A program made the position numbers and the translations under genes. DNA of 61,751 bases, the filler included. It is 8 parts of 8 records of this genome, joined end to end, with 100 filler letters (N's around TTAATTAATTAA, not from the genome) between each part and the next. Parts side by side here need not be neighbours in the genome. Positions count along the whole stretch, not along the records: positions 35,352 to 43,616 come from SRR31156797_59453; 7 more parts are not named here. One strand, given 5' to 3'. Below are positions 1 through 61,751 of this stretch, in pieces (positions within the stretch are counted from its first letter, which is position 1; every line of letters starts with the position of its first letter). The notes under the pieces were generated by a model, which was given only the letters and a program-made list of their open reading frames with translations, was not told the DNA's origin and did no database searches.

Positions 1-795
1 GACGGCAATCTGGTTGTCGCCGCCGGGGTCAACGATGCCGATATCTACGCCCGGGGCAATGTCCGGGCCAAGTTTGTTCTCAAGTCCAGGATCGTTTGCC
101 TTGGGAATGTCTATATCGAAGCGGAGATCGTGGATTCCACCATCGAAAGCAGTGGTGCGTGCATCATTGAAAAAGGGGACATCATCAACTGTGAAATCAG
201 CGCCAAGATGGGCGTGACCGTGGAAAACGTGGACACCGGGATCTCCCGGTCCAGCACCATTACCCTGGGCCGTGACTCCTTTGTTGATGGGGAGCTGAAA
301 AAGATCCAGGAGGCGATCAAGGTTTGCAACAGTCAAATTGAACAGTTGAAACTTGAGCGGGAAATGCTTGTGGAAGAGATCGGGAAGCTCCATGAGCATT
401 CCCTTAAACTGGCCCATGAACTGGACCGGATTCAGGCGGAAGAGGGACGGACCGATGCCTTTCTCAAGTTGGAGGGGGCGCTGAACGACTGTTTTTCCGG
501 GATCGAGCGCCAGGAGATCGCCAGGGACGAGGCGGATCAGGAAATTTCCGATCTCGAGGAGAGGGTGGACGATCTCTCCTATGAGGCGGAGAACTTCAGG
601 GAGTGGAGCCGGGTCAATCCACCCAAATCCGTGATGGTGGTAGAGGGAAAATTGTATCCCGGGGTCACGGTGTATGGGCTTCACTCCAAAAAGATATTCA
701 AGGATAAGGTGAGTAAGTCAAAGATCTGCGAGTTTGTCGAACAGGATCCAACCGCCGACGCTCCAATATACAGGATCGCAAGCTATGAACGCTGA
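1..795 (+). CDS. FapA/DUF342-family protein, C-terminal part (5'-truncated by window edge)
   Basis: Frame is open from base 1 (DGNLVVAAGVNDADIYARGNVRAKFV...). Beta-helix-like G-N-V repeats are followed by a long coiled coil and a C-terminal 'V.G.LYPGV.V' motif typical of DUF342. Confidence 0.7.
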   Translation, partial: DGNLVVAAGVNDADIYARGNVRAKFVLKSRIVCLGNVYIEAEIVDSTIESSGACIIEKGDIINCEISAKMGVTVENVDTGISRSSTITLGRDSFVDGELKKIQEAIKVCNSQIEQLKLEREMLVEEIGKLHEHSLKLAHELDRIQAEEGRTDAFLKLEGALNDCFSGIERQEIARDEADQEISDLEERVDDLSYEAENFREWSRVNPPKSVMVVEGKLYPGVTVYGLHSKKIFKDKVSKSKICEFVEQDPTADAPIYRIASYER

Positions 796-2470
796 TTTCA
801 TAAGAAAGGTGAAGAAACAGAGGGACCGGTTTTTTCAGCGGCAGGTGCCCCGGCTCATGCAGGAGGGGGACAAGGGCCTGAAACCCCTCCATAAGTATGA
901 GCGCAACGACGATCAAAAGGTGGTGGTCTCCATCCAGGTGGTGGAAGCCTTCTTTTTCAAGCTGATGGGGGGTATGGGCTTTGTCAATGCGGACGATTAC
1001 CTGGGGCATCTGGGAAAGTTCCTGGAGATTTTCCGCCAGGGATCGGAAGCCTGCTCGTTTGACAATATCGCCATCATTCCTGAGCGGGAGATCCTGGAGG
1101 CGGAAAACCAGGTCAAGATCGACCTTTTGACCAAAAATCTCATCCGCGCCTATTTTAAATCCCTGGTCACCGAGCCGGACTCGGTCAACGACCTGCTGCT
1201 GGAGGATGGCTTCAAACTGCTGATCACGGTGGCAGGATTTGGGCAGGACAGTGATGCCATCGTCAGAAACGCCCTTGAGCGGCTCACAGGCAGCCTTGAA
1301 AATGGGAAGCAGTGGAAAGCCAGTATAGATGATATCAACAAAGCCTCCCTGGTGTGCCGCCTCCTGGGGACCAACCTGCCGGCCATCGCTAAACAGGTGC
1401 TGGATCCCATTATCCTGGAGATACGAAAGGAGCTGGCCGCCCATAACCAGATCCTTGGAAAGATTCTCAACGCCACGGACAAGCTCCACTCCCAGGGACT
1501 GGACAGGCAAAAACATGGAGCGGTGCAGGCCAAGCTGGACATGGCGACCGAGGGGCTGCTGCAAAAGCTCGACCAGTATCTTTCCCATGTCCTGCAGCTG
1601 ATGGGGGCGGTCAAGGCATCCTCCGCCGTCCTGTTTGGAAGGCTTGATGTCCCTTTGAAGGATAACCTTGTCAGGATGTTTTTTGACTACAGCCCGCCCG
1701 GTTCCACCGACCGGAACAACCTTGATGTCTCAAAGATGCGGTACCGGTTCAACATGCTGCTCAAGTATGAGAGCATTACCCGGTTTTGTCGGGAATTGCA
1801 GCATTCCCGGCAGCATCAGGAGCGGTTCCTCGATCTTTTCAGGCTCTGTTTTCAATCCCTGAAACAGGAGATCGCGGCCCTGTCAAAGCCGGCAGACTTT
1901 GATACGATTCGGTTCAAAACCGTTTGCCATGAAATGAAAAAAGCCCAGGATCGGCTCATCCTGGATTCGGACGCACTGCCCCATGAAAAGGACGCCATCC
2001 TGGATCCGTACCTTGCCGTTATTGAAACGTGCCGGCCTGAGCATCTAGAGTCCCTGATGTCGCTTTACAACGATCTTGTCCAGATCACCTGGGACCGGTC
2101 CAGGGAGGTTGGGGACCGGCTCCGGGATGTATTACTCCGGGGGTGTTTCAGTGCCCTTTCCGCATTTGAGATCGATGCCGACATGGATGACAAGTCCCTC
2201 GAGGCGAAGCTCCTTCAGCTGATTTACAGCTATTCGGGTCACTACAAGCCCCAGCGCTATTATTTCCAAATTTTTTTCAACACCTACCTGGGCCATGACG
2301 ACGGTTCCCCTTCCGAGCATCTGGCAGGGTTTATCAAAGCAAAGCCGAGGATCGCCAGGGCGCTTTTGGCCTTGTTTTCAAACCCCAGATATGTTTCGGA
2401 ACTGCTGCCCGAGAAACAGATGGAGATCGCAACGACCCTGCTGGCCTCTCCGGCTTTGAAAAAGAAGTAG
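785..2470 (+). CDS. Hypothetical all-alpha protein (~561 aa)
   Basis: Long ORF with host-like codon usage. The ATG at 785 overlaps the upstream stop (793-795). No recognisable motif. Confidence 0.75.
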   Translation: MNADFIRKVKKQRDRFFQRQVPRLMQEGDKGLKPLHKYERNDDQKVVVSIQVVEAFFFKLMGGMGFVNADDYLGHLGKFLEIFRQGSEACSFDNIAIIPEREILEAENQVKIDLLTKNLIRAYFKSLVTEPDSVNDLLLEDGFKLLITVAGFGQDSDAIVRNALERLTGSLENGKQWKASIDDINKASLVCRLLGTNLPAIAKQVLDPIILEIRKELAAHNQILGKILNATDKLHSQGLDRQKHGAVQAKLDMATEGLLQKLDQYLSHVLQLMGAVKASSAVLFGRLDVPLKDNLVRMFFDYSPPGSTDRNNLDVSKMRYRFNMLLKYESITRFCRELQHSRQHQERFLDLFRLCFQSLKQEIAALSKPADFDTIRFKTVCHEMKKAQDRLILDSDALPHEKDAILDPYLAVIETCRPEHLESLMSLYNDLVQITWDRSREVGDRLRDVLLRGCFSALSAFEIDADMDDKSLEAKLLQLIYSYSGHYKPQRYYFQIFFNTYLGHDDGSPSEHLAGFIKAKPRIARALLALFSNPRYVSELLPEKQMEIATTLLASPALKKK

Positions 2471-2500
2471 GGCATCCGGGGCGTGCGGCACCGCTGGTCC

Positions 2501-3313
2501 CTATCGCAGCCTGAATTCGACCCTGCTTTTCCGCCCGGAGCGTTGGACAATCACCCCGTCCTCCATGATCCTGACAAGGCGAAAGCCTTCCACGGTCTGT
2601 CCCTCCCGGACAATGACGCTGTTGATCACGGCCAGCCGCTCGTCTGCCTGCCGGGACCATGAGATGGCGTTGATCTTCAGCCGTCCGTCCTCAAGAAGGG
2701 GGATCTCCTTGTCACGGGCCTGGGCCTTCTCCACCACGGCGGCTTCCCTGCCCGGGAGAGGCTGGGGCGGCGTTTCCGGTTTTTCCGGTACCTCTGCCGT
2801 TTCAGTTCCCCTGGTCATTTCCGACCTCTCAGTATTGCTAACCATCTTCGCCATCTCCGGCGTCTTCGCCGTTCCGGTCATCTTTGGCATGGCCGGTGTT
2901 ACGGTTTCCCGGAGAGGGGCCTCAACTGGCCTGGCCGGGGGGACGGCCACGGGGCGCTTTGGCTTTCGGACCGGCGCTTGGGCTGTCTTTTGGGGGCCGG
3001 TTTCGGCTGGCTGGGCCTTTACCTTTTCCAGAGCCGGTTGCATGGGGGTGACCATGGGTGTTTTTTTTGTGCTTGGCCTTTCCCCTTGGAACCGGCCTGT
3101 GATCAGGGCAAATAATAAAAAGCCCCCCAGGAGCAGGAGTGCGAGTAACACCGCCCATGGCAAGTGGGGGATGCCTCCGATGGTCCGGGCGTTCTTTTGC
3201 TTCCAGAGGTGTCTTTCCTGCCGGAGGTGGATGTTGAGGGCAGGGGGATGTTCCGTCTCTTCTGCCGGGGATTCCTGCTCCAGTTTTTTCAAGGCGTTTA
3301 ATATGGTACTCAC
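2501..3313 (-). CDS. gspB: GspB/ExeB-like type II secretion accessory protein
   Basis: N-terminal MSTILNALKKLEQE, one TM helix, Pro-rich linker, C-terminal 'INAISWS...RLAVIN..IVREGQ.VEG..LVRI..DGV' domain. Lies directly downstream of exeA. Confidence 0.75.
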   Translation of the reverse strand: MSTILNALKKLEQESPAEETEHPPALNIHLRQERHLWKQKNARTIGGIPHLPWAVLLALLLLGGFLLFALITGRFQGERPSTKKTPMVTPMQPALEKVKAQPAETGPQKTAQAPVRKPKRPVAVPPARPVEAPLRETVTPAMPKMTGTAKTPEMAKMVSNTERSEMTRGTETAEVPEKPETPPQPLPGREAAVVEKAQARDKEIPLLEDGRLKINAISWSRQADERLAVINSVIVREGQTVEGFRLVRIMEDGVIVQRSGRKSRVEFRLR

Positions 3314-3316
3314 AGC

Positions 3317-5029
3317 TTAATCCAAGTTCCTTAAATGTGGGGTTGAAAACGAGGGCTTCCGGTTGTAGAGAACGATCTTAGTCATGGGGCCTGCCAGGCC
3401 GTCCATGTTCAGGCCGTTGTCGGACTGGACCCGTTTGATGGCCCTTTGGACCGCCTCGTCGTAATCGGGCGTGAGGTCGATCCCTGGAAATCCAAGCTCT
3501 CTCAAGAACAGCTTGAGGTTGATCTTGGCGGTCCTGGGGGAGAGCCTGGAGATGATGCCGTTGTAGCCGAGCCGCTCCTTGTAGGCGATGTAGGCCTCTT
3601 TTCCCACAAGGGGTAACAGCGTCTCAAAGCTCACCGAGAATTCTTTTTCATTCTCCCCTGCGACAATGACGCAAGTTTGGTCGTCGGTGATTCGGATCAT
3701 TGCAAGGTACCCCTTTGTTTCCTGGCCGGGGAGGTGATAGGGAAGGATCACGGGCAGGTTCAAGGTCTCCACCAGGGGGAAGTCCTCCCGCACCCGGATT
3801 ATCTCAAGTCCTTCGTTGATGGCGGCGAGTCTGAAGAAATCGTAATCCCCGGGTATCTCCCTGACCAGGGGGGGGACTGGCGCGGCGGGTTTGCCGTTCC
3901 ACAGGGGAATCACCTTATAAAAAGCCGCTTCCCGGGTGGCATTCACTGCCTGGTCTGCCAGGTAGGTGTGGATGGTTGTGGGGATCTCTTTTCCCGGGGA
4001 CGCAAGGGCCGGCGGTTCCTGGATCATCGGTTCGATCTTGACAGAGACCGGCGGGTGCGCTTCAACCTTCGGGGATGCCGTTTCGGCAGGGGTAAGGGCG
4101 GGCAACAGGGACGTTACCCTGGCCGGTGAGAACCGGAACAGGGCGATCAGGGCGATGGCAAGGATCAGGGCCGTTGCGGTGATGCGTTTGCCCCGGGCCG
4201 GAGGGGTGCCCGTGTGGCGCCGTCCCCGGGTGGTCAGCTCCTTGATGGCAAGTTTTGTCAGGGAGCGTGTGACCCGGGGCCGGTTGAGGCTGTAGGCGGC
4301 CACCAGGGCACGGTCGCAGGCGATGTTGACCAGCCGCGGAATCCCTCCTGAGTGGTCGTAGATGACGTTCTGGGCGCTCCGGGTGAACAGGGGGGTGGCC
4401 CGCCGGGCTGCCACGTGGATCCGGTGGTCGATGTAATTCCGGGTTTCTTTCCGGGTCATGGGCAGCAGGCGGCAGCTCAGGTTGATCCGTTGGCCCAGCT
4501 GGCGAAGGGCGTAGGAGTTTAAAAGCTCCCCCAGTTCCGGCTGGCCTACCAGGATGATCTGCAGCAGCTTGTTTTTCGTGGTCTCCAGGTTGGAAAGCAT
4601 CCGCAGCTGCTCCAGGGTGTCGATGCTTAAGTTCTGGGCCTCGTCGATCAGCAGGATCACCGATCGGCCCTTGGCCCGTTTTTCAACGAGGAACGCGTTG
4701 AGGTGCGCGATGAGCTCGGTGGGGGTGCTGGCGGTGGCGTCGATGCCAAGCTCGCTGTTGATCGCCCGCAACAGGCCCAGGGCGTCGATCCGGGTGTTGA
4801 AGATAAAGGCCACCTCGACATCCGGACCCAGGCTTTCCAGAAAGACACGGCAGAGGGTGGTCTTGCCCGTGCCCACTTCGCCGGTGATCTCCACAAATCC
4901 GTCCCCCTGGGTGGTGGCGTAGGTGAGATGGGCCAGTGCCTCTTCATGGCTTTTGCCCAGAAAGAGGAACTCGGGGTTGGGAACCAGTTTGAAAGGTTTT
5001 TCCCTAAAACCGAAAAAAGCGTTGTACAT
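3317..5029 (-). CDS. exeA: ExeA/GspA-family AAA ATPase with C-terminal peptidoglycan-binding domain
   Basis: MYNAFFGFREKPF start, Walker A GEVGTGKT, Walker B LLIDEAQ, LVGQPEL, SGGIPRLVN, a TM segment, and a C-terminal 'Q...GL..DGLAGP.T' PG-binding motif. Confidence 0.85.
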   Translation of the reverse strand: MYNAFFGFREKPFKLVPNPEFLFLGKSHEEALAHLTYATTQGDGFVEITGEVGTGKTTLCRVFLESLGPDVEVAFIFNTRIDALGLLRAINSELGIDATASTPTELIAHLNAFLVEKRAKGRSVILLIDEAQNLSIDTLEQLRMLSNLETTKNKLLQIILVGQPELGELLNSYALRQLGQRINLSCRLLPMTRKETRNYIDHRIHVAARRATPLFTRSAQNVIYDHSGGIPRLVNIACDRALVAAYSLNRPRVTRSLTKLAIKELTTRGRRHTGTPPARGKRITATALILAIALIALFRFSPARVTSLLPALTPAETASPKVEAHPPVSVKIEPMIQEPPALASPGKEIPTTIHTYLADQAVNATREAAFYKVIPLWNGKPAAPVPPLVREIPGDYDFFRLAAINEGLEIIRVREDFPLVETLNLPVILPYHLPGQETKGYLAMIRITDDQTCVIVAGENEKEFSVSFETLLPLVGKEAYIAYKERLGYNGIISRLSPRTAKINLKLFLRELGFPGIDLTPDYDEAVQRAIKRVQSDNGLNMDGLAGPMTKIVLYNRKPSFSTPHLRNLD

Positions 5030-5058
5030 GGTGACGTCCCCTGGAATGGTTCATGGTT

Positions 5059-6201
5059 TCAGGCCTTGAGTTTAAACAGAAAGGGCAGGGCGCCAAGCCC
5101 TGCCAGGGCCGATATCAGATACATGGTGTCAAGGCCGGTATGGTCGCCGATGATGCCCACGGCGATGATGGTGAAGGACCGGACCACAAAGGAGACCATC
5201 ATGAAGAGGCCGTTGGCCGCGGCCGGGCTCTCTTTGCCGGTCTCCTGGACAATGGCCAGCATCACCGGGGTGGTGGCAAGGATGAAAAAGCCCGTTGCAA
5301 GGAGCATGGCAAACCGGATAACGCCCGTTGTGGTCACAAACCCGAACAGGGCGAAGGGGGCGGCGGCAAGGGCGATGAAAAGGATGCGCTTCCGGCCCAT
5401 GCGGTCGCTCAGGGTGCCGCTCACAAGGACTCCCGCCACTCCCATGGCCTCGTAACAGGCCAGGGCGGACCCCGCCAGCCAGAGGTTGCCGGTCTGCTGC
5501 TCCACATAGACCGGGAGAAACACGGCCATGGCCGAGTGCATGAAGGCCCGGGCCGTGAGAATGCCGGACAGGGGAACCAGTACGGGCTTAAGGGTGGCAA
5601 AGGCCAAAGCGAGGGAACGGTTGGCCGTGCCCCTGGTCTCGATTTCCACCGTACCGAGGCGGAAGTAGAGCATGACGGAGGTGAGGACGGCAAAGAGCAT
5701 CACCGGGAAGAAGGTCTCCAGGCCGAACAGGGAGACACAGCCGACGCCGATCAGGGGCCCCATCATCCGGGCGCTCTCTCCGCCGGCCATGTAGAAGCTC
5801 ATGCCCCGTCCCCTGTTGCTGCCCGATACCTGGGCGATGAGGACCGGGGCGGGCACATGGAAGAGGGCGACGCTGGTGCCGGCCATAAAAAAGAGGACGA
5901 GAAGGGCGTGGAACGATCCCGCGTTGCCCATGAGGCTCATGGGCACGGCCGTGAGGGTGGGGGCCAGGATCACCAGCCATCGTGCCAGGCCTTTCCTGTC
6001 CGCAATGGCGCCGATCACAGGGTTGAACAGGGAGGGCAGCTGGAGCATGGTGGTGAGGAAACCGGCCTGGCCCAGGCTGATGCCGAGTTTGTCGATGATC
6101 AGGGGCAGGAGCGGGGCCACAAAGCTTGTGTAGATGTCATGGACGAAGTGGGAAAACGACAGGAGAAGGACGTTGGCGGTCTGGAATCGTTCTGTTTTCA
6201 T
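5059..6201 (-). CDS. MFS transporter (Fsr/fosmidomycin-resistance-like)
   Basis: About 12 hydrophobic segments, 'HFVHD.Y...PLLP', G.IADRKG and G.LSDRMGRK MFS motifs. An AAGGAG RBS precedes the ATG at 6201. Confidence 0.85.
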   Translation of the reverse strand: MKTERFQTANVLLLSFSHFVHDIYTSFVAPLLPLIIDKLGISLGQAGFLTTMLQLPSLFNPVIGAIADRKGLARWLVILAPTLTAVPMSLMGNAGSFHALLVLFFMAGTSVALFHVPAPVLIAQVSGSNRGRGMSFYMAGGESARMMGPLIGVGCVSLFGLETFFPVMLFAVLTSVMLYFRLGTVEIETRGTANRSLALAFATLKPVLVPLSGILTARAFMHSAMAVFLPVYVEQQTGNLWLAGSALACYEAMGVAGVLVSGTLSDRMGRKRILFIALAAAPFALFGFVTTTGVIRFAMLLATGFFILATTPVMLAIVQETGKESPAAANGLFMMVSFVVRSFTIIAVGIIGDHTGLDTMYLISALAGLGALPFLFKLKA

Positions 6202-6233
6202 CGGCTCCTTTTGCAACCTGGGTGATGGAGGGG

Positions 6234-6271
6234 AAAAAGGGCCGGAGCCACGGGGACTCCGGCCCTTTCTT
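6234..6271 (-). terminator. Intrinsic terminator downstream of glnA
   Basis: 12-bp inverted repeat AAAGGGCCGGAG / CTCCGGCCCTTT with T-rich flanks, just past the glnA stop. Confidence 0.75.
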
Positions 6272-6294
6272 GTGCCGGTACCTGCTAATGTACC

Positions 6295-6424
6295 TTAAAT
6301 GTCGTAGTAGAGGTAGAATTCATGGGGATGGGGGCGCCGGCTTACCTCCGCGGCCTCGTTCTCCCGTTTGTACTTGATCCATTTCTCCACTGCGTCCTTG
6401 GTGAAGACATCGCCCTTGAGCAGG
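6295..6424 (-). CDS. glnA: Glutamine synthetase type I, C-terminal 42 aa (partial; absent from ORF track)
   Basis: Manual translation gives [42 protein letters not shown], the characteristic GS-I C-terminus. Confidence 0.85.
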
Positions 6425-6524
6425 NNNNNNNNNNNNNNNNNNNNNNNNNNNNNNNNNNNNNNNNNNNNTTAATTAATTAANNNNNNNNNNNNNNNNNNNN
6501 NNNNNNNNNNNNNNNNNNNNNNNN
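6425..6524. other. Artificial contig spacer
   Basis: N44-TTAATTAATTAA-N44; the linker places stops in all six frames. Confidence 0.98.
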
Positions 6525-7463
6525 TTGGCCCGCCTCGCTTTCGACATGGGCAATTTTCGGGGCCAGGTCCATGAGTTTGCGAATAGCCGCCGAAGCCTGG
6601 CCCTTGGCCCGGGCTTCCAAAAGCTTGCCCAGCTTGATCAAGGTTATGATTAAGGCGGAGGTTTCAAAATATACATGCGCCCCTAGACCGGGAACGAGCA
6701 GCACGGCCGCTGAGTAAAAATATGCGGACGATGAGCCCAGGGCCACTAGGACATCCATATTTGCCGATTTGTTTTTCAGGCTCTTCCATCCGCCGATATA
6801 GAATCCCCAGCCGGTGTAGAACTGGACCGGAGTGGCCAGGGCGAAAAAAAGCCAGTTAACCCAGGCCGCATGAGACCATTCACCCAAAAGAAAAAAGTCC
6901 CGTCCCATGCTAAGGGTAAAAAGAGGGGCCGTGAAAAGAAGACCTACCAGAAAGTAACGTTTCTGAGCCTTTAACTCGCGGTCGCGGGCCGCTTGCTCGG
7001 CATCCTCGGCTTCATCCTCCTCGTCCGTAACAATCAGTTCGAACCCGGCTTCCTGGACTGCGGCGGCCATGGCTTGCGGACCGGTTTCGCCGGGATTGTA
7101 TTCCACAACAGCCGTTTCCGCTGCAAAGTTCACTACCGCGGATGTTACTCCAGGCACGTTTTCGTTAAGGGTCTTTTCCACCGCAGCGGCGCAACGGGCG
7201 CAGCTCATCCCGACCACCGGCAGCTCTATGCTCTTGGTTTTAGCAGGTAATACAACTTCGTATCCCGCATCCTCAACCAGCCTGGCCAGATCCGAAAGAT
7301 CGATTACTTCCGGATTATATTCCACTGTTGCGGTCTCGCTTGCAAAATTAACATTGGCCGACTTCACTCCCGGACCGCTGTCGCGAAGCGCTCGCTCCAC
7401 CGCATTGGCGCAGTTGGCGCAGGACATGCCTACGATGGGAAGTTCTACCTGTTGCTCAGCCAT
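6525..7463 (-). CDS. copA: Cu(I)-translocating P1B-type ATPase, N-terminal part (3'-truncated)
   Basis: Two HMA domains (GMSCANC, GMSCARC), plus NMDVLVALG, YFETSA and LGKLLEARAKG motifs. Confidence 0.9.
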
Positions 7464-7572
7464 GGATCTCCTCCCGGATTTGATTAACAGGGATCATATT
7501 CAACAACATTATTCAGCCCTACCTCAAGTTACGTTTCTAAAGTAAAATATAATCATAAACCTTGAATTGTCA

Positions 7573-7956
7573 TCAGGCCGACTCAATTTCATCCCTCATC
7601 CGGTAATAATCGTCCTGGCCGATTTCGCCATTGGCATATCTTTCCTTCAATATGGCCAGGGCATTGTCCGCGGCCGCTATCTCCCGGTCGCCCTCCCTAC
7701 CGCCTTGTATTATCCATTTAAAAAGCAATATCAACCCGGTAGCAACGGCGCTCCAGAATACGATCATAATCAAGCCGCCAAAACCTCCATGGAAGAATCC
7801 GTTAAACATCCCGTCGCCCCATCTCCCGTGACCATAAGCCAGGGCAATGGAAGGGATTGCCAAAAACGCCGCGGCAAGCGCCGCCGCCGGGATCAAGCTA
7901 TTCCAGTATGTTAAGCTATTTTTCCTTTGCATCTGCATTACTCCTGTTTTGCGCAT
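7573..7956 (-). CDS. Small membrane protein with C-terminal SHOCT domain
   Basis: Signal-like N-terminus, Gly/His/Met-rich segment, TM helix, and the SHOCT motif 'ALAILKERYANGEI..DDY..MR'. Start codon uncertain (7956, 7938 or 7932). Confidence 0.8.
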   Translation of the reverse strand: MRKTGVMQMQRKNSLTYWNSLIPAAALAAAFLAIPSIALAYGHGRWGDGMFNGFFHGGFGGLIMIVFWSAVATGLILLFKWIIQGGREGDREIAAADNALAILKERYANGEIGQDDYYRMRDEIESA

Positions 7957-8060
7957 GCTTTCAATAAATCTATTAAAAAAATCGATCCTTCAAACATATT
8001 TGTGAACTTGCACTAGTTGATAATTACTTATCTCCAATTTCCATTCCTGTTTAGTTGCAA

Positions 8061-8077
8061 AGCATATAATGCGCCAA
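8061..8077 (-). promoter_or_regulatory. Sigma-54 (-24/-12) promoter for the SHOCT-copA operon
   Basis: Minus strand reads TTGGCGCATTATATGCT, with exact GG-N10-GC spacing, about 105 nt upstream of the SHOCT gene. Confidence 0.65.
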
Positions 8078-8161
8078 AACAATTAATTCTATTAACATAC
8101 TGTTAACAATACATAATATCACTTTTTTAATAACTATTAATTCCATTTTGAGTGTTAAAAT

Positions 8162-8202
8162 ATCATCCAATCACGTTTTAAAGCGTAAATGAATCATCCA
8201 AT
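8162..8202. repeat. Direct repeat ATCATCCAAT x2 (candidate enhancer-binding-protein sites)
   Basis: Copies at 8162-8171 and 8193-8202, 31 bp apart, 85-125 bp upstream of the -24 element. Confidence 0.5.
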
Positions 8203-8448
8203 GTTGAATTGCCGGTTGCAGTGATTACCAGGGGTTTTGCTCGGAATAATCCCAAATAACCATTAATCGGATTTATGATATTTCTGGAAGGCGGATTTTT
8301 AGGTATCTATTTTTTTCCGTGTTTTCAATATAAGGGACAAGAAAGAAGACTACCGCCGAAGCGGTTGTAACTATTGGTATATGCTAAAATTATTAATGGA
8401 AGTATGTTTGGAGGGTAAATTAGCCCCTATTGTTGGAAGCGACTTTGC

Positions 8449-10275
8449 TCAGGCCGCTTCTGTCGCCGATTCCACCCGGTTTCGGCCCAGGCTCTTGGCT
8501 TTGTAAAGGGCTTGATCGGCTTTCTTGAGAATATCCTCAACCTGCTTGTCGCCCTCCTCAAATGGCGCAACTCCGATACTTACCTGGAAATTAAATGAAA
8601 TGTCTTCCCTGTATATTACTGTTTCGGACAACTTCCGCCTCAATCGATCCGCAACCGTGACCGCCTTGTTTTGTTCGGTTTCAACCAGGACAGCCGCGAA
8701 TTCCTCTCCGCCCATTCTTCCGAATAGATCGTTCTCACGGAGAGTTCTCAGACATGTTTCCGTAAAAACCTGCAAGGTTAAGTCCCCGACCTGATGCCCG
8801 TATTTATCGTTAATATTTTTGAAGTGATCGATATCTATCATCAAAACCGAAAAAGGTCGACTATATCGCCTGCTGCGATTTAATTCGATCTCTGCCTTTT
8901 CCATGAAGCTGCGGCGGTTATTGGCGCCTGTCAACGGATCCGTGGAAGCCAGAATACGGATTTCCTCCTCCATTTGCCGGCGCTCGGTAATATCCATGTG
9001 AGTGCCGACCATTCGGACCGCCTTACCCGATGGATCCTTGGTAAATACTTTACCCCTGCCCAATATCCAACGCCACTGGCCTGCTTTGGTGCGCATGCGA
9101 AAATCAATATCAAACGACTGCGCCTTTTCCAGATGCTCGGAGACCGCCTTTTCAGCTTTTTCAACATCTTCAGGGTGAATGAGGTTGCGCCAGGCTTCGT
9201 ATGAAGGTTCAAATTCATAGGGTTCATATCCCAGCATGGTGTAGTACCTGGGACTGAAATAGGTTTCACCCGTATCGATATTCCAGTCCCACATCCCGTC
9301 GCTTGTGGCTTCCAGGGCCATACTTAAACGTTCTTCGTTCATTCGAAGCGCTTCACGGGCTTTTATCTGGTCTGTTATATCGGCTATAACTACCACCGCG
9401 CCTTGATATCTTCCGGATACATCCAACATTGATGAGAGCGTGACCATGTAATGACTTGAGCTCCCGTGCTTTTCCACCCTTAATTCACGATGTAAAATGC
9501 CCGGCTTGCCCTCCCCTCCAAACTGGACTACTTCACTTAGCCAGGGTAAAACTTCATTTAGCGGCTTTCCTATAAGTTCTTTCCACGGTTCGCCATTATC
9601 TTCTTTTTCACTGCCGGTTCCAGTCGTATTTACCGAACGGCCATAGTATATTCCGCCCGGCCCCCCTTCCAGTTCCAATAAATGCACTGCAGCCATGTTC
9701 AGATTTTCTATCAATGCTTCTTCATCTATCAGAAAAACAGGATCGGCAAGACTTTCAAACAAAGTCAAGTACATGTTTTTTTCATTGGTAATCATGCGGT
9801 TGGTGTTCTGAAGTTCGTAAAGGATCTCATCGCCTGGAACGCTGTTCCACTCGACGCTGAGCGCTATTTCAATCAAGTCAAAACAGCGCACTATGAATAA
9901 TCCATAACTTGCGCCGGTTTCATTGTCTTCTATCTTTTCTCGAACCAAATCCTGGTAGGTCTGCCGATAGTATTTTAACAGACCCAAAAACATACCCAGG
10001 TTTATACCCCGCTTGCGGTGCAACCGGGCTTCGGTTATGCCGAATTCAGCGATCGGATTTTTCGTATAGTCTTCATCCGGCATGAATTCCGGGGCATTTT
10101 CTCCCAAAATATCAATGGCCTCGACAATAGCCCTGGTCAATCCCGAGATCGATAAACGCCAGGCTTCAACAAGAGTTGAGGTATACTGGCTGTAATTCTG
10201 CCTTTTGGCATAAAACAGAATACGCTCCATTAACCATTGCTCATTGTCAAGCAGAAGATTTTTTAACTTATCCAA
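8449..10275 (-). CDS. Diguanylate cyclase with helical N-terminal sensor and two PAS domains
   Basis: GGEEF active site with an intact RxxD I-site (RENDLFGRMGGEEF), a PAS_3-type domain (WDWN...IHPED...WI..RG) and TDPLTGANNRR. Confidence 0.92.
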   Translation of the reverse strand: MDKLKNLLLDNEQWLMERILFYAKRQNYSQYTSTLVEAWRLSISGLTRAIVEAIDILGENAPEFMPDEDYTKNPIAEFGITEARLHRKRGINLGMFLGLLKYYRQTYQDLVREKIEDNETGASYGLFIVRCFDLIEIALSVEWNSVPGDEILYELQNTNRMITNEKNMYLTLFESLADPVFLIDEEALIENLNMAAVHLLELEGGPGGIYYGRSVNTTGTGSEKEDNGEPWKELIGKPLNEVLPWLSEVVQFGGEGKPGILHRELRVEKHGSSSHYMVTLSSMLDVSGRYQGAVVVIADITDQIKAREALRMNEERLSMALEATSDGMWDWNIDTGETYFSPRYYTMLGYEPYEFEPSYEAWRNLIHPEDVEKAEKAVSEHLEKAQSFDIDFRMRTKAGQWRWILGRGKVFTKDPSGKAVRMVGTHMDITERRQMEEEIRILASTDPLTGANNRRSFMEKAEIELNRSRRYSRPFSVLMIDIDHFKNINDKYGHQVGDLTLQVFTETCLRTLRENDLFGRMGGEEFAAVLVETEQNKAVTVADRLRRKLSETVIYREDISFNFQVSIGVAPFEEGDKQVEDILKKADQALYKAKSLGRNRVESATEAA

Positions 10276-10483
10276 TATGAATTTCCCTTTTTATAAATCG
10301 TTTGCTCCTGAGTCCGCCATCAGTCTATATGGCTCAAAGCCCGCAAAGGATTAACGTCCGATAACAACCTATTATTAATATAAAAATAACATTACCGAGC
10401 CATAAAACAAGTATTGCGGCCGCTTTTCCAGTATTGACAATCCCTTAATGATTTGCAAATTCAGCGTCCAACTTCGTTTCAGT

Positions 10484-12664
10484 TCAGTGGTTCAGGTTCC
10501 AGTCATAAAAAAGGTATTCCACATCAATATCCCGGCCATGTACCATTAAATATTTTACCTTGTCTTCATCGGCCAGATACCGGCAAATAAATTCAAATAA
10601 TTTATCTCTTCCTCCGAAATCGGTTTCATACCATTTAAAAATTTGTGAAAGCATCACCTTGTTTTTTTCTGGCGCAACAAGCAGTTCCGAGCTGTTAATA
10701 AAATGGGCGGCGGCCCGGTCCAGTTGCTCATCAATATTTTCTGCTTCGTAATAATCTATTGGGGCGCATGAACGCGACCCGCAAACCAGGGCGAAGTGGA
10801 TGCGCGGATCAACTTCGCTTACAGACAGTTTTTTTCTTTCATCTCCATAGCCAAAAACAGGCAGCAAATGTCGGGGGGGAGTCGCATTGGCCCTTAGAAT
10901 TCCATGCTCCATGTCATCCGGGCTGAAGAATTTGCCGCCGACTTCATAACCGATATGGGTAAAAAAATTGATAGTCTCCTTGACCGATTCTTCAATGGCT
11001 AAAGCCACAATTCCATGAACCACGATGGTGTTGTAAAGGTTGATCCAGAAAGCGGTCTTTTCTCTTCGCCCGGACAATGACGCCGGATCGAAAGAACACA
11101 ACAACGAAGCCAAATCCAGGTATTCTTCATATTCATCGGACGACTTCATGGCTTTATAGTCCACTCTCCCTCTCGACCTGTCGTAGAAAGCTTTCTTCAA
11201 TCGCCCGATAGCCGCCATCAACCGCTCGCCCAGGTCAGACGGAGCCGGGCCGGTAGGCCGATTCACGGCCTTGTTTAAAACCTGCTTTTCCTTGAGACGA
11301 TGGGACCCGGCCCTCCCGATCCAGGTCAGAATCCCTTCCTTTTGGTCGTAATATTCACTGACCAGGTCTATAAACAGGGCCGCGGTCCAGGAAAACGAGT
11401 CCGACCCATAGCCCCGGCCGGTGATGGAATCATAATATTCGTGAAATCCGAACCGGATGGGCAGTTGTATAAGGTCCTTGTTCATGGCGTCAGATTTTGT
11501 CCGATAGCCGTAATTCCTGAGCCCCCGGGAAAGAAGCCAGTTGATGTTTATCCAGACCGGCCCGCGCCAATAGTTTTTCGAATCAAAACCATGCCTGGCC
11601 ATATCGAAATTTGGAATCGTGAAGCAGTTGCCTTGATTAAGAGCGCAGAAAGATACGGAATCCAGACGTTGATATAGTTTTTCAGCCTGATCGATTGTTG
11701 CGGCCGAAGCAAAAAGCGGTGTAAAACTGGCTGCCGTGGCCGTGGTCAAGTGTTCGCCCAAATTGATATCAAAAGGATCAAACTGCTCGCGTTCCGGACA
11801 CCATAAACTCTCGCGAATAGCTTTTGCAGTCTGGTCGTGCCATTCCCGCGCCTCGCCGACATCCAACCCGGCCCCTTCGCCCACTTCGACCAGGTCATGG
11901 TTGGCCGCGCAAAGTATGGAATTGAACAGCACATCCTTGATTAAGAAAGGGCACTGTTGATATATGGCTGCCTCGTCATAATTATTTCGGCGAAAAAGAT
12001 CCACCAATAACACATAGCGATCATAGTCTTCATTGCTGGGGCGTTGCTCCGCCGGCACGCCGTGCCCCAAATCCAGCCGCTTGTATTGAGGCAGTTTTTC
12101 CCGGTCGATTTCCATGCGGCCGAGCGGCCCGTCCCAATTTGGGGAATTGTCAAGGCCCGATTCCCATGGATGCCTAATGTAAACAAGACCTTCCGCCTTC
12201 GGGTCCCGCTCGTGATAGAAAAAGCGATGCGATCCCATTATTTTGGGATATATAAAGCGGACAAAATCACGCACTTCCGCTCTATCCCCGGCCTGCCGCC
12301 AAATGCGGCTCAAGGCCAGTGCGTGCGTCGGCGGCATGGTGATGCCGCTGGTCATACGCCCCTGCGGCGCCTGCCAGAAATCAGGTTCCGGAAAGTAATG
12401 TCCCAACGAATTCGAATTAAAACTTATTTGGGGAACCATGCCGTTATCCCACTGGTTTTCAAAGAGGGCGATCAGTTCCTGCATGGCCCGTTGAGGTGCA
12501 TACCGTGCGTATCCTATGGCAATGAATCCGGAATCCCAGTTCCACTGATGAGGATAAAGGCTGGGCGCCGGCCTGGTGTATCGGCCGGTCCAGTTGCGAT
12601 CCAGGATATCTTTGGCCTGATTCAGATAAGACTTGAATCCCCTGGTTGAAAAAAAATCAAACAT
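10484..12664 (-). CDS. GH63/MGH1-like glycoside hydrolase fused to a C-terminal DUF547 domain
   Basis: N-terminal YPHQWNWDS, HPWESGLDNSP, YWRGPVWIN, FHEYY, FSWTAA. C-terminal AFWINLYN, DPRIHFALVCGSRSC, YDWNLN. RBS GGAAGG precedes the ATG at 12664. Confidence 0.85.
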   Translation of the reverse strand: MFDFFSTRGFKSYLNQAKDILDRNWTGRYTRPAPSLYPHQWNWDSGFIAIGYARYAPQRAMQELIALFENQWDNGMVPQISFNSNSLGHYFPEPDFWQAPQGRMTSGITMPPTHALALSRIWRQAGDRAEVRDFVRFIYPKIMGSHRFFYHERDPKAEGLVYIRHPWESGLDNSPNWDGPLGRMEIDREKLPQYKRLDLGHGVPAEQRPSNEDYDRYVLLVDLFRRNNYDEAAIYQQCPFLIKDVLFNSILCAANHDLVEVGEGAGLDVGEAREWHDQTAKAIRESLWCPEREQFDPFDINLGEHLTTATAASFTPLFASAATIDQAEKLYQRLDSVSFCALNQGNCFTIPNFDMARHGFDSKNYWRGPVWININWLLSRGLRNYGYRTKSDAMNKDLIQLPIRFGFHEYYDSITGRGYGSDSFSWTAALFIDLVSEYYDQKEGILTWIGRAGSHRLKEKQVLNKAVNRPTGPAPSDLGERLMAAIGRLKKAFYDRSRGRVDYKAMKSSDEYEEYLDLASLLCSFDPASLSGRREKTAFWINLYNTIVVHGIVALAIEESVKETINFFTHIGYEVGGKFFSPDDMEHGILRANATPPRHLLPVFGYGDERKKLSVSEVDPRIHFALVCGSRSCAPIDYYEAENIDEQLDRAAAHFINSSELLVAPEKNKVMLSQIFKWYETDFGGRDKLFEFICRYLADEDKVKYLMVHGRDIDVEYLFYDWNLNH

Positions 12665-12876
12665 CGGTCGATTCCTTCCCGATGCCGAGCAATTCAGTAT
12701 TGCATGCATCCCGATGCTGCAGAGCGCCCCGTGGATATGTCCGGGTATGCATTTAATAAGCTAAATTTAATAATATACTATCGGGTCCGGGAATCCACAT
12801 GACCAAATTCAGCCGTTACGAATTGGCCAAAAAATCAAAAATCACGGTTAAAAACTCAGCACATTGGATTAGAAGC

Positions 12877-14145
12877 TTACGCCCGCCCCTCCCTTTGGGC
12901 TTCAATGGTCTCCAGCATGGCCTCGATCTTTAAAAAGGCATTTTCTTCATTGTATTTACGGACGTCGGCATGATCCAGGTCGATCAATATGGCGGGGATA
13001 TTACACTCTTTTGAAATGCGTCTCTGCAAATCCATTTGCATGACCGAATAAACCTTGCAGCTTCGGTTGCTGGAAAAAATCACTCCATCGATTTCATAGC
13101 GTTTTATCATTTCGACCATGGCCTTATAACGGAGTTCCAAACCATAGCAGCAAATTGCGGAATTCTGAGTTTCAGCCAGATACTTCAATGGATCCGATCC
13201 GTCATATTCGAACAGATCAAGTTCGCCTTCCCTGGCGCCAATGCAGGACGTATAAGTGGCGTAAACGATATTGGCGTCAAAAGCGCCAAGACGGGCCGAC
13301 ATTTTCCTTAATTGGTGCCAGGGGGCGATATTGTCCCAGAGCAGCCTGAACTTTTCATTCGGCGACGGAACAATCCCGGAATCCACGTTCGCTTCCACTT
13401 CGTCCGCCAGTAGTTTGAAATGTTCGACAATCTCCGGCGATCCTCGCAAGGCCGTAAGATAAGGGGCCATATGCACAAAACTGTCAAAAGCGGTTATGGC
13501 CGAAGGGCGACGGGCCGCAAAACCATAAAAGCGTTTCCAATGCTTCAGGGCTTCATTGCTGTAATGGACTGCCTGACGCGTCTTTTCGACATCAAACTTC
13601 TGACCGGTCATATTTTCAATGGTTTTAATCAGGTCGTGAAACTGGGTCAGGATATATTCGAGATCCTTTTCCTTCTGTGAATCATAGCAGAACGGAATAT
13701 CCAGCACAAAGTGAGGAATATTCATTTCCCGATGATATACATCAAACCACTTGACCAATAGCGAGCAGTTGTTGTTGTTGGAAATCAGAAGATCCGGCCT
13801 TGGCAGTCCCATGCTGGGGGAGCCTTGACCATTGTCGAAATAAGTTCCCAGGTCCACGCGGGCGTACGAACACAAATCCATGGAATAACCCTTCAGTTCG
13901 GCTTTTTCCGCCTGCTGCGCCCCGACGCCCTTGCCGGCGCACATGGCCGCATGAGCTTCGGGAAAACAGACCACCAGGTCAAACCCTCTCAACAGTTCCA
14001 CCGGAACCATGATGGCAATCCAGACAACCGGCTTGCCCCGGCTCGCTTCAACGTGATTGCCCTGGTAGTAACCGCCCATAAGTTGTTTAAGATTATCATC
14101 AGCCCGCTTGTTAAGTCTGTTTGACATATTACACCCGCTTGTCAC
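12877..14145 (-). CDS. 2-hydroxyacyl-CoA dehydratase / benzoyl-CoA reductase family subunit (HgdA/BcrB-like)
   Basis: GYSMDLCSYAR, NNNCSLLVKWF and SNRSCK Fe-S cysteine motifs. Confidence 0.82.
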   Translation of the reverse strand: MTSGCNMSNRLNKRADDNLKQLMGGYYQGNHVEASRGKPVVWIAIMVPVELLRGFDLVVCFPEAHAAMCAGKGVGAQQAEKAELKGYSMDLCSYARVDLGTYFDNGQGSPSMGLPRPDLLISNNNNCSLLVKWFDVYHREMNIPHFVLDIPFCYDSQKEKDLEYILTQFHDLIKTIENMTGQKFDVEKTRQAVHYSNEALKHWKRFYGFAARRPSAITAFDSFVHMAPYLTALRGSPEIVEHFKLLADEVEANVDSGIVPSPNEKFRLLWDNIAPWHQLRKMSARLGAFDANIVYATYTSCIGAREGELDLFEYDGSDPLKYLAETQNSAICCYGLELRYKAMVEMIKRYEIDGVIFSSNRSCKVYSVMQMDLQRRISKECNIPAILIDLDHADVRKYNEENAFLKIEAMLETIEAQREGRA

Positions 14146-14147
14146 GC

Positions 14148-15260
14148 CTAAGGCAGCATTTCGGAAAAAGTCTCTATTCTTGTCCTGAATGCTTCAATAT
14201 TTTCATCGTCGTCAATGGATATTTCCAACGACAGCGTTTGCACGCCGAGCTCTTTCAATTTTTTTTCCAAATAAGGGAATTCAAAATATTCGTATTCGCA
14301 AAACTTCTCACCGACAAATATCACGCCTTGGGCTATTTTTTCATCCACAAGATTTAAAAACGCCTCAACACGTTTATCAGCCGCGCCCAGTAAGGTTGGA
14401 CAGGGAAAATGATTGAAATAAAAATCTTCATAGTATTCGGCCGCGGAAGATGTCTCACCGGGCATGTAACTGTAGGACCTGCCCAACATGGCCAGGTCAT
14501 TGCCAACAACTCTCAGCCCGGAATCTTCCATTATACGTACTAATGGGGGCGCAGGCGGCAGTATCCCGCTCAGAATCACCCTGTTCGTGTTCACCTCATC
14601 GCTGGGCGCCGATTTCGCCTCCGCCTTTTCCAAGGCTTTTTCCAGTTTTTCGATCTGTCTTTCAACCGGTAAAAAGTAATTGTTCCGGATCAGGTCGGAA
14701 AAATCGCTGAAACCCAAATGGCCCCTGGCGACCAGACCTTCAATTTGTCCGGCCAGTCTCCTCGACCGGTTAAACAACCTGACGCTCGACCTGAATTTAT
14801 CCGGAGAAAAGGACTCGCCCGTGTATTCTTCCAATTGTTCTACCAGGATTTCTATTTCATTATGCAAATAGGCGCGGCCGTCCGTCTGGCTCCCGGGCGC
14901 CATTGGGACGTGACAGCGGAACAAGGGCAAGTCCCTACCGATATCTTCCAAACCCCACTTTATTATCTCGGGAAGGTTTCTAAGCGTATCGCAGGCATTG
15001 TACATGAACAGGCCGTCCAGGCGCCCGCCCAAATCCCCTAAAATGAATTCGGTTAGATGGCGTCCTACTGAACAGACAAAGTTTTGTACATGTCCATCGC
15101 TTATTTCTGTGTTTTTCAAGTAAGGCTTCAATCCCCATAAGACCACGGGCGTCAACCCCATGGAATGGAATAACTCCAATGGGGGATATAGCGGAAAGCA
15201 TCCGATTATCTTTTTACCTTCCTTATCCAGTTCCTTTAGCCGTTCTTCAAGTCCAACCAT
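14148..15260 (-). CDS. 2-hydroxyacyl-CoA dehydratase / benzoyl-CoA reductase family subunit (HgdB/BcrC-like)
   Basis: GCFPLYPPLEL, FVCS, NACDTLRNL, KFCEYE and C-terminal RTRIETF.E motifs. Confidence 0.82.
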   Translation of the reverse strand: MVGLEERLKELDKEGKKIIGCFPLYPPLELFHSMGLTPVVLWGLKPYLKNTEISDGHVQNFVCSVGRHLTEFILGDLGGRLDGLFMYNACDTLRNLPEIIKWGLEDIGRDLPLFRCHVPMAPGSQTDGRAYLHNEIEILVEQLEEYTGESFSPDKFRSSVRLFNRSRRLAGQIEGLVARGHLGFSDFSDLIRNNYFLPVERQIEKLEKALEKAEAKSAPSDEVNTNRVILSGILPPAPPLVRIMEDSGLRVVGNDLAMLGRSYSYMPGETSSAAEYYEDFYFNHFPCPTLLGAADKRVEAFLNLVDEKIAQGVIFVGEKFCEYEYFEFPYLEKKLKELGVQTLSLEISIDDDENIEAFRTRIETFSEMLP

Positions 15261-15309
15261 TATTAATTTATCCCTGCCAGCGGATGCTGCTTTTTAATGA
15301 ATAAAACCA

Positions 15310-15328
15310 GCCATGATTTAATCATGGC
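15310..15328. promoter_or_regulatory. Perfect 9-bp inverted repeat (candidate operator)
   Basis: GCCATGATT-T-AATCATGGC, about 50 bp upstream of the dehydratase operon start. Confidence 0.45.
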
Positions 15329-15514
15329 ATCGAAAATCTTGCTTTTTAGAAACATATTTATGGAAAACCTTAACCTTAAGGCCTATGAGTATACTAAGCC
15401 CGCCCCGCCCCCGCCGTCAACTGGAATTCATGCCTTCGTTTTATCATTAACCCAAGCAGTACTTGGCCCGAAAGTCCTGATTAATCAAATTTACGTATCC
15501 GTCCCAAAAAGAGC

Positions 15515-15560
15515 TTGCATATGTCACCGTCTGGTGATACATTGTCACCATTAAGTGACT
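15515..15560 (+). promoter_or_regulatory. Sigma-70 promoter overlapped by two tandem TetR-type operators
   Basis: TTGCAT-N17-TACATT (15515-15543). Imperfect palindromes TGTCACC-N4-GGTGATA (15522-15539) and TGTCACC-N4-AGTGACT (15543-15560) lie 21 bp apart. Confidence 0.65.
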
Positions 15561-15572
15561 CGAGGTTCTAAT

Positions 15573-16151
15573 ATGACGCCTGCTGAAAAGAAAAATTCTC
15601 AATCTTACCCGCGAACCCGGAACAAAGAAGCCACGAGGAAGAAACTTATCGATTCAATTGGCGCCCTTTTGGCGCGCAAAGGCTTCCGGGCAGTCGGCGT
15701 CAACACCGTAGCCAGGGAAGCGGGAGTGGATAAGGTTCTTATTTATCGCTATTTCGGCGGCCTGCCCGGGCTGATCCGCGCCTTCGGTCGGGAAGGAGAT
15801 TTCTGGCCCGAGGCAGAGGAAATCATGGACGGCTCTATAACCGATTTCATGAAAATGGAACCGGTTGACCGTTTCATCGCGCTTGGTCGGGGGTATGCCC
15901 GGGCCGTTCGCAGCAGGCCTTTAACCCTGGAAATAATGGCCTGGGAAATGGTGGAAAGGAATGAATTGACCGAGGAACTCGAAAACATACGTGAGGAAGC
16001 TTTTGCCCGTCTCCTGGAAACCATTAAGCCGGCGGATAATTCCAACATGGACTGGCAGGCTGTATCAGCCATATTCGGGGCGGCTATCAACTACCTGGCG
16101 GTCAGATCCAGGCACATAACCGTTTTTTCCGGCGTTGACAATCTTGATGGA
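15573..16151 (+). CDS. TetR/AcrR-family transcriptional regulator (3'-truncated)
   Basis: HTH 'GF...GVNTVAREAGVDKVLIYRYFGG'. GAGG RBS precedes the ATG at 15573. Confidence 0.9.
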
Positions 16152-16251
16152 NNNNNNNNNNNNNNNNNNNNNNNNNNNNNNNNNNNNNNNNNNNNTTAAT
16201 TAATTAANNNNNNNNNNNNNNNNNNNNNNNNNNNNNNNNNNNNNNNNNNNN
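16152..16251. other. Artificial contig spacer
   Basis: N44-TTAATTAATTAA-N44. Confidence 0.98.
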
Positions 16252-16723
16252 TAAGGCCGCAGCCAAAGCCGTGTCAAAGGGGTTTAGGGTGGCATTTCAT
16301 TTTGATCCCATTTTTTTGTATTCTGGATGCGAAAACGCTTATGAAAAAGTGATTGAAGCCATCTTCGCTCATGTCAGCCCCAAAGATGTTGTATGGATTT
16401 CCATTGGCACTTTCAGGTTTATGCCCCATTTAAAATCCATTATTGAAGCACGGTTTCCAAATTCAACCATCCCTTATGGTGAATTCATCACCGGTCTTGA
16501 TAATAAAATGCGCTATTTCAAGCCATTACGCATAGCCATGTACCAGCGTCTTGCTGCGGTTTTCCGGCAGCTTGCCCCCGACGTTGCCATCTATTTTTGC
16601 ATGGAAGATGAAGAGGTTTGGATGAAAACCTTTGGATTTTTCCCGGGAAAACCCAAAGCACTTGCCCATATGCTGGACCGGGCTGCCGCAGGCCGTTGCA
16701 GACTTGACACTCGCTTGCTTTAA
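16252..16723 (+). CDS. Spore-photoproduct-lyase-like radical SAM protein, C-terminal part (5'-truncated)
   Basis: Frame is open from the contig edge. Motifs AFHFDPI, WISIGTFRF, GLDNKMRYF.P.R and YFCME. Confidence 0.75.
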
Positions 16724-16797
16724 AAAAAGTAAATCGGCCAAGGGGTCTTCACCAGCCTCGTAACCAGCTATATTCTGGGAAGCAGATGGGTCATGGT

Positions 16798-19233
16798 TCA
16801 TAATTCCACCATATGGGATTTTAAAAGGGCCATGGCTGTATCCAGTGCCGGACCGATTTGGGTTATTGTATGGGATAAGCTTTCAAGGGACGCCTGATTC
16901 CGTGCATCCTCTTCCACCTTTAAATACAGGGAAGACAGGTCCTGTGCACCCAGGTTTCCGCTGCTGGATTTCATATAGTGGGCATGGGACCGGACGGCCT
17001 CCAAATCCTCGTCGGCCAGGGCCTTGGCAATCTTTTTTGTCCGATCCGGACCTTCTTTTAGAAAAATGCCGATCACCTTTGTGAGGATATCATCGGCCCC
17101 GGGGGGCTGAACGGAACGGATAAGGTCCAGGGCAGCGGTTTGGATGATTTCATCCTCTGGGTTCTGGGTTAAGGCGTCTGCTTCCTGCTCTCCGCCATTG
17201 TTTGACGTTTCAGGCCGGAAATGGCTTTCAGGCAGCCATTTTGTAAGTATTTCGACCATCAAGTGTTTGCCGAAAGGTTTGGCCAGATGGTCATCCATGC
17301 CTGCGTTGATGCATTTTTCCCGGTCTCCTGCCAGAGCGTGAGCTGTGAGGGCAATCACAGGCAGGGGACCTCCGTTTCTTGCTTTTTTGTCCATGGCCCG
17401 GATGCAGCGGGTGGCATCATATCCATCCATCACCGGCATCTGGCAGTCCATGAACACGATGTCATAGGCCTGCTGTTCTAATGCGGCCACAGCTTGTTCT
17501 CCGTTACCGGCCAAAGTCACCCGGCCGCCCAGGCTTTTTAAAATACCGGCAGACACTTTCTGGTTGATGGGATTGTCTTCCACCACCAGAGCAAGGAGAG
17601 AGGGTTCCGGCTCTGTTTTGCCTGTCGCCTCCCCGGCTGCAATTGGGGATACGGCATGGGAATCTTCTACGGTTACTGGGGAAAAGAATTCAAAATCCAT
17701 GGCCTGGGTTTGCCAGGTTTTTTCAAACTTCAATGCAAACCAGAATCCGGTGCCTTCTCCCTGGTGACTTTCACAGTCAATGGTTCCGCCCATCAGTTCC
17801 ACAAGCTGCTTTGAAATGGCCAGTCCCAGCCCTGTTCCCCCAAACTCCCGGGTAGTGGTTTCATCTGCCTGGGTAAAAGGCTCAAACAGCCGGTCAAGGG
17901 CTTGGCTGTCCATTCCTATGCCGGTATCTTTTACTGAAAACTTTATGGTTGCTTCGGTTTCTTCATCTTTCAGCGTTTGTACCCGGACGGCTATATTTCC
18001 TTTGGGGGTGAATTTCACTGAATTGGACAGCAGGTTCAGCAGGACTTGGCGTATCCGCAAAGGATCGGTCTTTACATGGGGCCAGGACAGCCCGCCTGTA
18101 TCCACCGTCAGGGTCAGCCCTTTATTCTGCACCTGGCCGGATACAATATCCGCTGTTGTCCGGACCAGTTTTCCAATATCGCAGATTGTGGATGCCACCA
18201 TCAGTTTTCCGGCCTCAATTTTTGTAAAATCAAGGATATCGTTAATGATCAGTAACAGGGAATCCCCGGACACCTTGATGGTATTGACATATTTTTTCTG
18301 CACCTGGGTCAGCGAGGTGTCCATGAGCAGTTCGACCATCCCCAGAACTCCGTTCATGGGAGTTCGGATTTCATGGCTCATGTTGGCCAGGAACCGGCTT
18401 TTAGCTTTATTCGCGGCCGTGGCATTCTCTTTAGCAATTTGCAAAACCTTTTTTTGATTTTCCAGGCTGTCGGCCATGTGATTGAACAATTGTGACAACT
18501 GACCCATTTCATCGTTATGTATTACATTGAGGCGTCGGTCATAATCACCATGGCTGAGGTGTAAGAACGCGTCTGATAATTCATTGACTGGTCGCATCAG
18601 GCTTCTTTGTATTATAATGAAAACCCCCACAGCCGTTAGAATTGAAAAAATTAAAATGGCACCCAGTGTTTTTTTCATTAAAGTCGCCTGGTCGACCAAT
18701 TGCATGCTTTGGGTTTGAACATGATCTGATACATGGGCCACCACCTCATCTGTGAGTTCAGTAATATCCTGGGCCGATGAAATGGCAATGGATCTCATTT
18801 GTTCTTCCGTGTCCCCACCCTCGTTTCCGCTGTCGATCTCGAATTTAAAGGCAAACAACGCCTGCCTAAATCTGAGGGCCAGCATGGACATGTCTTTGAT
18901 ATAATTCAGAGCAATTTGGTCATGGTGCTCAAGCTGTTTGATTTCGTCCAATGCCATCAGTGCCCGTTCAGACAACAAAAGAACAGGGGAAAGGACCTGG
19001 CTTTCATTATGCACAAATTCCTGAAGTCCATATTTCCCTTCATGGATAAGCCGCGACAGTTCATGCCAAAGCCGTAACTTTTCTTGTTCGACCACAATGG
19101 TATTTCTTAGCGTCTGGGCTGTTTTTGATAAGGTTTGATATGATGCGGTGCTGATTATCCCAATGATGATGAGAAGCAACCCGATACCCAGCGTTCTTGT
19201 TTGTTTAAATGATATGTTTCCCAGGAAAATCAT
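16798..19233 (-). CDS. Membrane hybrid sensor histidine kinase (periplasmic helical sensor-HAMP-HisKA-HATPase-REC-Hpt)
   Basis: Two TM helices, [39 protein letters not shown] and Hpt motif [13 protein letters not shown]. Confidence 0.93.
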
Positions 19234-19236
19234 AAA

Positions 19237-20124
19237 TTAAGATGGGTCGAGCTGTGCCTTTTTGATCATATCATAACAGGGTTGATAATCTTGATCCGTA
19301 GTTGGAATAAATTGTATGGCCCCAAATTTGACCAATATTTCAAGGCCTTCGGGATTTTCATGCATTTGTAACAGGGCAGTCGTCAGGGCTTGAATCAGGG
19401 CAGGTTCCAGTTCAGGTTCTACGGCAAAGGTGTTGGACGGTACTGAATCAGATTCAGCCAAGATCGTCATGGATTGGGCAAAGTCCGGATAATCACGTTT
19501 CAAGCCATTAAATATATGGTTTTTCAGCGCACCAATATCTGCTTCATTGTAATAAACAGTCCAGGCCGCACCTTCATGGCTGCCGGCATACACAACACTG
19601 GAGAAAAATGAATCCAAATTATTGACTCCGTGCTCCAGCAGATAGGCTTTGGGAAATACATAACCAGCAGTGGTGTTTCTGCTTACCAGAACAAGGGATC
19701 TGTTTTTCAAATCGGAAAGCGCTTTGACCCCTTTGTCCTTACGTGTGATTAAGTAACCTGAATAGGTGGACTCCCCGTTTGCCCACACCGGCCGGGCCAC
19801 TGGGATGATACCGGTGTTCTGCCGGGTTTTTACATAAGAAAAACTGCCGAAAAACCCGGCTTGCGCCTTTTTATTCTTAATAACATCGGACATCCGGTCA
19901 TAAGATACCAAATCCAGTCGAAGATGGATATTCAGCTTAGTTGCCAAATAATTGGATAGGTGTCTGTATCGGCGAAGCTGATCACTTTGGTTTTTTTCAG
20001 GAATCAGGGCGATGGTTATCTGACGGGTCTGCCATTGAGATTGTGCAACCGCAGTCTTTGCTAACCCACTGATGATCCCAACGACCAGTATAAGCCGCCA
20101 GAAAAATGATATTTTTCGTTTCAT
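19237..20124 (-). CDS. PhnD/phosphonate-type periplasmic substrate-binding protein
   Basis: Signal peptide; Y.G.LITRKD, TTAGYVFP, AGSHE.A...VY..EADIGA and F.PTTDQDY motifs. Confidence 0.85.
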   Translation of the reverse strand: MKRKISFFWRLILVVGIISGLAKTAVAQSQWQTRQITIALIPEKNQSDQLRRYRHLSNYLATKLNIHLRLDLVSYDRMSDVIKNKKAQAGFFGSFSYVKTRQNTGIIPVARPVWANGESTYSGYLITRKDKGVKALSDLKNRSLVLVSRNTTAGYVFPKAYLLEHGVNNLDSFFSSVVYAGSHEGAAWTVYYNEADIGALKNHIFNGLKRDYPDFAQSMTILAESDSVPSNTFAVEPELEPALIQALTTALLQMHENPEGLEILVKFGAIQFIPTTDQDYQPCYDMIKKAQLDPS

Positions 20125-20141
20125 ACCATCCTCATTTTACA

Positions 20142-21035
20142 TCACTGTTCAAAGGAAAGTGTGATGATTTGTTCGACATCACCGGAACCAAACAAAGGTT
20201 CATCAATGTTGGGATTAGGCAGCCGTCCTGCTATTTCGAACCTTGAAATGCCAAGCAAATATGTTTTTTTGATATTCAATTGTACATCGTCATTATGTCC
20301 TGTCTGCAATGCCCGCTGAAATTCGATGATCCATTCCTTTTCTTTCCATGTACCTTTTGCCCTGACATCAGAGCGGCTCCCAGTGGGGGGCTGGTAGTCA
20401 AACATAGGAATTTTGTTACCTTGAAAGTCAACTGCCAGGCGTGTGGTATAGGCTGCTTTTCCCTGATCACCCTTTCTGATTAAAAACAAGCGCTGGTTAT
20501 CCAGACTGACAATCTCTTTAGCACGCTTGGCAAATTCTTTTTGAAGGTATTGTATTTTATCGTCTGCATATCCTTTTGGATCTGTACGATGCGCTTTCCA
20601 ATACCAGATATCCGCTGTGTGGGGTTTCCCTGCGAACAGGCTGAACCCATTGGGTGAATATTCCATAAACCATTTGATAACAAGTGAATCTTCTCTTTGA
20701 GGCCCTATTTTATATAAATTTGAGGATTCATCCCATATCCAAGCTTTATGCATTCTGTCTTCGTCAGGATCAAAATACCGTACAAGCAATGATATTGAGT
20801 TATTGTCGTGAATCGCTTTTATGGTAATATCAATGTCTGCTATAGGGTCATGAATGGTTGTCTCTTTTACTTTTTTCCAGGCCGGCTCATGTTCAACTCC
20901 GTCAATAATAATAGGATCCGTTGCTTTTACTGCCACAATAGGGATTTTACAAAAACTAATTTTCGGTAACAGGATTATTGATAAAATAAAAATTTGAAAA
21001 ATCAACATACGAGAGTATTTTCGCATACTATTCAA
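20142..21035 (-). CDS. Ethylbenzene-dehydrogenase-gamma-like (EB_dh, DOMON heme-binding) exported protein
   Basis: Signal peptide; P.IDG...EP.W, KAIHD...I.LLVRY.D, ADIWYWKA.RT and A.G.WK...W.IEF.R.L.TG..DD motifs. Confidence 0.72.
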   Translation of the reverse strand: MNSMRKYSRMLIFQIFILSIILLPKISFCKIPIVAVKATDPIIIDGVEHEPAWKKVKETTIHDPIADIDITIKAIHDNNSISLLVRYFDPDEDRMHKAWIWDESSNLYKIGPQREDSLVIKWFMEYSPNGFSLFAGKPHTADIWYWKAHRTDPKGYADDKIQYLQKEFAKRAKEIVSLDNQRLFLIRKGDQGKAAYTTRLAVDFQGNKIPMFDYQPPTGSRSDVRAKGTWKEKEWIIEFQRALQTGHNDDVQLNIKKTYLLGISRFEIAGRLPNPNIDEPLFGSGDVEQIITLSFEQ

Positions 21036-21181
21036 TTCCTAAACTTATTTGCCGACATGGTGGAAACACGGCCAAAATTTTTATTGCTTGTGGTAACGAT
21101 TTTTAATTTGATTAATATTAACAACTGACTATATCATCGTTGTTATATTTTCAATACAGTTTTTTATACCCATACCTTTAG

Positions 21182-21396
21182 AGGGAACCTAGAGACATCG
21201 CCGAACTGATCGGCAAATTCTTTTTTTTTCGGGATCTTCCCAAAGAAGAACTCATGGCAATCGTGAAAGAGGCTACAAGAAGAAAAATGAAAAAAGGTGA
21301 TACCGTATTTATGCAGAGCGATTTGGCCGATGAAGTCTTTACTGTTTTAGTGCCTGAACGAAGATATGGAAATTTTGTCGAGTACAAGGCGGACGG
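21182..21396 (+). pseudogene. Crp/Fnr-type cyclic-nucleotide-binding-domain fragment
   Basis: Reads FFRDLPKEELMAIVKEATRRKMKKGDTVFMQSDLADEVFTVL. An in-frame TAG lies at 21179 with no start codon before the domain, and similarity is lost after ~21348. Confidence 0.5.
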
Positions 21397-21496
21397 NNNN
21401 NNNNNNNNNNNNNNNNNNNNNNNNNNNNNNNNNNNNNNNNTTAATTAATTAANNNNNNNNNNNNNNNNNNNNNNNNNNNNNNNNNNNNNNNNNNNN
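21397..21496. other. Artificial contig spacer
   Basis: N44-TTAATTAATTAA-N44. Confidence 0.98.
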
Positions 21497-24400
21497 AATA
21501 TAAGCGACTCCCTGGCTACCGGCATTACGCAAACAATTATAAATACCAATACTACAGCAGCTACAGTTACCTACACCATAACTCCCGAAAAAGACGGTTG
21601 CCTTGGAATTGACAATACTGTAACTATAACCGTACAGCCCGCAATCGATTTGCTTATTACCGATCCTGATACGGTATGCGAACCCGCAACCGTTGATTTG
21701 CAAGACGCTGCCATTGTTGCCGGTTCAACAGCAGGCCTTACTTACGAATATTATTTAGACTCAACATTATTTAGTTATCATCCTGATCCGGGAAATGCAA
21801 CTACCGGAAGATACTTTATAAAAGCTACCGACCCTGCAACCGGATGTTATTTGGTTGAAGGGGTGAATGCAGAAGTAATGCCAGCACCTCAATTAACTAG
21901 CACCTTAACACCGACAGGTATCTGTAGTAATGAAGTATTTTCTTATACCCCGACAAGCGATATTACGGGCACTTCTTTTGATTGGAGCAGGGCAGTAGTT
22001 GCTGGTATTAGTAATCCGGCCGAAACAGGTACAGATAATCCCAACGAATTTTTGGAGAATACAACAAATGATCCAATTGCAGTAACTTACACCTACACTT
22101 TAACAGCCAATGGCTGTAGCAATACTCAGGATGTTGTTGTTATGGTTACTCCAACGCCAGCCTTAACAAGCAGCTTAACTCCCGATGCTACTTGTAGTGG
22201 AACCTTATTTTCTTACGAACCAACAAGTGATATTTCAGAAACAAACTTCCCATGGACCAGGGCTGCTGTTCCCGGAATTAGCAATCCTGCTACATCGGGT
22301 ACAGGTAATCCCAATGAGGTTTTAATTAATACCACCTCTAATCCTTTGGGGGTTACTTACGAGTATACCTTAAACTCGAACGATTGTAACAATGCTGCTA
22401 CCTATTCTGTTGTGGTTGTGGTAATTCCATCGCCCAATGTTACTACAAGTGCTTCCGAAACTCTGGTTTGCCCGGGTGAAAGTGTAAATCTTTTTTCCTC
22501 TTCCGATATTACTTCCTCATCAGTAGATCCGATTGTTTTGGAAGAAGATTTTAATGGTGCAACAAATTCATGGACTACAACAAATTCTTCAACAGGAGGT
22601 ACACCTGCCAATGCGGCTTGGACCTTAAGGCCTGATAATTATTATAGTTTTCACTCAAACGATAATTCCCAGTTTTATTTTTCTGATAGTGATGATCAGG
22701 GTAATGGAACTACTGATGTAACCTTGGTTAGTCCCTCATTTAGTACTGTCGGCTATACGGAATTAGACCTTGAATTTTATCATTACTTTAGGTATTATAA
22801 TAATAGCTATGTTGCGATAGAGGCTTCTACCGATGGGAGTAACTGGAACACGATTCAATCTTATAATTACACCAGGGGAGGTTCAACCAGTTTTCAGGAT
22901 GAATCAATTTCTTTAGATGCCTATGTGGGTTATCCTTCTGTACAAATTAGATTCCACTATTACGCAACCTGGGGATGGTATTGGGCCATCGATAATGTTA
23001 CCATCTCAGGCGATGGAGGAACAGCGCCAGATGTAACCTGGACGTCTAGTCCGGCTGGCTTTACCTCAACTGAGGCCAACCCAAGTAATGTGGTTGTAAA
23101 CGAGGAAACCACATTTATTGCAACCTATGTTGATCCTGACACCAATTGCCCGGGTAGCGATTCGGTTACCGTTTATATGGATGAAACCCCTGATGCATCA
23201 ATAGCAGCCGATTATTGTGCCATCGATGGTAAAATTCAATTAACAGCATTGGGAGGAGCGGCTGGTGCTACCTACTTATGGAGTACGGGCGAAACTACGG
23301 ATTATATTGTCGTTGATGAGGTAAATATTTATACAGTTGACATTACAAATCCAAATGGCTGTTCCGATTTTGTAGCCTTGGATGTTAGTAACGAGCTTGT
23401 TGTAAACGGAGACTTTGAAGCAGGGAATACCGGCTTTACTTCGGGTTATGGTTATCGCGATTCCTGGACATATCCTGCTTTTCCATCTAATTCAGGAGAA
23501 AGTGCGTTATGGGCTGAGAACTATTATGGGATTGGTACAGATGCAAGGTATTATCATACCAATTTCTGGGGGCAACAAGACCATACATCAGGCAGTGGTA
23601 ATTTTATGATTGTAAATGGTAATGTTAATGCCGGTACAGCTATTTGGGAACAAACAGTAATTGTAGAAGAGAATATAAATTATTATTTCTCTGCCTGGGC
23701 TATGAGTTTAAATAGTGTAGGAAATGATGCTGTATTGCAGTTTGAAGTGAATGGAACTCTTGTGGGATCACTTGCCAGACTTGATCCCGGACAGAGCAAC
23801 AATAGTAATAATGGGTGGGTTCGATTCTACAGTACGCCATTGTGGAACTCTGGAAGTGTTAGTGGACCAATAACAATTAGAATACGAAATGTGGAACCTG
23901 CGGCAGGCGGTAACGATTTTGCACTGGATGATATTTCATTCGGAACCCTTGATCCACTGCCATTGGAAATTGAAGTAACTGCCAACGAAGTATGCGAAGG
24001 AGATACGCTATATTTAAATTCAAGTTCGGTAAATGGTCTCGAACCCATCACCTATTCGTGGACAGGCCCCAATGGCTGGACTTCTACCGAAGAAAATCCG
24101 GTTATACCAAATATTACATTGGCCGGTGCCGGGCAATATAAACTGGAAGCTCTTGATGGTTATGGTTGCGAAATTCTTCCCGACTCCACTACAGTTGTGG
24201 TTGAAACAGCACCAACTGCCAATGCCGGACCCGATACCACCATTTGTTCTACCGATTCTGTTATTCAACTGACAGGAGTTATTGGTGGTTCGGCTACATC
24301 AGCCATCTGGAGTGGTGGTACAGGCAGCTATTCGCCCGATGTTAATAATTTAAGTGCAGATTATACTTTAAGCCAGGCGGAAATAAGTGCGGGTATTGCC

Positions 24401-27400
24401 ACTTTAATACTTACAACCGATGATCCTTCGGGGCAATGCGAGCCAACGAGCGATACCATGGTAATTATTATTAACGAATCGCCGGTTATTGATTCCATTG
24501 TAACAACCGAACCTTTGTGTAATAGTGTACAGGATGGTACGGCAACCGCATACATTTCCGGAGGACAAACACCATACACCTATTTGTGGAGTACGGGGCA
24601 CACAACCCCAAGTATTTCAGGCCTGGGAGCAGATACTTTCTGGGTGGAAATTACTGATGCCAACCTTTGTGTTGTGGCCGATACTTTTATTATTGATGAG
24701 CCTGAGTCATTTGTAATTTCAGCCCGGTCGCCAGTGGTAATTCCTCCTTCGTGTTACGGTGCCGATGATGGCTGGGCCTTTGTTGAGGTGACGGGTGGAA
24801 TACCTCCTTATCAATTCGATTGGGACGCTAATGCCGATCCTTTAGATGTGTATCAGGATACAGCATATAACCTTTCGGCAGGCATTTATTATGTTTTTGT
24901 AACCGACTCGGCTTATTGTGCAGCTTCAAATATTCAGGTTACCGTGCCTGAACCACCTCCGCCAACCCTTACATGTCCGGGAGATGTGGAGGATATTATT
25001 GCTGCCGATAGTTGTTCAATAACTTACGATACCATTATGGATCCGAGCTACAATGGTTTTTGCGATGTAACTTTAACTTATGAAGTTACAGGAGCCACTG
25101 TGGCATCAGGTTTCAATGAAATTGGCAATCAGGTAGCCTTTAACGTTGGGCAATCGTTTGTGGAATATAAAATTGAAGATACAGCCGGAAATACCGACTC
25201 GTGTTCCTTTATGGTTTGGGTAAAACACCTCGATATTCCTACAGCCGAAATAACCTGTCCCCAACTAAATCCCGACACAGCTTATTCGGGAGCCAGCTGC
25301 GATGCTCTTGTTAGTTTGGATTCTTTAACTTACACCGATCCTTGTAACGAAATAGACTCGGTTTGGCATAATTCGCCTTATGGAACTACCACTACCGATG
25401 CAAGCGGTACTTATCCTATTGGTACAACTTCGTTTAGGTGGTTTACCCAGGATGTTTCGGGCAATATGGATAGTTCGTGTGTGGTGAATGTAGTGGTGGT
25501 TGATACCATCCCTCCAACCATAGATTGTAACAACCCTGCTTTGGTAAGCGAATATGCAACCGGTGATAGTTGTTCAAAAATTCCTACAACAATAAATGAT
25601 CCGATTATTGACGACGACTGTTGGGATACTGATTCATTGGAATTAAGCTATACCATTACCGGTCAAACAACTGCCAGCGGTGTTGATGCCATAACAGGAG
25701 TAGCTTTTCAAACCGGTATATCAACCGTAACTTATGTAGTAACCGATCCCGATGGTTATACCGATTCCTGTTCGTTCCAGGTAGAAATAGTAGATACAAT
25801 TCCACCGGGTATTGGCCTTGTAGGTTGCGAAAATGTTGAAGAAGATGCAGCACCAAACCTGTGTTCAAAAGTACCGGATAATATTCAGGATCCTGTACCA
25901 AGCGATAATTGTTGGGACCCTGATTCTTTAGACTTAAGCTTTGTGATTACCGGTGCGCTCGATTCCACAGGTGACGGTTATGTAAGTGGGATCGCCTTCC
26001 CGGTAGGTGTTTCGCATGTTTATTACACGGTTACCGATCCCGATGGACTATCCGATTCATGCGACTTTACTGTAACGATTGTTGATACCGTTCCTCCGGG
26101 TATTTCAATCGGATGTAGCCCAATAGTAGAAACTGCACCTGAAAATAGCTGTTCTATGGTGCCCCTAGGACTAGATGCTCCGGTGTATTCGGATAATTGC
26201 TGGGATGCTGTAGATCTGACATTAGCATACAGAATAACTGGAGCAACATCTGGCTCAGGTTTAGGTTCTGTCGTTGGTATTTCTTTTAACTTAGGCGTTT
26301 CCACAGTTACCTATATTGTTACCGATCCTGATGGTTTAAGTGATTCTTGCATGTTTGATGTAACTATTCTTCATACCAACTTTCCAAGTGCCAATATCAC
26401 TTGTCCTGCAGATACGGTTCGGGCAGATGCAGATCCGGTAAGCTGTTTGGCTGCAGTTGATTTAGATACTATGGCGTGGGTAGATCCCTGCAACGAGATT
26501 GATTCGGTATGGAACAACTCTCCTTATCGTAGCAGCGAAATGGATGCAGATGGAAATTATCCAATAGGAACAACTGATTTTACCTGGTACATAACCGATG
26601 TTTCGGGTAATATTGATAGTTGTAATGTGGTTGTGGTAATTACCGATATTGATGCGCCCCAGTTTTTAACTTGTGTAAACGATACGCTTGAGGACATCGT
26701 TGATGCAGCATCTTGTAGCATGACCAACTTTACAATGGTTGATCCAACCTACGATGTGGGTTGTGGAGCCGATTTACGCTGGGAGTTAAGCGGAGCAACA
26801 ATTGGAAGCGGAACGGGAATAATCCCTTCAACACAATCTTTTAATGTAGGAATAACCACAATCGAATATATTCTGGAAGACCTGAGCGGGAATGCTGATA
26901 CATGTGAATTCTGGGCCTGGGCCAAACATGCCAACTTCCCAAGTTCGAACATTACCTGTCCACCAACAAGCATGACAGAAACAGTTGATCCGGAGAACTG
27001 TGATAAATATGTATCTCTTGATACTGTAGAGTGGGTTGATCCATGTAACGAGCTGGATTCAATCTGGAATAACTCTCCTTACCGCAGCAGTGCCTCTGAA
27101 GCCAGCGGTGACTACCCAATAGGAACGACTGATTTTACGTGGTACATCACCGATGTTTCGGGTAATATAGATAGCTGTAATGTTAGTGTTACCGTTAACG
27201 ACCTGCCCCCAACGCTTACAGTTCCTGCTGATATTGTAGTAGATGCCGACTTTAATGAAACTTATGCTTCAGGTGTGCCGGTGCCACTTCCTGCTTTCGA
27301 AGACAATTGCGACTCTACCTTAACCTGGGTAATGTGGGGGGCAACTGTTTATACCGAAGGAGATACACTGAAACCGGATATTTATATAGTGCATTCTCCT

Positions 27401-28065
27401 GATACCTTTAACCTGGGAGTAACTTATATCGAATATACCTTTGAAGACGGGCATGGGAATGTTTTAGTCGATACTTTTACCATTACCGTTACCGGACCTC
27501 CCGATATTGATTGTCCGCCTGATACAACCATTTATTTAGATGGAAATGAAACAAACTGTGAGGCAACATTTGATCCGGGTGTAGCAGATCTTATCGAAGG
27601 AGTTCCGCCAATTACCTGGACTTATACCATGACTTTCCCAGACGGATCGATACAAACCGATACCTATGTAAGCAATGCGCCGGGTTATGCAACACCATTG
27701 GGTGATATCGATTTCCCACTGGGTGTTACAACCATTGAATGGCGTGCTGAAAACGTATCAGGATTTGATACCTGCTCGCATTGGGTGGAAGTGATCGATA
27801 CCATTCCACCAACGTTAACTTCACAGCCTTACGAAAATTGTGTTGATCCAATTCATTGGGCCATTTATAATCCAACGAGTCCAAATCCGATCTATGGTGT
27901 CGACCCTAACCTTGAAAAGAGTCCAAGCCCGGACTACAGGCTTTTTGAGGCAGGTGACACAGCTCTAGATATCGATACTCTTGAGGATAATTGTTGCGAT
28001 TCAGCTGATATGATCATTCATTGGCGCATAGAATTTGAAGACACACCGGATCCATTAAATCCTAC
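21497..28065 (+). CDS. Giant multi-domain surface protein (PKD-like, adhesin/CBM-like, SprB and HYR repeats), internal fragment of >2180 aa
   Basis: The frame is open across the entire contig. It has Ig-like T/V/D/C-rich repeats, 'W.WAIDNV.I' and 'GNDFALDDISF' beta-sandwich motifs, SprB 'GG..PY.Y.W' and HYR 'P.ITCP...F.VG.T.V.Y...D..GN.D.C.F.V.V.D'. AT-rich, Bacteroidota-like. Confidence 0.88.
21881..22420 (+). repeat. Tandem ~270-nt PKD-like domain repeats
   Basis: LTSTLTPTGICSNEVFSYTPTSD...GISNP...NPNE versus LTSSLTPDATCSGTLFSYEPTSD...GISNP...NPNE. Confidence 0.8.
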
Positions 28066-28165
28066 NNNNNNNNNNNNNNNNNNNNNNNNNNNNNNNNNNN
28101 NNNNNNNNNTTAATTAATTAANNNNNNNNNNNNNNNNNNNNNNNNNNNNNNNNNNNNNNNNNNNN
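28066..28165. other. Artificial contig spacer
   Basis: N44-TTAATTAATTAA-N44. Confidence 0.98.
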
Positions 28166-30108
28166 ATCTGGTCCGGAACATCCGAAGGGTCCGGGATGAG
28201 ATCCAGACCGGTTCCTGGTATGTGCTTCTGGATTTTGCCCGGTTTCTTTTGGATCATCTGCCCGGGGTATGGGCAAAAATCTCCGAAAAAGAGAACCAAA
28301 CCAATTCGTTAACCGCCCTGCCCCTTTTAAGTGCCGGTGAAGAAGAACTGGTAAAGGCTCTTACCGGCACCAGGCTGGATATCCGGTTGTTCCTGGATCT
28401 GGCCGTTGAAAACCTGACGGTCAGCGGTTACCATACCCAATCCCAGGACGGTTCCCTGTTCACGATATGGGACAAACTGCTGGATTTTTGGAAGTTTGAA
28501 ATTTACCTCAAGGTTTCCTGGGTTCTGTATGCTGCTGAGAGCCAGGCCGAAAAGGTCAGGGCCCGCGCAATGTCTATTCCGGGTTTTACGCCAGGGTTCC
28601 GTGCCACTTTGCTGTCGGTTCTTTCGTCATTGATATCCGGCGCTAAAGAAAGTTTCCTGGATTTTTCCAAAGCGTTGGAACGTAGCTTTCCGGCGATCAA
28701 AAACACCGCAGTTTCAGGGGTTGTGCCTGGATTTCATACGGATCTGGGCAAGCTGGCCCATTGTCTGAAAAAAATCAAATTACCGGCGGCCCAGCACCAG
28801 GTGGTTCAAACCCTCAACACGGATGGCCTGGATTCAGCCGGACTGGAAAAATCTTTGTGGTCCATGCTTGTTTTTTATTGGACCTTTGAAGCGCATGTGG
28901 AAGAGACAATCCGAACCATTGATCCGCAAAGCGTGGTGACCGATCTGGATTCCGGACAATCTGCCGATGTGCAGGCTTTCAGCGATACCTGGCTCCAAAC
29001 AGTTTTCGGCCAGGCCAAAACCGGGAATTGGTATCCCTTTATCCAGTTTGCATCGGATCTGGAAACCCATTGCCCGAAACTCCATGCCGAGGCGGTCAGG
29101 GAAGTATTTGGAAAACCCCCAAGCACGGATGCGACTATTCAGCAGTGGGTTACATTCCTTAAAACCAAGGTGATTAATGGTGAAGAACAGGAGGTCTTGT
29201 TCTTTCCCAACACAGGGCACCGCAATATCCGAATCATTCCGGTATTATCCCAAGCCCTGGTTGAAACCCTTGCCTGGGGTGAAAATCTGGAGGCCGTGGA
29301 CACATCCTATGACCGGAGCGTCCAGGTGGGAGGGGACGAATCAAAAATGAATGAGAGGTGGCCTGATTTTCTGTTTCCCCTGACCGACCCCCATCCGAAA
29401 CTGACGCTTTCCCAGAGCCACCTGGTTCCGGACCTCTCCCCGGAGTCGCCGGCGTCACTCGGAAATGCCGAGGACCTCCAGCTTCAACTGGATGCACTGG
29501 CAACGGATATCTATAAATTGGTCAAGGCCCAAAAGCCGTTGAACGGTGAGGGGCAATCCGATCTTCTAACCCATGATCCCCTGCTGGACACCAAGGACAT
29601 CCGGTTTGTGGTGCGGCTGGTATTTGAAAGACCCCATTGCGGGAATCTGTTCCAGCCCCGGATCAGCCCTGCCACGTGCAAGCTTGAAATGGCTCCGTTT
29701 TTTGATGTTGACGCCCCGGCCCGCCCGGTCCGGATTCGGATGCCCTTTGACATTTCTCCGGCCGGTTTGCGCAAATATAAAAAAAGCGCCATGGTCCTGT
29801 TTTCAGACATGATGTGCGGCAAAGTCAAGAAAACCAAAAAAATTACCCTGGCCGATCTGGTCCTGTCCGTGCTGCCCTGGCCGTTTCACAAGGATCTGCC
29901 CGATGTGGGGAAGGCAGGGCCCTGCAGGGATAAGAGCGGGGCCTCTTTGGGGATGATCTGCTCTTTGTCCATCCCCATTGTGACCTTGTGCGCCCTGATT
30001 CTTTTGACCATTATCGTTAAGCTGCTCAACATCTTTTTCAAGTGGATTCCCTGGTTTTTTATGTGTTTTCCCCTGCCAAACATCGACGGGCTCAAGGGAA
30101 AGGATTAA
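28166..30108 (+). CDS. Unknown CIS-associated protein with Cys-containing hydrophobic C-terminus (5'-truncated)
   Basis: Frame is open from the contig edge. Ends in FERPHC...APFFDVDAPARPVRI...ICSLSIPIVTLCALILLTIIVKLLNIFFKWIPWFFMCFPLP. The stop is 3 nt before the gp25 start. Confidence 0.78.
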
Positions 30109-30111
30109 ACC

Positions 30112-30528
30112 ATGACACAGACAATACCCATAAAGAAAAACAAAACCATTCCCGGCTCGCCCCTGGGGTGGCCCCTGCTTCCTGTGCCGGACAAGGGCGC
30201 GCTGTCCTATCCCACCCTGGAAGACAGCATCAAGCAGTCCATTCGCATCATCTTGCTGACCCGGCCAGGCGAGCAGTTGATGCGCCCCCGGTTTGGTGCG
30301 GGATTGTCAAGGTTTCTGCATCTGCCCAATACCCTGGAAACCCGGCGGCAGATCCAGGAAACGGTATTCAAGGCCCTTGCCCAATGGGAGCATCGCATGG
30401 TGGTGCTTCAGGTGGAGGTATGGGAAGATGAAGAAACACCGGAAGCGGTTCGCATTGAGATTGCGTACAAAATCAGGCGAACCCGAGAACAGGTAACAAC
30501 AACGGTTAAATTGAATTTGGGAAGCTGA
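30112..30528 (+). CDS. GPW/gp25-family baseplate wedge / sheath-initiator protein
   Basis: GWP...SIKQSIRIILLTRPGEQLMRPRFGAGL...ALAQWE.R...I.I.Y motif. Confidence 0.9.
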   Translation: MTQTIPIKKNKTIPGSPLGWPLLPVPDKGALSYPTLEDSIKQSIRIILLTRPGEQLMRPRFGAGLSRFLHLPNTLETRRQIQETVFKALAQWEHRMVVLQVEVWEDEETPEAVRIEIAYKIRRTREQVTTTVKLNLGS

Positions 30529-30530
30529 TT

Positions 30531-32780
30531 ATGCCTATTCCGAAATATCGACTGGATGACAGAAGTTTCGACGACCTGGTCAAAGAGCTGGTGGCACGAA
30601 TACCGTCCCACACGCCCGAATGGACCAACCCCCAGGTCGGTGATCCGGGAATGACCCTGATCGATCTTTTCGCATGGCTGGGTGATACCCTGCTTTACCG
30701 GGTGAACCTGCTGCCAGAACGGCAGCGCCTCGAATTTTTGCGCCTGCTGAACATTCCCATGCGGCCGGCACTGGCCGCCACAGGCCTTGTGACCCTTGAA
30801 GTGACCAACAAGGACAGGTTCTCCCCTGTGGTGATTCCCCAATACACCCGGATCAAAGGTAGCGTGGATTTTGAGACCGCCGAAGAGATAACGGTCATGC
30901 CCTTCTCCGGAAAGGTGTTTGTCAAACGGCGACCATCGGAACAGGAAGGAGAGGTGATCGGCACGATCAAGGAAGAGCTGGAAAAAGTCTATGACATCGG
31001 AACCGGCAATGGGGAACAATACATTACCACGCCCATGTTCCATGATCCGGATAAAAATGGTTCAGGACTCGACGTGGTTAAGGACACCATTGATCAAACC
31101 TTGTGGATTGCCCTGCTGGCTGCAGATGAAGATCCCAACCGGGTTGACCGGGTTCGGCAATCACTGGATCCGGATGAGCATGGATTCAGTATGATCCAGA
31201 TCGGCATTGAACCCCGGCTGAAAATCCCTAAGTTTGATCAATATGTTCAGCAGGCCGTGAGCATGGCCGATTTCTGGCAGTGGGACATGCCCTCCGGCCG
31301 GCATGACAACGATGATATGGCCTACACCATTCCCTATCTTCCCCTGGAAATATACGATGATACAACCGACGGATTTGTTAAACAGGGGATTGTTCAGTTG
31401 AAACTGCCGTCTTCTGCCCAAATATCCCTGCCGGAAAACAACGTGGATGAGAACATCTATGCCGGGACGGGCAATCATCCGCCCCGGATCGACGATGAGG
31501 CCATTGCCAAACGGCTGATCACCTGGATCCGGCTCAGCCCCCGCCAAAAGAGCGAAAGCCTGGCCCTGGACTGGGTGGGAATCAATGCCGTGAAAATCGA
31601 CCAGTTCAAAACCATCCGGAACGTGATTTTATCCACGGCGGACGGCACACCGGATTTGACCCTGCCCTTGCCCGGTACATCGGTGCAGGCGTCAAGTTTC
31701 AAACTCCAGGTTGAGGAAAAAGGGGTGGGATACAAAAATTGGCACGCCCTGCCTCTTCATATGGCCGGCCGGACCGACTGCGTGTTTGAACTGGACAGCG
31801 AAGCCGGGACAGTCACATTCGGAGACGGCCTTCGGGGGGCTGTTCCCGAAGCCGGTGCCCGGATCAGGCTGGAACGAATGCGGTATGGCGGGGGGGTAAA
31901 AGGCAACATGGCCCCGGGCAATCTGACAGCTGTCAGCAACCCTGACCTGTCCGTGATTCAGGCTGTTCCCACCCAGGGGGGTATGGACGCCGAAACACTG
32001 GATGAGGCGGAAAAGCGAATTCCGTCTGTATTGAAACATTGTGACCGGGCCGTGACCCAAGAGGATTACAAACTGATCGCATCCCAAACCCCGGGCATTG
32101 AACTGGGCCGGGTGGAAGTGCTTGCCCAATTCAAGCCCCAGCAGAAGTTATTTGATATTGTCGGGGTGATGAGCGTCATGGTTCTTCCCAAAGGGGATTC
32201 CCACCGTCCTCCCAACCCAAGGCCGGACCGGAACATCCTGGCCCGGGTCCACCACCATGTGGATGAGCGGCGGCCCATCGGGGTGGAACTATACGTAATC
32301 GGGGCCGAGTATGTCCCCTTAGGATTAGGCGTATCCGTGACCCTTGGGGAAGGTGTGCCCCGGCAGCAGACACTTCAGAATGTAAAAACCGCCTTGTATG
32401 AATTTCTTTGGCCCCTGTCTCCCGGGGGCCATCTTAAAACCGGCTGGCCTTTAGGACGCCTGGTTGACAATCAGGAACTGGCTGTGATGGTGGCCCGGGT
32501 ATCCGGGGTGCTCACTGTGGAAGGGGTGAACCTGTTCAGGCAAAATAGTGAAAAACAATGGGAGCCGGTACAAGGCGGTACTGAACAGCGGATGTCCCTT
32601 TTGGCATGGCAGCTGCCCGAACTTTTGGACGTGGTAGTCGTTGAAGACGAAGATCCCGTCACCGACCTGGATGAGGCCCTGGGAAGAGAAGGCAGCAGTC
32701 CGGGAGAATGGGATCAAACCGAAACGGGAGGTGAGGGAAAGAAGATCGCCATCCCGGTGGTGCCGGAGATTTGTAAATGA
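30531..32780 (+). CDS. Putative baseplate assembly protein (baseplate-J/gp6-like, eCIS type)
   Basis: LDDRSFDDLV.E...RIP.HTPEWT....GDPGMTLIDLFAW, FGDGLRG..P, GG.D.ET, RAVT.EDY and GWPLGR motifs (TIGR02243-like by recollection). Confidence 0.9.
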   Translation: MPIPKYRLDDRSFDDLVKELVARIPSHTPEWTNPQVGDPGMTLIDLFAWLGDTLLYRVNLLPERQRLEFLRLLNIPMRPALAATGLVTLEVTNKDRFSPVVIPQYTRIKGSVDFETAEEITVMPFSGKVFVKRRPSEQEGEVIGTIKEELEKVYDIGTGNGEQYITTPMFHDPDKNGSGLDVVKDTIDQTLWIALLAADEDPNRVDRVRQSLDPDEHGFSMIQIGIEPRLKIPKFDQYVQQAVSMADFWQWDMPSGRHDNDDMAYTIPYLPLEIYDDTTDGFVKQGIVQLKLPSSAQISLPENNVDENIYAGTGNHPPRIDDEAIAKRLITWIRLSPRQKSESLALDWVGINAVKIDQFKTIRNVILSTADGTPDLTLPLPGTSVQASSFKLQVEEKGVGYKNWHALPLHMAGRTDCVFELDSEAGTVTFGDGLRGAVPEAGARIRLERMRYGGGVKGNMAPGNLTAVSNPDLSVIQAVPTQGGMDAETLDEAEKRIPSVLKHCDRAVTQEDYKLIASQTPGIELGRVEVLAQFKPQQKLFDIVGVMSVMVLPKGDSHRPPNPRPDRNILARVHHHVDERRPIGVELYVIGAEYVPLGLGVSVTLGEGVPRQQTLQNVKTALYEFLWPLSPGGHLKTGWPLGRLVDNQELAVMVARVSGVLTVEGVNLFRQNSEKQWEPVQGGTEQRMSLLAWQLPELLDVVVVEDEDPVTDLDEALGREGSSPGEWDQTETGGEGKKIAIPVVPEICK

Positions 32781-35224
32781 TTGATGTCAATCGCCAAAAA
32801 TTCTGGATGTTGTCCGAACCCGGGCAGTTTGATCTTCAAGATCCGGCCGGGTCCGTGGCGTGGTGCCGGAAAAAGGCCCACCCGGTGCTCCGCATGAAAC
32901 GCACCCGGACCCTTGAACTCATACCCCAAAATTCAGTTCAGGCCCGAATTCAGGCTCGATTACTTTCCAATCAGCCCCCGTCCACGGTGGATGCTTACGG
33001 CACCTGGGCGTATGTGGTGGATGAAATGCCCCACAAAATCCTTGGCGGTGGTGTGTTTCCTGATCCCGTGGAAATTATTACCTTTGCCGAAACCGAGCGC
33101 GTCGTGGACATGTCCATGAATCCCGAAGGGGTGCTCTATGTGATCAGCCGGGATGAAACTGATATTTCCACGGTTTATATGGTCAATCTTAAGGGGGCCA
33201 AGCACGATGGAAAAAACGCATTTCTTGATGATGAACAAACGGCTGAAGATACCAATGTGGCCTCGGTTCGGTTTCCCCAGGGCGACAACCAGCCGGATCG
33301 GATCGTGGCCCTGGCGTCCGGAGGCGCCCTTTTGCTGGACCGTGAACACAATACATTCTGGCAGATCGTGGGCAAACCCATACGGGAGCAGCCCTTGGCC
33401 ATGTATCCGCCTGAAACGCCAAGACCCTGTGCCGACGGTCCCATGCCCCAGGAACTGATTGACCGACCCGATTTAATTCTGCCCGAAGGATTTGAGGTCG
33501 TGGATATGGCGTCCAGCCCTGAAGGCGAAACTGCGGTACTCCTTTTTCCGCCGGAAGCCGAGCCGGACAATCCCGCGGCAATAGTCCTGATTGCCGGGAA
33601 AACCGTTAGTGCGCCGGTTTATCTGGACGGGGTCCCGGCCCCATTCAGCATCGGCTGGGTCCGGGAAGATGAATGGACGGTTTTATGTGAGGACCAAAAA
33701 GAAGCCTTTGGTTTTACCGTGCCGTTTTTGTCCCAAACGCCCGATGAACCGGTCAGGGTCAGCGGAATTCGGTATCCTTTAAACTGGGGCAAAAATAACA
33801 GCCAAAAAAATGCCCGGCTCTGTAATGGACTGTCCCAGCCGGTGTGCTATCCGTCCACGGACAAACAGGGGCATTTTATGACCCGCTCCCTTTATCCTTT
33901 ATCTTTTCCATCCTATCCAGCCAAGGTTACCGTTTCGGCAGCCCATATCATCGACAGCGGCGAACCTCATACGGTGTGGCACCGGCTGTTGCTGGAAGCG
34001 CACCTTCCCAAAGGCACGGGTGTAATTGTCCATGTCTCGGCCAGTGAAAACCGTGTAGAGTTAGAGAACGATCCTGAAAGGTTTAATCATTATTTCGGGG
34101 CGGCTACGGGCCCAACAGATGCCCCCCGGGGGACATGGATCAGTGATACATCCGAAGTTCCTTTTTTCCCCGGGCTCCTTGCCGATACCCCCAAGGACGG
34201 CACAGCCGGCGTATTTGGCGTACTTATTCAGCGGTACGGATATGAAATCCGGTCTTTGAAAGGGCGGTATCTTAAAGTCGACATGACCCTGACCGGCGGG
34301 GGCCAGGCTACACCGGAAATTGCGGCCCTGCGCATCTACTATCCCCGGTTTTCCTACCTGGACCGGTATCTGCCTGAATTGTACAGGGAAACCGAAATAC
34401 GGCAAAGGGCCAAAACAACGGGACAAGCCGGCGGATCTGATTTCTTACAACGGTTTCTTTGCTTGTTTGAAGGGATGCTCACCGATATGGAAAACCGGGT
34501 GGCCGCGTCTCATATACTGACCAATCCTGTTTGCGCCCCTGCCCAGGTTCTGGACTGGCTGGGACAGTGGGTGGCCCTGTCCGACGATGACGGCCTGTCC
34601 GAAGAGAGGAAGCGGTTGCTTATCCGCGAGGCCACGGCCCTTTACCGGAAACGTGGCACCATCAAAGGCCTGGCCCGGACCCTGGAGCTGGTTACAGGTC
34701 TTCAAGGGGAATTTGTGCTGTTGGAGGATTTCCGGCTCAGGCGGACCTTTGCCACTATTCTGGGCCGTGATTTTTCCATTGAAAATGACCCGCTGCTCAT
34801 GGCGGACATTCCCAATGCCAATTCATATTTGGGGGATACCCTGATCCTGGGACAAGAAGAAAAAAAGGAGTTTCTGGCCCTGTACTGCGTTGATATTCCC
34901 TGGGACAACGGGGACCAGGACGTGGTGGACAATTTTTATGCCCGCCTGGGAAACCGGTTGACGGTGCTGGTACACAAGCAGGTCACCAAAGAAACCTTTG
35001 GTTTGATCCATCGTGTCGTGGCCGGGGAAATTCCGGCCCACATTGAATTCCGCGTGGTACCGGCCACCAAACCCCTGATCATCGGCATCTATTCCCTATT
35101 GGGCGTGGATACTTACACCAGAAATGAACCCCGGCGCCGCACCGCCCGTGTGGGCGAAAGTTACCTGGGGCGCTATGATTTTATACGCAAACTGCCGGTT
35201 TTGGATGAACGCCTGGAACCGTAA
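32777..35224 (+). CDS. Phage-tail (P2 gpI/gp7-like) baseplate protein with long N-terminal extension
   Basis: YLPELY, FLQRFLCLFE, LDWLGQWV, LYRKRGT..GL and E.PAHI motifs in the C-terminal third. ATGA-type overlap with the upstream gene. Confidence 0.85.
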   Translation: MIDVNRQKFWMLSEPGQFDLQDPAGSVAWCRKKAHPVLRMKRTRTLELIPQNSVQARIQARLLSNQPPSTVDAYGTWAYVVDEMPHKILGGGVFPDPVEIITFAETERVVDMSMNPEGVLYVISRDETDISTVYMVNLKGAKHDGKNAFLDDEQTAEDTNVASVRFPQGDNQPDRIVALASGGALLLDREHNTFWQIVGKPIREQPLAMYPPETPRPCADGPMPQELIDRPDLILPEGFEVVDMASSPEGETAVLLFPPEAEPDNPAAIVLIAGKTVSAPVYLDGVPAPFSIGWVREDEWTVLCEDQKEAFGFTVPFLSQTPDEPVRVSGIRYPLNWGKNNSQKNARLCNGLSQPVCYPSTDKQGHFMTRSLYPLSFPSYPAKVTVSAAHIIDSGEPHTVWHRLLLEAHLPKGTGVIVHVSASENRVELENDPERFNHYFGAATGPTDAPRGTWISDTSEVPFFPGLLADTPKDGTAGVFGVLIQRYGYEIRSLKGRYLKVDMTLTGGGQATPEIAALRIYYPRFSYLDRYLPELYRETEIRQRAKTTGQAGGSDFLQRFLCLFEGMLTDMENRVAASHILTNPVCAPAQVLDWLGQWVALSDDDGLSEERKRLLIREATALYRKRGTIKGLARTLELVTGLQGEFVLLEDFRLRRTFATILGRDFSIENDPLLMADIPNANSYLGDTLILGQEEKKEFLALYCVDIPWDNGDQDVVDNFYARLGNRLTVLVHKQVTKETFGLIHRVVAGEIPAHIEFRVVPATKPLIIGIYSLLGVDTYTRNEPRRRTARVGESYLGRYDFIRKLPVLDERLEP

Positions 35225-35251
35225 AACTCGATCATCAAGTTTTTAGGGAAT

Positions 35252-35351
35252 NNNNNNNNNNNNNNNNNNNNNNNNNNNNNNNNNNNNNNNNNNNNTTAAT
35301 TAATTAANNNNNNNNNNNNNNNNNNNNNNNNNNNNNNNNNNNNNNNNNNNN
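35252..35351. other. Artificial contig spacer
   Basis: N44-TTAATTAATTAA-N44. Confidence 0.98.
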
Positions 35352-36351
35352 CAGGCAGATCCAGCAGCTCAATGCCTGGCTGCCGGAGATCGGCACCCCG
35401 GACGAAGTGATGCTGGGCGCCCTGCCCTTCTTCCATGTCATGGGGCTCACCGTTGCCATGAACTTTCCCATCTTCAGGGGATGGGGGACCGTGCTGGTGC
35501 CCAAGCCCCAGCCCGACCAGCTGCTGGAGGCCATGACCCGGTTCAAGCCCACCCTGGCCCCCCTGGTGCCGACCATGTATATCGGGCTGCTCAACCATCC
35601 CAAAATCGACAACAGCGACCTGACCTCCATCAAGCTGTGCATCTCGGGCAGCGCCCCCCTGCCCCAGGAGATCATCACCCAATTTGAGGAAAAGACAGGC
35701 TCCACCATCATTGAGGCCTTTGGCATGACCGAGTCCTCCCCGGCCACCCATGTCAACCCCTTTGGCGAGGGCAAGCGAAAAATCGGCAGCATTGGCGTGC
35801 CCCTGCCGGACACCGAATGCCGGATCGCCAACCTTGGGGACCGTACCCTGTCCATGCCGCCAAACGAGCCGGGGGAACTGGTGGTGCGGGGCCCCCAGGT
35901 GATGCGGGGCTACTGGAACATGCCCGAAGAGACCCGGTCCACCCTGGAAGATGGGTGGCTATACACCGGCGACATCGCCCTGATGGACGATGACGGCTAC
36001 TTCTTCATCGTGGACCGGATCAAGGACATGATCATCTCAGGCGGGTACAATGTCTACCCCAGGGACATCGACGAGGTGCTTTTCCAGCACCCCGATGTGG
36101 TGGAAGCCTGTGCCGTGGGCATCCCCCACGAGACCCGGGGGGAGCAGATCAAGGCCTTCGTGGTCCTGAAGCAGGATGCCCGGGTCACGGAGAAGGAGAT
36201 CATCGATTTCTGCAGCACGCGCCTGGCCGTGTACAAGCTTCCCACCCGGGTGGAGTTCAGGGAAAGCCTGCCCAAGACCAATGTGGGCAAGGTGCTCCGC
36301 AAGGATCTCAGGCAAGAAGCCCTTGAACGGATCAGCACCCCGAGTAGATAA
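35352..36351 (+). CDS. Long-chain-fatty-acid--CoA ligase (FadD-like), 5'-truncated
   Basis: LPFFHVMG, SGSAPLP, EAFGMTESSP, GWLYTGDI, DRIKDMIISGGYNVYP and LPKTNVGKVLR. Confidence 0.92.
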
Positions 36352-37300
36352 TGCGGTCCCCGTCCAGGTGCCTGGCGATCCTGTTTGACTTTTCAAGGTA
36401 GTGAAGATGGGAGATGGCTTCCCCGGTTGCAAACCATTTCTGTGCAATGGGGAAGTCGTCCCAGGAGTCGGCCCGGATATCCCAGGTCATCCGGGAGGCG
36501 GTTTCATAGGCGTCCCGCTCCCCCTGGGCAAGAATTCCTTCAACCTCCCCGAGCCGCGCCATGTGGTGGGCCTTGAGCTCGTCGATCCTTTTTTTCATGT
36601 CCGTGAACAGGCTCCTGTGGCCGGGCACCACAAGGTCCACCGGGAGCGGATACACCTTGTCAAGGCTTTCAAGGTAATCGTTCAGCAGGTTTTCATCCTC
36701 CTCCCAGCACTGGATGTTAGGGGTGATGTCCCCCAGGATATGATCCCCGGAGATGAAGATCCTGTTTTCCGGCTCATACAGGCAGATATGACCCAGGGTA
36801 TGGCCCGGGGTCTCGATGCACCGGAGGGCGTACCCCCCCACACGAATCTCGTCATTGTCCCGGATCACCCGCATGCCCGGCTTCCACTTGGAGCCGTGCT
36901 TGAACCCGGGATGGTTCTCCAGGGCCTGGCGCAGCTTTTCCGCGGGAAACCCGTTGACCCGGGCCGACTCGAGCATGGGCTCCCACCCCTCCCAGGACTC
37001 CAGGAGTTCCGCTTCGGGACGGTTGAAGTAGATCCGGGATTCCGGCGTGAGCAGCCGGTGCAGCAGCCCGAAATGGTCCGCATGGAGGTGGGTGATGAGG
37101 AAATCGGTCCGGTGCCGGTCGATGCCAAGCTCGCTCAACCCGGCATCCATGGCGGCAAAGCAATCGTCATGGTTCAGTCCGGTGTCGATGACAAGGTTGC
37201 GCTCTTCGCCCCGGATCACCACCGAGTTAAGGCATTTCAGCGGGGTTTCGGGCAAAGGGATCTCAATGCGGAAGATGTTGCGCGCCAGGGTTTCAATCAT
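36332..37300 (-). CDS. MBL-fold metallo-hydrolase
   Basis: THLHADH, PGHT.GH, SGDHIL, PGH and a C-terminal winged-helix-like tail. Confidence 0.9.
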   Translation of the reverse strand: MIETLARNIFRIEIPLPETPLKCLNSVVIRGEERNLVIDTGLNHDDCFAAMDAGLSELGIDRHRTDFLITHLHADHFGLLHRLLTPESRIYFNRPEAELLESWEGWEPMLESARVNGFPAEKLRQALENHPGFKHGSKWKPGMRVIRDNDEIRVGGYALRCIETPGHTLGHICLYEPENRIFISGDHILGDITPNIQCWEEDENLLNDYLESLDKVYPLPVDLVVPGHRSLFTDMKKRIDELKAHHMARLGEVEGILAQGERDAYETASRMTWDIRADSWDDFPIAQKWFATGEAISHLHYLEKSNRIARHLDGDRIIYSGC

Positions 37301-37415
37301 GGTGGGGTCTCCTTACGACCGGAGTCGTTGTGTCCAGGGATTTGGGTGAGAAAAAACCATGTTAAATCATTATTTTGTTGACAAAACTTTGTCCATAACC
37401 TTATGTAGATGAATT

Positions 37416-37529
37416 ATGAACTATTATCAAACGGAAATTGTATTTTCTGCGGCATGTAACGCTTCTGCCGCGTTTAATTGGTGGCGCACCTGGACCCATA
37501 GGGATGCCCGCACACTTTTTTCGGTCTGA
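37416..37529 (+). CDS. Trp-rich leader peptide (TrpL-like, 37 aa; absent from ORF track)
   Basis: MNYYQTEIVFSAACNASAAFNWWRTWTHRDARTLFSV*, with TGG codons at 37479, 37482 and 37491. TTGACA lies upstream at 37378-37383 and attenuator hairpins follow. Confidence 0.8.
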   Translation: MNYYQTEIVFSAACNASAAFNWWRTWTHRDARTLFSV

Positions 37530-37625
37530 TAATATACAAAAGGTGTAATAACAAGAGGTTGCGGGCACAACGCCCCCAACCTCTTTTTAGTTTTTGGGTT
37601 GTGGGCTTCACCGCAACCTTTTTTT
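37505..37625 (+). promoter_or_regulatory. Transcription attenuator with antiterminator and two tandem intrinsic terminators
   Basis: T1 stem 37553-37566/37572-37585 (13 of 14 pairs) plus T-tract. T2 stem 37597-37604/37611-37618 plus T7. TGCCCGCA (37505-37512) is complementary to TGCGGGCA (37560-37567). Confidence 0.8.
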
Positions 37626-37676
37626 ATTGCTGCAACAGGTGTTTGGTGATACTAAAAAACGGTCATGGAGGAAAAC

Positions 37677-38693
37677 ATGCTGATAGTAATGAAAAAAGGA
37701 ATCAAAGACGAAAATGTCCAATCGGTTGTCAAAGCGGCAGAAAAAAGAGGGCTCACAGCCAGGCCCATCCCCGGCGGAGACAGGGTCTCCATCGGCATCC
37801 TGTATAACAAGGGATCGGTGGATGCCGCGCATTTCATGGGCCTTGAAGGGGTCAAGGAGGTTATTCCGGTGACAAAGCCGTACAAACTCGTGAGCCGGGA
37901 ATTCCAGCTGGAAAACACGGTGGTATCCATAGGCGACGCCAGGTTCGGCGGCACGGACCTGCCCGTGATCGCAGGCCCCTGCGCCATTGAAAGCGAAGCC
38001 CAGGCCTTGACCATCGCCAAGGCCGTCAAACAATCGGGGGCCGCGGTGTTCCGGGGCGGGGCGTTCAAGCCCAGGACCTCCCCCTATTCCTTCCAGGGAC
38101 TCGGCGAAGAGGGCCTGAAGATCCTCGCCAAGGTCAGGGAGGAAACCGGCCTTCCCGTTGTCACCGAAACCATGGACGTGGAAAACTTCGACATCGTGGA
38201 AGCCTATGCCGATGCCGTCCAGATCGGCACCCGGAACATGCAGAACTACTCCCTGCTCAAGCGGGCCGGCCGGTCCAAGCGCCCGGTCATCCTCAAGCGC
38301 GGCATGTCCGCCACCCTCCAGGAATGGCTCATGGCCGCAGAATACATCATGGAAGAAGGCAACCCCCAGGTGATCCTCTGTGAACGCGGCGTCAGAACCT
38401 TTGTCAGGCACTCCCGGAACACCCTGGACCTCTCGGTGGTCCCGGCGGCCAACAAGGAGACCCACCTGCCCGTGATCATCGATCCCAGCCATGCGGCCGG
38501 CGTCCGGGACCAGGTGATCCCCCTCGCCCTTGCCGCTGCGGCAGTGGGTTCCGCAGGCATCATGGTCGAGGTTCACCACAAACCCGACGAGGCCCTGAGC
38601 GACGGCGCCCAGTCCCTGCTCCCGGAGCAGTTTGACCAGCTCATGAAAAAGGTCAACGCCATCCACGCCATCACAGGCACAAAAGCCCTGTGA
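37677..38693 (+). CDS. aroF: 3-deoxy-7-phosphoheptulonate (DAHP) synthase, type I-beta with N-terminal regulatory domain
   Basis: IAGPCAIES, RGGAFKPRTSPYSFQG, QIGTRNMQN, LKRG, CERG, DPSH and ALSDGAQSL. GGAGG RBS precedes the ATG at 37677. Confidence 0.93.
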   Translation: MLIVMKKGIKDENVQSVVKAAEKRGLTARPIPGGDRVSIGILYNKGSVDAAHFMGLEGVKEVIPVTKPYKLVSREFQLENTVVSIGDARFGGTDLPVIAGPCAIESEAQALTIAKAVKQSGAAVFRGGAFKPRTSPYSFQGLGEEGLKILAKVREETGLPVVTETMDVENFDIVEAYADAVQIGTRNMQNYSLLKRAGRSKRPVILKRGMSATLQEWLMAAEYIMEEGNPQVILCERGVRTFVRHSRNTLDLSVVPAANKETHLPVIIDPSHAAGVRDQVIPLALAAAAVGSAGIMVEVHHKPDEALSDGAQSLLPEQFDQLMKKVNAIHAITGTKAL

Positions 38694-38777
38694 ACAAACG
38701 GATGCCACGGCATTCAACCCAATAAACCCAACGGCCGGCTTTGGCCTTGATATACTTAAACGAAAGGGATTTTCACC

Positions 38778-39644
38778 ATGGCAATCAAAGGTATCAAGGC
38801 AAAGCTGGTCGATGTATTTGCCGAAAGTAAATTAACCGGCAACGGGCTGACCATATTTTGGAATTATCAAGACCCTTCCACCGAAGAGATGCAGGTCTTA
38901 ACCCAGGAAATGCGTCAATTCGAGTCCATCTTTGTTCAAAAAACGCCGGAATCCAATCATTTTCGAGCCAGAATATTCACCATGGAAGAAGAGCTGGATT
39001 TTGCAGGCCATCCCCTCATCGGGCTGGCCGCCCACCTCCATGAAGCGTACGGCACCCGGGAAGCGCACGAATGGCACATCGAACTCAGGTCCAGCAGCAT
39101 CCGTCTCACCAGCCACGCCAAAGGAGATTACTATTCGGCGTCCATGGACCAGGGCGCCCCCGAGTTCATCAACGTCTTAAAACCATCAGAACGCCTTGAG
39201 GTGTTATCGGCCCTCAACCTGGGTGAGAATCATGCGGCAGACATGCCCCCGGAAGTCATCTCCACAGGCCTTCCCTATTTAATCGTTCCCGTCGTCAGCG
39301 GCATAGAGCAGGCAAGAATACAGACCGGGAATTTTGAATCCCTTTTAAATCGGTATGGCGCCAAGTTTGTCTATGTCCTGGATATCAACACCTTTGAAGG
39401 CCGTACATGGGACAACGAAGGAAAAATGGAAGATATCGCCACGGGCAGCGCCGCCGGGCCTGCTGCCGCATTCCTGTTCAAAGCAGGTTGTGTATCCCCC
39501 GACAAACCGTTTCAGATAAGCCAGGGCCGCATGGTCGGCAGACCAAGCAAAATAGACGTTTACTTAAAAGCAAACAAAGATGAGATAAACAACATCATTG
39601 TCAGCGGTGATGTCTATAAAGTAGCATCAATCTCGTTTGAATAA
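38778..39644 (+). CDS. PhzF-family isomerase/epimerase
   Basis: VDVF....TGN, RARIFT.EEELDFAGHP, STGLPYL, EDIATGSAAGP and QG..VGRPS. Confidence 0.88.
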   Translation: MAIKGIKAKLVDVFAESKLTGNGLTIFWNYQDPSTEEMQVLTQEMRQFESIFVQKTPESNHFRARIFTMEEELDFAGHPLIGLAAHLHEAYGTREAHEWHIELRSSSIRLTSHAKGDYYSASMDQGAPEFINVLKPSERLEVLSALNLGENHAADMPPEVISTGLPYLIVPVVSGIEQARIQTGNFESLLNRYGAKFVYVLDINTFEGRTWDNEGKMEDIATGSAAGPAAAFLFKAGCVSPDKPFQISQGRMVGRPSKIDVYLKANKDEINNIIVSGDVYKVASISFE

Positions 39645-39798
39645 GTGATTTCTTTCAGCGGACATAAAATACCGCGCAGCTGAGACCGAGGCAATAGTAA
39701 CCGGTCACGTTAATCGTTCCAGCCATCTTTTCGCGAATTTTCATTATTCCCTTGACGATTTCATTTTAATATGCACAGATGTGGTATCCATTATTCAT

Positions 39799-39870
39799 AT
39801 GTTAAAGCCAAACTCTGAGCGATCAGAGGACGGAAAGCCACGGGTCATATAATGATAGCCGGGTTGCCAT
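39799..39870 (+). ncRNA. Cyclic di-GMP-I (GEMM-I) riboswitch aptamer
   Basis: GCCAAA-CTCTGA-GCGA-TCAGAG-GACGGAAAGCCACGGGTCA-tataa-TGATAGCCGGGTTGCC: P2 with a GNRA loop, GAC.GAAAGCC junction, P3, and a short P1 (ATG/CAT). Confidence 0.88.
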
Positions 39871-39894
39871 CAAGGTGACTCGGCTTTTTTCTTT
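39857..39894 (+). terminator. Riboswitch expression-platform terminator
   Basis: AGCCGGGTTGCC-ATCAA-GGTGACTCGGCT followed by TTTTTCTTT. The 5' arm is the aptamer's 3' strand. Confidence 0.85.
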
Positions 39895-39917
39895 AGGAAG
39901 GAATTTAAAAGGAGTAT

Positions 39918-40502
39918 GTGATGCGAAAAATCAGACGTGTTTTAGGTGTATTATCATGCTGTTTATTATTGTCGATGATGCCATTGTCGGCTGAAGCTGG
40001 GTCGATACGTGTAAATTTCGATATGCAATCAGGTATGTCTTATGGCTTTTTTAACCTGACGGGTTACATGCAATTCGAAAATAATATAGATTTCGGTGTT
40101 TGGAATGACATAACTTCGTTGACGGATTTGGAATACGAGTTTACAGGAGTATGGATGTATTCAAATCAAGCACTTGTGGGACATATCAATAGTAATAATA
40201 ATGATACATGGAGTACCTGGTATGGGAATCTGATGATAGAAGAAAGTCGTCCGTCAGTATTTGTGGCGAACTTTGACAGCAAAACAATATTTTTCGGAAT
40301 GTCAGATAGTAATGCCTATATGGATTTAATTCTGTTCCAGAATGGTTCTTATATGGAAAGAAATAAGGTAAATGACTTAGGCAATTATACAACTACAGTA
40401 TGGTTCGACGACCCTGTTTCCGCGCCTATCCCAGGGGCAGTTTGGCTTTTAGGCTCAGGTGTTATTGGCCTTGCAGGAGTAAGGCGTAAACTCAAGAAAT
40501 AA
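39918..40502 (+). CDS. PEP-CTERM/VPLPA-CTERM-type exosortase substrate (secreted surface protein)
   Basis: Signal peptide ending AEA, and C-terminal APIPGAVWLLGSGVIGLAGVRRKLKK (Pro motif, TM helix, basic tail). AAGGAG RBS. Confidence 0.87.
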   Translation: MMRKIRRVLGVLSCCLLLSMMPLSAEAGSIRVNFDMQSGMSYGFFNLTGYMQFENNIDFGVWNDITSLTDLEYEFTGVWMYSNQALVGHINSNNNDTWSTWYGNLMIEESRPSVFVANFDSKTIFFGMSDSNAYMDLILFQNGSYMERNKVNDLGNYTTTVWFDDPVSAPIPGAVWLLGSGVIGLAGVRRKLKK

Positions 40503-40521
40503 ACTCACAGAATCCAATCAC

Positions 40522-40557
40522 AAGGCAGGGTTTAGCAATGGCTCTGCCTTTTTTATT
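40522..40557 (+). terminator. Intrinsic terminator
   Basis: AAGGCAGGGT / GCTCTGCCTT stem followed by TTTTATTTT. Confidence 0.75.
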
Positions 40558-40699
40558 TTGAGGCACTATATATGGTATGTGGTTACTTCTTCAAGCTGCA
40601 AACTTACATGCGTTTTTATACATTCTAAAATTTGATGTGGGTCTGCTTTCAGAGATTACGGGCTCAGAGGACGAAACATCTTCAATTGAATAGCCCATT

Positions 40700-41464
40700 T
40701 TAGTTGGGAGGCTGTTCGATGGTAAATTCCACCAGGACGGGGAAGTGATCCGAGGGGTAAAACCCTGAAAATTGATCCCGGACGATCTCTTTTCTGTGAA
40801 CCTTGACGCCGCCCCTGGAGAGTATCCAGTCGATGTGCCCGCCCCGGTCCTGGCCGGTAAAGCCGTGGAAGGTGGAGGTGTGGGCGCCGGTAAAGGCATC
40901 CTCAAACCCGTTTTGGGTGAAGACGGCGTGGGCGGCTTCCAGGGGAATGCAATTGAAATCGCCTGTCACGATAGTGGGGATCTCCCTGGGAAAGTCTGAA
41001 AGGAAATCGACCACCAGCTCTGCGCTGCGCTTCTGGACCGATTCATAAAAATCAAAGTGGGTGTTGGCCATGACCACCTGGGCCGATCCCTGCTGAAACA
41101 GGCCGAGGGAGCATTGGCGGGGCCAGCGGCTCTTTTCGAGGCGGCTCTCCACATCAGGGGTTTCGCTCAGGAAGCAGTGACGCTTTTTCTTGCAGATCCA
41201 TTTTTTGCGGTGGAAAATCAGGTTGTTCTGCCAGCGATCCGGGGAAGGCGTTCTCTTACCGATGAAACCGTACTGGTCAAGGAGGGCGGCAAGGTATTCC
41301 GTCTGGAAATTGTTGGCCTCCTGGAATCCGATGAAATCGGGCTGATAGCGCCGGAACAGGGCCGGGAAGGCCATTTTCCGGTATTTCCAGGAGTTGTCGC
41401 CGTCATCGGCCAGGCCGAACCTCAGGTTGAAGGTCATCACGGAAAAAGAAAGAGCGTCTGCCAT
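40700..41464 (-). CDS. Endonuclease/exonuclease/phosphatase (EEP) family protein
   Basis: MTFNLR, PDFIGFQE, NTHFD, TGDFN, IDWIL and PSDHFPV. Confidence 0.92.
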   Translation of the reverse strand: MADALSFSVMTFNLRFGLADDGDNSWKYRKMAFPALFRRYQPDFIGFQEANNFQTEYLAALLDQYGFIGKRTPSPDRWQNNLIFHRKKWICKKKRHCFLSETPDVESRLEKSRWPRQCSLGLFQQGSAQVVMANTHFDFYESVQKRSAELVVDFLSDFPREIPTIVTGDFNCIPLEAAHAVFTQNGFEDAFTGAHTSTFHGFTGQDRGGHIDWILSRGGVKVHRKEIVRDQFSGFYPSDHFPVLVEFTIEQPPN

Positions 41465-41586
41465 GGTCGCCTCCTGTTGAAATTATTTCCTGCTCCTTTA
41501 TACCCACAGAGCGGATGAAACTTCAACCCCGGCCTGGCGGGCCGGACAGGGAGACGCCAGTACGAAAACGCCCTTTCCCGTGTGAT

Positions 41587-42729
41587 TTAAAGCATTTCCA
41601 GGAAGGCTTCGATTCTTGTTCTTATCTGCTCGCTGTCGGACTCAGAGTAGTCGGTCTCGATCTGAAGCATGGGCAGGTCCAGTTTTTTGTCGAGAAAGTT
41701 TTCAACGGAGAACGACTCCACGTTGTAGGTGTGGCAGCAGGTCCAGGTGAGATCGATCACCCCGTCGATTTTGTACTCTTGTGCAAGCTTACCAAGGAGA
41801 TCGAGCCGGCCCGTATTGGGGGTCATGCAGGAACAGGGGATCTTGAGGTATCTTTCGGCAAGGGCGGCAAAGGGATCTTCGGCATCCTCCAGGGTGGGAT
41901 AGTAGAGGCCTTTTACGCCGGTGCAGTTTTCCTGGCACACCACCAGGGCGCCGCACTCCTGGGCGAGCCGTGTGACCTTGTCCGACCCGGTTCCCGAGGG
42001 GCAGCCGGTGATGAGTATTCTGGACTGTTTTTTACCGTTTTGGGCCATGTTCGCCCGTTTCTCTTCCAGTTCGGCCTTGAGGGCTTGCAGATCCTCTGCA
42101 TATTTCTCAAGGTCCACCACATAGCCCTTGGTCTCGAGGATCTTGAGGAATTCCGGCCCTGAGATGGGGGAATCGGGTTCTTTCATGAACACCTCGATCT
42201 CCTGGACAAGGCAATTGATCCGGTTTTGAAGCTTAATTTCGTGGTTCAGCTTTTCCGGGGTGATGGTGTTGCCGGTCTTTTCTTCAAGGTAGGCTTTCAG
42301 CCGGTGGATCTCGGTTTTCCAATACTCCAGCGGTGAATCGCCCAGGGTGCTGTAGGGCAGCTGCATCACATAGGTGGGCTTGATCTCGTCAAGGAGTTCA
42401 AACATTTTCTTCTTTCCGTCACAGGTGGTCTCGCCGATGATGAAATCGGAAAAGGAGAAAAACGGGCAGGTGTTACCGGCGGCAAAACCATAGCTGGATT
42501 TGATAAGGGGGCAGAGGTTTGCGGGCAGTGTTTTCTCCGCCTCCTGGATGGGCTCCTGCTTTTTGCCGCAAAGCCCCACCGGAATGGCGCCCGCGGCCCG
42601 GATCAGTTCCGTGGGTCCGAATATGCAGTAGATACCTGCAATTTTAACTCCCTGCTCGTGGGCCTTGTCAAGCTCCAGAAGGGCGTGTTTGTTGAATTCG
42701 TTGAAATAGGCCATGCTTTGGTTGTCCAT
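41587..42729 (-). CDS. Double-cubane cluster protein (YjiM/DCCP-like anaerobic reductase)
   Basis: GIYCIFGP.E, LCG, LPANLCPLIKSSYG...CPFF, ETTCDGKKK, ITGCP, ENCTG, CSCMTPN and CHTYNVE. GAAGGAG RBS precedes the ATG at 42729. Confidence 0.82.
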   Translation of the reverse strand: MDNQSMAYFNEFNKHALLELDKAHEQGVKIAGIYCIFGPTELIRAAGAIPVGLCGKKQEPIQEAEKTLPANLCPLIKSSYGFAAGNTCPFFSFSDFIIGETTCDGKKKMFELLDEIKPTYVMQLPYSTLGDSPLEYWKTEIHRLKAYLEEKTGNTITPEKLNHEIKLQNRINCLVQEIEVFMKEPDSPISGPEFLKILETKGYVVDLEKYAEDLQALKAELEEKRANMAQNGKKQSRILITGCPSGTGSDKVTRLAQECGALVVCQENCTGVKGLYYPTLEDAEDPFAALAERYLKIPCSCMTPNTGRLDLLGKLAQEYKIDGVIDLTWTCCHTYNVESFSVENFLDKKLDLPMLQIETDYSESDSEQIRTRIEAFLEML

Positions 42730-42948
42730 GGGGCTCCTTCGCTCGGGTGAATGGTTTTTCGATGTTAGAAATCTTGCCCCGGACAAATACCATTTCCATT
42801 TTTGATATGTCTAATCGATTGTCTGTATCCGATTGGGGTTTTCCATCGGGATTATTGATTTGACTTCAGGGGAGGCCGGGAATAGAAGAAGGTTTTTACA
42901 GGCGTTTTATTTTACTTACGGACATGAATCATTCAGATGAGAGGGCAG

Positions 42949-43616
42949 ATGAAATTTGCAGGATTGGACATCGGATCGCGGAACATTAAGCTCGTTGTGG
43001 TGGATGAAACAGGCGAAATCGTTGAGAAGCGCAAGAGTTCCACCTCCTTCGATCCAATGGAAAAATGCGCAGAGATTCTGGAGGGGATCCAGTACCACGC
43101 CCTCATGGCCACGGGCTACGGCAGGCACCTGTTCAGCCAGCACAACGGACCCGATGATGGAAAGACCGTGTCCGTGGTATCCGAGATAAAGGCCCATGCA
43201 AAAGGGGCCAAGGCATGGTTCCCGGATGTGCCGGCCATCCTTGACATCGGCGGCCAGGACACAAAGGTGATCTCCCTGGGCGCAAGCGGCAAGGTCAGGA
43301 AATTTGAGATGAACGACCGGTGCGCCGCCGGTACGGGCAAGTTCCTCGAGGTGATGGCCGTGGCCTTTAACCAGGACATCGAGGAGTTTGGCAACTTTGC
43401 GATAAACGGGGATCATCCCTGTCCCATCTCCAGCATGTGCACGGTGTTTGCCGAAAGTGAAGCCACCTCCCTCATGGCCCGGGGGGAGAAGCCCCAGAAC
43501 ATCGCCCTTGGGCTGCATCTTTCCGTTGCCAAACGGGCAATGTCAATGGTCAAGCGGGTCGCGGGCAGCGGGCCCCTGGTGTTTTCCGGCGGCGTTGCCA
43601 ACAACCGGTGCATCCG
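42949..43616 (+). CDS. ATP-dependent [4Fe-4S] activase (HgdC/YjiL/DCCP-R-like, ASKHA fold), 3'-truncated
   Basis: GLDIGS, ATGYGR, LDIGGQDTK, MNDRCAAGTG, SSMCTVFAESE and SGGVA.N. Confidence 0.9.
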
Positions 43617-43716
43617 NNNNNNNNNNNNNNNNNNNNNNNNNNNNNNNNNNNNNNNNNNNNTTAATTAATTAANNNNNNNNNNNNNNNNNNNNNNNNNNNN
43701 NNNNNNNNNNNNNNNN
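43617..43716. other. Artificial contig spacer
   Basis: N44-TTAATTAATTAA-N44. Confidence 0.98.
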
Positions 43717-43776
43717 AATAACACGCCCGGCCTCCTCGGCCAGCCGTCCTATCGATATTGGATCGTCAAGCTGCAA
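43717..43776 (-). CDS. Probable N-terminus of LpxD (partial)
   Basis: AAGGGG RBS then TTG start, MQLDDPISIGRLAEEAGRVI. The position after skp fits the usual bamA-skp-lpxD order, but only 20 aa are visible. Confidence 0.4.
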
Positions 43777-43833
43777 GATGACACCCCTTGGCCGCAATTA
43801 CTAAGTAAAAGATGTGAATAAGCCTTGTCCGGC

Positions 43834-44376
43834 TTATTTACCCCTGTCAAGGCGACGAATTACTTCCTTCGTAATATCCAGGGCGTCGACGGAATACACA
43901 ATTCCGGATTTCTGTTTTTCAAGAAGAAGAGCCAGCCCTTTTTCCTTTGCCAGAGCGCGGGCGATTTTTACGGCCTTGTCCAGAAGAGGCTTCGTATTTT
44001 GAAACTCGTCCTTTTTCATCTCTTCGGTATAATCACGGTATTTATCCTGAAAAGCCCGCACTTTTCTGGCTATGGTCTTCTCTTTCTGGTATTTGGCGTC
44101 GGGGCTCAGCATGGGCGCCTGTTTCTGAAAATCCTTCTGCATTTTCTGAAGGGCTTCATCTTCCCTTTTAAGCTCTTTCTGCAGACGTTCGAATTTGGTG
44201 ACCAGTTTCGCTTTGGCCGCCTTGCCCTGTCTGGATTCATTTATAGCTTCCTGAAGGTCCAGGACTCCGATCTTTATAACATCGGCCGCGAAAACGGGAG
44301 CGGGCTTTGTCGCAAGGCCCATGGCCAGGATCAGGGTCAACGCCAAGCTGAATATAGCTGCCTTTTTAATCATCAC
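43834..44376 (-). CDS. skp: OmpH/Skp periplasmic chaperone
   Basis: Signal peptide, KIGVLDLQ..I..S..GK.A, a long coiled coil and DITKEVI. Lies downstream of bamA. Confidence 0.9.
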   Translation of the reverse strand: MMIKKAAIFSLALTLILAMGLATKPAPVFAADVIKIGVLDLQEAINESRQGKAAKAKLVTKFERLQKELKREDEALQKMQKDFQKQAPMLSPDAKYQKEKTIARKVRAFQDKYRDYTEEMKKDEFQNTKPLLDKAVKIARALAKEKGLALLLEKQKSGIVYSVDALDITKEVIRRLDRGK

Positions 44377-44409
44377 ATTCCTCCTTAAATATATAACTTA
44401 TTTATATTT

Positions 44410-47058
44410 CTAAAAAAATGTTCCTATAGAAAACTCGAGATTCGATTCGGGCTCGCCGGGAATCGGGTCCAGAACCATACCGTATTCGAGGCGCATCGGG
44501 CCAAGCGGACTATAGTATCTTATGCCGCCGCCGTAACTTCTTCTCATGTCCCCGAAATCCCAGTCATCGGATTCTTGCCAGGCATTACCCTGGTCGAAGA
44601 AGATGACGCCCATAAGACCGGCTTCCTTGGCCAACGGGAATATGAGCTCCAGGTTCATCAAAGCCATCTTTTCGCCGCCGATTCTGTCTCCGGTCACCGG
44701 GTCGACCGGGGATATCTTGTTCCACTTATAACCGCGCACGGAATCTATGCCGCCCAGGTAAAATTTCTCGTAAAGAGGCAATCCGTCGTCCTGGTTTTCC
44801 GCAATGTATCCGATCTTGCCGCGGGCGAACAAGGTGACGTCATCCCAGAACGTCGGAATAAACCATCCCGAGTCGGCCACGTATTTGGTGAAATGATTTG
44901 TTCCGCCCAAAGGACCGCCGGCATAGGTTATGGTAACCGAGTTGTCCGAGCCCGATGTGGGGTTAAAAACCTGGTTACGAGTATCTCGCCTAAGCTGGAA
45001 GGTCATGCTGCTGGAAGTTGAATGACCGACCATGTCAATAAAGTAAGCTGAAGACCCGGCCGGAACATTGGAGATGTCGATATCCTGATACATGTACCGC
45101 CACGAAAAACGGGTGTTCTTCCAGACCGGATAACCGAAGCGGACGGCGAAGCCGACTGTATTCCGGTCATAATCGTCATATTCGACAAATTGGTTGAAGA
45201 TATCAAACCCCGCCGCCAGGGGAACCCCGAAGAGCCAGGGTTCAGTGATGCTGAAAACATAATTGTCCGACCGGCCGCCGACAGTGCCTTCCAAAGAAAC
45301 CTTCAGGCCCTTTCCAAGAAAGTTGTCCTGGCTGATCTTGGCCGTTCCGAAAAGAGAGTTATATGAACTGTAGCCCGCGCCGATGGAAAAGGCGCCGGTA
45401 GGCTTCTCCTTGACATTGATGTTCAGATTCATCTTGTCGTCGGCGCTGGCCTTGGCCGTATCGAACTGAATGTCGTCGAAATAGCCCAACCGATAAAGAC
45501 TCATACTGCTCTGGCGTAGGCCGCTCGCGGAAAAGAGATCCCCTTCCTTAATCTTGAGCTCGCGGCGAATAACGTTATCCCTGGTCTTGCTGTTGCCCGT
45601 GATGGATATTCGCTCAAACGTAACCGGCTTGTTTTTCACAATATGGAAAATAACGTCTATAACATTTTCATCAGGCCTTGTCTTGGCCTCGGGTTTGACC
45701 TGGTTGTAGGCGTATCCCTTGTCCGCATACATGGTCTTGATTGTCTTAAGGTCTTCTCTTAGAATTTTGCGGCTGTATATCTCGTTTTCCGGCAATTTCA
45801 GATTTTCATAAATCTCTTCATCAGTGAAAAGGACGTCCCCGGCCACCTTGACGTCGCCGACCTTGAACTGCGGTCCTTCTTCAATGGAAAAAGAGATAAT
45901 TATCCCGTCTTCTTCAACAGTTACAACAGGTTCGCCGATACGCGCCCTGACATATCCGTTATTGTAATAAAACTCCTTCAGTTTGGCCAGGTCTTCCTCT
46001 AGTTGATCCTTTTTAAGGATGCCGGCGTCGGTTATGAAGGAAAGAAACCAGCCGGTTTCGGTTTCAATCTCGTCTTCCAGGTCGCCGTCGTCAAAATCCT
46101 TGTTGCCTAGAAATTCAATCTTCTTGATGTAGACGCGGCTTTTTTCTTCAATTTCATATTTGACGGATACTTTTTTCTCGCCGACCGGCTCGATAGTATA
46201 GTTGACTTCTACGTTGTAATAGCCTTTCTCTTTATACAATTCCTTCATATTTTCAACACTCTGGGCGATCTTCTGCGCATCCAGAATGCCGTAGGTATTG
46301 TATCCTAGAACATCGAACAGATCGTCATGCTCCAGCATTTGGTTTCCTTCAAATTCAACCTGAGTAATAGCGGGCTTTTCCACGACTATGAATGTAACCA
46401 CTTTTCCCTGGGCGCTGTCTTCAACGTCAATCTGGACGTCCTCGAAATAATTCATGGCAAAAACGCGCTTGAGGTCCCCGGAGACCAAGGCCTCGGAATA
46501 CACTCCTCCTTCTCGGCTCTCCAGCACTCTTTTTACGGCATCCGTTTCAATGCGCTTGTTTCCTTGAATATTCAACCGGGCGATTTTTTGCCTGCCGGAA
46601 ACGCCGCCCGTGGCGTCGCTGACCAGTTTTTCAGTGGCGCCCATGAGGTTTTCAAGCCCTTTTTCCTGCACGAAAACGGATTCGGTTTTTTTAATCCCCA
46701 GAACGTCCACCAAGCGGCCGTCAAGTGAAATCTGGCTGCCCAGTTTGGTCATGCTGCCGTAAAACACATAATCGGCTTTCAGGGTCTTACCAATTTCACG
46801 CGCCGCCCTTTCATCAATTTGCGTCGGAGATTTCCCTTTCAGGGCTTTGATTACCTGTGATTCCGGAATTACATCCACGCCCCGGCGTAGAAAATGACTT
46901 CCTATCATTTCCTGGATGCCTTCTGACAAGTAACCGAGGTTTTCCTGGCTGTAGATGGAAAAAGGAAAAACGCAGACACGAACGGTCTTGGCCTCGACGG
47001 AAGTCGAAATCATTATGGCGAGTATCAGGCTAAAGAGAAACACCCTTTTTAGCGTCAT
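44410..47058 (-). CDS. bamA: Outer membrane protein assembly factor BamA with extra N-terminal domain
   Basis: Five POTRA-like repeats (GN.R, GN.KTRD.VIRRE), a barrel with FYLGG.DSVRGY and YYSPLGP.RL.YG, and a terminal Phe. Confidence 0.95.
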   Translation of the reverse strand: MTLKRVFLFSLILAIMISTSVEAKTVRVCVFPFSIYSQENLGYLSEGIQEMIGSHFLRRGVDVIPESQVIKALKGKSPTQIDERAAREIGKTLKADYVFYGSMTKLGSQISLDGRLVDVLGIKKTESVFVQEKGLENLMGATEKLVSDATGGVSGRQKIARLNIQGNKRIETDAVKRVLESREGGVYSEALVSGDLKRVFAMNYFEDVQIDVEDSAQGKVVTFIVVEKPAITQVEFEGNQMLEHDDLFDVLGYNTYGILDAQKIAQSVENMKELYKEKGYYNVEVNYTIEPVGEKKVSVKYEIEEKSRVYIKKIEFLGNKDFDDGDLEDEIETETGWFLSFITDAGILKKDQLEEDLAKLKEFYYNNGYVRARIGEPVVTVEEDGIIISFSIEEGPQFKVGDVKVAGDVLFTDEEIYENLKLPENEIYSRKILREDLKTIKTMYADKGYAYNQVKPEAKTRPDENVIDVIFHIVKNKPVTFERISITGNSKTRDNVIRRELKIKEGDLFSASGLRQSSMSLYRLGYFDDIQFDTAKASADDKMNLNINVKEKPTGAFSIGAGYSSYNSLFGTAKISQDNFLGKGLKVSLEGTVGGRSDNYVFSITEPWLFGVPLAAGFDIFNQFVEYDDYDRNTVGFAVRFGYPVWKNTRFSWRYMYQDIDISNVPAGSSAYFIDMVGHSTSSSMTFQLRRDTRNQVFNPTSGSDNSVTITYAGGPLGGTNHFTKYVADSGWFIPTFWDDVTLFARGKIGYIAENQDDGLPLYEKFYLGGIDSVRGYKWNKISPVDPVTGDRIGGEKMALMNLELIFPLAKEAGLMGVIFFDQGNAWQESDDWDFGDMRRSYGGGIRYYSPLGPMRLEYGMVLDPIPGEPESNLEFSIGTFF

Positions 47059-47762
47059 ATTTTTTCCTCAAAAGTTCGGCCTTCGACCAGCCGGATTTGG
47101 CGAGACATCATTTGCGCCAACTCTAGGTTATGGGTTACAACCACGGACGTCAATCCTTTCTCCTCATTTAATTCCAATAACAGTTCATTTATCCGACGGC
47201 CGGTTTTGCTGTCAAGGTTTCCGGTCGGCTCGTCGGCAAGAAGGAGTTCCGGGTCCATGATAAGGGCCCTGGCGACAGCGACCCGCTGTTGTTCGCCGCC
47301 GGACAATTCGCCGACCCGATGTTTTAGTCTTTCGGCCAGGCCCACCCGGACAAGGCCTTCCTCGGCGCGCTGCAAAGCTTCTTTTTTATTCATCCTGTTT
47401 ATCAACGCCGGCATGGCTGCATTTTCCAAAGCGTTGAATTCCGGAAGCAAGTGATGAAATTGAAATACAAATCCTATTTTGCGATTCCTTATTCCGGCCA
47501 GATTTTTCTCGGTCTGGGCGTCCAAGACGATCCCGTCCAGCAAAACCCTTCCGGATGTGGGCTTTTCCAACGCGCCGATCATGTGCAACAGGGTGGATTT
47601 TCCCACTCCCGAAGCGCCGGTTACGGCCACGGTCTGTCCCCTGGCAATGGAAAGATTCAGGCCGCTGAGGACTTCAACCCTGGAAGATCCGGTTTTATAA
47701 GTTTTGACCAGTTCTTCAACCAGTACAAATGGCGATTTATTATTAACTACGAAATCATTCAT
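47055..47762 (-). CDS. lolD: Lipoprotein-releasing ABC transporter ATPase
   Basis: GASGVGKS, GFVFQFHHLLPEF, LSGGEQQR and ADEPTGNLD. Confidence 0.9.
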   Translation of the reverse strand: MNDFVVNNKSPFVLVEELVKTYKTGSSRVEVLSGLNLSIARGQTVAVTGASGVGKSTLLHMIGALEKPTSGRVLLDGIVLDAQTEKNLAGIRNRKIGFVFQFHHLLPEFNALENAAMPALINRMNKKEALQRAEEGLVRVGLAERLKHRVGELSGGEQQRVAVARALIMDPELLLADEPTGNLDSKTGRRINELLLELNEEKGLTSVVVTHNLELAQMMSRQIRLVEGRTFEEKI

Positions 47763-48987
47763 AGCGTAGAGCCTCGACCGGGTCAAGCCGGGAAGCCTGC
47801 CAGGCGGGATACAACGTGGCCGTGAAGCTTATAAGCACCGCTGTAATAGTTATTATTGTAATATCCAAAACTTCCATGCGAACCGGCAGCGTGGTTACGT
47901 AATATATGTCGCTTGGCAAACGGATAAACTGGTAGCGTTCCAGAATGTCGCAAAGTGCGATTCCGCCGAACAGCCCCAATAGAGCGCCCAGAACGCCTAT
48001 CAGCAATCCCTGGAAGATAAAAATCTTCATAATCATCAAGGCGTCGGCGCCCATTGATTTCAGGATGGCTATGTCGCGCGCTTTGTCCAAAACCACAAGA
48101 ATCAGGGTGGAAATAATATTGAAAGCGGCCACAAGAACCGTCAACAGCAAAATTACAAACATGGCCGCTTTTTCCAGCTTTAAGGCTGAAAAAAGGTTGC
48201 GGTTCATCTCCATCCAGTCCCTGCCCTTGTACGAGGCGCCAAGTGCTTTGACGATGTTCCTCTTTATCTCGGCTGCGTCATATACATCTTCAACCCTGAC
48301 TTCAATGCCGGTAATGCCGGCGCCCAGGTTCAGAAACTTTTGAGCGCGTTTAATGGATAAATAAGCCATGTTCGAGTCGTATTCATACATTCCGGATTCG
48401 AACAACCCCACGACATGAAAGACGCCGACCTTGGGCGCGCGGCCTCCAAGCGGCGTAACCCGGCCCAGGGGGGATATGACTTTTACTTTATCTCCAACCA
48501 TGGCCCCCAACTGGTGGGCCAGTTCCTTGCCCAGGATTATTCCCGGAGTATCATCATCAGCCAGCCCTTTTAGCTCGCCGGCTATAACCGTATAACCCAA
48601 ATGACCGTTTTCGGCCGTGATAACGGGATCAACGCCGCGAAGCACGGCCCCGGCCGTTCCGCCGAACGCCCCGATCATTACCTGGCTATAAATAAAAGGT
48701 TCGGCCGATTCCACCCCTTTCACGCTTCTTATTTTTGGCAAGAGCGCCGAATAGTTATCCATGGGGGCATCCGTCTTTAAAACAACGATATGCGAATTGA
48801 CGCCCAATATCTTATTCTTTAAATCCTCTTCAAATCCGTTCATCACGGCGAGCACAACAATCAAAACGGCCACGCCCACGGCCACCCCGCCGATGGATAT
48901 AACGGTGATCAATGAAATGAAGGCCTGTTTGCGCTTCGCTTTCAGATACCTCCAACCGATAAAGGACTCAACAGCCAAGGTTGTCAA
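47755..48987 (-). CDS. Lipoprotein-releasing ABC permease (LolC/E family), copy 2
   Basis: WRYLKAKRKQAFIS, DW..MNRNLFSAL, DIAILKSMGA and TLYPAWQASRLDPVEALRYE. Confidence 0.92.
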   Translation of the reverse strand: MTTLAVESFIGWRYLKAKRKQAFISLITVISIGGVAVGVAVLIVVLAVMNGFEEDLKNKILGVNSHIVVLKTDAPMDNYSALLPKIRSVKGVESAEPFIYSQVMIGAFGGTAGAVLRGVDPVITAENGHLGYTVIAGELKGLADDDTPGIILGKELAHQLGAMVGDKVKVISPLGRVTPLGGRAPKVGVFHVVGLFESGMYEYDSNMAYLSIKRAQKFLNLGAGITGIEVRVEDVYDAAEIKRNIVKALGASYKGRDWMEMNRNLFSALKLEKAAMFVILLLTVLVAAFNIISTLILVVLDKARDIAILKSMGADALMIMKIFIFQGLLIGVLGALLGLFGGIALCDILERYQFIRLPSDIYYVTTLPVRMEVLDITIITITAVLISFTATLYPAWQASRLDPVEALRYE

Positions 48988-48992
48988 CTTCC

Positions 48993-50237
48993 TTATTCAT
49001 AGCGGAGGGTTTCCACCGGATTGAGCCGCGAAGCCTGCCAGGCCGGGTACACCGTGGCCAGCAAGCTGACAAAAAGGGATGAAAAAATAATAACCGAAAC
49101 GTCAAATATCTCCATTTTGGCCGGCAATGTGGTTATGTAATAAACATCCGCGGGCAGATCTATAATCTGGCGTCTTTTCAGAATCTCACACAAAATGGTT
49201 GCAGCAGCGAAGCCAAGGGCGGTTCCCAACCCGCCGATTATGCTCCCCTGAAATATAAAAATCTTGGTTATGGTCCAACGGGTAGCGCCCATGGACTTCA
49301 GGATGGCTATGTCGCGGGCCTTTTCCATTACCACCATTATCAGCGTGGAAACGATGTTAAAAGCGGCGACCAGGATCGTCAGGCTGAGAATGATGAACAT
49401 GGCGTATTTCTGAATCGCCAGGGCGGAAAAAAGATTGCGGTTCATCTGCATCCAGTCCCGGGCCCAGTATGAACCGCCCAGTGCTTTCAAAATATTGCTT
49501 TTTATCTCAGCCGCCTTGTAAATATCATTGACGGTTATTTCAAGACCCGTGACGCCGCGGCCGAGGCTGAGAAAATCCTGGGCCTGGCTCAGGGATATAT
49601 AAGCCAGGGTGACATTATACTCGTACATGCCGGCGTCCATCAGCCCGCCGACCCTGAATAACCTCACGCTCGGCGCCCGTCCTCCCAATGGGGTGACCCG
49701 TCCCGCCGGCGCCATGATCCGCACAATGTCGCCCAACCCGACTCCCAGTTGCGTCGCCAGTTCCTTGCCCAATAGAATGCCGGGCCTGTAATCCGGAGGG
49801 GAGTCCTCTCCGGGATCGGCAAGGCTTTCCAGGCTGCCGGACATAAGGTTCCGCTCAAGTCCTGCCGGACCATTCAGTTGCCCGGGTGCGGCGCCTCTCA
49901 ATATGGCGCCCGATATGCCGCCTTTTGCGCTTATAAGCACCTGGTTGTATATAAATGGATTAACCGTGGCCACTCCTTCCACGTCCATAATGTTGGGAAG
50001 AAGGTCCCCGTAATTGTCCATGGGGTTTCCGAACTTTAGCACCACAATATGCGAATTTACCCCGAGTATCCGTTTTCGGACCTCTTCCTCGGTACCGCTC
50101 ATTACAGCCAGGACCACGATCAGAGCCGTGACCCCCAAAGCGACGCCGGCAAGGGATATCAAGCTGAAAAAAGAGATGAAGGCCTGTTTGCGCTTCGCTT
50201 TCAGGTACCTCCACCCTATCAGGGTCGAAACGGACAA
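48993..50237 (-). CDS. Lipoprotein-releasing ABC permease (LolC/E family), copy 1
   Basis: Same motif set as the neighbouring copy. Confidence 0.92.
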   Translation of the reverse strand: MSVSTLIGWRYLKAKRKQAFISFFSLISLAGVALGVTALIVVLAVMSGTEEEVRKRILGVNSHIVVLKFGNPMDNYGDLLPNIMDVEGVATVNPFIYNQVLISAKGGISGAILRGAAPGQLNGPAGLERNLMSGSLESLADPGEDSPPDYRPGILLGKELATQLGVGLGDIVRIMAPAGRVTPLGGRAPSVRLFRVGGLMDAGMYEYNVTLAYISLSQAQDFLSLGRGVTGLEITVNDIYKAAEIKSNILKALGGSYWARDWMQMNRNLFSALAIQKYAMFIILSLTILVAAFNIVSTLIMVVMEKARDIAILKSMGATRWTITKIFIFQGSIIGGLGTALGFAAATILCEILKRRQIIDLPADVYYITTLPAKMEIFDVSVIIFSSLFVSLLATVYPAWQASRLNPVETLRYE

Positions 50238-50253
50238 ACTCGCCTTACCCTCC

Positions 50254-51247
50254 CTACTTTTCGGGTCTTTGGTGCGGGAACAAAAGAACGTCTTTTATCG
50301 AGGCCACATCCGCGAACAGCATCACCAGACGATCGACGCCCACGCCTTCACCTCCGGCCGGGGGCATGCCGTACATAAGCGCTCGCACATAGTCTTCATC
50401 CATAAACTGGGCCTCTTCATCGCCTGCTTCCCGTTCCGCGACCTGGGAAAGGAAACGCTCCCTCTGATCAAAGGGATCGTTCAATTCGGAAAAACCGTTG
50501 GCCATCTCGCGTCCGACAATAAAAAGTTCGAAACGATCGGTCAAAGTTCCGTCGTCATCGCATTTTCTGGCCAGGGGGCTTATGTCGGCCGGGTAATGGG
50601 TCACAAACGTCGGATCGATCAGTTTGGGCTCCACCAATAGATCGAATATCTTGGCCAGTATTTTGCCATGTACTTCATAATCCGGCATATCAGCGCCCAG
50701 TTCGCGGCAATAAGCCAGGGCTTCCGAGCGGTCCTGAACTATCTTCTCGGGCGCCCCGCCGATTTCCGCCAGCGACTCGTGAAACCTGATTCTCTTCCAG
50801 GGCCTGGCCATGTTGACTTCGTGACCCTGGTAAGTCAAAGTCTCGCCGCCTTTGATATCTCTGGCCAGGGATGTGAACATTTCTTCCGTAATGTCCATCA
50901 TGTCATGGAAATCGGCATAGCACTGGTAGAATTCCATCATGGTGAACTCAGGATTGTGCTGGGTGGATATGCCCTCGTTACGAAAATTGCGGTTCAATTC
51001 AAAAACCCTGTCAAAACCGCCGACCAACAGCCTTTTTAAATACAGTTCCGGCGCAATACGAAGATAAAGCTTCATATCCAGGGCCTGGTGATGGGTTTCA
51101 AAAGGCTTGGCCGTGGCCCCTCCGGGAATAGGCTGCATCATCGGTGTTTCAACTTCAATGAACCCCCGGTCTTCCATGAATCTGCGTAAGGACGAGACAA
51201 TTTTGGCCCGCAACTGGAAAACTTCCCGCACGTGATCGTTCATGATC
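50254..51247 (-). CDS. lysS: Lysine--tRNA ligase class II, catalytic domain (5'-truncated)
   Basis: GFIEVETPMM, GGATAKPF.TH, YLRIAPELYLKRL, FRNEG...HNPEFT and YGMPPAGG.G.G.DRL. Confidence 0.95.
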
Positions 51248-51347
51248 NNNNNNNNNNNNNNNNNNNNNNNNNNNNNNNNNNNNNNNNNNNNTTAATTAAT
51301 TAANNNNNNNNNNNNNNNNNNNNNNNNNNNNNNNNNNNNNNNNNNNN
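51248..51347. other. Artificial contig spacer
   Basis: N44-TTAATTAATTAA-N44. Confidence 0.98.
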
Positions 51348-53030
51348 GATACAAACGAGCACCGCCTGGCCGGGCTGATCCTCAACAGCCGGGGGGCGTC
51401 AGAAGACCGGTCGCCGGTGATGCGCTTTGCTGAACAGGTCGCCCTGCCCGTGGTCCGGACCGTTCCCAGGAGCGATCGCTTCCGCCGGGCCGAAATCATG
51501 GAAAAAACCGTTGTGGAGGCGTTCCCCGATTCCCCCGAGGCCCGGGTGTTCCACGGGTTGGCCCGGAACATCCTGGAAACCACTCGCTTTTATCCGGCCT
51601 TCTTTCTTGACGAGCACTCCCTTGAACAGACGGTCTTCATGGGCAAGGAGCCGGGTAAGAAAATTGAAGCACCGGCCGCCGGGGATGGGCCGGATCTGCC
51701 TGTTGCGCCAAAGACCGCTCCTGCAACCGGTGGGGCTCCCGTGTTTTTGTCAAAGAGCATGATGACCCGGGAACCCCTCCACGGCTGCGCCTTTGCCGGC
51801 GCCCTTGCCACCACCACCCAGGTGGTGGATGCCATCACCGTTGCCCACGGTCCCAGGAGCTGTACCCACATTGCTTTCCAGGCTATCTTCTCGGCCGGGC
51901 TCAGGCTCCATACCCAGAAGAGGATGCTGGTGCCCAGCCAGCTGGCCCCGGCTGTCATCTCCTCGGACATGGATGAGAACACGGTGATTTTCGGTGGTAA
52001 CGACACCCTGGCCCGGACCCTTGAAACCGCCATCGAAAAAAAGCCCGCAGCCCTGTTCCTTTTGACCACCTGTCCCTCGGGGGTGATCGGGGATGATCCC
52101 GATGCCGCCGTTGAGGAGATCCGGTCCCGCCATCCGGACCTGCCCGTTATTCCCATCACCACGGACGGCAATCTCCGGGGCGACTACATGCAGGGGGTGC
52201 TTAACGCCTGCATGGAGGGGGCGGCAGCCCTCATGGATCCAACGGTCCGCCCCAGGCCGGACCTGGTCAACGTCATTGCCGAGAAAAACATCGCCTATAA
52301 TGCGGAAGAGAATTTCAAGACCATCTCCGGCATCCTTCATCGGATGGATATCCGGGTCAACTGCCGGTTCGTGAGAAACACCCGGGTGGACGAACTCAAG
52401 GGCTTCCTCAGGGCCGGGCTGAACCTGCCCGCCTATACCGATTACTTCGGCCGGATCATGGCCGATTTCCTGAAGGAGCGCTTTGACAGCCCCACGGCAA
52501 GCCTTCCGTTTCCCGTGGGATTCACCGAGAGCAAGCTCTGGATCCGGGAGATCGCGGCCTTTTTCAACAAGGAGGCCAAAGGCGAAGCCCTCATCGACAC
52601 CTTCCGGGGACGGTATGAGATCCTGATCGCAACCTACCGCAACGCCCTCAGGGGCAAGCGCCTCATGATCATCACCTATGTTCACAATGTGGACTGGATC
52701 CTTGAGGCGGCCTTTGACCTTGGCATGGTGATTTCCAAGGTGTGCATCCTGAACTACTCCCAGGACAACCGGTTCACCACCCGTTACCCCGGCCGGTTCG
52801 AGGTGGAGACCGATTATCCGCCCCGGCAGCGGGACAAGGACCTCAACCGGTTGAAACCGGATATCCTGGTGGGCAACTATACGCCCAAGTCCCTTCCCTT
52901 TCCCCTCCATGTGGATACCATTCCCATGTGCCCGGATGTGGGGTTCTACGGGGGGATCGCCTTTGCCCGGCGTTGGGCAAGCCTTGTGAAATCACCGGTA
53001 AACGAAGGATGGAAAAACGATGGAATTTGA
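51348..53030 (+). CDS. Nitrogenase-like fusion: NifH-like C-terminus joined to a NifD/E/BchN-like subunit (5'-truncated)
   Basis: Frame is open from the contig edge. RLAGLILNSRG...VPRSD.FRRAEI..KTVVE..PDS.EA.VF..LA (NifH tail), a linker, then HGCAFAGA, HGPRSC, SDMDE..VIFGG...L and TTCPSGVIGDD. Confidence 0.85.
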   Translation, partial: DTNEHRLAGLILNSRGASEDRSPVMRFAEQVALPVVRTVPRSDRFRRAEIMEKTVVEAFPDSPEARVFHGLARNILETTRFYPAFFLDEHSLEQTVFMGKEPGKKIEAPAAGDGPDLPVAPKTAPATGGAPVFLSKSMMTREPLHGCAFAGALATTTQVVDAITVAHGPRSCTHIAFQAIFSAGLRLHTQKRMLVPSQLAPAVISSDMDENTVIFGGNDTLARTLETAIEKKPAALFLLTTCPSGVIGDDPDAAVEEIRSRHPDLPVIPITTDGNLRGDYMQGVLNACMEGAAALMDPTVRPRPDLVNVIAEKNIAYNAEENFKTISGILHRMDIRVNCRFVRNTRVDELKGFLRAGLNLPAYTDYFGRIMADFLKERFDSPTASLPFPVGFTESKLWIREIAAFFNKEAKGEALIDTFRGRYEILIATYRNALRGKRLMIITYVHNVDWILEAAFDLGMVISKVCILNYSQDNRFTTRYPGRFEVETDYPPRQRDKDLNRLKPDILVGNYTPKSLPFPLHVDTIPMCPDVGFYGGIAFARRWASLVKSPVNEGWKNDGI

Positions 53031-54312
53031 TTGCCGGCCCATACCCCCGGACAGTTTTACCGGTGCCGTCATGGCCGTGGAGGGCATTCGTGATGCCGCG
53101 GTACTCCTCAACGGTCCCACGGGATGCAAGTTTTATCACGGGTCGATCTCGGAGATTCTCCTGCCCCGGGCCGAGTATCTCGATCCCCTTTACTACTCGG
53201 AAGAGTTCTACTTTGCCCAGCCACGGGTGCCGGCCACCTATCTTGACGACTATGACTATGTGTTCGGGGCCACCCAAAAGCTTGAGAAGATCCTTCCCGT
53301 GGTCGCGGAAAAAGGTCATTCCCTGATCGCCATTGTCAACTCTCCCGGGGCCGCCCTGATCGGCGACGACCTGGAACGGTTCATCAAGAACGCTTGCCTG
53401 CCGGTGCCCTGCATTGCCATTGAAAATACGGGGTTTTCAGACACCTTTGCCGCCGGTTTCCAGGACGGTGTCCTCCAGGTGATCAAGCAGGTGGATCCAT
53501 CCCCCGGCATCCCTGAAAAACACACGGTCAACCTGCTGGGCCTCTCCATCTTTCACCATCACTGGCAGGGCAACCTCAACGAGATCACAACCCTTCTCAA
53601 CGCCTGCGGCATCGAGGTCAACACCGTCCTTTGTGCCGGCACCACCATTCCCGGGATAGAGAACCTGGGATCGGCCGGGTGCAATCTTGTGATACACCGG
53701 GAATACGCGGATCAACTGGCACCCTTTTTACAGGCCCGGTTCCAGATGCCCACCCTGATGCCATCCGTGGGCGCGCCCATCGGGTTTGAGGCGACCGAAG
53801 CCTGGATCGATGACGTTTGCCGCGGCTTGGCGCTTGATCCGGGGCCGGCAATGGCCATCATCAAGAACGCCCGGCGGCGCAGCCATGAAGTGCTTAACCG
53901 GTTCAACTCCCTGACCGGCCTGCCAAAGGGGGCGACCTTTGCCGTATCCGCGGATGCCTCCATTGCCTTGCCGTTGGTGACCTGGCTTTACAATTATCTC
54001 GGCATGGTGCCCGTGGCAGTAAAACTTGCTGAGGCCGAGGATCATTTGGCGGATGAGTTAAACGCTTTTCTCCACAGCATCGGGTGCCAGGATGCCTGGA
54101 ATGCCGATATGGCCGGGACGCCACCCGATATTGTCTTTGGCAGCGAAGCCGATATCTCACGCCTGCGGCTCACGGGACATCCCTTTACCGGTATCGATAT
54201 TTCCCTTCCCGCTTCAAGCCGTATCCACGTGGTTGAGAAAAGTTTCATGGGCGTCCAGGGCACTCTTTACCTTATCGAACAGATCATCAACGGCCTGTTC
54301 CGGGGCATGTGA
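53020..54312 (+). CDS. Nitrogenase component-1-like subunit (NifK/BchB/BchZ-like)
   Basis: PDSFTGA..AVEG, LLNGPTGCKFY, DYVFG...KL, NSPGAALIGDDL, VNLLG, PIGF.AT..W and FMG..G.LYL.E. Overlaps the upstream stop. Confidence 0.85.
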   Translation: MEFDCRPIPPDSFTGAVMAVEGIRDAAVLLNGPTGCKFYHGSISEILLPRAEYLDPLYYSEEFYFAQPRVPATYLDDYDYVFGATQKLEKILPVVAEKGHSLIAIVNSPGAALIGDDLERFIKNACLPVPCIAIENTGFSDTFAAGFQDGVLQVIKQVDPSPGIPEKHTVNLLGLSIFHHHWQGNLNEITTLLNACGIEVNTVLCAGTTIPGIENLGSAGCNLVIHREYADQLAPFLQARFQMPTLMPSVGAPIGFEATEAWIDDVCRGLALDPGPAMAIIKNARRRSHEVLNRFNSLTGLPKGATFAVSADASIALPLVTWLYNYLGMVPVAVKLAEAEDHLADELNAFLHSIGCQDAWNADMAGTPPDIVFGSEADISRLRLTGHPFTGIDISLPASSRIHVVEKSFMGVQGTLYLIEQIINGLFRGM

Positions 54313-54336
54313 TCACAGAAAAGTGCGCCGGATCTG

Positions 54337-54365
54337 TTGACAGGGAATAATAAGTATCATATTCT
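54337..54365 (+). promoter_or_regulatory. Sigma-70 promoter for the ABC transporter operon
   Basis: TTGACA-N17-TATTCT, about 230 nt upstream of the binding-protein gene. Confidence 0.6.
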
Positions 54366-54596
54366 AATGCTTGTAAATAAAAGGAAAACTCGTTCCGGAA
54401 AAAATCCTCAATAAGAATTATCCTCGCCCGGGGCTGTATCTAAAATAGACGTTTCCATACACTGCTTCGTCAATCTGCTTTTTACTGACCATTAAACGGT
54501 ACAAGACATCCTGTGTTTCACACCTTTACCATGGATCAACAGGTCCATAGCGTTATGGTTTAAGACAAGAAGCGTGAATGAAATAAAGGAGGTTTT

Positions 54597-55805
54597 ATGA
54601 AAAAGCTTATTTCATTATTTGTCTGTTGTCCCATGATATTGCTTTTAACCTTACCCCTCGGCGCCGACGAGGTCATCAAAATCGGCGGGGTCGGCCCCCT
54701 TTCCGCTCCCGGATCGTTTGAGAGCGGTAAAGAGATGAAAATGGCCATGGAGCAGGCGGTGGAGGAGATCAATGGGACAGGCGGCGTCCTGGGGAAAAAG
54801 GTCGTATTGGTCTTTGAGGATACCCAGGGGCTGCCCGAAAAAGGCACGGCAGCCATGGAACGGCTGGTGGAAAAACAGAAAGCCGTTGCCGTGGTGGGAG
54901 AATTCCACAGCTCTGTCGCCAAAGCCGAGATAGAAGTCGCCAACAGGCTGAAGATCCCTTTGATCATTGCCGAAGCCTGGGCCGATGTGATCACCGCGAA
55001 ACAATACAGATACGTGTTCAGAATCGCGCCGGCAAACTCTCTTTTTTACCGTAAAATCGCGGATTGGATTCAAGCCGCCGGGTTTAAAAATGTTGTGATG
55101 ATCACGGAAAATTCCGATTATGGCATCGGGGTTGAAAGGGTGATCCGGGAGGCGTTGAAAACCGCCGGGATCAAAATCACTTCCATTACCGCCGAAAGAA
55201 CGATCCAGGATTTTACTCCCCAGCTTCTGCGGTTCAAGCTGAGCAAGCCACGGCCGGACCTGCTCTTTGGGATTTTTACGGGCGCCGGTGAGTTGCTCAT
55301 GGTCAAGCAGGCCCATGAGATCGGGTTTGCCCCCACAAAGGAAACCGCCATGTTTGCCGTGGGTACCGATGCCCTACATAAGGAATTCTGGGAAATCACC
55401 GGTGAAAGCGGCAAATACACCCTCACAAAGACAGGGTACTATCCCGGGATTAAGTTTACCGAAAAGACCGACCCCTTTATCAAGCGTTTTAAAAGGAAAT
55501 TCAACCGGGAACCCACCTTCGCTGCCATGGAAGCCTACGAGGCCGTGTACCTGGTGGCGGATGCCATTCAAAGGGCCGGGTCCACCGATCCTGATGCCAT
55601 CGTAACAGCCCTGGAAAAAACCAGGTATACCGGGCTTCGCGGTGTGATCAGCTTTTCCCTGGACAGGGAACCGGCTTACATGTACCACCAGTGGCCGGGG
55701 ACGCCCTCCTTTGTCATTCAGTATACGGAGGTGGATCAGCCGTATACGGATGCGTTGCTTCTCTGGCCCAAAGAGTTCAGCGATGGAAGCCTCATAAAAC
55801 CCTAG
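54597..55805 (+). CDS. Liv/HAAT-family ABC substrate-binding protein
   Basis: Signal peptide; IKIG.VGPLS, AVEEIN..GGVLG, EDTQG.PE.G, ENSDYG and Y.AV...ADAI.RAGS.D. Confidence 0.9.
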   Translation: MKKLISLFVCCPMILLLTLPLGADEVIKIGGVGPLSAPGSFESGKEMKMAMEQAVEEINGTGGVLGKKVVLVFEDTQGLPEKGTAAMERLVEKQKAVAVVGEFHSSVAKAEIEVANRLKIPLIIAEAWADVITAKQYRYVFRIAPANSLFYRKIADWIQAAGFKNVVMITENSDYGIGVERVIREALKTAGIKITSITAERTIQDFTPQLLRFKLSKPRPDLLFGIFTGAGELLMVKQAHEIGFAPTKETAMFAVGTDALHKEFWEITGESGKYTLTKTGYYPGIKFTEKTDPFIKRFKRKFNREPTFAAMEAYEAVYLVADAIQRAGSTDPDAIVTALEKTRYTGLRGVISFSLDREPAYMYHQWPGTPSFVIQYTEVDQPYTDALLLWPKEFSDGSLIKP

Positions 55806-55834
55806 TGGGCCCCCACCGGTCCGGGAGAAGTTTC

Positions 55835-56737
55835 ATGACTGAATATTTCATCCTTCAGGCATTGAACGGCCTTATCATCGGTCTTATCTACGCATTGATG
55901 GCCCTGGGCCTGACCTTGATCTTTTCAGTGCTCAAGATCGTGAATTTTGCCCATGGCGAACTGTACATGCTGGGGGCGTATTTCTCCTATTATCTGGCAA
56001 AACTGCTGGGGTTCCCCCCTGTCCTGGCCGTGTTGTCGGCCATCATCATCGTGTTTTTTCTGGGCGTTTTGATTGAAGTGTTGTTTCTTCGGCCGGTTTA
56101 TACGGGAGCTGTGGAGCGAAAAGACGAATACGCCATACTGATCACCTTTGGCCTGTCCATTTTTTTGCAGAACCTTGCTCTTTTCGTGTTTGGTCCCTGG
56201 ACACGGCGGTCTCCCTCTTTTATGTCCGGCACCACCTCCGTCCATTCCCTGAGCATCAGTAATGATCGGCTCTTTGTGTCCGCCCTGGCCGTGGTTTTCA
56301 TGGTCGCGGCATTGATAATCATCGGCCGGACCTTTATCGGAAAGGGGTTGCGGGCCGTCAGCCAGGACAGGGACGCCGCTGCCATTGCCGGCATCAATCC
56401 CTTTAAGATGAACCTTTTGGCCTTTGGCGCCGGCTCTGCCCTGGCAGCCGCGGGCGGGGCCCTTATCGGGCCGATCTTTCTGATATTTCCCACCATGGGC
56501 GCCATGCCGGTGATAAAATCCTTTGTTATCATTGTGCTGGGGGGCATGGGGTCCATCAGAGGATGCATTATCGCAAGTCTTATCCTGGGGGAGGCGGAGA
56601 GTCTGGGGTCTGTGCTGTTTCCGGATCCGACCCGGGGGCTGGCCTATAAAAACGCCCTGGGACTTTTGTTCCTGGTGGTTGTGCTGCTCTTGAAACCCAC
56701 CGGTTTGTTTGGTGAAAAGCATGTAAGGATGAAGTGA
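55835..56737 (+). CDS. Liv-type ABC permease (LivH-like)
   Basis: G.IYALMALGLTLIF...IVNFAHGE, GLRAVSQD...A...GIN and LGGMGS. Confidence 0.9.
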   Translation: MTEYFILQALNGLIIGLIYALMALGLTLIFSVLKIVNFAHGELYMLGAYFSYYLAKLLGFPPVLAVLSAIIIVFFLGVLIEVLFLRPVYTGAVERKDEYAILITFGLSIFLQNLALFVFGPWTRRSPSFMSGTTSVHSLSISNDRLFVSALAVVFMVAALIIIGRTFIGKGLRAVSQDRDAAAIAGINPFKMNLLAFGAGSALAAAGGALIGPIFLIFPTMGAMPVIKSFVIIVLGGMGSIRGCIIASLILGEAESLGSVLFPDPTRGLAYKNALGLLFLVVVLLLKPTGLFGEKHVRMK

Positions 56738-56744
56738 CGTAATC

Positions 56745-57686
56745 TTGAAAAATATAAAACGCCTGACAACCATGGGGCTGCTTTTGGCGGCAGCGGTCCT
56801 GCCGTTTGCCACCGATGGTTACTGGCTCCACATCATTATCATTGCCTATTATTATGCGTTGCTGGCTTCCAGCTGGTGTTTGCTTGCCGGCTATGCCGGG
56901 CAGTTCTCGTTCGCCCACGCGGCCCTTGGGGCCGTGGGGGCCTACACCTCGGCTTTACTTGTATTGAATACGGATCTGCCGCCCGGTTTCAGCATCCTCA
57001 TCGGCAGTTTTGCCGCTGCCGGGGTCGGGCTCTTTATCGGTTTTCTCTGTCTTCGATTGCAGGGACCCTATCTGGCGCTTTTTACCATTGCCTATTCCGA
57101 AATTTTCAGAATCGCGCTGAATGCCGAATACCGCTATACCGGCGGTAATTTCGGTTTGAACGTACCCCCGCTTTTTGCCCGGGAATCCAGGGTGCTGTAT
57201 TATTACACCATTCTTACCATATTGATCCTGTCGCTTCTTGTCATGTATAAAATCGTGAATTCCAGGCTGGGTCTGTTTTTCCGGGCGGTACGGGAGGATG
57301 AAGACGCGGCCGCGACCCTTGGCGTGAATGTGGTCAAGTATAAGATTATGGCGTTTGTCATTACTAGCTTTTTTGCCGGGCTTGCCGGCGGGTTTTACGC
57401 CCATTATGTCCGCATCCTCACCCCGAATATCATACAGCTGCCCCAGATGGGACTGATCATCGCAATGGTGGTGATCGGCGGGATAGAGAGCCTGGCCGGT
57501 GCCGTGGCAGGGGCATTGATCCTGCAGCTGGCCGCGGAATATCTGCGGGATTATGAGGAGTTGCGCTGGGTGTTCTTTGGGCTGCTGCTCGTGATTACCC
57601 TGCGGTTTTCTCAAAACGGGCTGATCTATCCGATTTATAAAAGATTGACTAAAAAAAGTGAAAATAACCATGCTGAAGGTGAGTAG
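56745..57686 (+). CDS. Liv-type ABC permease (LivM-like)
   Basis: GYAGQFSFAHAA, LRLQGPYLAL.T, RAVREDE.AA..LGVN and MVVIGG. Confidence 0.9.
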   Translation: MKNIKRLTTMGLLLAAAVLPFATDGYWLHIIIIAYYYALLASSWCLLAGYAGQFSFAHAALGAVGAYTSALLVLNTDLPPGFSILIGSFAAAGVGLFIGFLCLRLQGPYLALFTIAYSEIFRIALNAEYRYTGGNFGLNVPPLFARESRVLYYYTILTILILSLLVMYKIVNSRLGLFFRAVREDEDAAATLGVNVVKYKIMAFVITSFFAGLAGGFYAHYVRILTPNIIQLPQMGLIIAMVVIGGIESLAGAVAGALILQLAAEYLRDYEELRWVFFGLLLVITLRFSQNGLIYPIYKRLTKKSENNHAEGE

Positions 57687-58380
57687 GGTGACAAAGCGTT
57701 TCGGGGGCCTGACCGCTTTGGAGAATGTCTCGTTCAACGTGGCGGAGAATGAACTTCTGGGCGTTATCGGCCCCAATGGTTCCGGCAAAACCACCCTGAT
57801 CAATTTGATCAATGGCATCCATAAACCTGACAACGGTGAGATTCTTTTCCGGGATAAGCGCATTGACCGGCTCTCTTCCTATAAAATCGCTAAAAAAGGA
57901 ATCGGAAGGACCTTCCAGGTTACCAGAATCTTCAGGCGGATGAGCGTCATGGAGAATATGATGGTGCCCGCCCTTTCCATCTCCAAATCGGAGAATCCGG
58001 TAGCCCTGCTTCAGAAGGCCCTTGACATTCTTGGGCTTTTAAAAATCGTGCATCTCAAGGACGAGTATGGGAGAAGTCTTTCCGGGGGCCAGCATAAGTT
58101 GCTGGAACTGGGGCGGGTGTTGATGCTGGATCCGGATCTGATCCTGCTGGATGAACCCTTTGCAGGGGTGCATCCTGAATTGAAAGAGGAACTCCATGAC
58201 CATATCCGGAAACTTCATGGCCGGGGCAAGACCTTTGTGTTAATCAGCCATGACATGCATTCCATATTCAGTCTCAGCCAGCGGCTCATGGTGCTGAGCT
58301 CAGGGAAAAAAATAGCCCATGGCACGCCTGAAGAGATCAAGAACAATGAAGAAGTCATCGAAGCCTATCTGGGAAACTAA
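57670..58380 (+). CDS. Liv-type ABC ATPase (LivG-like)
   Basis: KRFGGL.A, GPNGSGKTT, GIGRTFQ, LLDEPFAG and V.EAYLG. Confidence 0.9.
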   Translation: MLKVSRVTKRFGGLTALENVSFNVAENELLGVIGPNGSGKTTLINLINGIHKPDNGEILFRDKRIDRLSSYKIAKKGIGRTFQVTRIFRRMSVMENMMVPALSISKSENPVALLQKALDILGLLKIVHLKDEYGRSLSGGQHKLLELGRVLMLDPDLILLDEPFAGVHPELKEELHDHIRKLHGRGKTFVLISHDMHSIFSLSQRLMVLSSGKKIAHGTPEEIKNNEEVIEAYLGN

Positions 58381-58382
58381 AT

Positions 58383-59099
58383 ATGTCACTTGACGTGCAG
58401 GATGTTTTTGCCGGTTATTATGAGGATATAAATATCTTACAGGGGGTTTCCGTCATTGCTGAAAAGGGCCGGATCACCATCGTTATCGGTGCGAACGGGG
58501 TTGGTAAATCAACGCTCTTCAAAGCCATTTATGGTTTCTTAAAGCCCAAGGCTGGAAAAATCATCTACAATAACGAAGATATAACCGGGGCAAACCCATA
58601 CACCATATCGAAAAAGGGCATTTCCTACATCCCCCAGCGCAGAAATATCTTTCCCTATCTGTCTGTGGAAGAGAACTGGGAAATGGGGGCCTGGATTTTC
58701 AGAAGTGACAAGAAACGGATCAAACGGCGCATTCAGGCAAATTATGACCGGTTTCCCAATCTCGTGGCTAAAAGTAAAACGGATGCCGGCGCCCTGAGCG
58801 GCGGGGAGCAGAGAATGGTGGAGATCGGAAGGGCCCTGATGGTGGATCCCGACCTTATACTGGTGGATGAGCCCACTGCCGGTCTTGCGCCGGTGGTCGC
58901 CAAAGAGATCTATGATAAGTTGAAACAGCTGAACCGGGAAGAGAACAAGACCATTTTACTGGTGGATCAAAACATCCGCCAGGCCATGAAAATTGCCGAT
59001 TATATCTATATCCTTGAATTGGGCAAAAACAAAACCCAGGGATCCCGAAAAGAGTTTGAAACCGACTTGAAAGCCATGATCAAGGATTGGCTGTTCTAA
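58383..59099 (+). CDS. Liv-type ABC ATPase (LivF-like)
   Basis: GANGVGKST, LSGGEQRM and DEPTAGLAP. Confidence 0.9.
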   Translation: MSLDVQDVFAGYYEDINILQGVSVIAEKGRITIVIGANGVGKSTLFKAIYGFLKPKAGKIIYNNEDITGANPYTISKKGISYIPQRRNIFPYLSVEENWEMGAWIFRSDKKRIKRRIQANYDRFPNLVAKSKTDAGALSGGEQRMVEIGRALMVDPDLILVDEPTAGLAPVVAKEIYDKLKQLNREENKTILLVDQNIRQAMKIADYIYILELGKNKTQGSRKEFETDLKAMIKDWLF

Positions 59100-59103
59100 A
59101 TAA

Positions 59104-59132
59104 GGCCGGGGGCATGCTCCATCCCCCGGCCG
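59104..59132. terminator. Hairpin between convergent genes
   Basis: GGCCGGGGG-N11-CCCCCGGCC, with a T-rich tail on the minus strand. Confidence 0.6.
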
Positions 59133-59135
59133 GTC

Positions 59136-60320
59136 TCAACATGCCGCCATGGGGGCCATCTGCTCCGCCGGTGTTATCATGGACGTTTCAATGGAAAGCG
59201 CATGGTAAATTCCCCGTACGTTACAGTTGTCTCCGGTTCGTTCGTGGTGGATGAGGAAATCGAAGTCCTTCATTCGAGAGTAAAAATCCTCAAATACCCG
59301 GTTCCGGGTCTCAAGGAAGATATAGCTGTCATGGTGGATCCCGAAGACAGAGGCGGCATGGTGGAGCATGAGGAACAAACAGGCCGCCGACATGTATTTG
59401 TGGATGGGCTCCCTGTACAGCTCGGGATAGAACTTTGATACATTGAGGGATTTTGAACAGGCATCATAGGACAGGATCAATTCCGTGGAGATCTCCCTTT
59501 CCTTTTCCTTACTGTACAGGAAATACTCGATGCAGGATCCGTCCCGGAGGTAGGAAAGGGAAAAGCGGTCGAGGAAGGACGGCACCTGGATATCCATGAA
59601 CGAAAATTCTGTATCGTCCGGATTCTGCCAGTCCGGCACCTTGTCAAACAGATGCTCACCCGCAAGCCAACGGGTAACGGGATCACTGTTGGAAAAACAG
59701 CAGTCCATGGCCATGGGCAATTCCAGGGGCACGGAATCGACCCCATGGTAGCGGCATACCGTGCGTACCGTCTCCCGGGCAAGATAATACACAAAATTGC
59801 TTGAGCTTGAGGTTTCGATCTCAGCGTTGTGATTTCCGGACTCGAAGGCTTCCTTGCAAGTCTTGTGACTGTAAGATGTCCATGACCTGCAGATGAGGGG
59901 GCGCACCGGATAGATGCTGCATTTTCCCTGTTCCAGAAAAACGCAGGGGGAACTCTCCTTTATCCTGACCCGGTTCTCGAGGGAGGCCCCTTCGGTCAGT
60001 AGTCGGTTGTTTTGGATTCGTTCCTGTAAACGGGCCCGCTCCTGGTCCGTGAATTCGTTGCCGACCCAGGAAAAAACAAGCAATGCCTCGGCTGGGGTCA
60101 GCTTTATCTGGTTATAACAGCAGTAACTGCAACCGGCTTTACACGCCACCCGGTCTTCCGTTTGTGTGTCATGGACGTTTTCCACGATGTTCGCGGCCAG
60201 GTCCATGATCTCCAGCAGGGCCGTCTTCATTCCTTCCTGGGAAAAATCCGGTTTTAAATGGGCGTCGGTAATTTGTGCAAATAGGTTTTTAAGGGCTTCT
60301 TCAGCCTTGACTCTGTCCAT
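59136..60320 (-). CDS. YkgJ/FliB-like cysteine-cluster protein with additional C-terminal domain
   Basis: ACKAGCSYCC, CVFL...CSIYPVRPLICR, followed by about 150 aa of an unrelated alpha/beta domain. Confidence 0.8.
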   Translation of the reverse strand: MDRVKAEEALKNLFAQITDAHLKPDFSQEGMKTALLEIMDLAANIVENVHDTQTEDRVACKAGCSYCCYNQIKLTPAEALLVFSWVGNEFTDQERARLQERIQNNRLLTEGASLENRVRIKESSPCVFLEQGKCSIYPVRPLICRSWTSYSHKTCKEAFESGNHNAEIETSSSSNFVYYLARETVRTVCRYHGVDSVPLELPMAMDCCFSNSDPVTRWLAGEHLFDKVPDWQNPDDTEFSFMDIQVPSFLDRFSLSYLRDGSCIEYFLYSKEKEREISTELILSYDACSKSLNVSKFYPELYREPIHKYMSAACLFLMLHHAASVFGIHHDSYIFLETRNRVFEDFYSRMKDFDFLIHHERTGDNCNVRGIYHALSIETSMITPAEQMAPMAAC

Positions 60321-60733
60321 TTTTGCCGTATCTCCTTAACCTTTATCTTGGGCAGAGAGAGGTCTACGGCGTAATGCAGAAGATATCAGAGCCTTCAGAT
60401 TGTCGTCTGTTCCGTCAGGGGATTCCCCGGACGATTCCGGCTACCATACACCCTATGGCGAAGGGTGACAACAATAAGATGACGAAAGGCGCAAATATTC
60501 AGTGAAACCGGGCCGCTTCCGGGAAAAGGGGGTCAAAAAAATCGCCACCCCATCCCCGGGAAGAGGGCTTCTCCGGGGCACACGTTGCCTTTCAGAAGTG
60601 GGCTTTAACCGACCCTTCGAGGGAATATGATTAAAATAACGTTGTCAAGTTTAAACGATTTTGATAACGCAAGTGGGGGTGTTGTTCCCATGGACATTTC
60701 TGTTTCTATCAATGAATGTAAAAAGGAGAAAAA

Positions 60734-61264
60734 ATGACAATGGATGAAGTGCTGATTCGTCAGGTTGAAAGAAACGATTTGAATGAGTGCTTTTTGATTG
60801 AGGCGGCCTGTTATACGACGGATGGCGCGACAAAAGAGAAGATCGGAAAAAGGATTGATGGTTTTCCCGAAGGATTTTTGGTCGCCGAGTTGAACGGCAG
60901 GGTGGTCGGTTTCATCAACGGCGGATCTACCAGCAAGGAAGACATAACAGATGAATCGTTTAAGGATATGGTCGGCCATGACAGCTCCGGAACAAACATC
61001 GTAATCTTCTCCGTGGCCATTCATCCGGATTTCCAAAAAAAGGGGATCTCGGTGCCGCTCCTGGAAAAGTATATTGCGTTGTCCAGGGACCTTCAAAAAA
61101 ACAAGATCCTGCTGATCTGCAAGGATGACCTGATTTCATATTATGAAAGATTCGGATTCTCTTACATCGCAGAATCCAGCTCCGAACACGGCGGCTTCAA
61201 ATGGCATGAAATGGGGCTGCTTCTAAATGATGAATCCAGTATACTCTCCACTGCTACCTGTTAA
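60734..61264 (+). CDS. GNAT N-acetyltransferase (AANAT-like)
   Basis: FPEGFLVAE..G.VVGFING, I.SVAIHPDFQKKGI, L.CK..LI.YYERFGF and HGG..W.EM. Confidence 0.9.
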   Translation: MTMDEVLIRQVERNDLNECFLIEAACYTTDGATKEKIGKRIDGFPEGFLVAELNGRVVGFINGGSTSKEDITDESFKDMVGHDSSGTNIVIFSVAIHPDFQKKGISVPLLEKYIALSRDLQKNKILLICKDDLISYYERFGFSYIAESSSEHGGFKWHEMGLLLNDESSILSTATC

Positions 61265-61344
61265 AAACAAAATTATGGGGGCAATATCAGGCCTGGGTGC
61301 CGTGTGTGGGCTCAAGCTGACGCTTTCGACCCGGGAGTAAAAAG

Positions 61345-61751
61345 ATGGTATCAAGAATCAGCATGGCATCGTGGCGGGTGGTGGATCTTACCCACCCCCT
61401 GGATGAAAGTATTCCCATCTGGCCGGGGGATCCTGAGTTCAAGCTCACTTCCCAGGCCTCCTACGAGACAGATGGCTATCTCACCAACCGCATGGTGGTG
61501 GGGGAGCACAGCGGTACCCACTGGGGCACCCCCAATACTTTTATTCAAGGCGGGAGGAGCGCCGGCATGTTCACGGCAGAGGAGCTGGTGGTGCCGGCCG
61601 TGGTGATGGACATCCGCGCCATTGCCCGCCATGACCGGGATTATGCGCTCACGGTGGAGGCGGTGACGGCCTGGGAAAGGAAGAACGGCAGGATTCCCCG
61701 GGGCAGCGTGGTTGTTCTCTTCACCGGCTGGCAGGAGCGATGGAACGATCC
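61345..61751 (+). CDS. Cyclase / kynurenine-formamidase-like family protein (3'-truncated; absent from ORF track)
   Basis: Manual translation gives MVSRISMASWRVVDLTHPLDESIPIWPGDP...GEHSGTHWGTPNTF...WERKNGRIPRGSVVVLFTGW. GGAG RBS at 61334. Confidence 0.85.
   Translation, partial: MVSRISMASWRVVDLTHPLDESIPIWPGDPEFKLTSQASYETDGYLTNRMVVGEHSGTHWGTPNTFIQGGRSAGMFTAEELVVPAVVMDIRAIARHDRDYALTVEAVTAWERKNGRIPRGSVVVLFTGWQERWND

Follow-up and report, generated by a model that had tools for sequence, protein, structure and literature searches.

The leader and its gene

Can a single stalled ribosome disarm two successive terminators, and does it do so for Trp ahead of a DAHP synthase gene? The question is raised by positions 37378–37676 of the window (the whole stretch of 61,751 nucleotides, filler included, that was analysed), where a preliminary description had proposed a hidden Trp leader peptide and a cascade of two terminators. 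From the sequence, its conservation, covariation and folding energies, we assign a probability of roughly 0.7 to a six-segment, ribosome-mediated Trp attenuator ahead of aroF, in which helix 2:3 leads to helix 4:5 as a relay. All features below lie on the + strand unless stated otherwise.

The downstream gene (37677–38693) had been called a DAHP synthase; profile matches above cut-off (NCBIfam PRK08673 and TIGR01361), together with structure alignment, identified it as type I-beta with an N-terminal regulatory domain. For the start at 37677, PDB 1RZM and 4GRS both align from residue 1, and it is preceded by a Shine-Dalgarno sequence (GGAGG, 37667–37671). This sequence lies approximately 40 nt beyond the last U-tract, so sequestration of the aroF ribosome site by the leader looks unlikely. 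Judged by the titles of aroF orthologues among the best 80 of 225 loci, the closest relatives of the window belong to Desulfobacteraceae and Desulfobacterium; the two nearest, G001 and G002, have DAHP synthases 96% and 92% identical to that of the window. The gene next after aroF is of the PhzF family in the window (38778–39644) and likewise in L001 and L002, a place taken by aroB in most relatives. The regulatory domain (37677–37880) differs in several places from the 4GRS chain around residues 28–36, which we take to be the allosteric site.

The leader peptide had been described as a 37-residue uORF with NWWRTW, YY and three F, and all of these are present in the 37 codons at 37416–37529. 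The candidate control codons W22, W23 and W26 (37479–37493) start at 37479, 37482 and 37491. Orthologues were drawn from the best 80 of 225 confirmed loci; L034, in which the gene start was missing, was left out, giving 79 loci plus the window. A Trp uORF followed by a first hairpin occurred in 52 of these 80 (the window and 51 of 79 others, mostly Desulfobacteraceae-type), with L013 added by hand and positions corrected by hand in L011, L018, L029, L031, L049, L056 and L074. Lack of conservation of the Trp codons had been named in advance as a ground for refutation; the Trp-sensing role is instead supported by the presence of at least two W codons in 48 of the 52 uORFs, and WW or WxW occurred in 44. 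Trp made up 8.1% of codons in frame and 0.9% in the other frames, an enrichment that arises partly by construction because at least one W was required when uORFs were picked. The last W codon lay 55–76 nt upstream of segment 3 in all 52 leaders, while uORF length varied from 24 to 56 aa. The likeness of NWWRTW to E. coli TrpL is probably convergent, since the leader scored 20.3 bits with Rfam Trp_leader (RF00513), whose gathering score is 41, and orthologous peptides vary around their Trp codons.

Transcription of the leader is predicted to begin at P1, a sigma70-type promoter at 37378–37407. Its -35 element occupies 37378–37383; the -10 element (TATGTA, 37402–37407, after an 18-nt spacer) is non-consensus in the window and was placed by position alone, with consensus TATAAT at that position in many orthologues. 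A consensus scanner run over the window leader called no promoter on the + strand, P1 included. Of the 52 leaders, 46 have TTGAC at a distance of 36–39 nt upstream of the uORF start, and a Shine-Dalgarno-like motif preceded just 2 of 52 uORFs, compared with 51 of 52 aroF starts; for these reasons the uORF is probably near-leaderless. A promoter-like site on the - strand (37366–37395), belonging to a divergent MBL-fold hydrolase gene (36332–37300), overlaps P1. The start of the uORF can also pair with its end (in the window, 37424–37446 with 37512–37532). In 27 of 52 leaders, a count made without a control, this pairing was at least as strong as -6 kcal/mol, with the strongest cases in L067, L035 and L001; it may be one reason why the uORF has a conserved ...TE close to its start and ...SV-stop at its end.

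Hairpins and alternative pairings

Downstream of the control codons, six segments can pair in two exclusive sets. Segments 1 and 2 form a hairpin (37481–37511), a weak protector or pause candidate that loses to 2:3 once segment 3 has been made. Segment 2 (37505–37519) is the putative antiterminator arm for segment 3, as judged by pairing, covariation and folding: positions 37505–37512 had been said to pair with the 5' arm of the first terminator, and do so at 8 of 8 positions with 37560–37567, while 37514–37519 extend the helix over the remainder of that arm. The first terminator, T1 (segments 3:4, 37553–37588), has a stem at 37555–37583 of -18.3 kcal/mol followed by U5-AG-U5, its U-tract being placed at 37584–37588; covariation and a bias towards U also mark it. 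The second, T2 (segments 5:6, 37596–37625), has a stem at 37596–37619 of about -14.9 kcal/mol followed by U7, and is identified by a scanner match and by covariation; alternatively, it is the base of a 3:6 rod around 4:5. The relay helix 4:5 (37572–37606), between the 3' arm of T1 and the 5' arm of T2, likewise shows covariation; the pairing proposed for it, 37572–37581 with 37597–37606, is present at 9 of 10 positions with one C.U mismatch, and the two 5' arms are near-direct repeats, as had been noted.

A consensus terminator scanner called T2 only, which is one site where 1.6 were expected. When an anchor-free detector was set to find two hairpin-plus-U units, 33 of 52 leaders passed. Among the controls, 1 of 73 operon ends passed, as did 5 of the 250 long-ORF ends in a random sample from 387. 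Since tandem units were rare in these control ends, the arrangement in the leaders is more than chance.

Conservation and covariation

A second repeat element was present in 50 of the 52 leaders; L013 and L031 had a single hairpin. Four of the 50 had 30-nt linkers and were left out of the covariation alignment, which comprised the remaining 46. The preliminary description had looked to orthologous leaders for covariation, and compensatory changes were found in all three helices concerned. In the eight-pair core of 3:4, 92.3% of cells were paired and 7 of 8 pairs showed compensatory changes; the 4:5 core had the highest value (93.9%, 6 of 8 pairs) and the 5:6 core was paired in 81.6% (5 of 8 pairs). 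For each of these helices, none of 500 shuffles reached the paired fraction or the covariation score, although the shuffles ignore relatedness. Near-repeat hairpins bring a degree of 4:5 complementarity with them, and 3:6 was therefore taken as an internal control (84.2% of cells paired, compensatory changes in 6 of 8 pairs). In 35 of 50 loci, 4:5 was the stronger of these two helices. When relatedness was handled, by protein-identity clusters alone, the advantage was significant at the 90% identity level (19 of 23 clusters, p = 0.002); significance was lost at coarser levels (9 of 11 at 85%, p = 0.08; 5 of 6 at 82%, p = 0.09). An advantage of 4:5 over 5:6 was not significant at cluster level.

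The pairing of each segment with its own partner was also compared with its pairing to partners from other clusters, across 50 loci. The own partner was better for 2:3 in 39 loci, for 3:4 in 44, for 4:5 in 44, for 5:6 in 36 and for 3:6 in 34, so that the cascade originally proposed, 2:3 followed by 4:5, gained support at both of its steps. Compared with its shuffles, helix 2:3 was also significantly better (p < 0.05) in 33 of 52 leaders. Direct pairing of 2 with 5, a candidate route by which T2 might be disarmed, was rejected, because the own partner was better in just 24 of 50 loci, that is, without covariation. With 2:3 locus-specific and 2:5 not, segment 2 appears matched to T1 alone, so that disarming T2 takes the relay.

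Folding energetics and proposed mechanism

Folding of the window was modelled in stages, each at equilibrium, on the RNA lying 3' of the footprint assumed for the ribosome. With the ribosome stalled at any of the Trp codons and segment 4 not yet transcribed, 2:3 formed at p = 1.0; when the ribosome was at F35 or at the stop codon, segment 2 was not free to pair. With 2:3 held, 4:5 formed at p = 1.0 before segment 6 is made, despite a mismatch that leaves the window's 4:5 helix 2.2 kcal/mol less stable than T2. Terminators were favoured at equilibrium in both contests (-29.2 vs -22.7 and -37.6 vs -35.4 kcal/mol), so the relay must be kinetic; barriers to return to T1 and T2 were estimated at about 15 and 11 kcal/mol, respectively. 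Before segment 4 is made, 2:3 was predicted without any ribosome (p = 0.96) and also for stalls at Y3, Y4, F10 and F20, which means that Trp specificity comes from codon conservation and not from structure. In the E. coli trp-type attenuator, a stable 1:2 protector gives termination without translation; the equilibrium model of the present leader, with 2:3 favoured in the ribosome-free RNA, differs in this respect.

The following sequence of events is proposed. The P1 transcript would start a few nucleotides upstream of the uORF. When Trp-tRNA is ample, a ribosome at the stop codon would cover segment 2, allowing T1 (3:4) to form and transcription to terminate near 37588; polymerases that escaped would meet a second terminator at U7 near 37625, either T2 (5:6) or the 3:6 rod enclosing 4:5. 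A stall at W22, W23 or W26 would instead let segment 2 pair with segment 3 before segment 4 is made; segment 4, thus freed, would capture segment 5 while segment 6 was still to be transcribed, neither terminator would form, and aroF would be transcribed. Assembled contigs from four metatranscriptome runs of one study carry no weight in this proposal: one spans 37434–37939, but the neighbouring gene on the opposite strand has coverage as well, and no pile-ups of starts or ends are listed. The computed features are those of the attenuator class: a uORF with cognate codons, exclusive antiterminator and terminator structures, and a U-tract terminator before a cognate biosynthetic gene. It is very probable that the leader works like a classical Trp attenuator, and probable, with less assurance, that a relay like that of his operates within it.

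Do both hairpins terminate?

Among the 50 two-hairpin loci, T1 was at -8 kcal/mol or stronger in 49 and T2 in 35; T2 was weaker than -8 kcal/mol in 15 and weaker than -5 kcal/mol in 8. The U run after T1 was at least five long in 27 loci and at least six in 14, compared with at least six in 42 loci after T2. Both terminators look good in 30 of 50 loci, the window among them. Positions 4–8 after T1 contained 166 T and 35 A, while the spacer between stop codon and stem contained 250 T and 546 A; given this A-rich neighbourhood, the composition suggests that the U-tract after T1 is selected. At equilibrium over segments 3–6, helix 5:6 was dominant in 23 loci and 3:6 in 26, so one or the other prevailed in 49 of 50; where T2 had decayed, the rod of 3:6 enclosing 4:5 usually closed on the second U-tract. 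The models thus raise a possibility beyond the preliminary description, namely that the conservation of 4:5 may be due in part to its place at the top of the 3:6 rod. In either case 2:3 is the master switch, because it takes segment 3 away from both 3:4 and 3:6. The chances that both U-tracts are used as terminators are about even; that of T2 adjoins a promoter-like element, P2, and may be retained for the promoter.

These patterns bear on how many terminators the leader employs. A his-type attenuator with one working terminator, in which T1 would be an intermediate like the CD hairpin and the second U-tract would be the site of termination, with either 5:6 or the 3:6/4:5 rod in front of it, would account for the longer second U run and for the helix that closes on it in 49 of 50 loci. 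It would also suit L011, which has lost its first U-tract and kept 4:5, and it has a precedent in the AB/CD/EF and BC/DE pairings known for his (from the part of PMC10989985 available). Yet T1 is the stronger and better-kept stem, and the bias towards U after it reaches beyond what pairing needs, so this reading is unlikely. Somewhat less likely still is a four-segment attenuator of the trp type, regulated by T1 alone, with segments 5 and 6 a decaying duplicate whose U-tract survives as an upstream element of P2. The decay of the T2 stem in the eight weakest loci speaks for it, as do the T-tracts upstream of the P1 and P2 -35 elements in leader-less loci, the single hairpins of L013 and L031, and the trpE leaders, which by eye mostly have one terminator. 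It sits poorly with 4:5, the best-paired helix, being retained where T2 has decayed, with the recurrence of two hairpins on unrelated stems across three gene families and also in the remotest loci, and with the rarity of tandem units in control ends.

The identity of the signal can be questioned separately. Were the YY and F codons to add a Tyr/Phe response to that for Trp, the leader would be a general aromatic sensor; the 2:3 helix predicted for Tyr and Phe stalls would allow this, and YY recurs in 9 of 52 uORFs. However, these codons are hardly enriched across the 52 uORFs (Y 4.2% in frame vs 3.0% out of frame; F 7.2% vs 5.3%), in the largest clade the aromatic codons at the N-terminus are explained by their overlap with a DNA operator, and dedicated Tyr/Phe and Phe leaders exist at paralogues; we regard a general sensor as very improbable. 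A T-box or other riboswitch was rejected, there being none among 10 Rfam matches down to E = 10; at gathering score, no Rfam family was found in seven related loci. A Trp attenuator with a 2:3 to 4:5 relay remains the preferred reading.

A possible bypass promoter and natural variants

P2 (37627–37655) follows both terminators and is promoter-like (TTGCTG, 17 nt, extended TG, TACTAA). The 17-nt spacer with extended TG was found in 53 of 80 loci, compared with 0–5 loci at other spacers. In all 53 carriers the -7 T of the -10 element is absent, so P2 is at best weak. A leader was lacking in 28 of 80 loci, of which 18 retained P2. In L047 and L066 the uORF has been lost while the hairpins and P2 are retained, a pattern that fits a working P2 bypass. 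As read from the sequence, P2 could bypass the Trp switch and probably provides Trp-independent basal expression of aroF from downstream of T2.

The attenuator has been deleted or has decayed in L037, L041, L044, L045, L047, L051, L054, L055, L057, L058, L060, L061, L066, L068, L069 and L071–L073. In many Desulfotignum loci, P1, the operator and P2 alone remain.

trpE, paralogous DAHP synthases and a probable TrpR-type operator

What follows on trpE, the paralogues and TrpR comes from relatives' genomes. Regulation of shikimate-pathway entry had been proposed to take place here rather than at trpE, and this opposition found no support: in G001 and G002, trpE is preceded by a leader of its own that contains three Trp codons and one terminator, and the two-hairpin leader heads an aroF-trpE operon in L074, L075 and L080 (extending through trpGD or trpGDC in the cases where this was visible). 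Elsewhere the order is mostly aroF-aroB. An ORF with a Trp pair was flagged at 15 of 30 trpE loci, once falsely; by eye, 11 had one terminator and 2 had two hairpins.

Two further DAHP synthases are encoded in each of G001, G002, G004 and G005, and one further in G003; a class II DAHP synthase was not found in any of the five genomes searched. The suggestion of tight Trp control over pathway entry is weakened by these additional enzymes and by P2 beyond T2; the aroF of the window would be the Trp-keyed member of up to three DAHP synthases. A Tyr/Phe-rich uORF was found at 30 of 34 type I-alpha loci (L130–L133, L139–L168), and a uORF with a Phe run at 26 of 30 aroF-pheA fusions (L169–L198); of the four fusions that failed, two were incomplete loci and two were those of G001 and G002, in which the leader is absent. 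Two hairpins were detected in 22 of 31 type I-alpha leaders and in 22 of 24 fusion leaders examined. The two-hairpin design is the same as in the Trp leader and the stem sequences are different. Helix 4:5 was stronger than 3:6 in 19 of 22 type I-alpha and 16 of 22 fusion leaders, while locus-specific covariation of 4:5 was weak or absent (17 of 22 and 12 of 22, respectively).

A palindrome, TGTTTCT-N6-AGAAACA, occurred in 17 of 151 genomes of the order, compared with one for a control pattern, and often lay upstream of trpE, trpB or trpB2. A gene with the TrpR-family domain PF01371, below the TIGR01321 cut-off, was present in all five genomes, and the palindrome preceded it in G001, G002 and G005. 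An autoregulated Trp repressor regulon, marked by this palindrome, is probable in Desulfobacterales. The operator (score of at least 8) was found at the aroF promoter in 45 of 80 loci, often over the first uORF codons; at the aroF promoter of the window it was not found (-24.6 at the homologous position, -8.2 at best). Palindrome sites were located at G001:C741:7167-7186 and in L081–L085, L093, L094, L099, L101, L102, L105, L106, L110, L111, L114–L117, L119 and L121.

Comparison with known systems

The his attenuator of E. coli and Salmonella shares the six segments and the principle that one stalled ribosome leads to two successive antiterminator helices: AB, CD and EF are opposed to BC and DE, and uridines are described after EF only in the part of PMC10989985 available. 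The present leader has that topology (1:2, 3:4 and 5:6 against 2:3 and 4:5), with Trp and not His as its control codons. It differs in that the middle hairpin carries its own U-tract, the hairpins are near-repeats and the 3:6/4:5 rod is nearly isoenergetic. What is new relative to his is the U-tract on the middle hairpin; the six-segment cascade itself was already known, and the basic mechanism is textbook. With E. coli trpL (RF00513) the leader shares tandem Trp codons and a 2:3 antiterminator opposed to a 3:4 terminator, but the uORFs are longer and lack a Shine-Dalgarno sequence, 1:2 is weak, there is a second hairpin, and the target is a DAHP synthase. A leader-peptide attenuator before a DAHP synthase gene is described for C. 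glutamicum aroR-aroF, where the codons are Phe-Tyr-Phe and the response is to Phe, unlike the Trp codons and two hairpins here (Neshat et al. 2014 via PMC11802643; PMC4046766; both as far as the parts available extend).

E. coli also has three DAHP synthases, AroF, AroG and AroH, each keyed to one aromatic amino acid; aroH is under TrpR, whose regulons were reconstructed in gammaproteobacterial lineages (PMC5343134, in the part available). There, keying depends on TyrR and TrpR, whereas here each of several unrelated enzyme types is apparently keyed through an attenuator (Trp; Tyr/Phe; Phe), and many relatives of the window, though not the window itself, have a TrpR-family operator as well. 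If correct, the three leaders would be an RNA-level counterpart of the AroF/G/H logic. Together with the trpE attenuator and the TrpR-family operator, they would give an outline of aromatic regulation in sulfate reducers.

No two-terminator relay appeared in the parts available of PMC2659441, PMC5794164, PMC4833913, PMC3082878 and PMC9413887. A literature search, with subscription journals mostly outside it, found no paper on tandem-terminator leader-peptide attenuators or on Trp attenuation in Desulfobacterales, nor any on aromatic amino acid regulation in sulfate reducers (DAHP synthase or trpE attenuators, TrpR operator). A look-up by sequence gave no hit for this leader. Attenuators in deltaproteobacteria were reportedly predicted by Lopatovskaya et al. 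in 2010. The fullest account of the leader falls slightly short of even odds: that one ribosome sensor governs two real terminators in series through a kinetic relay, that the same design with different stems precedes all three DAHP synthase types of Desulfobacterales, and that the Trp version adds a near-leaderless uORF and a bypass promoter on the second U-tract. On that account leakage would be cut twice, because with near-repeat hairpins a polymerase escaping T1 meets T2 or, by strand exchange, the 3:6/4:5 rod.

The leaders constitute an uncatalogued attenuator family with covariation support, whose natural variants have two hairpins, one hairpin, a decayed second stem or a deleted leader. 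They make it possible to test how the kinetics of folding during transcription allow metastable helices to prevail over stronger terminators, and whether an attenuator gains range from terminators in series. The two-hairpin design is not universal in the lineage, as apparent leaders of ilvB in L242 and L248 (rich in Ile, Leu and Val, as read by eye in L248) have a single terminator. Of 30 ilvB loci inspected by eye, most lay behind another gene, and the only two adjacent leaders had one hairpin each.
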